A stretch of DNA of 64,000 nt from an uncultured Solirubrobacterales bacterium (GTDB lineage: Bacteria; Actinomycetota; Thermoleophilia; Solirubrobacterales; Solirubrobacteraceae), in contig CAVPLN010000019.1 in assembly GCA_963705995.1 (NCBI GenBank), positions 33,840 through 97,839 on the forward strand. Reading direction: 5' to 3'. Below the pieces are notes generated by a model. That model saw only the letters and a program-made list of their open reading frames with translations. It was not told the origin of the DNA and did no database searches. A program made the translations under genes and the position numbers. Shown here in pieces: positions 1-64,000 of the stretch (positions within the stretch are counted from its first letter, which is position 1; every line of letters begins with the position of its first letter).

Positions 1-1209
1 AGCTCGAGCAGGAGGGCAAGCTGCTCGAGTCCCATCGCCTGCGCCAGCGGACCCAGTACGACATGGAGATGCTGCGCGAGATGGGCTTCTGCAGCGGCAT
101 CGAGAACTATTCGCGGATCCTGGACGGCCGGCGAGCCGGTGACCGCCCGTACTGCCTGCTCGACTACTTCCCCGACGACTTCGTCTGCTTCATCGACGAG
201 TCCCATCAGACGGTTCCCGCAGATCGGCGGGATGTCCGAGGGGGACCGCTCGCGCAAGCAGACGCTGGTCGACTATGGCTTCCGGCTGCCGAGTGCGCTC
301 GACAACCGGCCGCAGACCTTCCAGGAGTTCCTCTCGATCACGCCGCAGATCGTGTTCGTGTCCGCGACGCCAGGTGAGTACGAGCGCACGCACTCCGTCC
401 GGGTCGTCGAGCAGATCGTGCGGCCGACGGGGATCCTCGAGCCCGAGGTCGAGGTCCGCGAGACCCGCAATCAGATCGACGATCTGATGAACGAGATCCG
501 GGGCCGGGTCGAGCATGAGGAGCGCGTGCTCGTCACCACCCTGACCAAGAAGATGTCCGAGGACCTCACCGACTACCTGCTCGAGATGGGCTTCAAGGTT
601 CGCTACCTGCACTCGGAGATCGACACGCTCGAGCGGATCCAGATCATCCGCGAGCTCAGGCTCGGGGAGTACGACGTGCTCGTCGGCGTCAACCTCCTGC
701 GCGAGGGCCTCGACCTGCCCGAGGTCTCCCTGGTGGCGATCCTCGACGCCGACAAGGAGGGCTTCCTCCGCGGCGAGACCTCGTTGATCCAGACGATCGG
801 CCGGGCGGCGCGCAACGTCGAGGGCAAGGTGCTGATGTACGCCGACAAGGAGACCGCGGCGATGCGGGCGGCGATCGGCGAGACGAACCGGCGCCGTGAG
901 ATCCAGCGTGCCTACAACGTGGAGCACGGGATCACCCCGGAGACGATCACGAAGGGGATCTCGGACATCGCCGAATTCCTCCAGTCCGACTCCAAGGTGC
1001 CGCGCTCTCGACGCCGCCGGCAGCGCGACCGTGAGGGTATGCCTCCGGCCGAGATCGAGCGCGCGATCGTCGAACTGGAGGAGGAGATGCTCGCCGCCGC
1101 CGAGGATCTGCGGTTCGAGTATGCCGCCAAGGTCCGCGACGAGATCCGTGACCTCAGGCGGGAGCTCGACCTGGCTCTTGCAGCCGGACGATTCGAGCGC
1201 GGCCAATAA
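1..1209 (+). CDS. uvrB: Excinuclease ABC subunit B (5'-partial; +1 frameshift near 217-220)
   Basis: Frame 3 reads ...[23 protein letters not shown]...IDESHQTVP, then frame 1 continues QIGGM...[12 protein letters not shown]...[29 protein letters not shown]...QTIGRAARN with a C-terminal UVR coil. An extra C in a CCC run is probably a sequencing error. Confidence 0.97.
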
Positions 1210-1230
1210 CGCGCGGCCTGATGCCGCGCG
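1210..1230 (+). terminator. GC-rich hairpin after uvrB
   Basis: cgcgcggc-ctgat-gccgcgcg immediately after the stop codon; no U-tract. Confidence 0.4.
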
Positions 1231-1340
1231 GGCCGCTGGCTCGAAGGTCGCGCGCGCTGAGCCGCGCCTCGGCTGGTCCGGTACGCTCCGGCCTTCCCAA
1301 GGCTTTTTTGACATGAAGACCGGATCCGGAGGTGGTGCCC

Positions 1341-2153
1341 GTGCCGCTTGAACGACAGAGCATTGAGAAGAAGGACTTTCCGATCGGGCGCCGCGGCTAC
1401 GACCCCGAGGCGGTGGACGCCCACCTCGCGCAGCTCGCCGGCGAGGTCGAGGAGCTGAAGCTGACCTCCAGGCGGCGGTCCGAGACGCTGGCGTCGGCGG
1501 CCAGCGAGCAGGTTCGCGCGATCGTCGAGGCGGCCGAGAAGAGCGCGGCCGACATCCAGCGCCAGGCCGAGGACGAGGCGCGCGAGATCCGGGCCGAGGC
1601 CGCTGATGAGGCCCGCTCGACGCGCGAGCAGGCGACGGGGCAGGCGCGCGAGTACGTGGGCAAGGTCTCCGAGTCGACGTCGGTGATGCTCCAGCGTCTC
1701 GACGCGATGGAGAATGAGTTGATCGCGCTGATCGAGTCGCTGCGCACCGGCTCCAACCGCCTCGGCGCCGACCTGCAGCTGCTCGAGAGCAACCTCGAGG
1801 AGGTGCGCGTTGCCGTTGAGCCGCGGCCGCGGTTCGAGGAGGAGGCCGCCGGCAGCGTGGAGGCCGGCGAGGCGGCGTGGTCGGAGCCGGCCGCCCCGGA
1901 GGTCGAGGTCGAGGTCGAGGTCGAGATGCACGCGCCTCCCGAGGAGCCGGAGCCCGTCGGCGCGAGCTTCGCCGAACCCGTCGCGGACGTCCCGCAGGGT
2001 GAGGACGACACCGAGGGCGCCCGCCTGATCGCGCTGAACATGGCCCTCAACGGCACTCCGCGCGAGGAGACCGACAAGTATCTGGCTGAGAACTTCTCGC
2101 TGCACAACCGGAGCGAGCTGCTCGACGAGGTGTACGCCTCCGTCGACGGATAG
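1341..2153 (+). CDS. DivIVA-domain coiled-coil protein
   Basis: N-terminal KDFPIGRRGYDPEAVDAHL matches the DivIVA motif; long coiled coil; GGAGG upstream of the GTG at 1341. Confidence 0.8.
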   Translation: MPLERQSIEKKDFPIGRRGYDPEAVDAHLAQLAGEVEELKLTSRRRSETLASAASEQVRAIVEAAEKSAADIQRQAEDEAREIRAEAADEARSTREQATGQAREYVGKVSESTSVMLQRLDAMENELIALIESLRTGSNRLGADLQLLESNLEEVRVAVEPRPRFEEEAAGSVEAGEAAWSEPAAPEVEVEVEVEMHAPPEEPEPVGASFAEPVADVPQGEDDTEGARLIALNMALNGTPREETDKYLAENFSLHNRSELLDEVYASVDG

Positions 2154-2176
2154 CGCGTCGCTGGAGCGGTGCGCCG

Positions 2177-2422
2177 TCAGCGGTCGGGGCGGCGGCGATG
2201 CTGGCGGTCGCGCGCGTGGCGGTGCCCGCGCTCGTGCGTCGCAGGCAGGTCGCGGCGGAGCGCCTCGAGCTCGCCCGTCGTCGTCGCCGCGTAGGCGGCC
2301 TGTGTCCGGTGTTCGAGCTCGTCAACAGTCAGCCGCCCGGCGGCCACGTGTTCGCGCAGATCGTCGATCACTCGTTCGCGGTCGCCATCGGAGGCACGCA
2401 GACCCGATCTTTCGTCGCTCAC
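2177..2422 (-). CDS. DUF1707 (SHOCT-like) small protein
   Basis: [32 protein letters not shown]...[10 protein letters not shown] is the typical DUF1707 signature; TACAGT -10 lies 7 nt before the GTG. Confidence 0.8.
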
Positions 2423-2450
2423 AGCGGAAACTGTAGGCGCTCAGCGGATG

Positions 2451-2476
2451 GGAACGTCTGTTCGGGAGGCTAGACT
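2451..2476 (+). promoter_or_regulatory. LexA (SOS) box and -10 element of uvrA
   Basis: GGAAC-GTCT-GTTCG (2451-2464) fits the Gram-positive GAAC-N4-GTTC box; TAGACT at 2471-2476 lies 7 nt before the ATG. Confidence 0.8.
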
Positions 2477-2483
2477 CGCCTCC

Positions 2484-5411
<2,928 letters not shown>

Positions 5412-5586
5412 CGAGCGTCGGTCAGTGAGGTGCAGGTTTGGGGTTGTGGGTTGGAGAGCTCGCAGCTGGCTGCGGTGACCTCGCCCGTGACCCGCTCGGT
5501 GTCGTGACCCCTACTTACGGACGCTGGACGGCGGGCCGATGGCGAGGAGAGTTCGAGAACGCTGCGCTCGGCCGTACTCTGGCCTC

Positions 5587-6204
5587 GTGGACGTTGCGAG
5601 CGCGAGGCTGTGGCTGCAGAAGTGGCGCTGGTACGAGCGCAACTCGCTGCCCTGGAATCGAGCGCAGATCCACTGGGAGCTCGCACGCCGGCAGGCGTTC
5701 GCGCGCTGGCCCCTGCACGGCAACGTGCTCGAGTCCCTGCGTGACGGGCGGCTCGAGCTTGGGGCGAATGTGCTGTTCGAGCCGAACGTGTGGATCACGA
5801 TGCCGGCGCCGGCGCGGGTTCGCATCGGCGCCGGAACGTTCCTCAACCTCGGGGTGATGGTTGCCGCATCCCAGCTCGTCGAGATCGGCGAGCACTGCAT
5901 GCTCGCCAACGGCTGCTTCGTGACCGACGCCAACCACCGGTTCGACGATCCCGACCGGCCCGTGCCGTGGCAGGGATTCACGAGCAAGGGGCCGACGCGG
6001 ATCGGCGACAACGTGTGGTGCGGCGCCCACGTGGTCGTCACCAGCGGCGTCACGATCGGGGAGCGCTGTGTGATCGGCGCCGGCTCGGTCGTGACCGAGG
6101 ACGTCCCGCCGTTCACGGTGGCGGCCGGTGCGCCCGCCCGCGTCATTCGCCAGATCAGCTATCCGCGCAACCCGGACGTCGCGGCCCGCGAGCACGGCGG
6201 CTAG
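5587..6204 (+). CDS. Hexapeptide-repeat acyltransferase (maltose/galactoside O-acetyltransferase-like)
   Basis: IGDNVWCGAHVVVTSGVTIGERCVIGAGSVVTEDVPP..VAAGAPARVIR; start placed 6 nt after TACTCT. Confidence 0.85.
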   Translation: MDVASARLWLQKWRWYERNSLPWNRAQIHWELARRQAFARWPLHGNVLESLRDGRLELGANVLFEPNVWITMPAPARVRIGAGTFLNLGVMVAASQLVEIGEHCMLANGCFVTDANHRFDDPDRPVPWQGFTSKGPTRIGDNVWCGAHVVVTSGVTIGERCVIGAGSVVTEDVPPFTVAAGAPARVIRQISYPRNPDVAAREHGG

Positions 6205-6244
6205 CGAATCGTGAAACGCGCCACTCGCGACGGCCTGCCCGCCG

Positions 6245-6871
6245 TCACGAGTTCTTGATGACGATCCCTTCGAGGATGTTGGCGACGCGCTCGGTCGCGT
6301 CGATCGCCGCCTCGAGGCGCTCGAACAGGTCCTTCCAGCGGATCACGACCATCGGATCGATGCCGCCGTCGAACAGCGATGCGACAGCCTCCCGCGTGAT
6401 CCGGTCGCCGTCGTTCTCGAGGCGGTTGACCTCGACCGTGTAGTGCGAGATGTCACGGAATCCGCGCAGCCTCGGGATCGCCTCGCAGACGAGCTTGGCG
6501 GCGCCGTGCAGCACGTGCGCGAGCCGGATCGCCTGATCCATCGGGGCCTCGATCTTGTAGAGGCCGAGATAGTCGGCAACCTCCTCCGTGTAATCGACGA
6601 TGTCGTCGAGCGCCGAGGCGAGCGCGAGGATGTCCTCGCGGTCGATCGGCGTCACGAACGTGTGATTCAGCCGGTCGATGATGTCGTGGGTGATCCGGTC
6701 ACCCTCGTGCTCGCACGCGTTGATCTCCTGCGCGAGGTGCTTGCTGTCGGGGTAGCCGCCCATCATCTCGTCGAGCAATGCGCACGCGTGCTGGATGTTG
6801 CGCCCGGCCTCCTCGAACAGCTCGAAGTACACACGGTCCCGAGGAGCGAACACCTGGGCGAGCCTGGGCAT
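6245..6871 (-). CDS. DUF47 / Pit accessory (PhoU-like) protein
   Basis: EHEGDRITHDIIDRLNHTFVTPIDREDI...LENDGD...ANILEGIVIKNS. Confidence 0.9.
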   Translation of the reverse strand: MPRLAQVFAPRDRVYFELFEEAGRNIQHACALLDEMMGGYPDSKHLAQEINACEHEGDRITHDIIDRLNHTFVTPIDREDILALASALDDIVDYTEEVADYLGLYKIEAPMDQAIRLAHVLHGAAKLVCEAIPRLRGFRDISHYTVEVNRLENDGDRITREAVASLFDGGIDPMVVIRWKDLFERLEAAIDATERVANILEGIVIKNS

Positions 6872-6918
6872 TCAATGGATGGTACGGCCCAGCGACGCCC
6901 GGCGAGTGACCGACTTGC

Positions 6919-7839
6919 TCAGTCCGGGGCGCGCTGGGCGTCCTTTAGCGCCGCCAGTTCGGTTCTGAATGCCGCCAGTTCGGCGTCGTCGATCGAGTAG
7001 GCGTGCTCCGGGCCCGGGTAGCGGCGGGCGCGCACGTCCGCGGCGTAGGCGGCCACACCGGCGACCATCTCGTCCTGGAGGTCGGCGTAGCGCTGGACGA
7101 AGCGAGCGCCACGGCCCTCGCGGATCCCGAGCAGGTCGTGGAAGACGAGCACCTGGCCGTCGACCGCCGGGCCTGCGCCGATTCCGATCACGGGGATCTC
7201 GAGGTGTCCGATCAGCTCGCTCGCGACGGCTGCGGGGATCGCCTCGAACACGAGCGAGAAGCAGCCGGCCTCCTGCAGCGCGAGCGCCTCGTGCGCGATC
7301 CGGATCGCCGCACTCGTGTTGCGGCCCTGGGCGCGGTAGCCCCCGAGCGCGGTCGAGGTCTGCGGCGTCAGCCCGACGTGGCCCATGACCGGGATCCCGG
7401 CCTGCACGATCGCACGGGCCCGAGCGACCGACGTCTCGCTGCCTCGCTCGAGCTTGACCGCGTCGCAGCCGGCCTCCTTCACGAATCGCATCGCCGTCTC
7501 GACGGCCTGCTGATCGGACAGCTCGTAGGAGCCGAATGGCAGGTCGCCGATCATGAACGGCGTGCGCAGCCCGCGCCGCACGGCGCGCGCCAGCATCAGC
7601 AGTTCCTCGAGCGACACCGGGATCGTCGAGGGGTAGCCGAGGACCGTCATCGCGCCCGAGTCGCCGACCAGCACGACATCGACGCCGGCAGCCTCCGCGG
7701 CCCGCGCGCTCGGGAAGTCGTAGGCGGTCACCATCACGAGCGGCTCACCGAGGCGGACCTTCTCGTGCAGGATCGGCAGGGTCACCGGCAGCCGCGACGC
7801 ATCGGCCGGGACTGTGATGTGAGGAGGTGCAGAGGACAT
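6919..7839 (-). CDS. panB: 3-methyl-2-oxobutanoate hydroxymethyltransferase
   Basis: MVTAYD, VLVGDS, GDLPFGSY, AVKLE, GHVGLTPQ, GQVLVFHDLLG. Confidence 0.97.
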   Translation of the reverse strand: MSSAPPHITVPADASRLPVTLPILHEKVRLGEPLVMVTAYDFPSARAAEAAGVDVVLVGDSGAMTVLGYPSTIPVSLEELLMLARAVRRGLRTPFMIGDLPFGSYELSDQQAVETAMRFVKEAGCDAVKLERGSETSVARARAIVQAGIPVMGHVGLTPQTSTALGGYRAQGRNTSAAIRIAHEALALQEAGCFSLVFEAIPAAVASELIGHLEIPVIGIGAGPAVDGQVLVFHDLLGIREGRGARFVQRYADLQDEMVAGVAAYAADVRARRYPGPEHAYSIDDAELAAFRTELAALKDAQRAPD

Positions 7840-7857
7840 CGAGTGCCTTTCAGTCCG

Positions 7858-8250
7858 CTACGCGACCGGCTCGCCGAGCAGGCTCGCGACCGCGTGGTCG
7901 ACAGTGACGATCCCGTTTCCGGCCCCGATATGGACGACGGTCGGCTGGTAGTGGTCGAGCTCGTCGGGGTCGTAGCTCGCGTACGAGATCACGATCACCG
8001 TGTCGCCCTGATGGACCAGCCGGGCGGCCGCGCCGTTCACCTGGATCGTTCCCGATCCCGGCTCGCCGGCGATCGTGTAGGTCTCGAAGCGCGCGCCGTT
8101 GTCGACGTCGACGACCGCGACCTGCTCGAACTCGCGAATGTTCGCCGCCTCGAGCAGGTCGGCGTCGATCGTGATCGAGCCCACGTAGTGCAGGTCACAG
8201 CTGGTGACCGTGGCCCGGTGGATCTTCGACTTGAGCATCGTTCGATGCAT
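7858..8250 (-). CDS. panD: Aspartate 1-decarboxylase
   Basis: [22 protein letters not shown] (G-S cleavage site), [14 protein letters not shown]. Confidence 0.98.
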
Positions 8251-8263
8251 CTGGACTCCTCGT

Positions 8264-9178
8264 TCAGCTTCCCGCCGCGGTCGCGGGCACCCCGGGGGCC
8301 GGCCTTGCAGCCTGCGTTCCGGGGTCTCGCCTGGCGGTCGAGAGCGTGTGGTTGTCGATCAAACGGGTGGTCCCGACACGCGCCGCCACGACGGCGAGGG
8401 TCGGGCCATCCACCTCCAGAACCGGAGTCAGCGTGTCCGCTGAGACCAGCTCGAAGTACTCGGTCTCGACGCCCGCGGCGTCGAGTTCGGTGCGCGCCAG
8501 CGCGACCACCGCGGCGGCGTCGCGCTCGCCTGCGGTCACGGCTGCGTCAGCCGCGCGCAGCGCCCGGTGCAGCGCCGTGGCGCGCTCGCGCTCGTCACCG
8601 CGCAGAAGCGCGTTGCGGCTTGACATCGCCAGCCCGTCGGGTTCGCGGACGGTTGGGCACACATCGATCTGGATCGGCAGATCGAGGTCGCGCACGAGCC
8701 GCCGGACGACGAGCACCTGCTGGGCATCCTTCTGTCCGAAGTAGGCAACATCCGGCGCGACCACGTTGAAGAGCTTCGTGACGATCGTGGCGACGCCGTC
8801 GAAGTGCGCGCGGCCCCGGTGGATGCCCTCGAGCCGGTCGGTCAGCCCGGCGACCTGGACCGTCGTCGCGAACCCGGGCGGGTAGAGCTCGCTCGTCGCG
8901 GGCACGAACAGCAGGTTGACGCCGGCCTCCGCGGCGAGGGCCGCGTCGCGCGACTCATCGCGGGGGTAGGCATGGAGATCCGCGCGATCGGTGAACTGCG
9001 TCGGGTTCACGAACAGCGTCACGACGACTTCGTCGCAGTCGCGGCGGGCGCGGTGGATCAACGACAGGTGGCCCTCGTGAAACGCTCCCATCGTCGGCAC
9101 CAGCCCGATCCGGGCTCCGCTGCGGCGGGGTTGGGCAAGCGCCGCACGCAGCTCGGCCACAGTGCGGAGCGTCCTCAT
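8264..9178 (-). CDS. panC: Pantoate--beta-alanine ligase
   Basis: [47 protein letters not shown]. Confidence 0.98.
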
Positions 9179-9975
9179 GGCGCGCTCCCCTCCAGGATCG
9201 ACTGCCCGCGGCCGTTCGCGGCCGCTGAGCCGCGGCCGGCGAGCGTCCGTGTCGCCGTGACGAGGGCATCGAACAGCGGCACGAGCTCCGGGGTCCGTTC
9301 GGCGATCGCCGCTCGCTGGCGCTCGACCGTCGCCTCATCGCCGCGGGCGACGGGTCCGGTGAGCGCCCCGGGGCCGCCGAGGTTCGCCCAGTTCTCCACG
9401 GTCGCGCGGACGAGCGGCACGAGCATCTGACGCTCGATCCCCGCCGTCGCGGCCAGGCGCTCGGCGGAGAACTCGAGCGTGACGAGGAAGTTCGAGGCGA
9501 TCGATGCCGCGGCGTGGTAGGCGATGCGATCCCGGGGCGAGACGGCGACCGGCGTCATCCCGAGCCGTTCGGCGAGTTCGGTCGCGAACGCGAGCGCCGC
9601 CGGTGACGAGCCGGCGACCGCGGCGCCCGCCCCTGCGAAGGTGGCGCCGGCGGCGGTCACGGTCATCAGCGGGTGCAGCGAGAAGGCGGGATGGGGCCCG
9701 AGCACATCGAGTCCGGTCGCACCCGAGCAGTGACCGACGAGGCGGCTGCGCGCGATGTGCCCCGCGGCGCCTTCGATCTCGGCGTCCGGGACGCACAGCA
9801 GGACGGCATCGAAGCCGGCGCCGTCGGCGCCGCGGCCGAACGGCCCATCGACGTCCACGCCGGCATCTCGCAGCGCAGGCACGATCGCTCGTCCGAGGCG
9901 GCCCGTGCCGATCACGGCCAGCCGAACAGGGCGAGCAGCAGAAGGATCCGGAGAAGGCAGTTCCAGTTCCCGCAT
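9175..9975 (-). CDS. Rossmann-like/DUF2520 protein (PanG-type ketopantoate reductase candidate)
   Basis: IGTGRLG, HCSGA, LHPLMT, YHAAASIASNF, LTGPVARGD; first gene of the pan operon. Confidence 0.85.
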   Translation of the reverse strand: MRELELPSPDPSAARPVRLAVIGTGRLGRAIVPALRDAGVDVDGPFGRGADGAGFDAVLLCVPDAEIEGAAGHIARSRLVGHCSGATGLDVLGPHPAFSLHPLMTVTAAGATFAGAGAAVAGSSPAALAFATELAERLGMTPVAVSPRDRIAYHAAASIASNFLVTLEFSAERLAATAGIERQMLVPLVRATVENWANLGGPGALTGPVARGDEATVERQRAAIAERTPELVPLFDALVTATRTLAGRGSAAANGRGQSILEGSAP

Positions 9976-10017
9976 GGGAGATACCGGTCTGAGTGGGATG
10001 GTGGTGAAGAGGGGGCC

Positions 10018-10048
10018 GCGGTCCGTCCCGACAGTCGGTGACGGCCGC
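10018..10048 (-). ncRNA. pan-motif-like cis-regulatory hairpin
   Basis: Minus strand GCGG-CCGUC-A-CCGA-cug-UCGG-GACGG-A-CCGC: a stem with one bulged A on each side, between the -10 TAGACT (10058-10063) and the pan operon start. Confidence 0.65.
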
Positions 10049-10094
10049 TTACCCGTGAGTCTACCTGGCCTGCGCCTCATTTACCATCGGCAGC

Positions 10095-10856
10095 GTGAGG
10101 AGCCCAGCTGTCCGGCGCGAGCTTCTGAAGGCCGTCTACGACGAGGCGCGCGTGTGCATCGCTTGCCAGCTCCACCAGACCCGCACGCAGGTCGTGTTTG
10201 GCGCGGGCAGCGCCGATGCCGACCTGATGTTCGTCGGCGAGGCGCCCGGGTCCAACGAGGACCGGCAGGGCCTTCCGTTCGTCGGGCAGGCGGGAAAGCT
10301 GCTCGACCGGCTGCTCGGCGAGATCGGCATGGAGCGCAGGGACGTGTTCATCGCCAACGTCCTCAAGTGCCGCCCGCCCGACAATCGCGACCCGCTGCCC
10401 CACGAGATTGCCACCTGCCAGGGATATCTCTTCCGGCAGCTGGACCTGATCGAGCCGACGGTCGTCTGCACGCTCGGCAACTTCGCGACAAAGCTCCTGC
10501 GCGGCGATCCAACCGGCATCGCGCGCCTCCACGGCCTCGTCGAGGAGCGGACGATCGGACCGCGCACCGTGCGCCTGCTGCCGCTGTACCACCCGGCGGC
10601 CGCGCTCTACACGCCGTCCAATCTCGAGATGCTGCGGGCGGACTTCGCGAGGATCCCCGAGCTGCTGGCCCAGGGACCGCCGCCGCAGCCCGAGCCCGTG
10701 CCGGAGGTCCCGGAGGACGCCCTGATCGAAGCGGCGGCTGAGACCGGGCAGGACGCCGATGCGGTCACCGGCTCAGCGCCGGCCGGCAACCGGCCTGAGG
10801 GTGTGGCGGAGCCGCAGCCCGCCACAACCGGGCCGGAGCAGCTCGGCCTGTTCTGA
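10095..10856 (+). CDS. Uracil-DNA glycosylase, family 4 (Fe-S)
   Basis: CxxC, FVGEAPG..ED..G.PFVGQAG, NVLKCRPP.NRDP, YHPAA. Confidence 0.95.
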   Translation: MRSPAVRRELLKAVYDEARVCIACQLHQTRTQVVFGAGSADADLMFVGEAPGSNEDRQGLPFVGQAGKLLDRLLGEIGMERRDVFIANVLKCRPPDNRDPLPHEIATCQGYLFRQLDLIEPTVVCTLGNFATKLLRGDPTGIARLHGLVEERTIGPRTVRLLPLYHPAAALYTPSNLEMLRADFARIPELLAQGPPPQPEPVPEVPEDALIEAAAETGQDADAVTGSAPAGNRPEGVAEPQPATTGPEQLGLF

Positions 10857-10886
10857 CTCACGGCCCCTGCCGCGGCCGTCCCGCGC

Positions 10887-12254
10887 TCAGATGACCGGCT
10901 CGACCTCGATCGGAGCGACGAGGTCGCTCGGCTCGACGAACCGCTCGGCCGGCGGCGGCGCGGTCGCCGCAGCGCGGCCGCCCGCGCGCAGCGCCATCAC
11001 GTAGGCGAGCGCCGCGCCGACGGCCTGGACGCCGAGGACGACCGTCGCGAACGGAGCCGGATGGCGCGGGGCCTGCAGCAGCAGCACCGGCTCGACGACT
11101 GCCACCAGCCCGATCACGACCAGGAACCAAGCTCGCTTCAGCGCGAGCAGGTACTGGACCGCCAGGTAGGTGGACGCGAGGACGGTGAACGCGGCGCCGA
11201 GCGGCAGCAGGCAGTTCGAGTCGATCGCCTTCGCCTTGCCGAACACGACCGAGAGCAGCGGGTGGGCGGCGAACGCGTAGATCAGCATGCACGGCACTGC
11301 ACAGACCGCGACGATGCCGAGCGCTCGCACGAGCACTCCGCGCGTGTCCTCGCCTGCGGCGCGGCGACGCGACGTCTCGGGCACGAGATAGAAGCTCGCG
11401 CCCATCGCGACCCAGATCAGCACCTTCGCAGCAACCGCCGCGACCGCGTACGACGTCGCATGCCGCGTCGAGAACTGGTGCTTGGCGGTGATCAGATCGA
11501 CGTTCTGTAGCAGCTGGATCACGCCGAGCGCTGCGATCGGGACGATCGCGAGCCAGACGTGCTGCCACAGCCCGAACGCCGCGCGCGTCGCATCTCCGGT
11601 CGACCAGCGACGATGGTCGGGACCGGCCAGCTGGCCATACAACTTGATCGCGCAGTAGGCGCACATGGCGACGTAGGAGATCAGCGAACCCAGGTAGGCG
11701 CCGCTGATTCCGAGACCGGCCACGGCGAGCACGACGCCTCCGATCAGGCGAGCGGTCTGCTCGCCGATCAGGCTGATGCCGACGCTCTTGTAGTCGCCGA
11801 CTCCTTGGAGGGCCCCGCGCAGGATCGACACCTCCAGGTACAGGCAGCCGGCGGGGATCCCGGCGGCAGCCGCCCAGGCGTAACGCGGCACGCCCACGAG
11901 ATCGGCGATCGGCTGGCGTGCGATGATCGAGGCAACCGTCGCGACGATTGTCAAGATCGCCATCGAGCGCGCCCAGCGTTCGAGTGTGTGGAGCAGGTCC
12001 TCGCCGAGGCCGAGATGCCCGAGCACGCCTTCGCGGGCCGTCGCGACCTGTAGCGCCTGACCCGCGACCGTCAGGATCAGCAGATAGCTGATCAGCGCCG
12101 CCAGCGCGCCATAGTTGGAGAACATCCGCCCGAAGGCCACCGACGCGATCAGCGCGATCACGTTGTTGGCGATCATCGCGCCGGCCAAGCCGGCCGCCTT
12201 GCCCGTGTCCGAACCGCGCAGGTTTTCGAGAACAGGCTGGAAGCGCTTGAACAT
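10887..12254 (-). CDS. Wzx/MATE-like polysaccharide flippase-type membrane protein
   Basis: About 12 hydrophobic segments; YGALAALIS, LRGALQG, YAVAAVAAK patterns; start set at MFKRFQPV. Confidence 0.65.
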   Translation of the reverse strand: MFKRFQPVLENLRGSDTGKAAGLAGAMIANNVIALIASVAFGRMFSNYGALAALISYLLILTVAGQALQVATAREGVLGHLGLGEDLLHTLERWARSMAILTIVATVASIIARQPIADLVGVPRYAWAAAAGIPAGCLYLEVSILRGALQGVGDYKSVGISLIGEQTARLIGGVVLAVAGLGISGAYLGSLISYVAMCAYCAIKLYGQLAGPDHRRWSTGDATRAAFGLWQHVWLAIVPIAALGVIQLLQNVDLITAKHQFSTRHATSYAVAAVAAKVLIWVAMGASFYLVPETSRRRAAGEDTRGVLVRALGIVAVCAVPCMLIYAFAAHPLLSVVFGKAKAIDSNCLLPLGAAFTVLASTYLAVQYLLALKRAWFLVVIGLVAVVEPVLLLQAPRHPAPFATVVLGVQAVGAALAYVMALRAGGRAAATAPPPAERFVEPSDLVAPIEVEPVI

Positions 12255-12374
12255 GTTCAGCAGGAAACGCCGCGACGTTCGCACCACATAAAGCCTCCGC
12301 CTGCCGGAGGAACTCTGGCGCGCGTGTGTAAAGAGTCGGCCGGAGGCTCTTCTACAGTGTCGCAGATCGTGAAC

Positions 12375-12731
12375 ATGTCTCGACCCGCCGCGGCACTCGC
12401 CGCGACACTGGTCTGTTGCGCCGCGGCCGTGGCGCCCGCTGCGTCGCAGGCCGCGTCCTCCGATGCGACGATCAGTTCGGTCAGGCCGCCGGCTCATGTT
12501 CCAACCCTCTCCTCGAAGCCGCCCGCCGGGCTCAGCCAGGGCACGACCACGACGACCACGACGAGCACGACGAGCACCACCGGGACCACGCCAACGACGA
12601 CCGCGACGACCCCAGCCGCTGGTGGATTGCCCCACACCGGAATCGATCTGGAGCTCGATCTGCTGCTTGGAGCGGCGATGCTGGCCGGGGGACTGACGCT
12701 GCGCCGGGTGTGGCCGGCAATGCGCAGCTGA
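12375..12731 (+). CDS. Small secreted Thr/Ser-rich protein with an LPxTG-type sorting signal
   Basis: Ala-rich signal peptide, poly-Thr tract, LPHTG followed by a hydrophobic helix and RR. Confidence 0.7.
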   Translation: MSRPAAALAATLVCCAAAVAPAASQAASSDATISSVRPPAHVPTLSSKPPAGLSQGTTTTTTTSTTSTTGTTPTTTATTPAAGGLPHTGIDLELDLLLGAAMLAGGLTLRRVWPAMRS

Positions 12732-12745
12732 GGCGGCGGACCGCT

Positions 12746-13192
12746 GTGGCTCGGGACGAGCTGACGCTGCGCACGCGCTCGAGCGAGGAGACCGAACGGG
12801 TTGGGGGGGAGCTTGTCACGGGCTTGCGGGCGGGCGATGTCGTGCTCGTCGAGGGCGAGCTGGGGGCCGGCAAGACGACGCTCGTGCGGGGCGCCTGCCG
12901 CGCGCTCGGCGTGACAACGCCGGTCACGAGCCCGACCTTCACGATCGGGCAGCGGTATCGCGCCGATGGGCCGGCCCCGGTCGTGTCGCACCTCGATCTG
13001 TACCGGATCGGCGATCTCCGCGACGAGGACCCGGACCTGCTCGCCGATTACATCAACGACGAGTCGATCGCCTTCGTCGAATGGCCCGAGGGGGCGGAGC
13101 CTGAGATCACGGCCTTCGGGCGCGTCGTCGTGAGCGTCCGCATCGCCCACGCCGGTGACGACGAGCGCGAGCTTCAGGTCCGCCGCCGATGA
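12746..13192 (+). CDS. tsaE: tRNA threonylcarbamoyladenosine biosynthesis ATPase
   Basis: GELGAGKTT, VTSPTF, HLDLYR, VEWPE. Confidence 0.95.
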   Translation: MARDELTLRTRSSEETERVGGELVTGLRAGDVVLVEGELGAGKTTLVRGACRALGVTTPVTSPTFTIGQRYRADGPAPVVSHLDLYRIGDLRDEDPDLLADYINDESIAFVEWPEGAEPEITAFGRVVVSVRIAHAGDDERELQVRRR

Positions 13193-13896
13193 GGGTGCTG
13201 GCGTTCGATACGGCCACGGCTGCGACGACGGTTGCGCTCCGTGACGTGCCCGCCGGCCAGGTCGATCTGGAGGCGCGCGACGATCCGCCCGGCGCGGCCC
13301 GCCCCGCTCACGCCGCGCGGCTGCTCGAGCTGATCGACCGCGTGCTCGAGCGCGGCGGCGGCTGGGAGGGGGTGGACCGGATTGCCGTCGGGGTCGGGCC
13401 GGGCACGTTCACGGGGCTCCGGATCGGGATCGCCACCGCCCACGCACTCGCCCGCTCTCGCGGGATCGAGCTCGTCGGCGTCTCGACCTTGCAGAGCCTC
13501 GCGGCGGGCTCCCGGGATCCGGCGGCCCCGATCATCGCCGTGATCGACGCCAGGCGTGGCGAGGCGTTCGCGGCGGGCTGGGCCTCCGGGACCGATCCCG
13601 TCGCGGATCCGCCCGCGCTGGCACCAGGGGTCCTTCCGCCCGACCGGCTCGCCCTCGCCGCGTCGCGGCTCGGCTCCTCGACGCTGGCGGCCGGTGACGG
13701 GGCGGTAAAATTCAGGAATGCGCTGGAAAGCGTCGGTGTGGTGGTGCCCCCCGACGGCTCGTCGCTGCATCGGGTGACGGCTCGCGAGCACTGCCGCCTT
13801 GCGGTCGCTGCCGAGCCGGGCCCGCCGGATGCTGTCCTGCCGCAGTATCTGCGCCTCCCCGACGCGGAGCTGACACGACTCGGGCGACACCGATGA
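13189..13896 (+). CDS. tsaB: t6A biosynthesis protein TsaB
   Basis: LAFDTAT, GVGPGTFTGLRIG, IDARRGE, PQYLRLPDAE. Confidence 0.95.
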   Translation: MRVLAFDTATAATTVALRDVPAGQVDLEARDDPPGAARPAHAARLLELIDRVLERGGGWEGVDRIAVGVGPGTFTGLRIGIATAHALARSRGIELVGVSTLQSLAAGSRDPAAPIIAVIDARRGEAFAAGWASGTDPVADPPALAPGVLPPDRLALAASRLGSSTLAAGDGAVKFRNALESVGVVVPPDGSSLHRVTAREHCRLAVAAEPGPPDAVLPQYLRLPDAELTRLGRHR

Positions 13897-14381
13897 CCGA
13901 GCTCCGCAGTCAGATCCGGCCACTCACCTACTCCGATCTCCCGCGGGTGATCGCGATCGAGCGTCGGGCGTTCCCGACGCCGTGGTCGTTGTCGATGTTC
14001 GTCCTCGAGCTCTCCAAGCCGTCCGGCATCTGCCTGGCCGCGCTCGCCGGCCCCCGCCTGACCGGTTACCTGATCTGCGCGCGGTACGAGGAGGCCTACC
14101 ACCTGATGAACATCGCGGTCGACCCCGACCTGCGGAGGCAGGGAATTGCGCGGGCGCTGATCGACGCGATGATCGAGCGCGCGGGCATCGACGCCAACTA
14201 CACGCTCGAGGTCCGCGTCTCGAACGGCGGCGCGATCGCGCTGTACGAGAGCTACGGCTTCCGCAGCGTCGGCACGCGGCGGCGCTACTACACCGACACC
14301 GGGGAGGACGCGATCATCATGTGGCGGGCCGTCGGCACGCCCTGGGACGATCCCCATCCGCCCACCACCCAACGGCTGTGA
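13893..14381 (+). CDS. rimI: Ribosomal-protein-alanine N-acetyltransferase
   Basis: FPTPWS, NIAVDP..RRQGIA, LEVRVSN..AIALY..YGF...G.RRRYY; tsa operon context. Confidence 0.93.
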   Translation: MTELRSQIRPLTYSDLPRVIAIERRAFPTPWSLSMFVLELSKPSGICLAALAGPRLTGYLICARYEEAYHLMNIAVDPDLRRQGIARALIDAMIERAGIDANYTLEVRVSNGGAIALYESYGFRSVGTRRRYYTDTGEDAIIMWRAVGTPWDDPHPPTTQRL

Positions 14382-15380
14382 TCCTCGCGATCGAGACGAG
14401 CTGCGACGACACCTGTGCAGCCGTGATCACGCAGGACGGGGAGATCCTCGCGAACGTGATCTCGAGCCAGGAGGTCCACAGCCGCTTCGGCGGCGTGGTT
14501 CCCGAGATCGCTTCGCGTCACCACCTGGAGCTGCTCGGTCCGGTGCTCGACAGCGCGCTCGCGTCGTCGGGTGCGACGCTCGACGACGTCGAGCTGGTCG
14601 CCGCGACCCGTGGCCCGGGCCTCGTCGCCGCGTTGCTCGTCGGGTTCAGCGCCGGCAAGGCGCTGGCCGCGTCCCGCCGGCTTCCGTTTGCCGCAGTCGA
14701 CCATCTCCACGGCCACCTCGCCGCCGGCTTCCTGCGCGCGGACGGGAGCGAGCCGCTCAGCCCGCCGTTCCTCTGCCTGATCGCGAGCGGCGGCCACACC
14801 CTCCTCGCCGACGTCCGCGATCACGGCCCGGAGATGCGGATCCTCGGTCAGACGCTCGACGACGCGGCCGGGGAGGCGTTCGACAAGGGGGCTCGCCTGC
14901 TCGGCCTCGGCTACCCGGGCGGCGCGGCGCTCGAGCACCTCGCGCGCGAGGGAGACCCCGGCGCGTTCGAGTTCCCGGTCGGGGCGCGGATGCCCGGACT
15001 CGACTTCTCGTTCGCAGGGCTCAAGACGGCGCTTCTGTACCGGGTCCGTGACCTCGGCGAGGAGGAGGCGGTTCGTCGGCGCGCGGATCTCGCCGCCGCG
15101 TACCAGCGGGCGATCGTCGAGGCGCTGATGATCCGGGTCAGGCGCGCGCTGGCCCAGACCGGCGCGCAGCGGCTGGCGGTCGGCGGCGGCGTCGCCGCGA
15201 ACGGGCCGCTGCGCGAGGCGCTCGCCGGGTTGGGGGTCGAGCTCGACGTGCCGCCGCGCGCCCTCTGTACCGACAATGCGGCGATGATCGCGAGTGCGGC
15301 GCGGTACGTGCGGGCGCTCCCGTTCCCCGAGTATCTCGAGCCTCGACGTCTACGCGAGCGGCGAGCGCGCGGCGGCGTGA
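14378..15380 (+). CDS. tsaD: t6A synthase TsaD (probable 1-nt insertion near 15337; as read the ORF runs to 15409)
   Basis: ILAIETSCDDT, FGGVVPEIASRHH, HLHGH, SGGHT, DDAAGEAFDK, GGVAAN, CTDNAAMI; shifted frame gives LDVYASGERAAA-stop at 15380. Confidence 0.95.
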
Positions 15381-15396
15381 GCGGCACGGGACGGCG

Positions 15397-15636
15397 ATGC
15401 GGGAGGTGATCCTCTACGGCCGCCCGGGCTGCCATCTGTGCGAGGAAGCGCTGGCGGTGATCGAGCGTGTCCGGGTTCGGATCCCGTTCGTGCTCGCGCA
15501 GCGCGACATCGACGCCGACGAACGGCTCCTGCTCGCCTACCTGGAGCGGATTCCGGTCGTCACGATCGACGGCCGAGAGCGATTCGAGCTGTTCGTTGAC
15601 GAGCCCGGCTTCGAGCACGCGCTCAACGAAACCTAA
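15397..15636 (+). CDS. Glutaredoxin-like protein (DUF836)
   Basis: YGRPGCHLCEEA, IPVV.IDG. Confidence 0.9.
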   Translation: MREVILYGRPGCHLCEEALAVIERVRVRIPFVLAQRDIDADERLLLAYLERIPVVTIDGRERFELFVDEPGFEHALNET

Positions 15637-15670
15637 ATCGCGCGCCGCCCTCAGTACAGTTGAGCGGCGC

Positions 15671-16330
15671 ATGACGATCTACGAAGGGACCGGGGACGAG
15701 GCCGAGCGCACGGGCGACAAGCTCGCGCTGGGTGTCGCCGCACGCCTGTCGAGGTACCTGCAGGTCCTCACACAGGCCCGGAAGATGGGCAAGGAGACGA
15801 TCTCCTCGCAGGAGCTCGCCGACTACACGCACGTCAATTCCACGCAGATCCGCCGCGATCTGTCGGGCTTCGGCAAGTTCGGCAAGCGCGGGGTCGGTTA
15901 CAACATCGACTCGCTCGTCTCGCAGATCCGCAAGATCCTCCACACCTCGGGGCAGCACAACATCGCGCTGTTCGGCGCCGGCCATCTCGGCACGGCGATC
16001 GCGACATCGGACATCTTCGCCGACCACGGCTTCCGCGTGGTCGCGCTGTTCGACGTCGATCCCGGGAAGGTCGGGACCCAGATCGGGAACCTGACCGTGC
16101 GCCATTACGGTGAGCTGCGCGACGTCGTCGACGAGGAGGACATCGTCGTCGCCGTGCTCGCGGTTCCGCCGACTGCGGCGCAGGGCCTCGCCGACGATCT
16201 CGTCACGGTCGGCGTCAAGGTGATCTTCAACTACTCAGAGGCGCTGCTGCAGGTTCCACCGGAGGTCACGGTCCACGCCTCGAGCCCCGCCGTGGATCTG
16301 CTGTACGCGTTGTACTTCTACCTGACCTAG
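15671..16330 (+). CDS. rex: Redox-sensing transcriptional repressor Rex
   Basis: ARLSRY, ISSQELA, QIRRDLS.FG.FGKRGVGY, GAGHLG. Confidence 0.95.
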   Translation: MTIYEGTGDEAERTGDKLALGVAARLSRYLQVLTQARKMGKETISSQELADYTHVNSTQIRRDLSGFGKFGKRGVGYNIDSLVSQIRKILHTSGQHNIALFGAGHLGTAIATSDIFADHGFRVVALFDVDPGKVGTQIGNLTVRHYGELRDVVDEEDIVVAVLAVPPTAAQGLADDLVTVGVKVIFNYSEALLQVPPEVTVHASSPAVDLLYALYFYLT

Positions 16331-16334
16331 CCCC

Positions 16335-17492
16335 TTGATCGACCTCGACAGCGGCCGGTCGGCGTTCGAGCACGCGACCGACTTCACCGTCGGGCTGGAG
16401 GAGGAGTTCCAGATCCTCGATCCCGGCGACCTCAGCCTCGCGCAGCGCTATGAGGAGCTGCGCGCGGCCGCGGCGCTCGACCCGGTGCTCGACGAGTCGG
16501 CCGCGGGCGAGCTGATCTCGAGCGAGATCGAGATCAGGTCGGGACGCGGGACGACGCTCCAAGCCTCGATCGCCGCTCAGCGCGACCGGCGCCGGCGCCT
16601 GTTCGCCGTCGCGGCCGAGCAGGGTCTCGTCCTCGCGGCGACCGCCACCCATCCGTGGGCGGATTATCGCGAGCAGCGGATCATCGACACCGAGCACTAC
16701 CACCGGGTCGAGGACGGCCTGCGCTACGTCGCCTGGCGCAACAACACGTTCTCGCTTCACGTCCACGTCGGGATCCGGGGGCCCGATCGCGCGATCGCGG
16801 TCTGCGACCGGCTGCGACCGATCCTGCCGACACTGCTGGCGGTCTCGGGCGACTCCCCCTTCCTCGACGGCCGGGACTCGGGACTGGCGAGCGCCCGCAG
16901 CCAGATCTTCACGCGCTCCTTCCCGCGGTGCGGGATTCCGGAGGCGCTCGGCAGCTGGGACACCTTTGCCGAGCACATCGCGTTCCTCGTCCGGACGCGG
17001 TCGATCGTCGAGTACACGCAGGTGTGGTGGTCGGTCCGCCCGCACCTCAGCTTCGGCACGGTCGAGGTCAGGATCTGCGACGCGCAGTGCACGGCGCCCG
17101 AATCGGAGGGCCTCGCGTCGCTGATCGTCGCCTGCGTCGCCCAGGCGGCGCGTGACATCGACGAGGGCGTCGCGCGAGCGGACCTGCCGGGGCGGGTGAT
17201 CGAGGAGAACCTGTGGCGCGCGATCCGCTACGGCATGGACGGCGAGCTGATCGACTTCGACACGTTCGAGCCGCGTCCGGCGCTCGACGCCGCGCACCGC
17301 CTGCTCGACTGGACCGCTCCGGTTCGGGGCGAGCTCGGGATCGACGTCGAGCTTCCGGAGCGCAATGGCGCCCAGCGCCAGCGAGCGCTGCTCGCGGAGG
17401 GGATGTCGCTGGCGGAGGCGTTCGCCACGACGGTGCAGCGCACCCGCGAGACGTATGCTGAGGGTGTCGCAGGGACAGCGGAGGTGAACTGA
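16335..17492 (+). CDS. Carboxylate-amine ligase, YbdK/GCS2 family
   Basis: FTVGLEEEFQILD, LHVHVG, SPF.DG.DSG.AS.R, WW.VRPH..FGTVEVRICD. Confidence 0.93.
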   Translation: MIDLDSGRSAFEHATDFTVGLEEEFQILDPGDLSLAQRYEELRAAAALDPVLDESAAGELISSEIEIRSGRGTTLQASIAAQRDRRRRLFAVAAEQGLVLAATATHPWADYREQRIIDTEHYHRVEDGLRYVAWRNNTFSLHVHVGIRGPDRAIAVCDRLRPILPTLLAVSGDSPFLDGRDSGLASARSQIFTRSFPRCGIPEALGSWDTFAEHIAFLVRTRSIVEYTQVWWSVRPHLSFGTVEVRICDAQCTAPESEGLASLIVACVAQAARDIDEGVARADLPGRVIEENLWRAIRYGMDGELIDFDTFEPRPALDAAHRLLDWTAPVRGELGIDVELPERNGAQRQRALLAEGMSLAEAFATTVQRTRETYAEGVAGTAEVN

Positions 17493-18061
17493 TGAGCGCG
17501 ACTGAGCCGCCGAACGAAGCAGAGCTGCGGGCCGCCTATGAGGCCCAGATGAAGCAGATCCGGGTCGAGGATCTGCTGCTCGAGACCGTCGTCAGCATGA
17601 TCAACTTCGGAATGCGCCGGACGGGCCTCGCGCCCGGGACCGAGTCCGAGCGCGACGCGCAACAGGTCCGGCTCGCGATCGAGTCGGTCCGTGCGCTGAT
17701 GCCGCTCGTCGATCAGGTCGCGCCCGATCAGGTCTCGCAGATTCGCCAGGCGCTGTCGCAGCTGCAGCTCGCATTCGTCCGCATCGGCGGCGGCGCCGCG
17801 GCCGGCGAACACGCGGCGCCGGCGCCCGGTGGAGTGACTCCGGCGGCCGGCGGAGCAGCTGCGGGGGCCGGCGGAGCAGCTGCGGGGGCCGGCGGAGCAG
17901 CTGGCGGCCGCGGTGGAGGAGCCGGAGCAGGCGGTCGGGCGCCGGGCGGCGGCGCCGGCGACGGATCCGGCGCGGTCGACTCCAGCGAGGAGCCGATCAA
18001 GCCCGGCGAGCCCGGGCCGGCCCAGCGCAGCGGGCGGCTGTGGGTCCCGGGGAGTCGGTAG
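17492..18061 (+). CDS. Hypothetical protein (DUF1844-like helical domain with a Gly/Ala tail)
   Basis: RDAQQVRLAIESVRALMP...LSQLQLAFV; translationally coupled to the upstream gene. Confidence 0.6.
   Translation: MSATEPPNEAELRAAYEAQMKQIRVEDLLLETVVSMINFGMRRTGLAPGTESERDAQQVRLAIESVRALMPLVDQVAPDQVSQIRQALSQLQLAFVRIGGGAAAGEHAAPAPGGVTPAAGGAAAGAGGAAAGAGGAAGGRGGGAGAGGRAPGGGAGDGSGAVDSSEEPIKPGEPGPAQRSGRLWVPGSR
17846..17903 (+). repeat. 21-bp coding tandem repeat, about 2.75 copies
   Basis: Unit gccggcggagcagctgcgggg encodes AGGAAAG. Confidence 0.85.
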
Positions 18062-18110
18062 TCCGGCCCCAAACGTCGGCTGCGGCGGGGGTTTCGCCGG
18101 GGCATCGCGG

Positions 18111-18242
18111 TATGCTCCGCGCCCGACGCATCGGGTGTCCGCTCCGCTGACCGGAGTGGCGGCCTTCGCTTCTGGCGCTGCGTCGGTCAACCAGTCTCAA
18201 CACTCCGTCTGAACAGAGGACTCACTCCGAGGAGGAGAACAC
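18111..18242 (+). promoter_or_regulatory. hppA promoter and structured 5' leader
   Basis: TATGCT -10; ccgacgca/tgcgtcgg outer stem enclosing a ccgctccg/cggagtgg hairpin; GGAGGAG RBS. Confidence 0.55.
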
Positions 18243-20294
18243 TTGTCAAGCTTCCTGATAAACCACGGCGTGATCGTGGCGCTCGTCTGCGCCGCCGCCG
18301 CCGTGGTCTACGGCTTGCTCACATCGCGAGCGCTGCTCGCGTTGTCGCCCGGCACGGATCGCATGCAGGCGATCTCGGCGGCGGTGCAGGAAGGCGCGCG
18401 CGCCTATCTGAACCGCCAGTACACGACGATCGCCGGCGTCGGCGCGGTCCTCTTCGTCGTCCTCATTCCGGTACAGAACATCCGGGTCGCAATCGGCTTC
18501 GCGATCGGCGGCCTGCTGTCCGCGGCCGCCGGCTACATCGGCATGAACGTCTCGGTGCGTTCGAACGCTCGCGTCGCCGAGGCCGCCCGCGGCGGCGTCA
18601 TCAAGGCGCTTCACGTCGCCTTCCGCGGCGGCGCCGTGACCGGGCTGCTCGTCGTCGGCCTCGCTCTCGTCGGCGTCTCCGGCTATTACGGCATCCTCAC
18701 CTGGATCGCCGGTGAGACCCCGCGGCAGTCCGTCGACGCGCTGATCGGACTCTCGTTCGGCGGGTCGCTGATCTCGGTGTTCGCCCGCCTCGGCGGCGGC
18801 ATCTTCACCAAGGCCGCCGACGTCGGCGCCGACCTCGTCGGCAAGATCGAGGCCGGGATCCCCGAGGACGACCCGCGCAACCCGGCCGTGATCGCCGACA
18901 ACGTCGGTGACAACGTCGGCGACTGCGCCGGCATGGCGGCCGACCTGTTCGAGACCTACGCCGTCACCTCGGTCGCCGTGATGCTGCTCGGCGTGCTCGT
19001 CTTCCACCAGCAGCGCGACGTCGCGATGTACCCGATGGTGCTCGGCGGCGTTGCGATCATCGCCTCCATCATCGGGACCTACGCCGTGCGTGGGCACAAC
19101 GTCGAACGCGCGCTCTACCAGGGCCTGATCACGTCGGGCGTGATCGCCGCGCTCGCCTTCATCCCCGTCACCTACTGGCTGATGAGGAACCTGAGCTACC
19201 AGACCGGCGGTACCGCGGTGCACTGGTGGAAGTACTACCTCTGCGCGGTGATCGGGATCGCCATCACCGCGTCGCTGTTCGTGATCACCGACTACTTCAC
19301 CTCGACCCGCTTTGCGCCTGTCAAGCGGACGGCACGGGCCTCGCAGACCGGTCACGCCACGAACATCATCGCCGGCCTCGCCTCGGGTTACCAGGCGACC
19401 GCGCCCCCGGCGCTCGTGATCGCCTTCGGGATCCTCGGCGCGTGGAAGCTCGGCGGCGGCGGCAGCGAGGGCATCTACGGCATCGCCGTGGCGGTCATGG
19501 CGATGCTCTCGCTCGCCGGGTTCATCGTCGCGCTCGACGCGTTCGGCCCGATCACCGACAACGCCGGCGGGATCGCGGAGATGGCCGATCTGCCCGAGGA
19601 GGTCCGCAACGTGACCGATCCGCTCGACGCGGTCGGCAACACGACCAAGGCGGTGACCAAGGGCTACGCGATCGGCTCGGCCGCGCTCGCGGCGCTCGTG
19701 CTGTTCGACGGCTTCGAGCGCGAGCTCGGCAAGAACCTGCCGTCGTTCTCGATCGGCGATCCTGGGGTGCTGATCGGGCTGCTGATCGGCGGCATGATGG
19801 TCTACCTGTTCACCTCGCTGGCGATGCAGTCCGTCGGCCGCGCCGCCGGTGCGGTCGTCGAGGAGGTTCGCCGGCAGTTCAAGGAGAAGCCCGGGATCAT
19901 GGACGGGACCGAGCAGCCCGAGTACGGCACCTGCGTCGGCCTTGTGACCCGCGCGGCCCAGCGGGAGATGATCCTTCCGTCTTTGATCCCGATCGTGTTC
20001 ACGTTCGTCGTCGGCATCATCTCGGTGCAGGCGCTCGGCGGCCTGCTGATCGGCGTGATCGTCGTCGGGCTGTTCGTCGCCGTTTCGATGACGTCCGGAG
20101 GCGGCGCCTGGGACAACGCGAAGAAGCTGATCGAGGACGGCCTCTACGGCGGCAAGGGCTCCGAGGCCCACGCCGCCTCGGTCACCGGCGACACGGTCGG
20201 GGACCCCTACAAGGACACAGCCGGACCGGCGATCAACCCGATGATCAAGGTGGCGAACATCGTCGCGATCCTGATCATCCCGCTGATCAAATGA
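18243..20294 (+). CDS. hppA: Membrane-integral pyrophosphatase, K+-independent H+-PPase type
   Basis: [41 protein letters not shown] (Lys at this position marks K+ independence), [19 protein letters not shown]. Confidence 0.96.
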
Positions 20295-20338
20295 CGGCTT
20301 GACCGCGGGCCTCGCTCGACGAAGCCGATCGTGCACGA

Positions 20339-20369
20339 GAGGCGGCGGCGCTGGACGTGTCGCCGCCTC
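20339..20369 (+). terminator. Hairpin after hppA
   Basis: gaggcggcggcgc-tggac-gtgtcgccgcctc, 13-bp stem. Confidence 0.6.
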
Positions 20370-20387
20370 CGTCTGCATAATGGCTTG

Positions 20388-20416
20388 CTCAAGCGTCTGG
20401 GGGCAGCGACCGATAT
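20388..20416 (+). promoter_or_regulatory. sigma28 (FliA/WhiG)-like promoter candidate
   Basis: CTCAAG ... ACCGATAT, i.e. TCAA-N16-ACCGATAT. Confidence 0.45.
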
Positions 20417-20474
20417 GAGCAGCGGGGCACTTTCGTGTCGCTTGCCACAGGAATGACGCAGTTTGGAGGAATCG

Positions 20475-21191
20475 ATGGCCGTTGCCGGCTCTAGGCACGC
20501 TGCAAGCCGCGCTCGGAGCTTTCCGCCGGAGCTCGCCTACACCGCTTGTGCCAGCTTCAGAGCGGTGGACAGCTCGCGCCTGCTCGCGCGCGAGGACCGC
20601 GCGGAGCTGAGCGCGCAGGCGGTCCTGACGCTGGCATCGGTCCCGCGGGTGGCCCTGCGCGGCACCTACCACGTGAGCGGCTACAGCGCCGGTGCGGACC
20701 TCCTCGTGTGGCTCGCCGCGCCCGCGCCCGATGCGCTCCAGGATGCGCTCTCGGCCTTCCGCCAAACACCGCTCGCGTCTGCCTTCGCGCCGGTCTGGAG
20801 CGCATTCGGGATGCACCGCAGGCCCGATGAGGGTCGCGCGATCGCCGCCGCCTACTATCGAGGCGAGTCGGCGCTCCGCTACGCGACCGTGCTTCCGATC
20901 GTGCACACGCAGGAGTGGCACTCGCTGCCGACAAGCGGGCAGCGGCGGCTCGAGGCCGATCTCGATCGCGCGCTCAGGCATCAGGTCGACGTGCTCGTCA
21001 GCCTCGTCTGCACCAGCGGCCTTGGTCCGCACGAGCTGCTGCTCGCGCTCGAGGCCTGCGAGCCGGCGCGCCTCGTGGAGGCCGTGCGCGACCTGGAGGC
21101 GTCCGAGGCCCGCCGCTACATCGATGGACCGCTCGCCGCGGTCACCGGCGTCCGCAAGCCGCTCGGCGAGATCATCGACTCGCTTCCATGA
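20475..21191 (+). CDS. Chlorite dismutase/coproheme decarboxylase (HemQ/ChdC)-family paralogue with catalytic residues apparently missing
   Basis: RGTYHVSG..AGADLLVW, APVWSAFGMHR and the C-terminal TG.RKP..EIIDSLP follow actinobacterial HemQ; GGAGGA RBS. Confidence 0.8.
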   Translation: MAVAGSRHAASRARSFPPELAYTACASFRAVDSSRLLAREDRAELSAQAVLTLASVPRVALRGTYHVSGYSAGADLLVWLAAPAPDALQDALSAFRQTPLASAFAPVWSAFGMHRRPDEGRAIAAAYYRGESALRYATVLPIVHTQEWHSLPTSGQRRLEADLDRALRHQVDVLVSLVCTSGLGPHELLLALEACEPARLVEAVRDLEASEARRYIDGPLAAVTGVRKPLGEIIDSLP

Positions 21192-21326
21192 ACCGCCGGC
21201 AGCCGCGCCGCGCGTTGCCGGCGGCCGACTCCTGTGGGGGCGGTGCACCGATGAATGACGCCCCGCTCGGCGGGCGATGCCTCGTGGGCAACATCCGTCG
21301 GCGCTCAGTCATCTAGAGTCAGTGCC

Positions 21327-21749
21327 ATGTTCATCCTGATCGTCGGTTGTGGCCGTGTCGGATCAGCGGTTGCCAAGCGCGCCCTCGATGCGGGCCATGA
21401 GGTTTCGGTGATCGATCGCGACCCGCTGTCACACGAGCGCCTCGACAAGGACCAGACGGTCACCTGGGAGGATGCGGGCGGCCGTTTCACGGTCGGTGCC
21501 GCGCTCGAGATCGACGGCCTGATCGAGGCCGGGATCGAGCAGGCCGACGTGTTCCTCGCGGCGACCAGCGGTGACAACACGAACCTGGTCATCGCCCAGC
21601 TGGCGAAGCGCCGCTTCAACGTTCCGCGCGTCGTCGTCCGTGTGTCCGACCCCGGCCGCGCCGCCTGGTACTCGCAGCAGGGGCTGCAGACGATCTGTCC
21701 GACCCAGGCGGCGATCGACCAGTGCGAGCGCGTGGCGCTGGCACCGTGA
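21327..21749 (+). CDS. TrkA-N (RCK) potassium uptake regulatory protein
   Basis: IVGCGRVGS, LIEAGIEQADVFLAATSGDNTN. Confidence 0.9.
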   Translation: MFILIVGCGRVGSAVAKRALDAGHEVSVIDRDPLSHERLDKDQTVTWEDAGGRFTVGAALEIDGLIEAGIEQADVFLAATSGDNTNLVIAQLAKRRFNVPRVVVRVSDPGRAAWYSQQGLQTICPTQAAIDQCERVALAP

Positions 21750-21765
21750 GGAGGCGGCCGCCGCT

Positions 21766-22443
21766 ATGTACGTGATCATCGCCGGGGCAGGGAAGGTGGG
21801 CTGGAACCTGGCGCGCGAGCTGATCGCCAAGGACCGCGAGGTCACCCTGATCGAGTCCGATCACACGCGCTTCCGGGTCGTGGAGGAGGAGCTCGAGCAC
21901 GCCGTCCAGTACGGCGACGCAACCGAGCTGTGGGTGCTCGAGCGCGCCGGCATCCAGCGCGCCGATCTCGTCATCGCCGTAACCGGCGATGACGAGGACA
22001 ACATCGTCATCTGCCAGGTCGCCCGCGAGAAATACGGCGTGCAGCGGATCGTCGCGCGCGTCAACAACCCGCGCAACCTCCAGCATTTCAAGCTGCTCGG
22101 AATCCAGCCCGCGGTGTCGGCGACCGACCTGATCCTGAGGCTGATCGAGCACGAGGTCCCCGAGTACGGGCTGATCCAGCTGCTGGCGCTCGAGGAGGAG
22201 CACCTCGAGATCATCGAGCTCGAGGTGGGCGAGGGCTCCGAGGCGGCAGGACGCCGGATCTCCGACATCGAACTTCCGGACGGCGCGCTGATCATCTCCG
22301 TGCTGCGCGGCGGCACCGGGTTCGTGCCCAAGTCGCACACGGTGATCGAGGCCGGGGACCAGGTTCTCCTGATCCTCGACCCGGGCCTCGAAGCCGAGAT
22401 CACGCTTCAGTTCGCGCCGACCGGCTTGAACACCTCGGCCTGA
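21766..22443 (+). CDS. trkA: TrkA family protein (TrkA-N plus TrkA-C)
   Basis: IAGAGKVG, GDATE..VLERAGI..AD.VIAVTGDDEDN, ARVNNPRN, C-terminal RCK-C. Confidence 0.9.
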   Translation: MYVIIAGAGKVGWNLARELIAKDREVTLIESDHTRFRVVEEELEHAVQYGDATELWVLERAGIQRADLVIAVTGDDEDNIVICQVAREKYGVQRIVARVNNPRNLQHFKLLGIQPAVSATDLILRLIEHEVPEYGLIQLLALEEEHLEIIELEVGEGSEAAGRRISDIELPDGALIISVLRGGTGFVPKSHTVIEAGDQVLLILDPGLEAEITLQFAPTGLNTSA

Positions 22444-22561
22444 CCAGGGGGGCGGTGTCGGAAGTGGGTTGATGGTTGGCGAGTGGTTGGGCCCGAACCT
22501 CCACCGCGAACCGCCCGCCGCCGGCGGTCGTTCAGTTTCTCCAGGTTGTTTCGCGAACGAC

Positions 22562-22672
22562 CCTCAAGTTCCGGACCCCCCGGTCGCGCAAGGGGGGTGT
22601 CGAACTCAGGGGTCTTGAGCACCCCTGCGGTCCACACCCCCAGAAATCGTTGGGGGGGTTTGGAACTTGAGG
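22562..22672. repeat. REP/REPIN-like composite inverted repeat
   Basis: Two ~52-bp imperfect palindromic units in inverted orientation (cctcaagttcc...caggggt / acccctg...ggaacttgagg) with a 7-nt spacer. Confidence 0.65.
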
Positions 22673-22781
22673 CTGCCCGAACGGCGCCGCTCAATGGTCG
22701 AGACCGACGGCTGAGCGCCCGGCGGCCGCCGTCGAGGGCCGTGCCGCCATCAGGCGCCAGTCGGTTCGCGACCACCGGCAG

Positions 22782-22853
22782 CTGCGGGACAAGGACTCGA
22801 ACCTTGAATTCCAGGGCCAGAACCTGGCGAGTTGCCGATTACTCCATCCCGCA
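22782..22853 (-). tRNA. tRNA-Gln (anticodon CTG), CCA not encoded
   Basis: TGCGGGA acceptor stem, D-arm GAGT/ACTC, CCAGG-TT-CTG-GC-CCTGG, CAAGG-TTCGAGT-CCTTG. Confidence 0.97.
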
Positions 22854-22953
22854 AAGGGACGACACCAGCCGGTCATCAGACCTGGCGTCGTGCAGCAGAC
22901 GGCGAGTATAGCCGCGCGGCCGTCGGTTCCACGCGTGGACGCGAGCGACGCGC

Positions 22954-23772
22954 TCAGGCCGGATCCGTGAACTGTGCCGGCGTGCCGCTGACCGCGGCCA
23001 TCACCGCCGCGAGCTGGTTGGGCGAGCCGATCAGCCCGCGCTGGAGCTGCGCCTCGAGTCCGAGCGCCTCGTCGAGCGGGCTCGTCCAGGTCTCGTCGAA
23101 CAGCCGCTTGGCAGCCCGAATGGCATCCGGCGAGAAGCCTGCGATCTCGGCGGCGAGCTCGCGCGCCGCCGCGAGCGGGTCCTCGGCGATCCGCGTCACG
23201 AGGCCGAGCTCGCAGGCCTCGGCGCCCGACAGCACGCGTCCGGTGAACGTCAGTTCCTTGGCGACGTCGGCCCGAACGAGCCGGGACAGCGTGCGGCTGA
23301 TGCCCATGTCCGGGACGAGCCCCCATTTCACCTCCATCACCGACAGGCGCGCATCGGCCGTCGCGATCCGCAGGTCGGCTCCGAGCGCGATCTGCAGCCC
23401 GCCGCCGTAGCAGACGCCGTGAACGGCCGCCACCACCGGCATCGGAAGCGCCGCCCAGGCGATGGCCGCCCGCTGAAAGAAGTTCGGTGGGGGATCCTCG
23501 AGGCGCCCGGTGATCGCCGACCCATCGGGGGCGGCGGCCATCATCGAGGCGATGTCGAGCCCCGAGCAGAAGCTCGGCCCGGCGCCATGCAGGACGACGG
23601 CGCGGATGCCCCGCTCGCCGTCGCGCAGCCGCTCCGCGGCGGCGACGATCCCCTCGAACATCGCCAGGTCGAGCGCGTTGTGCTTCTCGGGCCGGCTCAG
23701 CGTCACCACCGCGACGTGGTCGGAGACGTCGATTTCGACCCTGCGCTCGCCCGCCGGCGCGTCGCTGCTCAC
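22954..23772 (-). CDS. Enoyl-CoA hydratase/isomerase family protein
   Basis: LSRPEKHNAL, FCSGLD, GGGLQIALGADLR, EVKWGLVPDMG. Confidence 0.93.
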   Translation of the reverse strand: MSSDAPAGERRVEIDVSDHVAVVTLSRPEKHNALDLAMFEGIVAAAERLRDGERGIRAVVLHGAGPSFCSGLDIASMMAAAPDGSAITGRLEDPPPNFFQRAAIAWAALPMPVVAAVHGVCYGGGLQIALGADLRIATADARLSVMEVKWGLVPDMGISRTLSRLVRADVAKELTFTGRVLSGAEACELGLVTRIAEDPLAAARELAAEIAGFSPDAIRAAKRLFDETWTSPLDEALGLEAQLQRGLIGSPNQLAAVMAAVSGTPAQFTDPA

Positions 23773-23816
23773 GGAGCCGGAGCTTACGGCCTATGTCGCT
23801 GGCCTGCGACCGGCCG

Positions 23817-24605
23817 TCAGCCGGCGGCGAGCGCGACCGAGTCGCCGAGCCGGATTCGCCCGGCGCGCCTGACCGCCCCGTACACGCCGAACGGAAGCGC
23901 TTCGTCGGTCTCGAGGTGACCTCGGTAGCTTTGGAGCAGGTGCAGCGTCGGGAGGTCGACCTCCCCGGTCTCCGGATGCCGGGTCGTGATCATGCACCGA
24001 CCGACGTAGCCGTTGAAGCGGACCTGCGCCTCGCCGACCCGGACCACCTGGCCGACGAACGCGTCCTCGGCGTGAGCTGGGACGCCGTCGATCTCGATCA
24101 GCATCCGGAAGCGCCGCGCGTCGATCGACTCGACCGCACCCTCCTCGGCGAGCCGGGCGAGCGATCCGCGCGAGATCAGGCTGGCGGCTCCGTCGCGGCC
24201 CCGATCGACGGCGGTCTTGGCCCGGACGAGCCGCACGGGCGCTCCGAGATGGTCGCTCAGCGCCTCCGACCACGGTCCCTCCACGACCTCGACCTCGCGC
24301 GGGCGCGAGTAGAACAGGCTCCGGACCGGCTCGCCCGCAGCGACGCGGCCTGCGGCGGCGTGACCATCGGGAAAGCTCAGCGTCAGCTCCCCGGCATCCT
24401 CGTCAAACGAGGCCACCACCGACTGCAGCGAGCCGAAGGCCTTGCCGTTGACCATCCGGCCGTGCTCGTCGATCACGAAGAAGCACCGGTCGCCGCGTGC
24501 CCCGCTCGGCTCGAGCTCGATCTCCTCGACCGCGAGCAGCCGCGTACCCTTGACCGGCGTCACGGCCAGCGCCGTGACCGTTCCGTGGAGATCCTCGATG
24601 CTCAT
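23817..24605 (-). CDS. MOSC-domain protein
   Basis: PVKG, GDR.F.VID..G, RRFR.LIEIDG..AHAED, RC.ITT..PETG, FGVYG.V...GRIRLGD. Confidence 0.88.
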   Translation of the reverse strand: MSIEDLHGTVTALAVTPVKGTRLLAVEEIELEPSGARGDRCFFVIDEHGRMVNGKAFGSLQSVVASFDEDAGELTLSFPDGHAAAGRVAAGEPVRSLFYSRPREVEVVEGPWSEALSDHLGAPVRLVRAKTAVDRGRDGAASLISRGSLARLAEEGAVESIDARRFRMLIEIDGVPAHAEDAFVGQVVRVGEAQVRFNGYVGRCMITTRHPETGEVDLPTLHLLQSYRGHLETDEALPFGVYGAVRRAGRIRLGDSVALAAG

Positions 24606-26412
24606 GCGCTCGCCGGAGTCTGGGCGTTCCCCTCCTCCCAGGCACGATAGAGCTCCCAGTACCGGCCGTGGAGAGCGAGCAGCTCCTGATGCGTTCCGGC
24701 TTCGACGACGCCGCCCATGTTCGAGCACGACGATCCGTCCCGCCTGACGGATCGTCGACAGCCGGTGAGCGATCACGATCGCGGTCCGGCCGGCGACGAG
24801 TCGCCGCAACCCGGCCTCGATCACCTTCTCGGTGTGGACGTCGACGTTGGAGGTGGCCTCGTCGAGCACGAGGATCCGCGGATTCGCGACGAGCGCTCGC
24901 GCGAACGCGATCAGCTGGCGCTGACCCGCCGAGAGCTGCACGCCGCGCTCGCCGACCTCGGTGTCGTAGCCGTCGGGGAGAGCGGTGATGAAGTCGTCGG
25001 CGCCGACGGCGCGGGCCGCGGCGCGGACCGCCGCGTCGCCCGCTCCAGGCTGCCCGAAGAGGATGTTGTCCCGCACGCTGCCGCTGAACAGGAAGCCCTC
25101 CTGCGGCACGATTCCCATCTGGGAGCGCAGCGAGTGGGCGGTCACGGACCGCAGGTCGTGGCCGTCGACAAGCACCGTGCCCTCGGTCGGGTCGTAGAAG
25201 CGCGCGACCAGCTTCGCGAGCGTCGACTTGCCGGCGCCCGTCGCGCCGACGAGCGCGAGCGTCTGTCCGGCGGGGACGACCAGATCGACGTCGCGCAGAG
25301 CCCATGCCGACTCGGATCCCGCCCTGTACTGGAAGCCGACGCCCTCGAGCCGCAGTTCCCCGCGGATCCACGGCAGCTCGCGGGCGCCGGGAGCGTCGAC
25401 GAGGTCGGGCTGCTCGTCGAGCAGCTCGAAGATCTTGTCGAGCGCCGCCATCCCGGACTGGTAGGTCGTGTACAGCTGCGAGAGCTGCTGGATCGGGTCG
25501 AAGAAGTTGTTGAGCGCCGCCACGAATGCGAACACGGCACCCGTCGTGGCGTGGCCGTCGATCACCGCGGCCCCGCCGACCGCCAGGATCTCGACGGTGA
25601 CGAGCGCGGAGAGCAGCTCGACGGCCGGGAAGTAGGCGGCGTTCAGGTTGACGGTCGTCATGTTCGCGGCCCGGTTGCGGTCGTTCAGATAGCCGAAGTG
25701 CTTGAGGTGCTGCCGTTCCTGCGCGAACGACCGGATCACGCGGATCCCCGACAGCGTCTCCTGCAGGTAGCCGGTGATCGTCGCGATCCGCTCCCGTGTC
25801 AACCGGTACGCGCCCGCCGACGCGATCCGGAAGGCGACGCCGCCGGCGATCAGGAGGGGCAGCACGAGGAACGTCAGCAGCGCGAGATGCGCATCGATCA
25901 CCACCAGGATCACGACGACGCCGATCAGCGTCAGGCCGGATTGGAAGAGCGTTGCGATCCCGTCCGAGATCGAGCTGGTCGAGCGCTTCGACGTCGTTGG
26001 TCAGGCGCGAGATGATCACGCCCGGCGCGACGGCGCGAGTAGAACGAGATCGACAGCTTCTGCAGGTGCGCGAATAGCTCGATCCGCAGGTCCTGCAGGG
26101 CGCGCTGGCCGACCCAGCCCGACGAGGTACGTCTGCGCGTAGCTCGCGACGCCGTAGAGGACCGCGGAGGCGAGGAACGCGACGACGACGAGATCGAGCG
26201 CGGTCGTGTCATGGCGGTTGATGCCGTCGTCGATCGCCAGCTTCGCGAGCGGCGCCGGTGCGAGCGCGGCCGCCGTCGCGGTCACGAGCGAGACGATCAT
26301 CGCGACGACCCGCCAGCGGTACGGGGCGAGCAGCCCGGCGAGGCCCCGGAGCTTTCTGCCGCGGCCGGCAGGACGTGCGGGTTCGGGCGGCTGCGAAGCT
26401 GGTCGCGCTCAC
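24602..26412 (-). CDS. ABC exporter, fused permease/ATPase subunit 2 (several frameshifts)
   Basis: Fragments in alternating frames: IISRLTNDVEAL, GATGAGKST, LSAGQRQL, LDEATSNVD, IAHRLSTI. Confidence 0.88.
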
Positions 26413-28172
26413 AGCCGGCCTCCGCCGGCGGCGAGCGCCGTGCGGTCGGGGGCGCTCAGGTCCGACGATCTCCCGGCAGCACCTCGGAGCGCTCGATCAG
26501 CTCGTCGAACGTGCCACGATCGGCGACGCGCGCCGTCGGCGAGCACGACGATCTCGTCGGCGAGCGCGATCGTCGACAGGCGGTGGGCGATGACAGCGTC
26601 GTGCGGCCCGCCATCAGCTCGCCGAGGGCGGTCTTGATCGCACGCTCGGTCGACGCGTCGACCGACGAGGTCGCGTCGTCGAGGATCAGGATGCGCGGGT
26701 CGGCGAGCATCGCGCGCGCGATCGCGATCCGCTGGCGCTGCCCGCCGGACAGCGTCAGCCCGCGCTCGCCGACGAGCGTGTCATAGCCATCCGGCAGCGC
26801 GTCGATGAACTCCTCGGCCTGAGCTGCGCGCGCGGCTCGAACGACCTCCTCGCGGGTCGCGTCGGGACGGGCGTACGCGATGTTCTCGTGCACCGTGGCC
26901 GAGAACAGGAAGGGATCGTCGTCGACGACCGCGATCGCGGCCGCGCAGCGATGCGAGGTCGACCTGGCGGACGTCGGCGCCGTCGATCAGCACGCTGCCT
27001 GCGCTGACGTCGTAGAGCCGGGGGAGGAGCGAGACGAGCGCGGTCTTGCCCGAGCCCATCGCCCCGATCAGCGCGACCGTCCGCCCGCCGTCGATCTCCA
27101 GGTCGACGTCTCGAAGCGCCGCATGCGTCGCGCCCTCGAACCGCAGCGTGACGTTGCGCAGCTCGATCCGGCCCGGGCCGGCGCGGCAGCGCCGGCGCCC
27201 CGGCCGGAGCCGTCGATCCGCGGCTCCCGATCGAGCACCTCGAAGATCCGCGCCCCGGAGGCGGTCGCCCGCTGGGCCGAGGCGAGCATGTAGCCGAGCG
27301 TCTACATCGGCGAGATCAGCATCAGCAGGTAGGCGTAGAAGGCGGTGAACTGGCCGAGCGAGAGCTGGTGCGTCGATCACCTCGCGCCCGCCGATCAGCA
27401 GCATCGCGGCCAGCCCGAGGTTCGGGCAGGAAGCTGATCGTCGGCGCGAACCGGGCCTGGATCCGGTTGGCGAACACGGACTGGTCGGAAGAGCCGCTCG
27501 ACGGCCGCACGGAAACGCTCGAGCTGCAGGTCCTCGCGCGCGAACGCCTTGACCACGCGCACTCCCGAGATGTTCTCCTCGGCGTCGGCGGTCAGCTCGG
27601 CGATCTGCTGCTGGACCTCCTGCAGCGCGGGCCGTGAGCGCTTGCCGAAGCGGGTCGCGAGCAGCGACCACGAACGGGACCGGCAGCAGCGACAGAGCGG
27701 CGAGCTCGGGCTTGATCGCGAGCATCACGATCGCGGCGAGCACGATCGTCAGAATCGACTGGACGATGAAGATCAGGCCGTACCCGAGGAAGAAGCGCAC
27801 GGCCTGCAGGTCGACTGTCGCGCGCGACATCAGCTGCCCGGTCTGCTGGCGGTCGAAGAACGACAGCTCGAGCCGCTGGAACTGGGCGTAGAGGAGGTTG
27901 CGCAGGTCGAGCTCGACGCCGAGCGAGACGCGGCCCGCGACGAGGCGGCGGGCGACGCTCAGGCCGAGGCGGAGCACGCCTGCGCCGGCGATCGCGATCA
28001 CCCAGATGACGAGCTCGTGGCGGTTGTGGCTGCGCACCGAGTCGATCGCGTGGCCCGTCAGCGACGGGATCGCGACGGTCATGATCATCGCGCCCGCGGA
28101 GAGCGCGAACGCCGCCACGACGCCCGGCTTGAAGGGCGACAGGAAGCTGAGCATCCGTCTGAAGACGAGCAT
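26409..28172 (-). CDS. ABC exporter, fused permease/ATPase subunit 1 (several frameshifts)
   Basis: TGQLMSRATVDL, GAMGSGKT, LSGGQRQR, LDDATSSVD in alternating frames. Confidence 0.88.
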
Positions 28173-28199
28173 GACTTCAGAAAGTATAGTGAGGGCGCG

Positions 28200-28418
28200 A
28201 TGGATCGAGATCCCACCAGGCACGACCAGCCCGGCCCGCAGGCCGGGCTGTGCGACGGCTGCTCTCACCAGCAGCTCGTGCGCAACACCCGCGGATCGGT
28301 GTTCTCTCTGTGCCGCCGTTCGCGCACCGAACCCGGCCTCTATCGCCGCTACCCGCCGCTTCCGGTGATCAGCTGCAACGGCTACGAGCCGCGTGCCATC
28401 CGGCCCGGGGCGGGCTGA
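28200..28418 (+). CDS. Small four-Cys protein
   Basis: GLCDGCSH..VRNTRGSVFSLC.RS...Y.RYPPLPVISC.GY; TATAGT -10 lies 9 nt upstream. Confidence 0.7.
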   Translation: MDRDPTRHDQPGPQAGLCDGCSHQQLVRNTRGSVFSLCRRSRTEPGLYRRYPPLPVISCNGYEPRAIRPGAG

Positions 28419-28466
28419 GGGCTCCGGCGGCGGCACCGCGACCGCGACAGCGATTAGTGTTGGTGG

Positions 28467-28844
28467 ATGCACTATGAACACACAGAGCACGTGGCGGCCG
28501 AGCCCGACCGGCTGTTCGCGGTCCTTGCGAAGACCGGCAACCTGCCTCATTTCGTCCCCCAGCTGACCGCGGTTCGCTCCCTCGGTGGCGACCGGATCGA
28601 GGTCGAGGCGCGCTACGGCGGTCACACCCAGACGGGTGAGGCGTGGCTCCGCACCGATGCCGAGCGTCACCGTGTCGAGTGGGGCGTCGACGGCACCGCC
28701 TACCACGGCTCGTTCGAGGTCGGCGCCGACGGCGACGGCTCGTCGCTCGCGCTGTCGCTGACGACCGAGCACGAGCGCGATTTCGACGCGGACGTGACCG
28801 GCACGCTCGACGCGGTCAGGCGCCTGCTCGAAGCCGAGGTCTGA
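28467..28844 (+). CDS. SRPBCC/START-like protein
   Basis: AEPDRLFAVL....NLPHFVP, RVEWG...YHG; TAGTGT -10. Confidence 0.8.
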   Translation: MHYEHTEHVAAEPDRLFAVLAKTGNLPHFVPQLTAVRSLGGDRIEVEARYGGHTQTGEAWLRTDAERHRVEWGVDGTAYHGSFEVGADGDGSSLALSLTTEHERDFDADVTGTLDAVRRLLEAEV

Positions 28845-28853
28845 CCCGCGGCG

Positions 28854-30176
28854 TCACCCTTCGAGCGCTGCGAGCTCCTCGTCCGTCATCACCGGCTCCT
28901 CGGCTGAGGTCTGCGTCTGGGCGTTGACCACCGCACCCGGCGGCACCCGGACCCGGCCGTGCAGCAGCGGGTCGCCGGTCTCGACCATCCAGCGATGCAG
29001 GCGCCCGCGCAGATCGTCGAGCACGTCGCGATAGTCGGGATGATCGATCACGTTGCGACCCTCGCCGGGGTTGAAGAAGAGATCGTGCAGCGCCTCCCGC
29101 GCGACGACCCTCCGTCCCCAGCCACGATCGAGGTAGGCCTGCTTGCTCGGGCTGTCGTCGCAGTTCGGGAGGACCGGATAGGGGTAATCGTCGAAGCGCC
29201 GGATGTACTTGAAGCGGTCGGTGCGGATCGCACGCTGGGGCTCGTAGGCGGCGTGGTAGGTCAGCTCGGCGAAGATCGCCGTCCGGCTCCCCGGCGGCTC
29301 CTCGCCGCGGACGAGTGGTACAAGCGAACGGCCGACTGCCCATGCCGGGGTCGGGATGCCGGCCAGCTCGCAGATCGTCGGGTAGAGATCGACGTGCGAG
29401 ACGAGCTCGTCCTTGGCCCGCCCGCCGGTGAAGCCTCCCGGCCCGCGCACGATCAGCATCACGCCGATACCGCGATCGAGCAGGCTCGCCTTCGCGGTCG
29501 GGAACGCGAGACCGTGGTCGGTGGTGCAGATCACGAGCGTGCGCTCGTCGAGGCCGGTGTCGTGCAGCGCGTTGAGCACACCGCCGACGCCGTGGTCGAG
29601 CGAGCGGGCGCTCGCCTTGTACGCTGCGACGTCCTCGCGGATCTCCGGCGTGTCGGGCAGGAACGGCGGCGGCAGCGAGTACACGCGGTCACGCACCGAG
29701 CTGGGCGCGAAGAAGCTGCGGTGGGTTTCGAAGAAGCCGACCGACAGGAAGAAGGGCTCCGGCAACTCGCTGCGCAGCGCCCCGATCGCCGCCGGCCCGA
29801 CCGAGTGCACCATCGTGTCGCGGATGTCGTGGACGACGTCGTAGCCGAGCACGTGCGGATCGGTGGAGATGTGCTGCTCGCCGATCAGCTCGGAGTGGTA
29901 GCCATGCGACATCAGCACCCTGACGAGCTGGTGGTCGAGGTCTTTGAGACGGAAGCCGCGGTGGGCGAGACCGATCATCCCGTTCGTGTGGCAGTACTCG
30001 CCGGTCAGCAGCGCGGCCCTGCTGCCGGAGCAGGACGGTGCGGCACAGAAGGCGTTGCGGAACATGATCCCCTGGTCGGCCAGCCACTGGATGTTCGGCG
30101 TCGGGATCGCGTGTCCGTAGGGCTGCACGTAGCGGCCCGTGTCATGCGAGTGGAGGTAGAGGACGTTGAGCGGCAC
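28854..30176 (-). CDS. Sulfatase (N-sulfoglucosamine sulfohydrolase-like)
   Basis: NVLYLHSHDTG, TPNI, CAAPSCSGSRAALLTG, TTDHG, VSHVDLYPT. Confidence 0.9.
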   Translation of the reverse strand: MPLNVLYLHSHDTGRYVQPYGHAIPTPNIQWLADQGIMFRNAFCAAPSCSGSRAALLTGEYCHTNGMIGLAHRGFRLKDLDHQLVRVLMSHGYHSELIGEQHISTDPHVLGYDVVHDIRDTMVHSVGPAAIGALRSELPEPFFLSVGFFETHRSFFAPSSVRDRVYSLPPPFLPDTPEIREDVAAYKASARSLDHGVGGVLNALHDTGLDERTLVICTTDHGLAFPTAKASLLDRGIGVMLIVRGPGGFTGGRAKDELVSHVDLYPTICELAGIPTPAWAVGRSLVPLVRGEEPPGSRTAIFAELTYHAAYEPQRAIRTDRFKYIRRFDDYPYPVLPNCDDSPSKQAYLDRGWGRRVVAREALHDLFFNPGEGRNVIDHPDYRDVLDDLRGRLHRWMVETGDPLLHGRVRVPPGAVVNAQTQTSAEEPVMTDEELAALEG

Positions 30177-30250
30177 GAAGGGTTCCGCCGGGCGCGTCAG
30201 CCGGTCTCGGCGCTGACGCGGGCGGCGGCGTCACGATGGTACGCGGCCGC

Positions 30251-30274
30251 CATCAAGTCAGTCATCAAGTCAGT
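30251..30274 (+). repeat. 12-bp direct repeat, 2 copies, in the divergent sulfatase/pcaB promoter region
   Basis: catcaagtcagt-catcaagtcagt. Confidence 0.8.
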
Positions 30275-30317
30275 CGAATTTGTTGGCGGGCGCGGTGCCC
30301 ATAGACTCCCGGCGACG

Positions 30318-31475
30318 ATGCGTGCGGCCCCGGGCATGTTCGACGCCACCTACGGGCGCGGGCAGGTCTCCGCGCTGACCTCGGGTCCGGCCTGGCTCGA
30401 GGCGATGCTCGAGGTGGAGGCGGCACTCGCGCGCGCCGGCGCCGAACTCGGTCAGGTCCCCGTCGAGGCGGCTGCCGCGATCGCCGCCGCATGCCGGCCG
30501 GAGCATTTCGATCTCGGAGCGATCGTGCGCGAGGGCGGTGAGCACGCCACGCCCGTGATTGGGATCGTCCGCGAGCTGCGAGCCGCCGTCGGCGAGGAGC
30601 GCGCGGGCTTCGTGCACCGCGGGGCGACGAGCCAGGACATCGTCGACAGCGCGGCGATGCTGCTCGCCAGGCGCTCGCTCGCGGTGATCGACGCCGACAC
30701 CGCGGTGGCGGTGCGCGCCGCCGCCGGGCTGGCGCGCCGGTACCGCGACACGCCGATGGTCGGACGGACGCTGCTCCAGGCCGCGCTGCCCGTCTCCTTC
30801 GGCCTGCGCGCAGCGGGCTGGGCAGCGGGACTCGACGCCGCCCGGCGCGACCTCGAGGGCATCGCCGCGGGCCTCCCCGTGCAGCTGGGCGGGCCGGTCG
30901 GCACGGGCTCGCCAGAGCTCGCCGCGCTCGTCGCCCGCAGCCTCGCGCTCGCCGAGCCGCTGCTGCCGTGGCACGCGATCAGGCTCGTGCCGGCGCGCCT
31001 CGCCGGCGCGCTCGGCGCGCTCGCCGGCGTCCTCGGCAAGCTCGCCCGGGATGTCACGCTGCTCGCCCAGACGGAGGTGGGGGAGGTGTCGGAGGGCGGT
31101 GGTGCGGGCCGCGGCGGCTCGAGTGCGATGGCCCACAAGCGCAACCCGGTGGCCGCGGTCTCCGTGCTCGCGTGCAGCAAGCGCGTGCCTGCGCTGGTCT
31201 CGACGATCCTCGCCTCGATGGAGCAGGAGCACGAGCGCGCCGCCGGCGCCTGGCAGGCCGAGTGGGGAACGCTCGCCGACCTGCTCTCGCTGACCGGTTC
31301 GGCGGCGGCCTGGGGCCGCGACCTGCTCGAGCATCTGCACGTCGACGCCGAGCGCATGCGCGCCAACCTGGCGGTGCTCGATGTCCCCGGGGAGCCGGCA
31401 GGCACCGCATCGCACCACGAGCTCGGCTCCTCCGGCGAGCTGATCGACCGCGCGCTGGGCGGGCTCGCGCTGTGA
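30318..31475 (+). CDS. pcaB: 3-carboxy-cis,cis-muconate cycloisomerase (short form)
   Basis: MLEVEAALARA, VHRGATSQDI.D, GRTLLQ.A, GSSAMAHKRNPV, QEHERAAGAWQAEW. Confidence 0.88.
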   Translation: MRAAPGMFDATYGRGQVSALTSGPAWLEAMLEVEAALARAGAELGQVPVEAAAAIAAACRPEHFDLGAIVREGGEHATPVIGIVRELRAAVGEERAGFVHRGATSQDIVDSAAMLLARRSLAVIDADTAVAVRAAAGLARRYRDTPMVGRTLLQAALPVSFGLRAAGWAAGLDAARRDLEGIAAGLPVQLGGPVGTGSPELAALVARSLALAEPLLPWHAIRLVPARLAGALGALAGVLGKLARDVTLLAQTEVGEVSEGGGAGRGGSSAMAHKRNPVAAVSVLACSKRVPALVSTILASMEQEHERAAGAWQAEWGTLADLLSLTGSAAAWGRDLLEHLHVDAERMRANLAVLDVPGEPAGTASHHELGSSGELIDRALGGLAL

Positions 31476-32250
31476 GCACGGTCGCCCTCAACCACGAGGT
31501 CAGCGGCCCGGCCGGGGCGCCGCCGCTGCTGCTCGGCGGCTCGCTGGGCACGAACCTGTCGATGTGGGAGCCACAGCTGCAGGTGCTGTCCGCGTCCCGG
31601 CGGGTGATCCGCTTCGACCAGCGGGGCCACGGCGGCTCGCCCGCACCGCCGGGCCCCTACAGCCTCGCCGAGCTCGGCGGCGACGTGCTGGCGCTGCTCG
31701 ACGCACTCGCGATCGAGCGTGCCGATTACGCGGGCCTGTCGATCGGCGGCATGATCGGCCTCTGGCTCGCGATCAACGCCCCGGACCGGGTCGGCCGGAC
31801 CGTGATTATGTGCAGCTCGGCCAAGGTCGATGGCGCGCCCTTCAGCTCCCGTGCCGCGACGGTGCTCGAAGCCGGATCGCCCGCCGTCGTCGCGGATGCG
31901 GTGGTCGAACGCTGGTTCACGCCACCCTTCGCTGCGGCCAACCCGGAGATCGTCGCGCGGATGCGGGCGATGATCGCCGCCACCCCGGCCGCGGGCTATG
32001 CCGGCTGCTGCGAGGCGCTCGCGGCCATGGACCTGCGCCCGGGCCTCGCGCTGATCACCGCGCCGACGCTCGTGATCGCCGGCGCCGACGATCCGTCGCT
32101 GCCGGCGGCCGCGCACAGCCGGCCGATCGCGCGCCAGGTCCCTGGCGCTCGGTACGAGCTCGTCGGGCCGGCCGCCCACCTCGCCAGCATCGAGCAGGCG
32201 GACGCCGTCAACGCGCTGATCCTCGACCACTTGGGAGCCGCCGGAGATGA
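31472..32250 (+). CDS. pcaD: 3-oxoadipate enol-lactonase
   Basis: SLGT.LSMWEPQ, RFDQRGHG.S, GLSIGG, RWFT, GYAGCCEAL. Confidence 0.9.
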
Positions 32251-32645
32251 CTGAGCGGGAGCACAGTGACCAGTCGCGTCGCGAACAGGGGATGAAGGTC
32301 AGGCGCGAGGTTCTCGGCGACGCCCACGTCGACCGCGCGGTCGCCGGCACGACCGATTTCACCGCGCCGTTCCAGGACTTCATCACGCGGGTCGCGTGGG
32401 GAGAGATCTGGTCGCGCGACGGGCTCGATCGACGCACGCGCAGTGCTGTCACCCTCGCCGTGCTGACGGCGCTCGGTCGCGAGGGCGAGCTCGAGCTGCA
32501 CGTGCGGGCGGCGATCAGCAATGGCCTGACGCCCGAGGAGATCGCGGAGGTGCTGCTGCACACGGCCGTTTACGCCGGCGTGCCCGCGACCAACGCGGCG
32601 CTCGCGCTCGCTCGTCGCGTGCTCACCGACGACGGCGTCCTCTAG
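32247..32645 (+). CDS. pcaC: 4-carboxymuconolactone decarboxylase
   Basis: GMKVRREVLGDAHVDRA, FQDFITR.AWGEIW.R.GLDRRTRS, AVYAGVPA. Confidence 0.95.
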   Translation: MTEREHSDQSRREQGMKVRREVLGDAHVDRAVAGTTDFTAPFQDFITRVAWGEIWSRDGLDRRTRSAVTLAVLTALGREGELELHVRAAISNGLTPEEIAEVLLHTAVYAGVPATNAALALARRVLTDDGVL

Positions 32646-32693
32646 TGCATTAGTGTCCCGACCCACATCGAGACGAGATAGGAGGAGAGTCCC

Positions 32694-34139
32694 GTGCAGG
32701 AGCTGCTGATCGCCGGAGAGTGGCGCGCCGCCGCCGACGGCCGTGAGTACGCGCAGACGTTTCCGTACACCGGCGAGCAGGTGGGTACGGCGGCCGCCGC
32801 GTCGCGCGCCGACGCTCGCGCCGCCGTCGATGCCGCGCACCGGGCGTTCGCCGAGTGGGGGACGACCGTTCCGGCCGTCCGGCGTGAGCTGCTCGGCAAG
32901 GCGGCGGACCTCCTCCAGCAGCGCGCGGAGGAGATCGCGACGACGGTCACGGAGGAGACCGGAGGCGTCTTCGGCTGGGGGATGTTCAACGTCGCGCTCG
33001 CGGCCGGGATGCTCCGCGAGGCTGCGGCTCAGGCGTACTGGACGACGGGTGAGGTGATCCCGTCAGACGTCCCCGGCAAACTCGCGATGGCGGTCAGGCA
33101 ACCGTGCGGCGTGGTCGTCGGGATCGCGCCGTGGAACGCCCCGGTGATCCTCGGCACGCGGTCCGTCGCGACACCGCTCGCGTACGGCAACACGGTCGTG
33201 CTCAAGGCCTCCGAGATCTGTCCGCGCACGCACGCACACATCGCCCGGGCACTCCAGGATGCCGGCCTCCCGGCCGGCGTCGTCAACTTCATCACCAATC
33301 AGCCGTCCGATGCCCCCGATGTCGTCGAGGAGCTGATCGCACACCCGTCCACGCGCCGGATCAACTTCACGGGCTCGAGCGCCGTCGGGCGGATCATCGC
33401 CGAGAAGGCGGGCCGCCACCTCAAGCGCGTGCTCCTCGAGCTCGGCGGCAAGGCGCCGCTGATCGTGCTCGCGGACGCGGACCTCGAGCGCGCGGCGGCC
33501 GCGGCCACGTTCGGCGCGTTCTTCCATCAGGGGCAGATCTGCATGTCGACCGAGCGGCTGATCGTCGACCGCCGGGTCGCCGAGTCGCTGGCGGGCAAGA
33601 TCGTCGAGCGGGCGGCCGCGCTGCCGCTCGGTGATCCGCGCGAGCAGACGACGGCGATCGGCCCGATGATCAACAGAGCCGCGCTCGAGCGGATCGACGG
33701 GCTGGTCAAGGACGCGGTCGCGAACGGCGCCAGGACGCTGACGGGCGGCGCGCCGAACGGCAGCATCTTCCCGCCGACGGTGCTGCACGGGATCACGCCC
33801 GAGATGCGGCTGTACAGCGAGGAGGCGTTCGGGCCGCTGCTCTCGATCATCGAAGTCGACTCCGCCGACGAGGCGGTCAGGATCGCGAACGACACCGAGT
33901 ACGGCCTCTCGGCGGCGGTCTTCAGCGCGGACGTGCCGGCCGCGCTCGAGCTCGCCCAGCGGATCGAATCCGGCATCTGCCACATCAACGACACGACGGT
34001 CCAGGACGAGCCGCAGATGCCGTTCGGAGGCGTCAAGGCGAGCGGCTTCGGCCGCTTCGGCGGCCGCGCCGCGCTGGAGGAGTTCACCGAGCTGCGGTGG
34101 ATCAGCATTCAGGAGCAGCCCCGCCACTACCCGATTTGA
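32694..34139 (+). CDS. Aldehyde dehydrogenase (vanillin/benzaldehyde/salicylaldehyde-type)
   Basis: IAPWNAP, NFTGS, LELGGK, GQICMSTER, EEAFGP, QMPFGGVK.SG.GRFGG. Confidence 0.93.
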   Translation: MQELLIAGEWRAAADGREYAQTFPYTGEQVGTAAAASRADARAAVDAAHRAFAEWGTTVPAVRRELLGKAADLLQQRAEEIATTVTEETGGVFGWGMFNVALAAGMLREAAAQAYWTTGEVIPSDVPGKLAMAVRQPCGVVVGIAPWNAPVILGTRSVATPLAYGNTVVLKASEICPRTHAHIARALQDAGLPAGVVNFITNQPSDAPDVVEELIAHPSTRRINFTGSSAVGRIIAEKAGRHLKRVLLELGGKAPLIVLADADLERAAAAATFGAFFHQGQICMSTERLIVDRRVAESLAGKIVERAAALPLGDPREQTTAIGPMINRAALERIDGLVKDAVANGARTLTGGAPNGSIFPPTVLHGITPEMRLYSEEAFGPLLSIIEVDSADEAVRIANDTEYGLSAAVFSADVPAALELAQRIESGICHINDTTVQDEPQMPFGGVKASGFGRFGGRAALEEFTELRWISIQEQPRHYPI

Positions 34140-34160
34140 GTCAGAGCCTGACGCCGGGTG

Positions 34161-34192
34161 CGCCGCCCCCGCCCCGCAAGGCGGGGGCGGCG
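34161..34192 (+). terminator. Hairpin after the aldehyde dehydrogenase gene
   Basis: cgccgcccccgcc-ccgcaa-ggcgggggcggcg, perfect 13-bp stem. Confidence 0.7.
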
Positions 34193-34235
34193 AGGATCCG
34201 TCCGCCGGAGCCGGGTTCGGCTCTAGGATCGTGCG

Positions 34236-35123
34236 GTGGCTTTGATCAGTGGACCCGCCCGGGGGAGCCGGGTCCTCTCGCGTGTGCCCTCGCCCGCGCT
34301 CGTGATCGGTGGGATCGCGTCGGTCCAGACCGGCGCCGCGATCGCGACGACGCTCTTTCACCGGATCGGGCCGGGCGGCGCCGTGCTCCTGCGCCTGACG
34401 ACCGCGAGCGTGATCCTGATCGCGATCTCGCGGCCGCGCCTCGCCGGTCGCACCCGGCGCGAGGCGATGCTCGCGGGGCTGTTCGGCGTCGTGCTCGCCG
34501 GCATGAACCTCGCCTTCTATCACGCGATCCAGCGGATTCCGCTCGGCGTCGCGGTCACGATCGAGTTCGTCGGGCCGCTGACGGTTGCGGTTGTGGGCTC
34601 GCGGCGACGGCGCGACCTGCTCTGGATCCTGCTTGCCGTGCTGGGGATCCTGGCGCTCCTGCACGGCGACACGCACGCTCTTGATCCGACGGGCGTCCTT
34701 GAGGCTCTCGCCGCCGGCGCCCTGTGGGGGGCCTACGTCGTCCTCAGCGCCCGGCTCGGGCGGGCCTTCGCCGATGGCTCGGGGCTGGCCCTCTCGATGT
34801 GCGTCGCGACGGTGCTCGCCGCCCCGGTCGGGATCGCGGAGGCGGGGAGCGGCGTGCTCGCACCGCATGTGCTGCTGCTCGGGTCGGCGGTCGGGGTGCT
34901 GTCATCGGCGATTCCCTACTCGTTCGAGATGGAGGCGCTGCGGCGGATCGCGACGCATGTCTTCGGTGTGCTGATGAGCCTCGAGCCGGCGATGGGGGCG
35001 CTCGCGGGCTTCATCATCGTCGGCCAGTCGCTCGCTGCGCGCGAGCTGGCCGGGATCCTGCTGGTGATGGTCGCCTCGCTCGGCGCGTCGCTTGGCGCCC
35101 GGACCGTGCCAATCGACCGGTGA
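34236..35123 (+). CDS. EamA/RhtA-type exporter
   Basis: SVQTGAAIA, MNLAFY.AI.RIPLG.AVTIEF.GPL, LSSAIPYS.EM.ALRR, LMSLEPA. Confidence 0.9.
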   Translation: MALISGPARGSRVLSRVPSPALVIGGIASVQTGAAIATTLFHRIGPGGAVLLRLTTASVILIAISRPRLAGRTRREAMLAGLFGVVLAGMNLAFYHAIQRIPLGVAVTIEFVGPLTVAVVGSRRRRDLLWILLAVLGILALLHGDTHALDPTGVLEALAAGALWGAYVVLSARLGRAFADGSGLALSMCVATVLAAPVGIAEAGSGVLAPHVLLLGSAVGVLSSAIPYSFEMEALRRIATHVFGVLMSLEPAMGALAGFIIVGQSLAARELAGILLVMVASLGASLGARTVPIDR

Positions 35124-35174
35124 CGACCTTCATCGGACCACGACGACGCCCGCCGCGGCTGGCTGGGGCGTGTG

Positions 35175-37034
35175 CTAGCGCTCGTCGCGAGGTGGACTGG
35201 CGGGGGCGGGGGCGGGGCCGGGGGCCGGGGCGGTCGCGAGGCTCGTCTCCAGCGCCGCCGCCCGCGCAAGTGCGGCCTGCACCTGGCCGCGAAAGCGGCG
35301 CAGCCGTCTGCGGTTGAGGAGCACCGCGACCAGGCCGAGCGCCGTCAGCACGAGCGTCACCAGCCCGCCGACTCGCCCGATCGAGCGCACCGGCGAGGCG
35401 CTCGGGGCCGACGGGGCCGGCGTCGCCCGGACCGGAACCGAGAAGGCCCGGAGGACGAGGTGCCTGGGCCTCGTGCGAATCGCGCCGATCGGCGCGGTCT
35501 GCTCGGCGATTGCGAGCAGTTCGCCGTTTCCGACCGCGTCGGTGAGGGTGTTGTGGACCCAGTAGACGGCGCCGTACTGGCGCCAGGCGATGGTTTCGAG
35601 GTGGCTGCCGTCGTACGACAGGTCGTACCTGCGCGTCCCCAGGCGAAGGATCTGGTTGGGGTGGGCGAACAGCGGTGCCCCGGTCCACGTCGTTCCCTGC
35701 ACGTCATAGAACTGGCCGAGGTCTCCGTTCGAGAAGACCTCGACGTAGATCGGGTATGCGTCACCGCTCGGGGCGTGGATCAGGTAGTTGCGGATGCAGG
35801 CCTGCACAAGCTGCGTGCACCGCGGCGCGACCGGGATCGCGTCGCCCGCCAGGTCCTGGACCCTGGGGAACTCGGCGGTGAACTGCAGCTTCGCCGCGGC
35901 GCCGCGCTCGGCTGCGACGTCAGCGGCGAGCGTCGGCGTCAGCGGCAGCCGGGCGAGCCCATCGCGGCCGCTGAGCTTCCTGCCGATCGCCGCGACCTGC
36001 CGGCTCGGCGTGACGTCGCCGCCGAACAGGAAGTTGTGGACGCTGTCGTGGATCTGCTGCGGGGTCGCGGTCAGATCCGCCGCCGGGCACGTCACACCGT
36101 CGCACGGAACGGTCTGGAACGGGACCTGGCGCACGCGGAGCCCCGCCGCGCTGATCAACAGGTCGGCCAGGTTCAGGATCTCGGTCTGACTGCGCAGCCC
36201 CGTGTCGGTCTGGACCGTCTCGCCGAACACCTTCTCGAACTCGCCGATGTTGCCGGCCAGCTTCGGGCCGTACTGCTGCTTGACGGCGAGCAGGAAGCTC
36301 TGGTCGCGCGCATCGCGGACCTGGGAGGTGTCCGTGTGGCGATAGGACACGAACTGCTCGGCGTCGCTTCCGTTCAGGCACTGATAGCCCGGTTGCAGGT
36401 CGACGTTCTGGTATTGCGCACCACCGTCGGCGTTGTTGTGGTAGTAGCGCTCGTCGATCGTGTCGTAAACGCAGCCGAGCCTGTTGATCGCGTTCTCGAA
36501 CTGGGTGAAGGTGGTGGCGATCACGTGGTTGACCGATAGCCCGGTGACCTGCTTGATCGTCTTCAGGAGCGTCGTCGTTCCGTACGTGTAGGCGGAGTTG
36601 AGCCGGTTCGTGTACGTGACGCCGTCCGGTTCGGTGACGTTGACCCACAGCTCGCGCGGGAGCGACATCATCGAGATCCACGGCTTGCTCGGGTCGATCC
36701 GCACGAGCAGCATCTCGTTGGCCAGATTGGGGACGTAGGCGTTGTAGTACTTGTACACCGAGCGCGTGTCGTCGCCGATCATCAGCAGCGTCTCGGGTTG
36801 ACCGAAGCTCGCGTGCGCGAGCACCTTCGGTGTCACCTTCAGCGGCTTGTTGACGCTGATGTCCTGCACGAGCGTGTGGACCTGCTCGAGCACCGCCACC
36901 GCCGCCGTACCCGCAGCCGCCGCCAGCACGATCAGGCAGCCGAGCAGGGCGCGCCATCCGTAGGGACTCGGGTGGCTCTCCGAGGTGCGTGGGCCCGCGT
37001 CGGCCGGGGGCGTGGCTACCGGACGGGAATCCAT
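35175..37034 (-). CDS. LCP (LytR-CpsA-Psr) family protein with a C-terminal extension and second TM helix
   Basis: N-terminal TM, LLMIGDD.R, MLLVRIDP, MSLPRELWV, RLNSAY.YG, FVSYRHTD, RDARDQ.FL. Confidence 0.85.
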   Translation of the reverse strand: MDSRPVATPPADAGPRTSESHPSPYGWRALLGCLIVLAAAAGTAAVAVLEQVHTLVQDISVNKPLKVTPKVLAHASFGQPETLLMIGDDTRSVYKYYNAYVPNLANEMLLVRIDPSKPWISMMSLPRELWVNVTEPDGVTYTNRLNSAYTYGTTTLLKTIKQVTGLSVNHVIATTFTQFENAINRLGCVYDTIDERYYHNNADGGAQYQNVDLQPGYQCLNGSDAEQFVSYRHTDTSQVRDARDQSFLLAVKQQYGPKLAGNIGEFEKVFGETVQTDTGLRSQTEILNLADLLISAAGLRVRQVPFQTVPCDGVTCPAADLTATPQQIHDSVHNFLFGGDVTPSRQVAAIGRKLSGRDGLARLPLTPTLAADVAAERGAAAKLQFTAEFPRVQDLAGDAIPVAPRCTQLVQACIRNYLIHAPSGDAYPIYVEVFSNGDLGQFYDVQGTTWTGAPLFAHPNQILRLGTRRYDLSYDGSHLETIAWRQYGAVYWVHNTLTDAVGNGELLAIAEQTAPIGAIRTRPRHLVLRAFSVPVRATPAPSAPSASPVRSIGRVGGLVTLVLTALGLVAVLLNRRRLRRFRGQVQAALARAAALETSLATAPAPGPAPAPASPPRDER

Positions 37035-37054
37035 GAAAGCTTGTGCATATATTA
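37032..37054. promoter_or_regulatory. ArsR/SmtB-type operator overlapping the LCP -10 and start codon
   Basis: Minus strand TAATATATGCACAAGCTTTCATG, with ATG-N10-CAT symmetry resembling CzrA/SmtB operators. Confidence 0.6.
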
Positions 37055-37067
37055 CGCGGGACACCTG

Positions 37068-37427
37068 ATGCCTCCCGAGCCCCTCTCTGATCAGGTCGCC
37101 CAGCGGGTTGCCGACACGATGTTCGCGCTGTCGACGCCGAGCCGGCTGCGGATTCTCGGGGTGCTGCGCGACGGTCCGCTGACCGTGTCCGAGATCGTCG
37201 AGGTCGTCGGGCTGGAGCAGTCTGCCGTTTCGCACCAGCTGCGCGTGTTGCGCGACAACTCCGTCCTCAGCGTGACGCGGATCGGCCGGCGCCGGCAATA
37301 CGCGCTCAACGATCAGCACGTCCGCAGCCTGCTCGACGAGGCGCTGGCGCACGTGCTCGCCCTCGACGGGCGCTCAGCTCCCGCTGCGCCGGGCGCCGCC
37401 GCTGTCTCCGGGGAATCGGTCGCATGA
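37068..37427 (+). CDS. ArsR/SmtB metalloregulator (NmtR/CzrA-like)
   Basis: ALSTPSRLRIL, LEQSAVSHQLRVLR, alpha5 motif D-x-H-x10-H (DQHVRSLLDEALAH). Confidence 0.92.
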   Translation: MPPEPLSDQVAQRVADTMFALSTPSRLRILGVLRDGPLTVSEIVEVVGLEQSAVSHQLRVLRDNSVLSVTRIGRRRQYALNDQHVRSLLDEALAHVLALDGRSAPAAPGAAAVSGESVA

Positions 37428-37764
37428 GCAGCGGTGGGCTCGCGACGCCGCCGTTCAGCCCGCCGGCAGATCGCCGCAACGCGCTTGACCGTGCCCATCT
37501 CGGCGACATCGAAGGCGCGCGTGCTCGCGCTGGCGATGACCCGCGCCTATGTGCTGGTGACCGCCGGACTCTTGCTGCTGCGGGTCGGTCGTCTCCACCT
37601 CGGGTGAGCCATGCGAGGTGTGTCACCGTCACGCTGCACGAGCTTTGCGGAACCGACGATCAATTAGGCTATGCGCGATGATCGGCGCGATGATCGGGCC
37701 GGGAACGCGGCGACTGGTCTAGAGGTGGGGACCAGCCAGCCGTAGCACGAGTCTGCGAACGGGC

Positions 37765-40344
37765 ATGAGCCAGGTGCGGCCGATCCGGGGGGAGCCGCGC
37801 GGCGACGCGAGCGCCGCGTTGACGCTTGCCCGAATCGCGTCGGCGTCGGTGGCGCTCTGCGGGATCTACGTCGGGCTCGCCGAGGCCGGGCAGTCCCTCG
37901 GCAACTTCGGCGCCTACTCGATCTGGTACCTGCCCGCCGGCGTTTCGCTGGCGGTCTCGATGCTGTGGGGTTGGAAGTGGTGGCCGGTGCTGGCGGCGTC
38001 GGAGTTGATCAGCGGCATCGTCGTCTTCCACGTCGACACCCACCACTTCACGTGGCCGCTGATGATCATCAACGCCTCGATCTACACCGGGATCTACGTA
38101 CTCGGCGGCGCCGGACTCCGTCGCGCCGGGATCACCGATCGTGCCGACCGCGTCCGCGACGTGCTGATCCTGGTCGCCGTCGGCGCTGTCCTGGCGCCAT
38201 TTGCCGGCGCTCTGTTCGGGGTGGCGATGCGGCTCTGGGCCGGACTCGACAGCACCTCGCATTACTGGCACGACGTCCGCGTCTGGTGGGTCGGTGACGC
38301 GCTCGGGATCGCGACGATCGCGCCGGGAGCGATGGTCCTCGGTCTGCTGCTGGGCGTCGGCGGCCGGCGGCTGGTGCCGCCGGCGCTGCGACGGCAGGCG
38401 TCGCTCGTCACGGTCGTCCAGCTGCTCGCGCCCGCGGCTGCGGCCGCGGTGCTCCTCGGGCTCTGGGGGTACCACCCTGCGGTGCTGTCGCTCCTCACGA
38501 TCCCCGTCGTCGGCGTCGCGCTCCGGTTCGGGGTGGGGGGGACGGCGCTCGCCACCCTGATCCTGGCGCCGACGATGGCGGCCGTCGGCAACGCCGAGCT
38601 CGGCGATGTCCTGAGCCGGCGAGCGGACGTGCAGGTGCTGCTCCTCGGCATCGTCGCGGTCGGCTTTCTGGTCGGCAGCGTTGTCGACGAGCGAGAGCGG
38701 AGCAGCCAGCGGCACCGAGAGCTCGCACAGATCGTGGAATCGACGTCGGATCTCGTCGCGGTCGTCGCGCTCGACGGCAAGGTGAGATACCTGAACCGGG
38801 CGGGACGTCGTCTGGCCCGGGTTCAGCCCGGGCAGGACGTGCACGACCTCCGCGAGGACGATCTGTACGCGCCCGGCGCGCACGGACCGAGTGCATCGGA
38901 GGCACAGGCGTCCGCCGTCCGCGATCGCGTGTGGTCCGGCGACGTGTCGCTGCGACGTGGGGAGGAACAGCAGGACCTGACGACGTCGAAGGTCGTGATC
39001 GCGCACTACGCGCGCGACGGCACCCCGCTGCGCACGACCTCGATCGTGCGGGACGTCACGGAGGGCCCGGCAACCGGGCCCGATCGGGAAGCCCTGACCG
39101 ACAGCGTCACGGGGCTGCCGAATCGGACCGGATTCCTCGCGCAGCTGGCCCAGAGCCGCCGTCGGCTCGAATACGGCCGGACGTCCGCGGCGCTGCTCGC
39201 GGTTGACTTCGACCGGCTCGCCGAATTGCGGGCGCCGCTCGGTCATCGGCGGACGGACGCGCTGCTGGCCGAGATCGGCACACTGCTCGTGGCGCTCGCC
39301 GGATCCGGGGCTGTCGTCGGGCGGGTCGACAGCGTGCGTTTCGCGATTCTCTCGGGGGACGCTTCGCAGTCAGAAGTCGAGGGTCTCGGTGTCGCGGTCT
39401 GCGCGGTGAGCGTCCCCGTGACCGTCGACGGGGGGACGATCTCGGTCAGCCCGCGGGTGGGTGTCAGCGACGTGCCCGGCCATCATCCGGACGAGGCGGA
39501 CGCGCTGCTCGCTGCCGAGGTGGCCGCGCATGATGCGGTCACGCGCGGCTCCGACGAGCCGGTCCATGACGTCGACCATCGCCGCGCCGCGAAGAGCGCT
39601 CTGATCCTCGAGGCGCAACTGCGACGGGCCCTTGCGCAGCGACTCTGGCGGCTCGCCTACCAGCCGATCGTCGACGCCGCCAGCCGGCGCGTCACCGGCG
39701 CCGAGGCGCTGCTCCGGTTCGACCAGAACGGTCCGGCCTCATCGCCATTCTCACTGATCCTGCTCGCCGAGCAGCTTGGACTGATTCAGGATTTGGGGCG
39801 ACAGGTGCTCGCCGCCGCCTGCGGCGAAGCCACGAAATGGCCATCGCACCTGTCCGCCAGCGTCAACGTCTCACGCCATCAGCTGAACCCGGATTTCGTC
39901 GCCACCGTCCGGGAGGTTCTCGACGGATCAGGACTTGCTCCCGACCGGCTGGTCCTCGAGGTGACCGAGTCGGCCCTGGCCGCCGACCCCCGCGGTCTCT
40001 CCGAGTCGCTCGCCGGCCTCCATCGCCTCGGAGTGCGGATCGCCCTCGACGACTTCGGCACTGGCTATTCGTCGCTTGCGAGTCTCGACATGCTTCCGGT
40101 TGACATGGTGAAGCTCGATGCGTCGTTCACCCGCGGTCTGGCCGAGTCGGACCGCAAGCGGGCTCTCGTCGGGGCGGTCGTGATGCTGGCTCACGCGCTC
40201 GGTATCACCGTCATCGCCGAGGGGATCGAGTCGCCGGACGAGTTGAGTGCGCTCGTCGAGCTGGGGTGCGACGAGGTGCAGGGATACCTCCTCGCACGGC
40301 CCGGCAGCGCGACCGTGCTGCACTCGCTGCCGAGTCTCGCCTAG
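37765..40344 (+). CDS. MASE1-PAS-GGDEF(degenerate)-EAL c-di-GMP phosphodiesterase
   Basis: MASE1 (IWYLPAG, WWVGDALG), PAS (IVESTSD..YLNRAG), GGDEF replaced by DSVRF, intact EAL (YQPIV, EALLR, LEVTE, DDFGTGYSSL, VKLD, AEGIE, QGYL). Confidence 0.9.
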   Translation: MSQVRPIRGEPRGDASAALTLARIASASVALCGIYVGLAEAGQSLGNFGAYSIWYLPAGVSLAVSMLWGWKWWPVLAASELISGIVVFHVDTHHFTWPLMIINASIYTGIYVLGGAGLRRAGITDRADRVRDVLILVAVGAVLAPFAGALFGVAMRLWAGLDSTSHYWHDVRVWWVGDALGIATIAPGAMVLGLLLGVGGRRLVPPALRRQASLVTVVQLLAPAAAAAVLLGLWGYHPAVLSLLTIPVVGVALRFGVGGTALATLILAPTMAAVGNAELGDVLSRRADVQVLLLGIVAVGFLVGSVVDERERSSQRHRELAQIVESTSDLVAVVALDGKVRYLNRAGRRLARVQPGQDVHDLREDDLYAPGAHGPSASEAQASAVRDRVWSGDVSLRRGEEQQDLTTSKVVIAHYARDGTPLRTTSIVRDVTEGPATGPDREALTDSVTGLPNRTGFLAQLAQSRRRLEYGRTSAALLAVDFDRLAELRAPLGHRRTDALLAEIGTLLVALAGSGAVVGRVDSVRFAILSGDASQSEVEGLGVAVCAVSVPVTVDGGTISVSPRVGVSDVPGHHPDEADALLAAEVAAHDAVTRGSDEPVHDVDHRRAAKSALILEAQLRRALAQRLWRLAYQPIVDAASRRVTGAEALLRFDQNGPASSPFSLILLAEQLGLIQDLGRQVLAAACGEATKWPSHLSASVNVSRHQLNPDFVATVREVLDGSGLAPDRLVLEVTESALAADPRGLSESLAGLHRLGVRIALDDFGTGYSSLASLDMLPVDMVKLDASFTRGLAESDRKRALVGAVVMLAHALGITVIAEGIESPDELSALVELGCDEVQGYLLARPGSATVLHSLPSLA

Positions 40345-40472
40345 CAGCCCTGACCGGGTTCCGGATCCGGTCCGAGCAAGCGTATGGACCGACCGTGATC
40401 GCCGGACGGACGGCGTACCGACCTCCTGGCAGGGCGGGTGCGAGCGGATGCTACCGTCGCTCGTGGACGCCG

Positions 40473-41330
40473 ATGGCCATCGCCTCTTCACCTTCCCGGC
40501 GTGACGAGCTCCGCGCTTTTCTGCGCTCACGACGGGCGCGACTGGCGCCCGCGGATGTGGGCCTCCCCGATGATGGCGCCCGGCGGCGCACACCGGGCCT
40601 GCGGCGCGAGGAGTTGGCCGCGCTCGCCGGCGTGGGGGTGTCCTGGTACACGTGGCTCGAGCAGGGGCGGGACATCCGTCCCTCGCCACAGGTGCTCGAC
40701 GCTCTGGCTCGCGCGCTGAGGCTCGATGCAGCGGAACGGGCGATGCTGTTCGCGCTCGCACGCACCGAGCTGCCGCTTCCCGGCGGCTCGGAAGCCGCCG
40801 TCGCGGATGGCGCCTGCGAGGATCAGGCCGCACTCGTCTCGCTCGTCGAGGCCCTGCACCCTGCGCCGGCGTACCTGCTCGGTCCGATGACGCGGATCCT
40901 CGCTTGGAATCGGGCGGCATCCGCGCTGCTCGGCTCACCGGACCATTTGTCGCCCGAGCGACGCTCGCTCCTCTGGATGCTGCTGGTCGATCCGGGCCGG
41001 GAGCGCGCCAACCCGGGCCGGGAGGGGACCGCCCGCAATATGGTGGCCCGGTTCCGCACCGAGTACGCGCGGCATGCCGGCGATCCGGCCTACGAACGGT
41101 TCATCGCCGAGTTGGCCGAGCACAGCCCGTGGTTTGCGCGGTGGTGGGGCGAGCACGAGGTCAACGACACCCAGCGCGGCACGAAGACGATCGAGCATCC
41201 GACGCTCGGGACGCTCCGTCTGCATCACGCGCAGACGATTCCGACGGGGGCGCCCGACCTGCGGCTCACCGTCTACGCGCCTGCGGACGCACAGACCCGC
41301 GCCGCGCTGGCGGCACTCGCGACGTCTTGA
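40473..41330 (+). CDS. MmyB-like XRE family transcriptional regulator
   Basis: ELRAFLRSRRARL.P..VGL, RRTPGLRREELA.LAGV.VSWYTWLEQGR, HP.LG.L. Confidence 0.93.
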   Translation: MAIASSPSRRDELRAFLRSRRARLAPADVGLPDDGARRRTPGLRREELAALAGVGVSWYTWLEQGRDIRPSPQVLDALARALRLDAAERAMLFALARTELPLPGGSEAAVADGACEDQAALVSLVEALHPAPAYLLGPMTRILAWNRAASALLGSPDHLSPERRSLLWMLLVDPGRERANPGREGTARNMVARFRTEYARHAGDPAYERFIAELAEHSPWFARWWGEHEVNDTQRGTKTIEHPTLGTLRLHHAQTIPTGAPDLRLTVYAPADAQTRAALAALATS

Positions 41331-41410
41331 CGTGAGCGAGCGTCGGTCAATGACGTGCCGTTGCGCGGTTGGTGAGAGGCTGCTTTGAGTTGGATGAGCT
41401 CGGCGCTCGC

Positions 41411-42306
41411 TCAGTGCTCGGCGGCAGCCATCGGGTTGCCGACCTGCACGGCACCGTCGAGCCGCTCCAGATCGTGCGTGTCGAGCTCGATCTCGCCGGC
41501 CGCCATGTTCTCCTCCAGATGCTCGAGCGAGCTGGTGCCCGGGATCAGCAGGATCCGCTCGGACCGGTGCAGCAGCCACGCGAGCGCGATCTGGGAGGGG
41601 GTGGCGTGCCGTCGGGCCGCGACCTCCGTGATCGCGGGATCGGCTGCCAGCTGCTTGGGACCGCCGGCGAACGCCGAGCCGAGCGGAAAGAACGGCACGA
41701 AACTCAGCTGGTGCTCCTCGCACAAGGCCACCTGCTCCTCGTCAGCGCGGTTGACCAGGCTGTAAGCGTTCTGCACGCAGGCGATGTCGACGAGATCAAG
41801 CGCCCGGCGCACGGTGCCGGCGGCGGCGTTGGAGATCCCGATGAGGTCGAGCTTGCCCTCCTGGCGGAGGTCCGCCAGCGCCCCCAGCTGCTCGGCCAGT
41901 CGGCCTTCGGCGTCGTGCTCGTCGAACAGACGCAGGTTGACGAGGTCGATCCGCTCGAGCGCGCAGTGTGCGCAGGTTGTCCTCGACGCCTGACGCGCAA
42001 TTCAGCGGGAGCCTGGGCCGGCAGCCAGCCGCCGGCATCGTCACGCCGCCCGCCGACCTTCGTGACGAGCTTCAAGTGCTCCGGATACGGATGGAGCGCC
42101 TCCCTGATGAGCTCGTTGACGACGTTCGGACCGTAGAACTGCGAGGTGTCGATGTGGTCGGCGCCGAGTTCGACCGCGCGCCGCAGCACGGCCCTGGCGC
42201 CGTCGGGGTCGCTCGGCGCCCCGAACACCCCGGGTCCTGCGAGCTGCATCGCGCCGAATCCGATCCGGTTGATGGGCTTGTCGCCCAGAAACGCTGTCTT
42301 GTTCAT
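41411..42306 (-). CDS. Aldo/keto reductase (frameshifts near 41955-41995)
   Basis: RIGFGAMQL, HIDTSQFYGP, TKVG, then VQNAYSL, FFPLG, QIALAWLL, IPGTSS..HLEEN in another frame. Confidence 0.88.
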
Positions 42307-42553
42307 GGCCTGGAGGCTGCACCATCCGGGCTGCGCCGACAAGAAGTCTTCTGATCCTGTGACCGCCACCACCAGCCTCGGTGGGCGCTGCGGGGACAAC
42401 TACTGAAGCCGTTGGCGCGAAATCCGTGAGGTGGGGGGGACCTCTCCGGTTGCTGGGCCAGGCGATCGTCCGATAACCCTAAGAAGGACGGAAAAAGTTC
42501 GAGCGGCGGCTTGGCCCTGCTCGTACCCAGACGAAAGTCATGAGGACTGAACC

Positions 42554-42706
42554 ATGAGCACCAAGGAACTGCTGGCGATCGCTCCCTTCCACGTGCAGGC
42601 CGACGAGGTTGGCACCTACCTGCAGGCCGAGCGTGCCCGCGAGTACGCGGAGCAGGCCAAGTGCCTGTGTGGCCGCGCCGGCTGCCCGGACTGCAACACG
42701 GACTGA
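42554..42706 (+). CDS. 50-aa ORF with C-terminal CxC-x4-CxxC (below the ORF track cutoff)
   Basis: GAGGA RBS; MSTKELLAIAPFHVQADEVGTYLQAERAREYAEQAKCLCGRAGCPDCNTD; GC3-rich codons. Confidence 0.45.
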   Translation: MSTKELLAIAPFHVQADEVGTYLQAERAREYAEQAKCLCGRAGCPDCNTD

Positions 42707-42799
42707 TCGGCACGCCCAATTGGACGCCGACGAGGCGACGTACCACCAGTGTGCGCCGTCTCGCCGGCGGCTCTCAGGCTTGAGCCGGGGTCGAGCCTC

Positions 42800-42915
42800 G
42801 GCCGCTCTGGATGGAGGTCCTGGCGCAGCGCCTCCGACCAGCCGTTGATGCCCCATTTGGTCGCTGCATAGACCGCGATGCCCGATGAAGCGCCCGTGAT
42901 GACCGCGACCCGGCC
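42800..42915 (-). pseudogene. Internally deleted SDR remnant
   Basis: VAVITGASSGI is joined directly to AVYAATKWGINGWSEALRQ, so the SDR core between the motifs is missing. Confidence 0.75.
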
Positions 42916-43224
42916 TGGCCTCTGATCTGGGCTGATGATGATCGCCCTGATGCTTGATGGGACACCCCTCGGCGCATCGACGGGGTGGTTTACCCTGACG
43001 TCCATGGCCGCCCATGATGCCGGCGAGCCTCGAGCTCCCGTCGCCCTCCCGTGGCTGACAGCTCGGGCGACCGCATCGCGAGCCTGAGCGTCCGAACAAC
43101 TGCCGCGGTCACACCGGCCTTACGCCTGTCAATCAACCCGGAGGATCACCCATGCGTGCCATGTCCGCCATCGCCGTCGCCAAGGACGCGTTCGCCGGCT
43201 AATCACAATCAGAAGGAGCACCGC

Positions 43225-44247
43225 ATGGAGCATCGATATCTGGGACGGACCGGCGTCTCGGTCAGCAAGCTGTGCCTCGGAGCCATGATGTTCGGCGCCT
43301 GGGGAAACAAGGACCCGGACGACAGCATCCGCATGATTCACCGGGCACTCGACGCTGGGATCAACTTCATCGACACCGCCGACGTCTACTCAGCCGGCGA
43401 GTCGGAGACGATTGTCGGGAAGGCGCTCGCCGACGGCAGACGCGACCACGTCGTGCTCGCGACCAAGGTTCACTTTCCTGCCGGCAACGACCCCAACGAG
43501 CGTGGCAACTCACGCCGATGGATCATCCGCGAGGTCGAGAACTCGCTGCGGCGGCTGCAGACCGATTGGATCGACCTCTACCAGATCCACCGCCCCGATT
43601 CGAACACCGACATCGACGAGACCCTCGGTGCTCTGAGCGACCTCGTCCACCAGGGCAAGATCCGCTACCTGGGCCACTCGACCTTCCCCGCGTCGGAGAT
43701 CGTCGAGGCTCAGTGGACAGCCGACCGGCGAGGCCGGGAGCGCTTTCGGTGCGAGCAGCCGCCCTACTCGATTCTCACTCGCGCGGTCGAGCACGATGTG
43801 CTGCCCACGTGTCAGCGCTATGGCATGGGCGTCATCCCCTACAGTCCCCTCGCGGGTGGCTGGCTGTCGGGCCGGTGGCGCAAGGACGCCGGACAGCAGA
43901 GCTCGACGCGCGCCGAGCGGCTGCCTGATCGATTCGACCTCTCGCTGCCCGCCAACCAGCGCAAGCTCGACGCCACCGAGCAGCTCGCGCAGCTCGCAGA
44001 ACAGGCCGGGGTCACGCTCGTCCAGATGGCGATCGCGTTCGTCATCCGCCATCCCGCAATCACCGCCGCGATCATCGGCCCGCGCACGATCGAGCACCTC
44101 GATTCCCAACTCGCAGCCGCCGACGTAACGCTGCCGGACGACCTGCTTGACCGCATCGACGAGATCAACCCGCCCGGAGTCACGATCAACCAAGCGGACA
44201 ACGGCTGGACCCAACCTGCGCTACGGCCCGGCCTGCGGCGCCGATAG
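43225..44247 (+). CDS. Aldo/keto reductase
   Basis: LGRTGVSVSKLCLGAMMFG, FIDTADVYS.GESE, LATK, DLYQIH, YSPLAGG; AAGGAG RBS. Confidence 0.95.
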   Translation: MEHRYLGRTGVSVSKLCLGAMMFGAWGNKDPDDSIRMIHRALDAGINFIDTADVYSAGESETIVGKALADGRRDHVVLATKVHFPAGNDPNERGNSRRWIIREVENSLRRLQTDWIDLYQIHRPDSNTDIDETLGALSDLVHQGKIRYLGHSTFPASEIVEAQWTADRRGRERFRCEQPPYSILTRAVEHDVLPTCQRYGMGVIPYSPLAGGWLSGRWRKDAGQQSSTRAERLPDRFDLSLPANQRKLDATEQLAQLAEQAGVTLVQMAIAFVIRHPAITAAIIGPRTIEHLDSQLAAADVTLPDDLLDRIDEINPPGVTINQADNGWTQPALRPGLRRR

Positions 44248-44359
44248 GAGTTCGCCTTCTGGGCTCGGTCCGTGGGTGTCATTCACAGAACGTTGACGGC
44301 CGCGGCTCGAATCTGAACGAAAGCGCGGCGGGCCGTGCGCGGTGTGCTCGCGTTGCCCT

Positions 44360-45274
44360 TCAGCCTTCGTGGGTCTCGTTGGCCGCCGGTTGGTGAAGCG
44401 CGACACCTGCGATCACGAGCGCGAGTCCTGCGATCTCGGCGGGTGCCGGAATCTGGGCGAGGACGATGATCCCGATGACCGTGGCGATCGCGGGCAGGAG
44501 CGCAACCATCGTGGCGTAGGTGGCGCGCGGTAGTCGGGCCATCGCGAGCTGGTCGCCGACGTACGGGATGACTGAGGACGAGACGCCGACGCCGATGCCG
44601 GCGAGCAACGCGATTGGCGCAGTGAACGCGGGCAGCGCCTCCCAGCCACCGATTGGGCTCACGACCACGGCGGCGATCACCATCGCTGCCGCCAGACCGT
44701 CGATGGCGCTGATCTGAGGGCGCTTGGCCACCCTGTCGGCGAGCACGATGTAGAGCGAGAACAGCAGCGCGTTGGCAAATGCGAACGCGAACCCGATCGT
44801 CGCGCCGCCGAGCGTCACGTGGGTGAGCAGATACACCCCGGGGATGGCGAATCCCAGGGCGACGACGTTGCGTGTCGTGCGCGCGCCGAGTGCCGCCAGG
44901 GCGATCACCGGGAGGAACTCGATCGCCGAGACGGTGGCGAGCGGCAGGCGGCTGATCGCGGTGTAGAAGCAGGCGTTCATGATCGCCAGCGTCGCGCCCC
45001 AAGTCAGCAGCAGCCGCCGACCGTCGCGATCGAGTCCATGCAGCCGACGCCACGGCCGCCTCCAGACGGCGAAGATCACTGCAGCCGAGGCGATCCTCAA
45101 CCACGCGACTCCGAGCACCTGCACCCTGGCGAACAGCAGCACCGCGAACGAGGGGCCAAGGTAATGAAAGGTCGCACTGACCAGGAAGTACAGGTGCGGT
45201 GGCGCAGTCTCGACGCGCCGGCCGGCGCGGCTGATGGCTGAAGTCCCGCCTGCAGCGGTTGTGCTCGGGCTCAT
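44360..45274 (-). CDS. EamA family exporter
   Basis: FHYLGPSFAVLLF, MNACFY.AI.RLPL.TV.AIEF, SSVIPY..DQLAM.RL. Confidence 0.88.
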   Translation of the reverse strand: MSPSTTAAGGTSAISRAGRRVETAPPHLYFLVSATFHYLGPSFAVLLFARVQVLGVAWLRIASAAVIFAVWRRPWRRLHGLDRDGRRLLLTWGATLAIMNACFYTAISRLPLATVSAIEFLPVIALAALGARTTRNVVALGFAIPGVYLLTHVTLGGATIGFAFAFANALLFSLYIVLADRVAKRPQISAIDGLAAAMVIAAVVVSPIGGWEALPAFTAPIALLAGIGVGVSSSVIPYVGDQLAMARLPRATYATMVALLPAIATVIGIIVLAQIPAPAEIAGLALVIAGVALHQPAANETHEG

Positions 45275-45340
45275 GACGAACCACAGTTTCACCGCGAGAT
45301 CGCCTGGTGTACATGGCTAACAGCAGGTATTATCGGGCCG

Positions 45341-45838
45341 ATGCCTGGCAATCGTAGGCAAAACGGCCGCAACGCCGATGGCGCCTTGCTCGACCAGATC
45401 AACATTCAGATCTTGGAGGAGCTGCAGACCGACGCCCGGGTCAGCCTCGCGGAGCTGGGGCGGCGCGTCGGACTGTCCTCGCCGGCCGTGGCCGAGCGAG
45501 TCGCCCGCCTCGAGCAGGAGCAGGTGATCCTCGGCTATCACGCCCAGCTCAACCCCCGCGCGCTCGGGCTGGCCCTCAGTGCCGTCATCCGCGCCAGACC
45601 CAGTCCTCGGCAGCTGCACCAGGTCGGCGAACTCGCCAACAGGACACCGGAGGTCGTCGATTGTCGGCGGATCACCGGTGAGGATTGCTACATCATGACT
45701 GTCCACGTCCGGTCGGTGGAGCACCTCGAGGAGGTCATCGACCGGTTCGCCGCCCACGGCCAGACCACCACCTCGATCATTCAATCTGCCCCCGTCCGCG
45801 GGCGTGGCATCAGCCTGAAGCCGCAGCCGGACGCGTAA
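45341..45838 (+). CDS. Lrp/AsnC family regulator
   Basis: LQTDARVSLAELGRRVGLSSPAVAERV.RLE, RITGEDCY; divergent from the EamA gene. Confidence 0.95.
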   Translation: MPGNRRQNGRNADGALLDQINIQILEELQTDARVSLAELGRRVGLSSPAVAERVARLEQEQVILGYHAQLNPRALGLALSAVIRARPSPRQLHQVGELANRTPEVVDCRRITGEDCYIMTVHVRSVEHLEEVIDRFAAHGQTTTSIIQSAPVRGRGISLKPQPDA

Positions 45839-45877
45839 CCCCACGCGAGCGAAGGCGACCGGCGCGGCTGCTGGCTG

Positions 45878-46702
45878 CTAGCCGTCGCCCTGTGCGAGCT
45901 CCGCAACCGGCTGCCACTCGCGCCAGGTCGAGAGCCGGCCCTCGTAGTCGTTCTCGGCGATCGCGAGCGGCTGGCTCCCGAAGAAGACGCGCAACGGCGG
46001 CTCCTCGGCGTCGACGATCCGCATCACGGCCGCGGCTGACGCGTCCGGGTCGCCAGGCCGGTTGCCGGCGCGACGCTGCCGCGACGCGCCGTGTACGTGC
46101 TCGTAGGCGTCCAGCGCAGTCGCATGCTTGGCGGATGCACCGCCCCAGTCGGTCGAGAAGCCGCCTGGCTCGATCAGCGTGACCTTGATCCCGAACTCGC
46201 GGACCTCCTGCGCGAGCGACTGGCTGATGCCCTCGAGCGCCCACTTCGAGGCGTGGTACATGCCGATTCCCGGGAACGCCGAGATGCCTCCGATCGACGA
46301 GACCTGCAGGAAGTGCCCGCTGCCCTGCGCGCGGAGGTATGGCAGAGCCGCCTGCGTGACCCACAACGCTCCGAACAGGTTGGTCTCGATCTGGTCTCGC
46401 GCCTCGGCCTCGCTGAGTTCCTCCACCATCCCGAACTGTCCGTAGCCGGCGTTGTTGACCACGATGTCGAGCCGTCCGAAGTGCTCATGCGCTGCACGCA
46501 CCGAGTCGAATGCCGCTTGGCGATCGGTCACGTCAAGGCGCAGGGGCAGCAGCGCGTCGCCGTACTCTCCTGCGAGATCGTCCAACGTCCGCGGATCACG
46601 CGCGGTCCCGGCGACGCGGTCACCGCGCCGGAGTGCAGCGATCGCCCAGGCACGGCCAAAGCCGCGCGACGTCCCAGTGATGAACCACGTTTTAGTTGCC
46701 AT
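45878..46702 (-). CDS. Short-chain dehydrogenase/reductase
   Basis: TGTSRGFG, VNNAGYG, YHASKWALEG, IEPGGF.TDW. Confidence 0.95.
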   Translation of the reverse strand: MATKTWFITGTSRGFGRAWAIAALRRGDRVAGTARDPRTLDDLAGEYGDALLPLRLDVTDRQAAFDSVRAAHEHFGRLDIVVNNAGYGQFGMVEELSEAEARDQIETNLFGALWVTQAALPYLRAQGSGHFLQVSSIGGISAFPGIGMYHASKWALEGISQSLAQEVREFGIKVTLIEPGGFSTDWGGASAKHATALDAYEHVHGASRQRRAGNRPGDPDASAAAVMRIVDAEEPPLRVFFGSQPLAIAENDYEGRLSTWREWQPVAELAQGDG

Positions 46703-46771
46703 CTCAATCAGATTAGCCCTTGGGCAGGCCGACGGCTCTGGGCGGCGGTCGCAGATACGGGCTGCCGCGGC

Positions 46772-48283
46772 TCAGTCCGCGTGTGCCGGGTGGGGCGCGG
46801 TGAGGTCGTGGCCGAACACCTTTCGGTAGGAGTCCTCGCCATAGCTCGTTGGTAGCGGTGGGGCGAGGGTGAGCGTGAACGGCCGGTCGCCGTCGTCGCC
46901 GCGTTCGGCGCGGAGGAACAGGGTTGGGCCTGGCGGCCGGCGGTGAAGGCTGTCGGCCAGATCGAAGAGGTGCGTCACGAACGCGATGCGGATTCCCGAG
47001 TCGAGCAGGGCGTGGATCACCTGGCGGGCGATCTCGGAGCCTTCGCGTTCGTTGGTGGCGGCGAAGGACTCGTTGCAGAGGAGGAGCGCACCGGGTCTGA
47101 TCGTGTCGGCGATCGTGCTCATGCGCGCCAGCTCTTCGTCGAGCTTGCCGCTCCGGAGAGCCACGTCCTCCTCGCGCTTGTAGTGGGTGAAGAGCCCGGA
47201 GGCGACGCTGGCGGTGAACGATTCGGCGAGCACGAACATCCCGGCTTGCATCATCAGCTGGGCGAGGCCGACGCTGCGCAGAAACGTTGACTTGCCGCCC
47301 TGGTTGGCGCCGGTGATCATCACCAGTTCGATCCCGTCGGCGGCGAGGTCGTTGGCGACAACGGGCGTCGCGACCGTCAACGTCAGCGAGACGTCGCGGA
47401 GCCCGGCGGCCGACAGCGTTCGCTCCGTGGGCGGGCGCGGGACTGGGACGCTCGGGCGCTCGCTCTTTGCGGCCAGCGCCTCGCTGAGGTTGAGACAGCC
47501 GACGTAGAAGGCGAGCTCGGTCCGGAGCGCGATGAAGAAGGCGAGCACGTGTTCGACCGATTGGGCGATCGCGTTCGCGACGAGGTTGGTCGCGCGGTCC
47601 TCGAGTTCCGAATAGGCCTGCATTCCGGCCTGGTCACGGCTGGAGATCGCGAAGCTGTAGCCCGAGCGGTCGAGCAGCCGCTCGAGCCGGCCCTGCCGCC
47701 GTGGGCGCCTGAGCTTGTAATCGGCGCCGCGATTGCCGGCCGTAAGTCCGGCGCTGACGAGCATCCCGTCCTTGAAGCGCAGCTCCTTGAGGTGCGCCTC
47801 GACGCGATCGAGGTAGTCCCCGCTGAGTTCGTCGCTGAGCATCGCGCACAGACGCTCCAGGCCCGCGGAGCCGAAGTGTGCGGCGTGTTCGTCGGCGAAC
47901 TCGCGGAGTTGCTCGAGGAACGCCGCGAGCAGTTCGAGCTTGCGCACCGACTGGCTGAGGACGGAGCTCGGGGAGTGGCTGAGCGATCCCCAAACGCTTC
48001 TCGGGGCGGCGAGCGCCTCGCCGGCGAGCGCGTACAGGAGGCGGATCGCGTCCGGGTGGGCGAGGCAGTCGGCGAGGATCGCCTGGCGGTAGCGGATCTC
48101 GTCAGGGTCGGTCAACGGCCTCAGCAGGGCGCGTTTGGCGACCTGCAGGACGAGGTTGTCCTCCTGCGCCATCGCCTCCCAGACGGTCTCCAGCTCAAGG
48201 TCGCTGGTGAGCTCCTCGGCGTTCGCCGGCAGCGGCAGCTCATACCCGAAGTCGCGGTCGGGGTGCATCAGCAGCACCCTCAC
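46772..48283 (-). CDS. MutS-related ATPase (domain V-containing, no mismatch-binding domain), subunit B
   Basis: ITGANQGGKSTFLRSVG.AQLM.QAG.FV, FTHY.REED, SGKLDEEL.RM, LCNESFAATN.REG, FVTHL. Confidence 0.88.
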   Translation of the reverse strand: MRVLLMHPDRDFGYELPLPANAEELTSDLELETVWEAMAQEDNLVLQVAKRALLRPLTDPDEIRYRQAILADCLAHPDAIRLLYALAGEALAAPRSVWGSLSHSPSSVLSQSVRKLELLAAFLEQLREFADEHAAHFGSAGLERLCAMLSDELSGDYLDRVEAHLKELRFKDGMLVSAGLTAGNRGADYKLRRPRRQGRLERLLDRSGYSFAISSRDQAGMQAYSELEDRATNLVANAIAQSVEHVLAFFIALRTELAFYVGCLNLSEALAAKSERPSVPVPRPPTERTLSAAGLRDVSLTLTVATPVVANDLAADGIELVMITGANQGGKSTFLRSVGLAQLMMQAGMFVLAESFTASVASGLFTHYKREEDVALRSGKLDEELARMSTIADTIRPGALLLCNESFAATNEREGSEIARQVIHALLDSGIRIAFVTHLFDLADSLHRRPPGPTLFLRAERGDDGDRPFTLTLAPPLPTSYGEDSYRKVFGHDLTAPHPAHAD

Positions 48284-49824
48284 GACGTGATCCGCCTCCG
48301 CAGGGCGTCGAAGCCGAGCCCATATTTGTCGGCGATCGCCGCTGCGTAAGCGAGACCGTCGGCGGCCCTGCGCACGACCTTGTAGGTCCGCACCGCAGGG
48401 TCGTCTGGATCCACGGTGCTGACCATGCTGACAACACTGTCTCCGGCTGTCGCCAGCTCGTCGATGAACGTGACGAACACGCAGAACGCGCCCAGTTCGA
48501 TGATTTGCTCCATCACGCGCGCGCCCACCAGCCGCGCGTCACGTAGGGTCGTCGAGCCGAAGGTCTCGTTCAGGATCAGGATGCTGTCCGCGGTCGCCTG
48601 GGCGAGGATCAGGCGGATGCGAGCGAGCTCGTCCTCGAACTTGCCACGCAGCGTGGCGATGTCCTCTTCACGCTCGAAGTGCGTGAAGATCCGGTCGGCC
48701 AGTTGCAGCTCCACCGCCGAGCCTGGGACCGGCAGGCCGAGACTCGCCAGATAGTGGAGCTGGCCGAACGTGCGCGCGAATGTCGTCTTGCCGCCGTTGT
48801 TCGGCCCGCTGACGACGATCACGCGTTCGTCGTCACCGAGCTCCAGATCGTTGCCGACGACGTCTGCGCCCTCGAGGACGAGCCGACGTGCCAGTGCCAG
48901 ATCGAACGTCGCCCTGGCCCGTACGGCGCCGGCTCGCCGCGAGACGCTCGGTTCCGTGAACGCAAGGCCCGCGTTCCGGAGTGGCGTGATCAGCTCGAGA
49001 TAGGCCAGGTAGAACTGGACCTCGCGGTCGAACCTTGCCACACCCGTGTCGAGGTAGCCTCTCTGCACCGTGCAGAATCGCTCGAGCGCGGCGAACGTCT
49101 CCCGGTGCAGCTCGGCGACGTAGTCGAGGATCTGGCTCTCGACGTGGTTGAGCTCGGGACGCTCGTTGAACCTCACCCGGTGATCCTTGACGGCGCCCTG
49201 CGCGAACTTCGCGAAGGTGTCCTGCACCTCTGCGCTGACGTCGGGGCGCTCCTCCGGCGCGAGCACGCGCACCTGCAGGCCCTTGAGGTGGATCATGTAG
49301 TGCGTTGCGGCGAGGCGGCGCTCGAGCTCCTCAACCTCCGCTCGCAGTGAGCGGAAGGACGCAGAGCCGCAGAGCCGCGCGACGTGGTCACGCACGCGGC
49401 ACAAGCCCTCGGAGCCGAGCGCCAGGCCCGCGAGTTGCTCGTCCAGCGATCCGACCGCAGCGCAGTAGACAGCAACCGCCTCCAGGAGCCAGCGCTGCTT
49501 CTGTCGGGCGTAGTGGAGCTTGCGCACGAACGCGAGGCAGCGCCGCATCGATCGCATCCGCTCGGCGAAGGAGCGAACAGCGGCCTGCACCTCCTCGCGC
49601 TCGAGATCGCGCACCACTAGCTGCCGATAGGAGACCGAGTCCGGGTCGCGCAGCGGTTGATGCAGCAGTGGTGCAAGCTCGTACTCGTCGCGCCCCTCGA
49701 CGAGCCATCCGACGATCTCGTCCAGGTGCAGGTCGCCGAAGCAGTCGGGTTCGTGCACAGGCAGCGCGGCCTCCGGTTCGCGGTCGAACAGGATGCTGAC
49801 TGTCAGCGACGGATCAGATGACAC
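48280..49824 (-). CDS. MutS-related ATPase (domain V-containing, no mismatch-binding domain), subunit A
   Basis: VSGPNNGGKTTFAR..GQ..YLA.LG.PVP, IFTHFEREED, GKFEDEL.RI, ILNETFGSTT, GLAYA.AIA.KYGL. Confidence 0.88.
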   Translation of the reverse strand: MSSDPSLTVSILFDREPEAALPVHEPDCFGDLHLDEIVGWLVEGRDEYELAPLLHQPLRDPDSVSYRQLVVRDLEREEVQAAVRSFAERMRSMRRCLAFVRKLHYARQKQRWLLEAVAVYCAAVGSLDEQLAGLALGSEGLCRVRDHVARLCGSASFRSLRAEVEELERRLAATHYMIHLKGLQVRVLAPEERPDVSAEVQDTFAKFAQGAVKDHRVRFNERPELNHVESQILDYVAELHRETFAALERFCTVQRGYLDTGVARFDREVQFYLAYLELITPLRNAGLAFTEPSVSRRAGAVRARATFDLALARRLVLEGADVVGNDLELGDDERVIVVSGPNNGGKTTFARTFGQLHYLASLGLPVPGSAVELQLADRIFTHFEREEDIATLRGKFEDELARIRLILAQATADSILILNETFGSTTLRDARLVGARVMEQIIELGAFCVFVTFIDELATAGDSVVSMVSTVDPDDPAVRTYKVVRRAADGLAYAAAIADKYGLGFDALRRRITS

Positions 49825-49954
49825 GCTTCCACCGGTGGGTTCGTTCGGTAGAAGCCATCAGCCCGACGGGCGTTTCGCTAGGCGGGCCTCATCGCCGGCT
49901 ACCATCCTACCGCGGCCCCGCCAACGTCAGGTTCGGCCGTGGGACCGTGCCGCC

Positions 49955-50419
49955 TCAGGCCCGGAGCGTCGCGACGAGCGCCCGCTCGTCGAGCAGCAGG
50001 TCGAGCGCGTCGAGGATCGAGCCGCACGCGATGTCCGCCGCTGCCAGCGCCGCCGTGCTGGCGCCCTCCGGTCCGATCACGGCGATCCCGAGCGCCGCAC
50101 CGCGCAGCATCTCGACGTCGTTGCGGCCGTTGCCGACCGCTGCGCAGTTGCCTGCGCCGAGGTGCTCGAGGAACCGCCGCTTGTCGGCTCCCGTGAGGAC
50201 GTGTTGCCCGGCGACCCCCAGCCGGCCTGTCACCTGATCGAGCGTCCCGAACGTGTCCGCGGACAGTATGTGGGGCACGAGTCGCTCCTTGAGCGCCAGC
50301 AGCCGGGACTCGACGCCGTCGAGCAGTGCGCCGCGGTCGCTGAGCGTGCCGTTCTGGTCGAGCAGCAGATGCTCGAGCGTGAGCGGCGCGCCTCCTGGGA
50401 GATCGAGCCGGATCGCCAT
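49955..50419 (-). CDS. Soluble P-type-ATPase-like HAD protein (COG4087-like)
   Basis: LLDQNGTL, LSADTFGT, AVGNGRND..ML..A.LGIAV.G.EG. Confidence 0.85.
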   Translation of the reverse strand: MAIRLDLPGGAPLTLEHLLLDQNGTLSDRGALLDGVESRLLALKERLVPHILSADTFGTLDQVTGRLGVAGQHVLTGADKRRFLEHLGAGNCAAVGNGRNDVEMLRGAALGIAVIGPEGASTAALAAADIACGSILDALDLLLDERALVATLRA

Positions 50420-50514
50420 CGCCCCGGCAGGCTACCGCGCTGCGCCGGTGCGGCTCGGTGCGGCTCGGCGCGGCGATCGGCGACCTCCGGCGCCGCTCGC
50501 GTCGTCGCCGCTGT

Positions 50515-51126
50515 CTATTGACCGAGGGGAGCAAGCGTCCGGCGGACGATTGCTTCCCATCCGGCAGCGAGTCGGTCTGTTGTCATGCCCGGCTGGCGGA
50601 GTTGGTGGAGCACGACTTCGGCACCAAGGGGCGCGAGGAGCGCCTCCGCGGTGTAGTCGGCGTCGAGATCGGGAGCGGCATCGCGGATCAGGATCGTGAC
50701 GTGCGTGCGGTAGGCGCCGTAGGGGCCGATTTCAAAGCGCCGTCCCGCACCTCCGTCGGTCTGGGCGGCGAGCAACAGGTCGCTGTGAGCTTCAACGCGC
50801 TGGAGCAGGCTGAGCCCGAACGCCACGAGCCGCTCGCAGCTTGGCGCTGCCGGCCCGAGCGGAGCGGGGCCGCGAATGAAGTCGTCCTGAAAAGCACGCT
50901 CGGAGGACTCCAGCAGCGCCAGCGCGAGCGATGCACGGTCACCGAAGCGGCGAAACAACGTGCCTTTGCCGACGCCCGCCGCTGACGCGATCGCATCCAT
51001 CGAGGTGCAGGTCACTCCGTCGCGCGCGAACAGCCGCTGCGCCGCCGCGAGGATCCGCTGCCGGTTGCGGGCCGCGTCGGCCCGCTCGGTGGGGACGCCC
51101 AGGATGGGGAGATCAATCGGCTTCAT
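50515..51126 (-). CDS. TetR family regulator
   Basis: ERADAARNRQRILAAA, MDAIA.AAGVGKGTLFRRFGDR. Confidence 0.95.
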   Translation of the reverse strand: MKPIDLPILGVPTERADAARNRQRILAAAQRLFARDGVTCTSMDAIASAAGVGKGTLFRRFGDRASLALALLESSERAFQDDFIRGPAPLGPAAPSCERLVAFGLSLLQRVEAHSDLLLAAQTDGGAGRRFEIGPYGAYRTHVTILIRDAAPDLDADYTAEALLAPLGAEVVLHQLRQPGMTTDRLAAGWEAIVRRTLAPLGQ

Positions 51127-51147
51127 CGGGGGTACGGCACTGTTTCC

Positions 51148-51167
51148 AAGCGGACCGCAGTCCGGTT
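51148..51167. promoter_or_regulatory. Probable TetR operator
   Basis: AAGCGGAC-CGCA-GTCCGGTT near-perfect palindrome between divergent tetR and yceI, just before TAGCCT. Confidence 0.65.
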
Positions 51168-51226
51168 GATGCTAGCCTGTCTGGCGACCAGCGGACTATC
51201 ACGGACCGCATCGACAAAGGAGCGAG

Positions 51227-51781
51227 ATGGCTACCGATACAGAAGCGCCGGGCGCGAGCGCAGTACCAGCGGGCACTTGGACCGTCGACCCCGTTCACTC
51301 CGTGGCCAGCTTTTCCGTGCGCCACATGATGGTCGGCACGTTTCGTGGTGAATTCAGCGAGATCGAAGCGTCACTGACCGACGGCAAGCTCGTCGGCAAG
51401 GTGAAGGTCGCCTCGCTGCAGATCAAGAATGAGCAGCTCAAGGGCCATCTGCTCTCGCCGGACTTCTTCGACGCCGAGCGCTATCCCGAGATCGTCTACG
51501 AGTCCTCGTCGCTGACCGTCAACGACGGGGCCCTGAGCAGCGAAGGCACGATCACCCTGAAGGGCACGAGCACGCCCGTGACCGCGACCGGCCGGCTCGC
51601 CGGCCCCGTCGTCACGCTCGGCGACGTCGAGAAGATCGGCGTGGACCTCACGACCGCCGTGGACCGCGACGCGGTCGGTCTGGAGTGGAACGCCCCGCTT
51701 CCCAAGGGAGGGGTCGTGCTCGGCAAGGACGTCACGATCTCGGTCACCCTCGAACTGGCGCTCGCCGACGACGAGGACTAG
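51227..51781 (+). CDS. YceI family protein
   Basis: GTW.VDPVHS...FSVRHMMV..FRG.F, HL.SPDFFDAE.YP.I, G..WNAPL. Confidence 0.93.
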   Translation: MATDTEAPGASAVPAGTWTVDPVHSVASFSVRHMMVGTFRGEFSEIEASLTDGKLVGKVKVASLQIKNEQLKGHLLSPDFFDAERYPEIVYESSSLTVNDGALSSEGTITLKGTSTPVTATGRLAGPVVTLGDVEKIGVDLTTAVDRDAVGLEWNAPLPKGGVVLGKDVTISVTLELALADDED

Positions 51782-51791
51782 TAGCTCGTTG

Positions 51792-52406
51792 GTGCGCGTG
51801 CTCGGCATCGTCGGGTCCCTTCGTTCGGGCTCGCATAACCGACGCCTGCTGCGGGCGGCAGCCGACGAGCTGCCGCCCGACACCGAGCTCGTTCCGTTCG
51901 AGGCACTGAAAGCCGTCGAACCATTCGACGAAACTGACGAGCACGAGAGCGGCGGCGGGATGCCGGGCGCCGACGCGCTGATCTCGGCGATCCGCGGGGC
52001 CGACGCCATCCTGTTCGTTACGCCCGAATACAACGGCTCGATCCCGGGCGTGCTCAAGAATGCCGTCGACTGGGCCTCACGTCCGACGCCCGCAACCTCC
52101 GCATTGGCCAACAAGCCTGTCGCTGTGATCGGAGCCAGCACGGGCATGTTCGGCGCGGTCTGGGCCCAAGCCGAGCTTCGCAAGGCCCTCGGTCTTGCCG
52201 GCGCGCGCGTCATCGATCAGGAGCTCGCGCTCCCGACAGCTCACGAGGCATTCAAGGACGACGGCCGACTCGCCCGCGGCGCCACTCGACGACGGCTGCG
52301 AGAAATCCTCACGCTGCTCGTCACCGAAGCCGACCCCGACCGGACGTGCGCACCAACCCCCGGACGAGCTGACCCCACCAAGCGCCTGACTCCGGCGATG
52401 CGGTGA
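51792..52406 (+). CDS. NADPH-dependent FMN reductase
   Basis: GSLRSGSHN, TPEYNGSIPGVLKNAVDWASR, KPVA.IGAS.G.FG. Confidence 0.93.
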   Translation: MRVLGIVGSLRSGSHNRRLLRAAADELPPDTELVPFEALKAVEPFDETDEHESGGGMPGADALISAIRGADAILFVTPEYNGSIPGVLKNAVDWASRPTPATSALANKPVAVIGASTGMFGAVWAQAELRKALGLAGARVIDQELALPTAHEAFKDDGRLARGATRRRLREILTLLVTEADPDRTCAPTPGRADPTKRLTPAMR

Positions 52407-52453
52407 GCGCCGCGGTCGGATTCAGGCGTCCCGCGGCGCTGATGCGGCTGACG

Positions 52454-52931
52454 TCAGTAGCTGCTGTAGCCGCCTGAGCTCGACGGTTTCGTCTTCGTGA
52501 TCTTGCTGCCGGCAGGGCTCACGGCGAAGAAGCCGTTCTCGACCCTCACCGCTCGCCTGCCCGCTGTTGGTATCTGAGGCGAAGGTGTAGAGCGGATGGC
52601 CGTTGTAGGTGACCTGTTTGACTCCGCCGGCGATCTTGATCGTGCCGAGGTCGGCGGCCTTCGCGCCACCCTCGGCCTTCGGTGTCCCGCTCGCTTTCAA
52701 CGGCGGCCAAATCGACAGGCAGCCGCCGGTGCAGGCGGGATGTCCGGGCTTGTCGGACACGTCGAGATACAGCGCACGGCCCGACCCCGTGACGAGGATC
52801 GTCCCGAGCGAGGTCTTCTTCGTCGTGACGACGGTCGCGGCGCTCGAACGCGCCGAGTCGCCGAACGCTGCGCTCGCCAGCGCGAGGGCCCCAAACGCTG
52901 CCAGGACGAGCACGAGTCTTTGTGTCTTCAT
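52454..52931 (-). CDS. Secreted Y-x4-D repeat protein (Lipoprotein_15/COG4315; frameshift near 52545)
   Basis: Signal peptide, LGTILV..SGR.LY, C.GGC..IWPP, QVTYNGHPLY.F..D; the C-terminus GFFAVSPAG is in another frame. Confidence 0.85.
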
Positions 52932-53191
52932 TGCCTTCTCCCGAGTTCCGCTTTGACGACCTGACCGGAAGACGCCGCCCGTCCTCCGTTCCTTCCCGAT
53001 TGCATACGGCTGGTGAGCTGACTGGGCGTCGACGAATCATTGCAGCGCTCGCGCCTGCCCTGGGCGTCGTTGTGGAAAACGCGGTCCGCGCCGCCCGAAC
53101 TCGCAAACGTATCCTGGCGTCCAGCTCGCCGCGCTGCTGCTCGCCGGTCGCGTTGATGGCAGCGGTCGCGGTGCTCGCGCCCGGAGCGCGG

Positions 53192-53572
53192 TCAGCGAAT
53201 ACTGATGAGGTCCACGACGAAGACGAGGGTCTCGTCCGGTCCGATCGCCCGGCCGGCGCCGCGCTTGCCGTACGCGAGCATCGGCGGGATCGTGATGCGC
53301 CGGCGGCCGCCGACTCTCATTCCGGCCACGCCTTGATCCCAGCCGGCGATGACCTGGCCCTTGCCCAGACCGAACTTGAAGGTGCTGCCGCGGTCCCAAG
53401 AGGCGTCGAACTGCTGCCCGGTCTTCCATGAGACGCCGACGTAATGCACCTCGACGACGCGCCCTGAAACGGCCTCGTCACCGTCTCCGACGACGAGGTC
53501 CTCGAGCTCGAGCTGATAGGACGGCGCCTGATCGGACGGCACAACGACATCGGGCTTCTCGTCGAGCGCCAT
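53192..53572 (-). CDS. FKBP-type peptidyl-prolyl isomerase
   Basis: VHYVG, FDASWDR, VIAGWDQG..GMRVGGRR..IPP.LAYG, TLVFVVDL. Confidence 0.96.
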   Translation of the reverse strand: MALDEKPDVVVPSDQAPSYQLELEDLVVGDGDEAVSGRVVEVHYVGVSWKTGQQFDASWDRGSTFKFGLGKGQVIAGWDQGVAGMRVGGRRRITIPPMLAYGKRGAGRAIGPDETLVFVVDLISIR

Positions 53573-53707
53573 GACCTCAATTTACCGATCGAAGCCCCCA
53601 ACGGAGGCCCCGCATGAACACTCGACTCGGCATCGATCCCGAACTGCTTGACCTCGTCCGCCGCGCCGACCCGATGCTCGACCCACTGCAGGACGCCCAG
53701 GTCGCCG

Positions 53708-54244
53708 TCAGTTCCTCACCTGGAAGTCGACAAGCAGATAGCCGGTGGGAGAGGTAACGCTGCGGGTCAGCGACAGCCGCTTCGCGCTGACCTGATCGAA
53801 GAGCCTTCGCCCATGAATGTGCACTGCCGGCGCGATTACAAGTCGGAGCTCGTCAACCAGCCCGGCCTTGAGGAGCGACTGGGCCAGCGAGATGCTGCCG
53901 TGGACCCCGATGTCCCCACCGGGCTGACGCTTGAGATCGGCGATGCACTGGCCGGGACCGGTACTGACTACCGAACTACTTGCCCACGGCTGCTCGAGCC
54001 GCGTTGAGGTCACCACGAACTTCTGGACGCCGTTGATGAAGCTCGCGAACGGCTCAATGTCACTGTCCGGCCAGAATCCAGCCCAGTCGTCGTAGGTGCG
54101 GCGCCCCAGGAGCACGGCGTCCTGGGAGGTGATGACACGGCCGAGGTTCTCCCGCATCGTCTCGTCGAAGTCCAGGATGAACTCGTTCGGCTGCTCGGCT
54201 ATGCCATCAAGTGAGAGCAATTCGTAGACGACTACTTTGCGCAT
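53708..54244 (-). CDS. Dihydrofolate reductase/RibD C-terminal family protein
   Basis: SLDG, LLGRRTY, GDI.VHGS..LAQSLL.AGLVDELRL.IAP...G..LF. Confidence 0.9.
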   Translation of the reverse strand: MRKVVVYELLSLDGIAEQPNEFILDFDETMRENLGRVITSQDAVLLGRRTYDDWAGFWPDSDIEPFASFINGVQKFVVTSTRLEQPWASSSVVSTGPGQCIADLKRQPGGDIGVHGSISLAQSLLKAGLVDELRLVIAPAVHIHGRRLFDQVSAKRLSLTRSVTSPTGYLLVDFQVRN

Positions 54245-54439
54245 CGGAGAATCTCCCGCGTTGGGTTGAACGAGCTGTTCAGAAGACCGCGCGGCGGGCG
54301 AAAACTAATCGGTGCGAACGCAAACGTGATCCGGACCGGGTGCGCCGCGCTCGCCGGCAGCATCGAGGGATCTCGGATCACCTCGGGGCCAGCGCCTCCA
54401 ACTGACCATCAGGCAGTCGGCAAAGCGCGCACCAACGCG

Positions 54440-54560
54440 AGAGCGCCCGGGTCGACGGCACATCCGCTCGGCCGCCGCGTTCCGGGTGGTGGTCGTCCCG
54501 TCAAGCGTCCTGGCGATCATCGCGTCATCGCAGGAGGCGAGGACCGTGGCCCGCAGGGCC
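54440..54560 (-). pseudogene. PAS-domain remnant
   Basis: VLASCDDAMIARTLDGTTTTRNAAAERM resembles the PAS N-terminus (SSDDAI..TLDG.ITSWN.AAERM); the frame then degenerates. Confidence 0.55.
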
Positions 54561-54757
54561 TCAGCCCAGCGGGCCTTCACAGACGGTGCCGTCAATCGAC
54601 TCCACGATCACGCCACCACTGCGGACCGCCGAACGCAGCGAACCGCCGCACGCGCCGGCGCTCGTGCGCGCCGGTCACGGCCTGCGGGATATGGTCTGCG
54701 CGAGCCGCTGATCCCTTGCGGGCGGCGCGCCGCGGCTCCCGCGAGGTCACGATGCCT

Positions 54758-55198
54758 TCACGCGAGCGCCGCGGCCTGTTCCTCGAACAGGGTGCTCGGT
54801 GTGAGCAGCATCACCAGTCGCTCGCCGAGCTTCGCGATCGCGCTGACAAGCGTCGCGTCGACGGCGTCGGGGGCGGCCTGGAGTTGGTCAGCCTCGATCG
54901 TCAGGACTTCCTCGACGCCGTCGACGATCATGCCGATCGTCTGTGCTGCGGTCTCGACGATCACGATCTTGGTGTGCTCGCCGATCTCGGTGTTGACGCC
55001 GAGCCGGGTCGCGAGGTCGTAGACGGGGATGATCCGCCCGCGGAGGCTGAACACGCCACGAAGCGCGTAGTCACTGGACGCGACAGAACGCGGTTGGGTG
55101 TAGCGGATGATCTCCTGGACCTGGGTGATCGGGAGCGCGTACTGCTCGGCGCCGAGCGTCACGACGACGACTTGGCGCGCCTGCGTTTCTTCAGCCAT
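54758..55198 (-). CDS. cheW: Chemotaxis coupling protein CheW
   Basis: YALPI.QVQEIIR, GV.SLRG.IIPV.DL..RLG, IG.IVD.V.EV. Confidence 0.93.
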   Translation of the reverse strand: MAEETQARQVVVVTLGAEQYALPITQVQEIIRYTQPRSVASSDYALRGVFSLRGRIIPVYDLATRLGVNTEIGEHTKIVIVETAAQTIGMIVDGVEEVLTIEADQLQAAPDAVDATLVSAIAKLGERLVMLLTPSTLFEEQAAALA

Positions 55199-55228
55199 CT
55201 GATTGCTCCGGTTCGGGTGTGCCGACCA

Positions 55229-55261
55229 GGGCGACCGCTGGGGTGAGGCGAGCGGTCGCCC
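55229..55261. terminator. Intergenic hairpin between mcp and cheW
   Basis: gggcgaccgct-N11-agcggtcgccc, perfect 11-bp stem. Confidence 0.5.
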
Positions 55262-55343
55262 GTTCCGTCGGCGTTGATTTCAGGTAGGTGGATTGAATGT
55301 CCGTGAGGCGGCCGAGCGCCTCGTTACCTGCGGGTTCCGTCGC

Positions 55344-56552
55344 TCACACAGAGAACCTCGCGACCATGCCCGCGAGCTCCTCGGCCGTGCCGGCCAGGGC
55401 CTGGCTGGTGCTGGCGATCTCCTGGCTGCTGGCGGCTGACTCTTCGGCGGAGGCGGACACCTGTTGGGTCGCGGCGCCGGTGCTGTCGGCGACCTCCGCG
55501 ACTACCTTCGCGGCTTCGTTGATCCGCTCGATGCACCCGCCGACGTCCTCGATGCTTGAGCTGAGCCCGTGGAATGCGTCGCTCGTCTGTCGAGCCGCGA
55601 CGGCGGCGGACTCGGCGAGCTTGCGGACCTCCTCGGCGACGACGGCGAAACCGCGACCCTGCTCGCCGGCGCGTGCGGCCTCGATCGCCGCGTTCAGCGC
55701 CAGCAGGTTGGTCTGGTCGGCGATCGCCCCGATCTGCCCGGTCAACGCGACGCCGTTGGCGGCCACCTCGCGCGCTCGGGCGGACAGCTCGACCGCCTCG
55801 TCGGTCACCTTCTGGACCTCGTGGATCATCCCGACCTGCTTCTCGGCGCCCTCGGCAACGCTGGTGGTCGCCTGCGCGATCTGGGAGATCGCCGCTCCGG
55901 TCTCCGTCGAGGACGCGGACATCTGCTGCGTCGCGCCCGTGACCTGGCTGGCGGTCGCGGAGATCTGGCCGATCATCGCGGCCAACTGGGCGCGCATGTC
56001 GTTGTAGGATCCGAGGCCGCCCTGCGCCTGGCCGAGCATCGTGTTGAACACGGTCCCCAACTCGCCGAGCTCCGCCCCGGATCGGGTCGTCAGGGGCTGG
56101 GTGACCGGGAGGGCCTCGACCGTCAGATCGCCGCTGGCTGCTGCCTTCAGACCTTCGCCGAGGCCCGCGAGACACTTATCTGACAGGCTGTGCAGCCGCT
56201 CGGTCAGCGGACCCAGGCACGACTGATCCCCCAGCGCCGCGCTCAGCTCCTCACGCAGTGCACCGTAGGCTTCAAGCGCCGCCTGTGCTTTCGCGAGCAT
56301 CGAGTTGAACAGCCTCACGAGCTCAGCCTGGTCCGGATCCTGGACCGCCATTTCGATCGGCGTGGTCACGGGCTGCACCTTGACGGTGAGATCACCGTCC
56401 ACCGCGTGGCGGAGCCCCTGGACGAGCCCCTCGAGACACTTGCCGTCAAGGCTCGTCAGCCGCTCGCTCAACAGTCGCGTCACCTGATCTCGCTCAACGC
56501 TCTTTGCGTCGTCAGCGACGACGCCACCAGCTCGCGAAAGAAACTTAGACAC
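55344..56552 (-). CDS. Soluble methyl-accepting chemotaxis protein with tandem HAMP-like repeats
   Basis: [38 protein letters not shown]; no TM segment; AAAGGAG RBS. Confidence 0.93.
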
Positions 56553-56901
56553 CGCTCATGCTCCTTTGGACTTCGGTCTGCTGCTTTGACTGGCTTCTCG
56601 TCAACAAGTCTCTGAAGAGCTCCACCGCTACTCCCTTTTTGTGAGTATTGTGGAGTGACCGTTACCGATCCCACCAGCGATGACTGATTCCTTGGCCGCC
56701 GCCGCCGAGCAATGCGCTGGCCTGCCCGCGCCGGGGTCCTGCTCTCATACATCGGTGCCAGCTCCGGATTGATGTATGTGCGACTTGGAGACCGCTGGCA
56801 CCAACCGCAGGTTGTTCCTGTGCTCGCGGTTGCAGATCTCAGCCCAGCGCCACTGACGCGCTGGCCCGCGTTGACACTCCCCACCCGCCTCGCAGGACTT
56901 G

Positions 56902-57445
56902 TCAGAGCCTGGCGCGCGCCGCTGGATTCGCGGCGAGCGCGCGCGTGTGTTGGACCAGGACCGCTGAGGTCAGGTGGTCGCTGGTGGTGGCTGTGGGGAT
57001 GGGGAGGTGCTCCTCGGCGAGTGACAGGCGATCGGCGAGCTGGCTGCATGCCAGTCGGTAGATCGCGACCGCGCTATCAAGGAGCTGATCCAGCAGGCCA
57101 ATCAGCCGCAGGGCAAGCTCGTATCGGGCGACCTGGCAGGCGCCGGCTGCGTCCGGACCCGCGCCGTGGCGGCTTGCCTGCTCAAGACAGGCGTCGATCG
57201 CCTCGACCGCGGTCGAGGCGTCGGCTGCGAGCGCATCGATGCTCACGGCGAGATCATCGAACCCGGACCAACCCTCGCCGGACGATTCGCCGATCAGGTG
57301 AACACGATCGGCCAGGCATCGGACCAGGCGCGCGGCGTCGGTCGCGTGCCGGTGCGCGGCGTTGAGATCCACGGCGTGCATCGGCGCTCACGCCGCCGGC
57401 GAGGAGCTGGTCACGATGATGGACGGGTTTCGCAAGGGAATGCAC
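56902..57445 (-). CDS. Hypothetical helical protein with weak resemblance to an MCP tip (probable frameshift near 57385)
   Basis: GAGGAG RBS before the GTG at 57445; main body is ORF 56902-57381 containing GEGWSGFDDLAVSIDALA. Confidence 0.45.
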
Positions 57446-57596
57446 GGTGGCTCCTCTGTGAACGCCTGGGCCCGCACGGCGCCGCCTCGGGCGACTGAGT
57501 CCTCAGACGCGAGCGCGGCGCCTGTCGAGTCGCGGGGCATGCCTCTGGTATCGGCTTTCGCGCGCAGCCGAACAGGGGTGATGTGGTCATCGCTCA

Positions 57597-57641
57597 TGTC
57601 AACCTCAGGTTGGCTGTCCGTCTGGTCCGCGCGGCTATATT
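57597..57641. promoter_or_regulatory. Divergent promoter region with a palindrome
   Basis: CAACCT-C-AGGTTG (57600-57612) overlaps a minus-strand TTGACA; TATATT (57636-57641) lies 9 nt before ATG 57651. Confidence 0.5.
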
Positions 57642-57650
57642 GTGGGCGTT

Positions 57651-59687
57651 ATGTTCCCGACGGGGGAGCCGATCCGGGCGCCCGAGCTCTCGGAGCTGGA
57701 GACGTTCGTGCTGGCGCTCGACGAAGGGAGCATCGCGCGGGCGGCCGGTCGGCTGAGGATCAGCTCGCAGGCGGCGGCGAAGCGGATTCGCCAGCTCGAG
57801 GTTCTCGCCCATGCGCCGCTGCTCGTGCGAGGGCGCCGGGGTGTCAGCGCGACGGAGATCGGGGCGCGCCTGTACCCGATCGCTTGCGAGTCGATCTCGC
57901 AGAGAGACCGCATTGTCGAGGCGCTTGCGGGTGCGCCGGCGCCGGACCCGCTGCGGATCGCAGGGATGCGTCAGCTGCTGGGTCGTGCGCCCGCTCCGCG
58001 CACCGAAGCGGAGTTCAAGACAACGGAGGCGGTTCTCGCGGCCATCTTTCACGGGACCTCGGAGGCGGTCGCGCTGACCCGAGTGGAGGACGGGCTGATC
58101 CGCGAGGTCAACGATGCGGCCGTGCGCCTGCTGGGATATCAGCAACGCGATCTGCGCGGGCGACTGGCGCCTGAGGTTCAGGTGTGGGACGACATCGGCC
58201 TGCGCGACGAGTGCGTCAGGCGGGCTGTCTCCAGCCGCGAGCCCCAGCACGCGGAGCTGGTTGTGCGCGCCCGCGGTGGTCATCGGTTGCTCGTCGCGGC
58301 GCGGTTCGAGGCGGTCGAGCTGGGCGGCAGCACCCATGTGCTCGTCACGCTCCGTGAGTTGCGAAGGCTTGACAGCGTGGCCACGCCTGTTGCGCGCCGC
58401 CGCGCCGACGAGCTCGTCGAGGAGCAGCTTGCTGCCAGCTTCTTCGAGGCGCTCTGCCGCGGAGTCCCCACGCAGGCGGAGGCCGCGGCCGAGGCGGCGC
58501 TCGATCAAGGCTTTGGCGTCGCTGCCGTCCATACGCAGCTGATCGAGCCGGCGATGCGATCGATCGGCGAGCTCTGGGAGCGCGGGAAGATCTCGGTCAG
58601 CGAGGAGCACCTCGCGACGGCCATCAGCCACGAGGTCGCGGCACGCATCTTCCCCCGCGGGCTCAGCGCCATGCCCGGAGCGCGGGAGCGGGTCATGATG
58701 ACCGCTATCCAGGGCGAGCAACACGTGCTTGGCCTGCGCCTGGCAGCCGACGTGCTGGAGTGCGCCGGCTATGACGTCCTCTACCTTGGAGCTGACGTGC
58801 CGCTCGACGCGCTGCTCGCGGCGTGTCGCATTCATCAGCCTGACGTTCTCGGATTCACGGTCAGCACCTGGCCGAACGTACCCACGATGATCTTGGCGAT
58901 CCACGAGATCATGCAGCTCGAGCAGCCGCCCAGAATCATGGTCGGGGGCCGCGCGGCCGTCCAGGCGATCACGCATGGCCTGAACGCTCCGATCGTCGAG
59001 CACGCCGATCAGATACTCGAGGTCGTTCGACAGCTGCTCGCGGGCCCGCCGCCCGAACACGTGATCTCCGCGGAGCTCGCCGCCAGGGTGCCGCTCCGCG
59101 ATCAGGCCGCCCCGGTCGGGACCGAACAGCTCGCAGCGATCGATGCCGCGTTCTCCGCGACCGCGTCGTTCGCCCGTGCCGGGGATGTGCGCGAGTCGCC
59201 GCGTGCCGCAGCCCCGATGGAGCGACTCGCCCACCAGGACGACCTCACTGGCCTTCATAACCGTCGCGCGTTCGACGACCGGCTGCAGGCGATCGCCCAG
59301 CACGGACCGCACAGCACGCTGCTGATGATCGGAATCGACACGCCCGGGTCGATCAACGACACCGGCGGCCGTCACGTCGGCGACGAGACATTGGTCGGTG
59401 TCGGTCGCGTCATCCTGGAGAGCATCCGTTCTGGTGAGTTCGCGGCTCGGATCGGCGGCGAGGAGTTCGTCGCGCTCCTCTCGGCGGTGACAGGTTCGGC
59501 AGCCGACGCGGTCGCTGAGCGAATCCGGGCGGCGGTCGCAGCCGCGTCGATCAGCCCCGCCGCGACCGTCAGCATCGGGATCGCCGAGGTCACCTCCGAC
59601 GCCAGGCAGGCCCGCGAGTCGGCCGACCGCGCGCTGAGTCTGGCCAGGGAGTCCGGCGGCAACCGCACAGCTCGACCGGAGCACTGA
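57651..59687 (+). CDS. LysR-HTH / PAS / cobalamin-binding (CarH-type) / GGDEF fusion protein
   Basis: LETFV...EGSI.RAA.RL.IS.QA..KRIRQLE......LL.RGRRGV..T..G; PAS (IFHGTSEAV..IREVNDAA..LLGY); W-x9-EH and EQHVLG; DDLTGLHNRRAF...ARIGGEEF. Confidence 0.88.
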   Translation: MFPTGEPIRAPELSELETFVLALDEGSIARAAGRLRISSQAAAKRIRQLEVLAHAPLLVRGRRGVSATEIGARLYPIACESISQRDRIVEALAGAPAPDPLRIAGMRQLLGRAPAPRTEAEFKTTEAVLAAIFHGTSEAVALTRVEDGLIREVNDAAVRLLGYQQRDLRGRLAPEVQVWDDIGLRDECVRRAVSSREPQHAELVVRARGGHRLLVAARFEAVELGGSTHVLVTLRELRRLDSVATPVARRRADELVEEQLAASFFEALCRGVPTQAEAAAEAALDQGFGVAAVHTQLIEPAMRSIGELWERGKISVSEEHLATAISHEVAARIFPRGLSAMPGARERVMMTAIQGEQHVLGLRLAADVLECAGYDVLYLGADVPLDALLAACRIHQPDVLGFTVSTWPNVPTMILAIHEIMQLEQPPRIMVGGRAAVQAITHGLNAPIVEHADQILEVVRQLLAGPPPEHVISAELAARVPLRDQAAPVGTEQLAAIDAAFSATASFARAGDVRESPRAAAPMERLAHQDDLTGLHNRRAFDDRLQAIAQHGPHSTLLMIGIDTPGSINDTGGRHVGDETLVGVGRVILESIRSGEFAARIGGEEFVALLSAVTGSAADAVAERIRAAVAAASISPAATVSIGIAEVTSDARQARESADRALSLARESGGNRTARPEH

Positions 59688-59807
59688 GCGGCCCTCTGCG
59701 TTCCCGCACGCCCTGCCGGCCGGCCCAGGCCGTGGTCAGCACCTCCATCTGCTTGTCATCCGTGCCGGCGGGCTCGCCTGGCCAAGGGGCACTACGCCGC
59801 CGGCATC

Positions 59808-60239
59808 GTGCTCGACGACGATCAGCCGATCCCGATCCTCGAGCCGGGCCCGATCGCCGGCGCCTCGACGGTGGGCGACGGCAGCCGGCTGGGGTTCACC
59901 GACATGCAGCAGAGCGCGCTGCGGGAGATCGCGAACGTCGGCTCGGGTCACGCCGCGACCGCCCTGTCCCAGCTGCTCGGCCGACCGGTCGAGATCGGCT
60001 ACTCCGAGGCGCTGCTCACTGTGCTCGCGGAGGCGATCGATCGCATCGGGGCGCCGATGAGCCGCTCCGCGCTCGTCGACACCCCAATCCATGCCGACGG
60101 CGGCACCGTGCTGCTGGTCTTCCCCGAGGACACCAGCGAGGAGCTGTGCCGGCTGCTCGGGACGAGCCTCGATGACGAGATCGGGCGCACCGCCCTCCAG
60201 GAGGTCGGAAACATCCTCGCCACGTCTAGCCGCGCCTAG
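59808..60239 (+). pseudogene. cheC: CheC-like phosphatase, 3'-truncated, with a possible CheA/CheW-like tail at its N-terminus
   Basis: ALREIANVGSGHAATALSQLLG and ALQEVGNIL (two ExxN motifs), with a stop right after the second. Confidence 0.75.
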
Positions 60240-60828
60240 CCGGCCTCACCGAGGCGCCGCTTGACGGCACCACCCTGCTGACGACCCACCGGTGTTTGCC
60301 GATTTGCCGGCAGCGCATGAACCCATGGCGCTCGAACATAGCCACGCTGCCGTTGTGCAGAAACGATCCCGACACCTTGCGGCCACCCGTGTCCTCTGGA
60401 TAGCTCTCCACCGTCCCGCCACCGACGCCGGCGATTTCCACCAGCGCGCCAGCCAAGGCAGCCTCGGCGACGCCGCGATGACGATGTGTTCGCCCGACGA
60501 AAAAGCAGGTGATCCGCCAATCGGGGAGCTCGCGGAGCCCCGCCTGGTACGCCTTCTGATGCTTGATCCGCGGCAACTCCTCGGTCGGGCCGTACTGGCA
60601 CCACCCGACGCACCGGCCGTCGTCGAACACGAGCGCGGCGTGCGCACGGCCCTCAAGCACCCGCGCCTCCTTGAGAGCGCGCCGCTGGTCTGGAGTGTGA
60701 ACACCGTTGCGGCCCTCCTCGTGAAAGCCCAAGCACCAGCACCCATCCCACACGCCGTGGTGCTCCTCGGCCAGCTGCGCGAAGTCAGACCAAGTGCTCG
60801 CGTCGAGCGGTTTGGTGGTCAGTGCCAT
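60226..60828 (-). CDS. GNAT family acetyltransferase
   Basis: GCWC..F, VGWCQYG, WRITCFFV...HR.RGVA, VESYP, G...MFE..GF. Confidence 0.88.
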   Translation of the reverse strand: MALTTKPLDASTWSDFAQLAEEHHGVWDGCWCLGFHEEGRNGVHTPDQRRALKEARVLEGRAHAALVFDDGRCVGWCQYGPTEELPRIKHQKAYQAGLRELPDWRITCFFVGRTHRHRGVAEAALAGALVEIAGVGGGTVESYPEDTGGRKVSGSFLHNGSVAMFERHGFMRCRQIGKHRWVVSRVVPSSGASVRPARRG

Positions 60829-60938
60829 GGCCGCAAGAGTATGCGACGTGCTGGTACGGATCCGCATGGCACACGCGCATCTACTGGCACCGAGTCGGGC
60901 TCGATCGCCTCACGGTGACCGCTCAGACGGGACTGGCG

Positions 60939-61544
60939 TCAGCTGCGGACCAGCAGGTCGACGTAGCCGTCGGCGATGTCAGTCGGAGAGAGCCGGCCGC
61001 GGGGCCGGTACCACTGCACGGTGTGGTTGACCATCCCGAGGAGGGCCGAGACCGCAAGCCGCTCGTCGGCGAGCGCAAGCTGCCCGCCTTCGTGGACGCG
61101 CCCGACGACTTCCGCCAGCAGGCGCTCGAATTGCTTGCGACTCGCGCGGATGTCGCGCCACTGGTCGCCGTGCTCGATCACGTGGCGCTCCTGCTGGAAC
61201 ACGAGCAGGTGGTCGCGGTGCTCGATCACGTGCGTGACCCACAGGCGTACGAGCGCCCGCAACTGCTGCGCCGGCGGGGCGCCTGCATCGAGTAGCTCGC
61301 GAGCGCGCTCGAGCAGCGGGTCCATGATCTGGTCGCAGATGCGGGCGAGCAGTTGCTCCTTGCTACCCACGTAGTGATAGATCCCCCCGGCGGCGAGACC
61401 GATCGCGTCGGCGAGATCCTGGATCGTCGTCTGGTCGTAGCCGTGCTCGGCGAACACCTTCGCGGCGTCGTGAATGACCTGCTGCTGCTTGCGGTCGTAC
61501 CGATCGCGCAGCCTCGGTCTGGTCGGTGGGGACGGAGACGGCAT
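60939..61544 (-). CDS. TetR family regulator (KstR2-like C-terminal domain)
   Basis: AAKVFAEHGY..TTIQD.A..IGL..GGIYHY.GSKE.LL, LGMVN...WYRP.G. Confidence 0.93.
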   Translation of the reverse strand: MPSPSPPTRPRLRDRYDRKQQQVIHDAAKVFAEHGYDQTTIQDLADAIGLAAGGIYHYVGSKEQLLARICDQIMDPLLERARELLDAGAPPAQQLRALVRLWVTHVIEHRDHLLVFQQERHVIEHGDQWRDIRASRKQFERLLAEVVGRVHEGGQLALADERLAVSALLGMVNHTVQWYRPRGRLSPTDIADGYVDLLVRS

Positions 61545-61593
61545 GAGTGCATGGTATCGCCCCCGTGTTGCCATTTACGAGGAGAGCTTCGAA

Positions 61594-61636
61594 GTTCGAA
61601 TGGATAATTGACTTTCGAACAGGACTCCGATAATTT
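61594..61636 (+). promoter_or_regulatory. Housekeeping-sigma promoter with an overlapping inverted-repeat operator
   Basis: TTGACT-17 nt-TAATTT, 7 nt before the ATG; GTTCGAA-N13-TTCGAAC straddles the -35. Confidence 0.75.
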
Positions 61637-61643
61637 GCCTTCG

Positions 61644-62777
61644 ATGCTCTTTGACCTTTCAGACGAAACCGAGCTGCTGCGGTCGACGGTCCGCGAGTTC
61701 GCCGAGGGCGAGGTGGCGCCGGTGGCCGAACATCTCGACCGCACCAAGTCATTCCCGTACGAGCTCGTTCGCCAGATGGGCGAGCTTGGCTGGATGGGGA
61801 TACCGTTCCCGGAGGAGGTCGGCGGCGCGGGGGGCACCTCGCTGCAGTACGCGATCGCCGTCGAGGAGCTCACGCGCGTGGACTCGAGCGTCGCGATCAC
61901 GCTCTGCGCGCATACGTCGCTGGGTACGCAGCCGATCTACCTGTTCGGCTCCGATCAGCAGAAGGAGCTCTACCTGCCGGACCTGTGCGCCGGACGCAAG
62001 CTCGGGGCGTTCGGGCTGACCGAGCCCGAGGCCGGCTCGGACGCGGGCAACACCCGCACTCGCGCGTCGCTCGAGGACGGCAGCTGGGTGGTCAACGGCG
62101 CCAAGCAGTTCATCACCAACGCCGGGACTGACATCTCGGGTCACGTCGCCGTGACGGCGCGGACGGGCGATGGCGAGATCTCGAACCTGATCATCGAGAA
62201 CGGCACGCCGGGATACGAGCCGGGCGAGCCGTATCGGAAGATGGGATGGAACGCGTCCGACACGCGCCCGCTCGCGTTCGACGACTGCCGGGTTCCGGAG
62301 GAGAACCTGCTCGGCCCGCGCGGCCACGGCTTCAAGCAGTTCCTCAAGGTGCTCGACATCGGCCGGATCGGCGTCGCGGCGATGGGTGTCGGTCTGGCGC
62401 AGGGCGCGCTCGACCAGGCGCTCGCCTACGCCAAGGAGCGCAAGGCGTTCGGCCAGAGCATCAGCAAGTTCCAGGCGATCCAGGTCAAGCTCGCCGACAT
62501 GGCCACCGAGATCGAGGCCGCACGCTTGCTCACCTACAAGGCGGCGTGGCTGAAGGACGAGGGCCGCGACTTCACGCTGACCGCCGCGCAGGCCAAGTTG
62601 AAGACCGGGCGGCTGGCAGTGCGGTGCACGGAGGAGGCCGTGCAGATTCACGGCGGGTACGGCTTCATCGAGGAGTACCCGGTCTGCCGGTTCTACCGTG
62701 ACGCCAAGATCCTCACCATCGGCGAGGGGACCGACGAGGTCCAGCAGATGGTGATCGCCCGGCTGCTCGGAGCCTGA
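61644..62777 (+). CDS. Acyl-CoA dehydrogenase (isovaleryl/short-branched type)
   Basis: AFGLTEPEAGSDA, NGAKQFITN, KMGW.ASDT, LD.GRI, QIHGGYG, IGEGTDEVQ. Confidence 0.95.
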   Translation: MLFDLSDETELLRSTVREFAEGEVAPVAEHLDRTKSFPYELVRQMGELGWMGIPFPEEVGGAGGTSLQYAIAVEELTRVDSSVAITLCAHTSLGTQPIYLFGSDQQKELYLPDLCAGRKLGAFGLTEPEAGSDAGNTRTRASLEDGSWVVNGAKQFITNAGTDISGHVAVTARTGDGEISNLIIENGTPGYEPGEPYRKMGWNASDTRPLAFDDCRVPEENLLGPRGHGFKQFLKVLDIGRIGVAAMGVGLAQGALDQALAYAKERKAFGQSISKFQAIQVKLADMATEIEAARLLTYKAAWLKDEGRDFTLTAAQAKLKTGRLAVRCTEEAVQIHGGYGFIEEYPVCRFYRDAKILTIGEGTDEVQQMVIARLLGA

Positions 62778-63700
62778 TGCTGCTGCCCGAGACCGTCCGA
62801 ATCCGCGAGGTTGGGCCGCGGGACGGCTTTCAGAACGAGCCTGAGACGATCGCGACCGAGGACAAGGTGCGCCTGATCGAGCTGCTCGGCGCGGTCGGTC
62901 TGAAACGTCTCGAGGTGACCTCGTTCGTACGCCCGGACGTGATCCCGCAGCTCGCTGACGCCGACGAGGTGCTTCGCCGGGTCAATCTACCTGCGGACGT
63001 CGACGTCACGGTGCTGATCCCGAACGAGCGCGGTCTTGAGCGCGCGCTGACGCTGCGCGAGCACTTCAGCGAGGTGAACTGCTTCCTCAGCGCGTCGGAG
63101 ACGCACAACCGGCGCAACGTGAACCGGTCGATCGACGAGTCGCTGGCCGGACTCGAGCGCGTGATCGACCGGGCCCGGGGTCACGGCCTGCGGGCCGAGG
63201 GCGTGATCAGCACGAGCTTCGGCTGCCCGTACGAGGGCAGGGTCCCCCGGGAGCGCGTCTTCGCGATCGCCGAGCGGCTGATCGACGCCGGTGCCTCCGA
63301 GATCGCGTTCGGCGACACGACGGGGATGGCGAACCCCGTCCAGGTGCGAAAATTCTTCAGCGAGGCCCGTTGTGCGCTCCCCGATCGGGTCGAGCTGACC
63401 GCTCACTTCCACAACACGCGGGGGCAGGGCCTCGCCAACGTGCTCGCGGCGCTCGAGGCGGGCTGCTCGTCGTTCGAGTCGAGCTTCGGTGAGCTGGGTG
63501 GCTGCCCGGTGCCTCCTGGCGCGACCGGCAACATCGCGACCGAGGACCTCGTCTCGATGCTGCACGAGATGGGGATCGCGACAGGCGTAGACCTGGCCGC
63601 CCTGCTCGTGGCATCGGCGGCGGTGCGCGAGGTGCTCGGCCGGCCGCTCGGCTCGCACACGCTTGTGGCTGGCCCGGTCGTCTGGGAGGCGCGGTCGTGA
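62777..63700 (+). CDS. Hydroxymethylglutaryl-CoA lyase
   Basis: [47 protein letters not shown]. Confidence 0.95.
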
Positions 63701-64000
63701 TCGACTCGGTGCTGGTCGCCAACCGTGGCGAGATCGCCGTCCGCGTCGCGCGGACCGCGCACGCGCTCGGCCTCTCCACCGTCGCCGTCTTCACCGCGGC
63801 GGATGCCGGCGCGCTGCATGTCGACGTTGCCGATGTCGCCGTGCAGGTGCCCTCGTACTTGGACGCGAGCGCGCTCGTCGCCGTGGCCCGCGCCGCGGAC
63901 GCAGGCGCGGTGCACCCCGGCTACGGGTTCCTCTCGGAGAGCGCCGCGTTCGCGCAGGCGGTCATCGACGCCGGGCTGGTGTGGATCGGCCCTCCGGCCG
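63697..64000 (+). CDS. Biotin carboxylase subunit of an acyl-CoA carboxylase (3'-partial)
   Basis: [34 protein letters not shown]. Confidence 0.93.

Follow-up and report, generated by a model that had tools for sequence, protein, structure and literature searches.

What does a protein do whose single chain carries a DNA-binding head of the LysR type, then PAS, a CarH-type B12 module and finally GGDEF, and which of these parts still work? The question is raised by P0001, encoded by a single open frame in the window, the 64,000-nt stretch of DNA analyzed here. The original prediction was that oligomerization dependent on light or B12 may govern DNA binding by this protein as well as its synthesis or sensing of c-di-GMP.

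Domain order and the LysR-PAS head

Five Pfam domains were identified in P0001, each exceeding its curated cut-off (HTH_1, residues 14-71; PAS, 130-235; B12-binding_2, 262-328; B12-binding, 347-435; GGDEF, 527-672), and no LysR substrate-binding domain was found in it (Pfam, E<=0.1). This confirmed the predicted order of a LysR HTH without effector domain, then PAS, B12, and GGDEF. The W-x9-EH, E-x-H-x-x-G, and GGEEF motifs lie exactly where they had been placed (Table 1), and the variant motifs GIDTPG, ARESGGN, and RxxE (R593-S-G-E596) are all present. No description of the five-domain architecture was found in the literature searched, in line with the original remark that no description was known.

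Table 1. Features of the P0001 locus (window coordinates)
Feature	Position	Strand	Remarks
CheW	54758..55198	-	Pfam; candidate divergent target
Methyl-accepting chemotaxis protein (MCP)	55344..56552	-	Pfam; candidate divergent target
Second exact palindrome, CAACC-GCA-GGTTG	56803..56813		About 250 nt upstream of divergent mcp gene
orf159, helical protein	56902..57381	-	Divergent from fusion gene
Palindrome AACC-TCA-GGTT, flanks C and G	57601..57611		Candidate operator
TATATT, candidate -10	57636..57641	+	9 nt upstream of ATG; leaderless-type layout
ORF P0001	57651..59687	+	Single open frame, 678 aa: LysR-type wHTH + linker helix, PAS, CarH-type B12 module, decayed GGDEF
LysR-type winged HTH (aa 14-71) and linker helix (to about aa 94)	57690..57932	+	Pfam HTH_1, E 2.7e-12
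PLRIAG	57948..57965	+	In full-length LysR proteins of the order, P-[VI]-[RE]-[LIV]-A is colinear with it
PAS domain	58038..58355	+	aa 130-235; Pfam; generic PAS structure matches, top Z about 16
B12 cap four-helix bundle	58434..58634	+	G306xxW309, V316, E319-H320; Pfam and alignment; W309-x9-E319-H320 at 58575-58610
B12 Rossmann domain	58689..58955	+	G355-E-Q-H358-x-x-G361 (58713-58733; E356-x-H358-x-x-G361 at 58716-58733); G380xxxP384 (58788-58802)
Linker and predicted signaling helix into GGDEF	59097..59228	+	Prolines 517 and 522, absent from six five-domain orthologs
GGDEF domain	59229..59666	+	GGEEF 59454-59468; D561G (59331), F565P, K566G, H574R, K666R; I-site RxxE
CheW-CheC gene fragment	59808..60239	+	Both ends cut; whole paralog G000:C36:589547-590554

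An assembly chimera, which the original prediction had flagged for checking at the junctions, was ruled out by six homologs (P0002-P0007) that share the five-domain order and align colinearly with P0001 (58-64% identity, 95-99% of the query covered), together with matching contigs from soil runs. At 57698-58287, 58665-58815, and 59129-59350 these contigs are letter-for-letter identical to the window. Among the parts covered are the junction of HTH and PAS, the site of A517P, and the codons for GIDTPG (the last near a contig end), the pieces lying outside the PAS-B12 and B12-linker junctions; one of the runs, X1, is possibly related to the source sample. The runs holding the stretch were soil metagenomes only, with no RNA run among those listed.

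The head model resembles LysR regulators (OxyR, Z 15.6; BenM DNA-binding domain, Z 14.6; BenM, OxyR, and CbnR together, Z 14.6-15.6) in having an N-terminal winged HTH followed by a linker helix. It differs from them in its recognition helix, which in the alignment reads SSQAAAKRI against AQPPLSRQI in BenM (S-x-x-A-x-A-K-R against S-Q-P-A-L-S-K-R), the usual Gln and Ser being gone, and in the missing C-terminal effector-binding domain, in place of which a PAS domain follows PLRIAG. The colinearity of PLRIAG with full-length LysR proteins suggests that it is what remains of the beginning of the missing effector domain and marks the truncation point. The four pairs with P0001 as a member gave an HTH dN/dS of 0.18-0.32, and the HTH probably binds DNA. 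Fold searches with the PAS domain returned only tied generic PAS matches, from which no cofactor could be assigned; PAS domains of PpsR (Z 16.1) were among the ties. PpsR, with AerR/PpaA, is a case of a PAS-containing DNA-binding repressor under the control of a B12-binding module. That system divides the work between two proteins and has its HTH at the C-terminus, whereas P0001 is a single chain whose LysR head is N-terminal.

B12 module and GGDEF domain

A cap-plus-Rossmann B12 fold was supported by Pfam matches above cut-off (PF02607 and PF02310) and by a predicted model that matches 8JBS, 5C8D, and 8J2W. The published photoreceptor signature (PMC11796333) is complete in P0001, comprising GxxW (G306/W309), EH (E319/H320), GxxH (G355/H358), and GxxxP (G380/P384), and all 30 aligned rows have every one of these elements. 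Four signature-bearing proteins tested in that work responded to green light, and one protein without the signature did not (PMC11796333). The full four-element signature thus supports the predicted identity of the module as a CarH-type B12 photosensor.

P0001 shares with CarH/LitR proteins (TtCarH, 5C8D; CtMerR, 8JBS) this module and an N-terminal DNA-binding domain, and W131, V138, E141, H142, and H177 of CarH correspond to W309, V316, E319, H320, and H358. Similarity to CarH reaches E 6e-18 in phmmer and E 7e-22 for NCBIfam CarH, but at 78 bits P0001 falls below the equivalog cut-off of 400. It also departs from CarH/LitR in having a LysR-type rather than a MerR-type head (HTH_1 match, no MerR match), extra PAS and GGDEF domains, and chemotaxis and c-di-GMP genes rather than carotenoid genes as neighbors. 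The source genome encodes a PduO-family adenosyltransferase, eight B12-binding matches, and, apart from P0001, an ordinary gene of the MerR-CarH type (C8:83826-84743). A phytoene synthase was not detected in it at 83% completeness, and the usual CarH output is therefore not evident.

In CarH, R176 and D201 form the head-to-tail dimer salt bridge, G192 is the tetramer glycine, and H132 is a light-state residue (PMC8221060). The D201 and G192 equivalents, D382 and G373, are kept in 30/30 and 29/30 rows. Those of R176 and H132 are Q357 and E310 in P0001; across the 30 rows, position 357 is H in 17, Q in 10, R in two, and E in one, and position 310 is never H. Because of Q357 and E310, CarH-like light-driven oligomer switching is unproven for P0001. 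Proteins without H132, namely CtMerR, SasPcob, and AbDPcob, respond to light, and AbDPcob remains dimeric in darkness as well as under light (PMC11796333).

The GGDEF domain of P0001 stands apart from its relatives. Of the 47 other aligned rows, 46 retain D561, K566, and H574 (one gap) and all 47 retain K666; P0001 is the sole row without the metal-binding Asp and three further residues kept by every other row that has a residue there. With PleD numbering assigned from motif position, P0001 retains GGEEF and the equivalents of the guanine-binding N335 and D344 (N569 and D578), and has lost those of D327 (metal ligand; G561), K332 (G566), K442 (R666), and R446 (G670). The D327 equivalent is reported to be essential, and K442 and R446 are phosphate ligands (PMC7288161). 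GIDTPG is private to P0001, GGN and RxxE/G are common to all five-domain orthologs, and A517P falls inside the helix that leads into the GGDEF domain. The fold is predicted with high confidence, and the domain's dN/dS (0.48-0.55) is not clearly above the range between orthologs (0.40-0.56). An active cyclase was rejected on the residues lost in the alignment, and the cyclase is very likely dead. The predicted c-di-GMP synthesis is therefore unsupported for P0001, since D561G, F565P, K566G, H574R, and K666R all hit near-invariant residues and A517P lies in the coupling helix. The cyclase changes are private and unconserved, so decay fits better than a new function, and a dual DNA and cyclase output would suit the intact orthologs P0002-P0007 better than P0001.

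The RxxD I-site is intact in 0/6 five-domain orthologs against 40/41 B12-GGDEF proteins, so that the feedback site for c-di-GMP, as read from the alignment, is altered in every five-domain form. In P0001, R593 and R626 (the R390 equivalent) are kept and E596 replaces the Asp. Weak c-di-GMP binding at this site could still occur, and of the two predicted c-di-GMP roles, sensing is weakly supported by the two arginines and opposed by E596 and the family-wide loss of RxxD.

In photocobilin AbDPcob (8J2Y), a diguanylate cyclase is joined to a B12 module of the CarH type, and light raises its turnover >10-fold (PMC10979010); a B12-fused cyclase under light control has thus already been published. 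AbDPcob carries a biliverdin-binding globin and is described with neither HTH nor PAS, whereas P0001 has only PAS and linkers, no globin, and a cyclase without catalytic residues.

Upstream palindrome and neighboring genes

Exact AACC-N3-GGTT occurs upstream of P0001 and of eight of 19 related loci (seven distinct), ending in all of them 64-75 nt before the same codon. The background was 13 of 4959 predicted genes and 0/10 ordinary LysR genes of the source genome. Outside the set used to define the motif, the exact box lies 57 nt upstream of two distant HTH-PAS genes, G000:C38 and L118. Its symmetry is kept while the flanks vary (C/G, A/T, G/C). A TA(T/C)(A/G)(T/A/G)T hexamer stands 36-45 nt upstream of the E12 codon in 19/19 related loci. 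A promoter scan of the window returned no full -35/-10 pair for P0001 and no canonical -35, but in L021 and L102 the box overlaps a TTGACA-17-TATATT promoter whose TTGACA is the -35. This overlap points to self-repression, and AACC-N3-GGTT is a candidate operator. It lies within the region proposed for EMSA (57446-57650), and the predicted DNA binding gains support.

The box was not found in every form. It is exact in 0/4 complete GGDEF-less HTH-PAS-B12 loci (one mismatch in L022, no box in L104 and L105) and in 0/5 HTH-B12 loci, and is missing also at the HTH-PAS gene L148; a two-mismatch version stands at the expected place in L023. Genome-wide, the core gave 60 sites (20 intergenic) against 22-51 (9-17 intergenic) for other spacers; the core is thus not enriched, and a genome-wide regulon was not supported. 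A reading of the palindrome as two back-to-back -35 elements was rejected, because L021 and L102 have no minus-strand promoter and TTGAC is missing from the variants G-AACC and A-AACC.

A review of LysR regulators (PMC11495319) offers a parallel for a 13-bp dyad at the regulator's own promoter with divergent neighbors. The length and place of the dyad fit a LysR box, but its flanks in P0001 are C/G, not the T/A of T-N11-A, which are found in 0/10 distinct exact boxes. E. coli PdeL, a trigger phosphodiesterase, likewise has an HTH and a c-di-GMP enzyme domain in one chain and binds a palindrome upstream of its own gene (PMC5052742), where P0001 has its candidate box. It is a self-activating LuxR-HTH-EAL protein, unlike P0001 with its LysR head, cyclase, and intervening B12 sensor.

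Divergent MCP and/or CheW genes occur in L021, L102, and the window, L101 has an MCP-like N-terminus (read by eye), and the source genome encodes flagellins. Homologs of orf159, which gave no Pfam and no Atlas match, lie near the fusion gene in L021, L102, and L107. The segment 56891-57614, which contains the box, shares 99% identity with C4:373190-373913, a place without a fusion gene downstream; the locus is thus a patchwork. A small protein beside an ABM-family gene in L021, L022, and L023 matched allophycocyanin at E 0.56 only in a profile search, and its identity as a photoglobin is not established.

Family history and interpretation

The P0001 family is rare and lies in Solirubrobacterales: none of 400 other genomes of the order had an HTH-PAS ortholog, and one of 400 family genomes gave a full HTH-PAS match. 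Single-protein queries found no loci; an alignment-based scan did. The forms comprise B12-GGDEF, HTH-PAS, five-domain, the dying-cyclase copy P0001, a stop-before-cyclase copy (L021, where a stop separates B12 from a decaying GGDEF), HTH-PAS-B12, and HTH-B12. The GGDEF-less sister clade P0008/P0010 has support of 100/97 in a careful 34-row tree, which omits 32 of the 66 rows of the quick tree (near-duplicates, two partials, long-branch CarH, and most of the distant B12-GGDEF rows). In an HTH-only tree, standalone HTH-PAS falls outside the B12 forms with weak support (82/86, bootstrap not settled). A truncated LysR head with PAS thus appears to have been fused once onto a B12-GGDEF protein, the GGDEF being lost later more than once; the relatives show a predicted light-controlled enzyme in the course of being rebuilt, likely several times, into a light-sensing gene regulator.

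On balance, we favor the reading that P0001 is an intact fusion with lost cyclase residues that acts as an AdoCbl-dependent green-light sensor, binding AACC-N3-GGTT and repressing its own gene. The LysR head would dimerize through its linker helix and bind the box, while AdoCbl would bind base-off on H358, capped by W309, V316, E319, and H320. Light would break the Co-C bond and move the cap bundle, and this movement, passed through PAS to the HTH pair, would loosen DNA binding, the direction being taken from CarH. The divergent orf159/mcp/cheW genes would be a likely second target, linking light to motility. Where an ortholog keeps GGDEF intact, this movement would also start c-di-GMP synthesis, as in AbDPcob; in P0001 the cyclase is probably a dying appendage, intermediate toward the GGDEF-less sister-clade forms. 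A broader proposal is more tentative: LysR-headed proteins would form an independent second class of B12 light transcription factors, the intact five-domain forms being trigger cyclases that release a promoter and start c-di-GMP synthesis, setting swimming against settling in a flagellated actinobacterium, and the HTH-PAS cap with its re-specified helix and box being a portable autoregulation module found also on histidine kinases and GGDEF-EAL enzymes.

That P0001 is itself a working dual-output protein, with slow synthesis or binding of GTP or c-di-GMP under light or B12 control, is in our judgment improbable. The frame is intact to its end, the predicted fold and the retained N569, D578, GGEEF, R593, and R626 favor it, and degenerate GGDEF domains can be c-di-GMP effectors (PMC5052742). 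Against this stand the lost metal Asp and K332 and K442 equivalents, the RxxE I-site, and the coupling-helix proline; apart from the I-site substitution, these changes are private to P0001. We give similarly little weight to cobalamin supply or redox in place of light, with AdoCbl loading or a PAS ligand setting DNA binding in hosts that are seldom lit. The soil-only runs, the missing phytoene synthase, and the absent CarH bis-His residue would suit this, and AdoCbl binding alone lowers AbDPcob cyclase activity (PMC10979010); the full signature is, however, invariant, light responses occur without H132, and light and AdoCbl supply are non-exclusive inputs.

P0001 might also be a relic that has lost most of its function, lying in rearranged DNA, its head at most a dimerization module and the palindrome inherited promoter sequence. 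The rare and patchy distribution, the fragmentary adjoining cheW-cheC gene, and several broken relatives (the L021 stop, frameshifts in L058 and L106) point that way; a 78%-identical relative, P0130, is also frameshifted, so the whole P0001 gene may be decaying. We nevertheless consider a relic unlikely, given purifying selection on the HTH and B12 domains (dN/dS about 0.2-0.4), a signature that has lost no residue, and a palindrome whose symmetry is kept as its flanks change.

B12 photoreceptor transcription factors characterized in the literature examined have a MerR-type head. P0001, likely a B12-based green-light switch, would belong to a type of light-sensing regulator absent from the literature searched. 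Light-linked control of motility is suggested in a barely studied actinobacterial group, and the family, ranging from B12-GGDEF to HTH-B12, looks like domain shuffling in progress. Between the parental LysR box and the derived one the T/A flanks differ, alongside a changed recognition helix, offering a natural test of the reading of T-N11-A by LysR proteins. If the favored reading is true, a LysR-headed regulator with a short predicted operator would give optogenetics an orthogonal repressor switched by green light; at only 320-348 aa, the HTH-B12 forms are compact.

Domain architecture and the B12 module

The gene under study is a single open frame encoding P0001, in which HTH_1, PAS, B12-binding_2, B12-binding, and GGDEF domains passed Pfam cut-offs and the Pfam scan found no LysR effector domain. 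Motif positions given in the original prediction were exact on re-check, and the concern raised there, that the domain junctions might be an assembly chimera, can be set aside. The fusion is real: the same domain order recurs in at least six other 90%-identity clusters (58-64% identity to P0001; the search scored the best 8000 candidates, 372-1187 aa), and contigs from soil runs match the gene letter for letter piecewise, none covering it entirely. In an AlphaFold model (30-row alignment; mean pLDDT 74.6, pTM 0.40), the modules are folded and the linkers have low confidence (aa 89-129, 242-252, and 483-523).

The B12 module aligns to TtCarH (E 6e-18), and its model resembles the structures of CarH, CtMerR, and photocobilins. 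Each of the four signature elements, as described in the accessible text of PMC11796333, is present in all 30 aligned rows; that text reports a green light response for four of four signature-bearing proteins and none for the control. Residue roles in CarH were taken from the accessible part of PMC8221060. The D201 and G192 equivalents are retained in P0001, the R176 equivalent is Q (H in most relatives), and the H132 equivalent is E. H132 is likewise missing from CtMerR, which changes from tetramer to monomer in light, from AbDPcob, which stays a dimer, and from SasPcob (PMC11796333, accessible text). Given the signature and the tested signature-bearing proteins, photochemistry of P0001 is likely. 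The source genome encodes a PduO-family adenosyltransferase and has eight B12-binding matches, so AdoCbl is plausibly available. Phytoene synthase was not found in this 83%-complete genome.

Fusions of B12 sensor domains with HTH domains or with cyclase domains have been published (PMC11796333; PMC10979010; PMC8717448, accessible portions). Partners named in the available portion of PMC8717448 are MerR-HTH, HTH_17, ANTAR, PAS, and GGDEF, and a term search of it gave no occurrence of "LysR". Literature searches for the architecture, together with a term search of a supplement, turned up neither a LysR-HTH and B12 fusion nor the LysR-HTH-PAS cap (a truncated LysR head with a PAS domain); either could still be described in subscription papers or in the figures or network of PMC11796333. 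P0001 is a real, rare variant of the CarH-type photoreceptor, new relative to the literature searched.

Coordinates of features in the window, in contigs of the source genome (C), and in related loci (L)
Feature	Location	Strand	Remarks
P0001 gene	57651-59687	+	678 aa
Soil-run contig matches	57698-58287; 58665-58815; 59129-59350		Identical
Candidate operator	57601-57611		AACC-N3-GGTT
orf159 segment	56891-57614 vs C4:373190-373913		724 bp, 99% identity
cheW-mcp and cheC segments	55002-56495, 59775-60226 vs C36:587588-590295		86-96% identity
Decayed PAS-like short ORF	54305-54595	-	Downstream of cheW; no Pfam match
Two tandem P-loop proteins	46772-49824	-	~500 aa each; appear to resemble MutS-like ATPase domains
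Second capped gene	C38:91215-94619		HTH-PAS-GAF-PAS-GGDEF-EAL, 1134 aa
Second capped gene with upstream palindrome	C38:91159-94619 (L158, L159)		GGGAACC-TAC-GGTTCTC
Ordinary MerR-B12 (CarH-type) gene	C8:83826-84743 (L160)		Adjoins flavin oxidoreductase-like gene
Compact HTH-B12 genes	L025, L028, L029, L043, around 8001-9010		Exact box absent
ABM-family and small globin-like genes	L022:2020-2747; L023:9569-10227; L021:13459-15357		After B12 genes

Residue loss in the GGDEF domain

D561, K566, and H574 are kept in 46 of 47 other GGDEF-bearing relatives (one row is gapped) and K666 in all 47; in P0001 these positions read G, G, R, and R, and F565P and A517P are present as well. D561 was assigned by motif to the position of PleD D327, which binds magnesium and is reported to be essential, as are N335 and D344 (PMC7288161, accessible text). 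The P0001 cyclase is very probably inactive, because of which residues changed and not because of domain-wide dN/dS, which does not set its GGDEF apart from those of relatives. An intact RxxD occurs in 40 of 41 B12-GGDEF rows versus none of the six five-domain orthologs; the sole exception among the former is P0015, which is cut at its 5' end and falls in the five-domain clade. All six orthologs have also lost the R390 and R446 equivalents, so that the intact orthologs may be feedback-insensitive or weakened cyclases; by analogy with AbDPcob (PMC10979010, accessible text), the chances that they are light-activated cyclases appear evenly balanced. The dual output originally proposed, DNA binding plus c-di-GMP, fits the orthologs better than the window copy, which has lost catalytic residues. 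The favored reading of P0001 is that of a light-sensing autorepressor whose cyclase is dying.

The HTH and its candidate operator

HTH dN/dS was 0.18-0.40 in all ten computed pairs, and alignment places BenM A28-Q29-P30-P31-L32-S33-R34-Q35 opposite P0001 S38-S39-Q40-A41-A42-A43-K44-R45. The AACC-N3-GGTT palindrome, first picked out by eye from upstream sequences and counted afterwards, occurs without mismatch in the window and at 8 of 19 related loci (L021, L024, L030, L101, L102, L103, L106, and L107, with L103 a duplicate of L102; L108 offered only 67 nt of upstream sequence), ending 64-75 nt ahead of codon E12. Background was 13 of 4959 predicted genes and none of ten ordinary LysR genes in the source genome; the binomial P of 1e-14 overstates the significance because the loci are kin. 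Outside the motif-defining set, G-AACC-N3-GGTT-C lies 57 nt upstream of distant capped genes (those starting with the HTH-PAS head) at C38 and L118, and capped gene L148 has no exact box.

Among 48 full-length LysR relatives, the core is exact in two and has one mismatch in seven (three TKR rows and L148 were re-sorted by hand for this tally), and seven of these nine boxes are flanked by T and A and lie directly against the start codon. Three more distant metagenome LysR loci (L114, L116, and L117) also carry the exact core. The predicted box thus appears to be an inherited site of the LysR type, T-N11-A (review PMC11495319, accessible text). Upstream of capped genes there are ten distinct exact sites, and none of them retains the T/A flanks, a loss that we infer parallels the altered recognition helix. 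The common full-length LysR of the order (L002, L006, L008, L143, L144, L152, and L153) has a T-AACC-N3-GGTT-A-like box abutting its start codon and, by eye, is directly followed in the source genome by purC-, purQ-, and purL-like genes.

At L021 and L102, TTGACA-17-TATATT overlaps the box at its right arm, a layout that fits self-repression; the window promoter has a noncanonical -35. An exact box precedes all seven loci having, or visibly having had, a five-domain gene. Counting against self-repression are the absence of the exact box from all four complete HTH-PAS-B12 loci and all five HTH-B12 loci and its lack of enrichment across the source genome. Judged from known families, the B12 module of P0001 would most probably bind AdoCbl and photolyse, the HTH would probably bind the box, and relief of self-repression by light is slightly favored.

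Origin of the family and rearrangement of the locus

The P0001 family is rare. Its HTH-PAS part had no ortholog among 400 other genomes of the order, where 19 matches were HTH-only similarity to full-length LysR genes; besides the source genome, the HTH-PAS profile matched at full length in one of 400 family genomes and one of 400 class genomes. The cap is wider in occurrence than the B12 forms in a search of 1.8 billion representatives. HTH_1 and PAS were found together in 16 of 19 matches selected for domain scan, an AKR/TKR recognition-helix pattern in 29 of 35 HTH-covering matches (six not parsed), and the fusions include P0180 (GAF-PAS-kinase-REC, a histidine kinase) and P0215 (GAF-PAS-GGDEF-EAL).

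P0001 aa 1-105 align colinearly with a full-length LysR that is widespread in the order, as far as the P-x-R-x-A motif, beyond which PAS stands where the LysR effector domain would be. Relatives show five layouts: B12-GGDEF, HTH-PAS alone (about 230-270 aa), HTH-PAS-B12-GGDEF, HTH-PAS-B12, and HTH-B12. A careful B12-domain tree of 34 rows was rooted on seven distant B12-GGDEF rows. In it, the 19 HTH-bearing rows all fall in a single clade (99/97), which is nested within B12-GGDEF proteins; the sister group of P0001 is the GGDEF-less pair P0008/P0010 (100/97). Monophyly of 13 GGDEF-less HTH rows, a group set by architecture but chosen post hoc with the trees already inspected, was rejected (AU p 0.0003). 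The simplest reading is a single fusion, after which GGDEF was lost repeatedly and PAS once. On short contigs, some GGDEF-less proteins could be cut forms; the GGDEF-less genes of L022, L023, L104, L105, L025, L028, L029, and L043 have their stop codons within their own loci. L021, with a TAG immediately past B12 and then an in-frame GGDEF bearing six changes at conserved columns, shows GGDEF loss under way. Compact LysR-HTH-B12 proteins (P0121-P0129 and P0135, about 320-350 aa) lack PAS and GGDEF, and a reverse-strand tRNA-like sequence, identified by eye, precedes such genes.

The divergent flank of the P0001 gene holds orf159, mcp, and cheW. Divergent MCP and CheW genes also occur in L021 and L102, an MCP-like start in L101, and orf159 homologs in L021, L102, and L107; the source genome encodes flagellins. 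The window locus is rearranged. The segment holding orf159 ends just past the palindrome; at its C4 copy, a PAS-GGDEF-EAL gene follows. A C36 locus matches the mcp and cheC flanks at about 95% identity; it has no fusion gene and carries the cheW-cheC gene whole, and the window copy of that gene is cut at both ends. Because of this rearrangement, targets other than the P0001 gene itself are suggested at most, and control of the divergent chemotaxis genes, by analogy with known families, is somewhat less likely than not. The ABM-family and globin-like pair found after B12 genes may encode a heme-degrading enzyme and a photoglobin; the globin-like protein has a weak allophycocyanin match (E 0.56).
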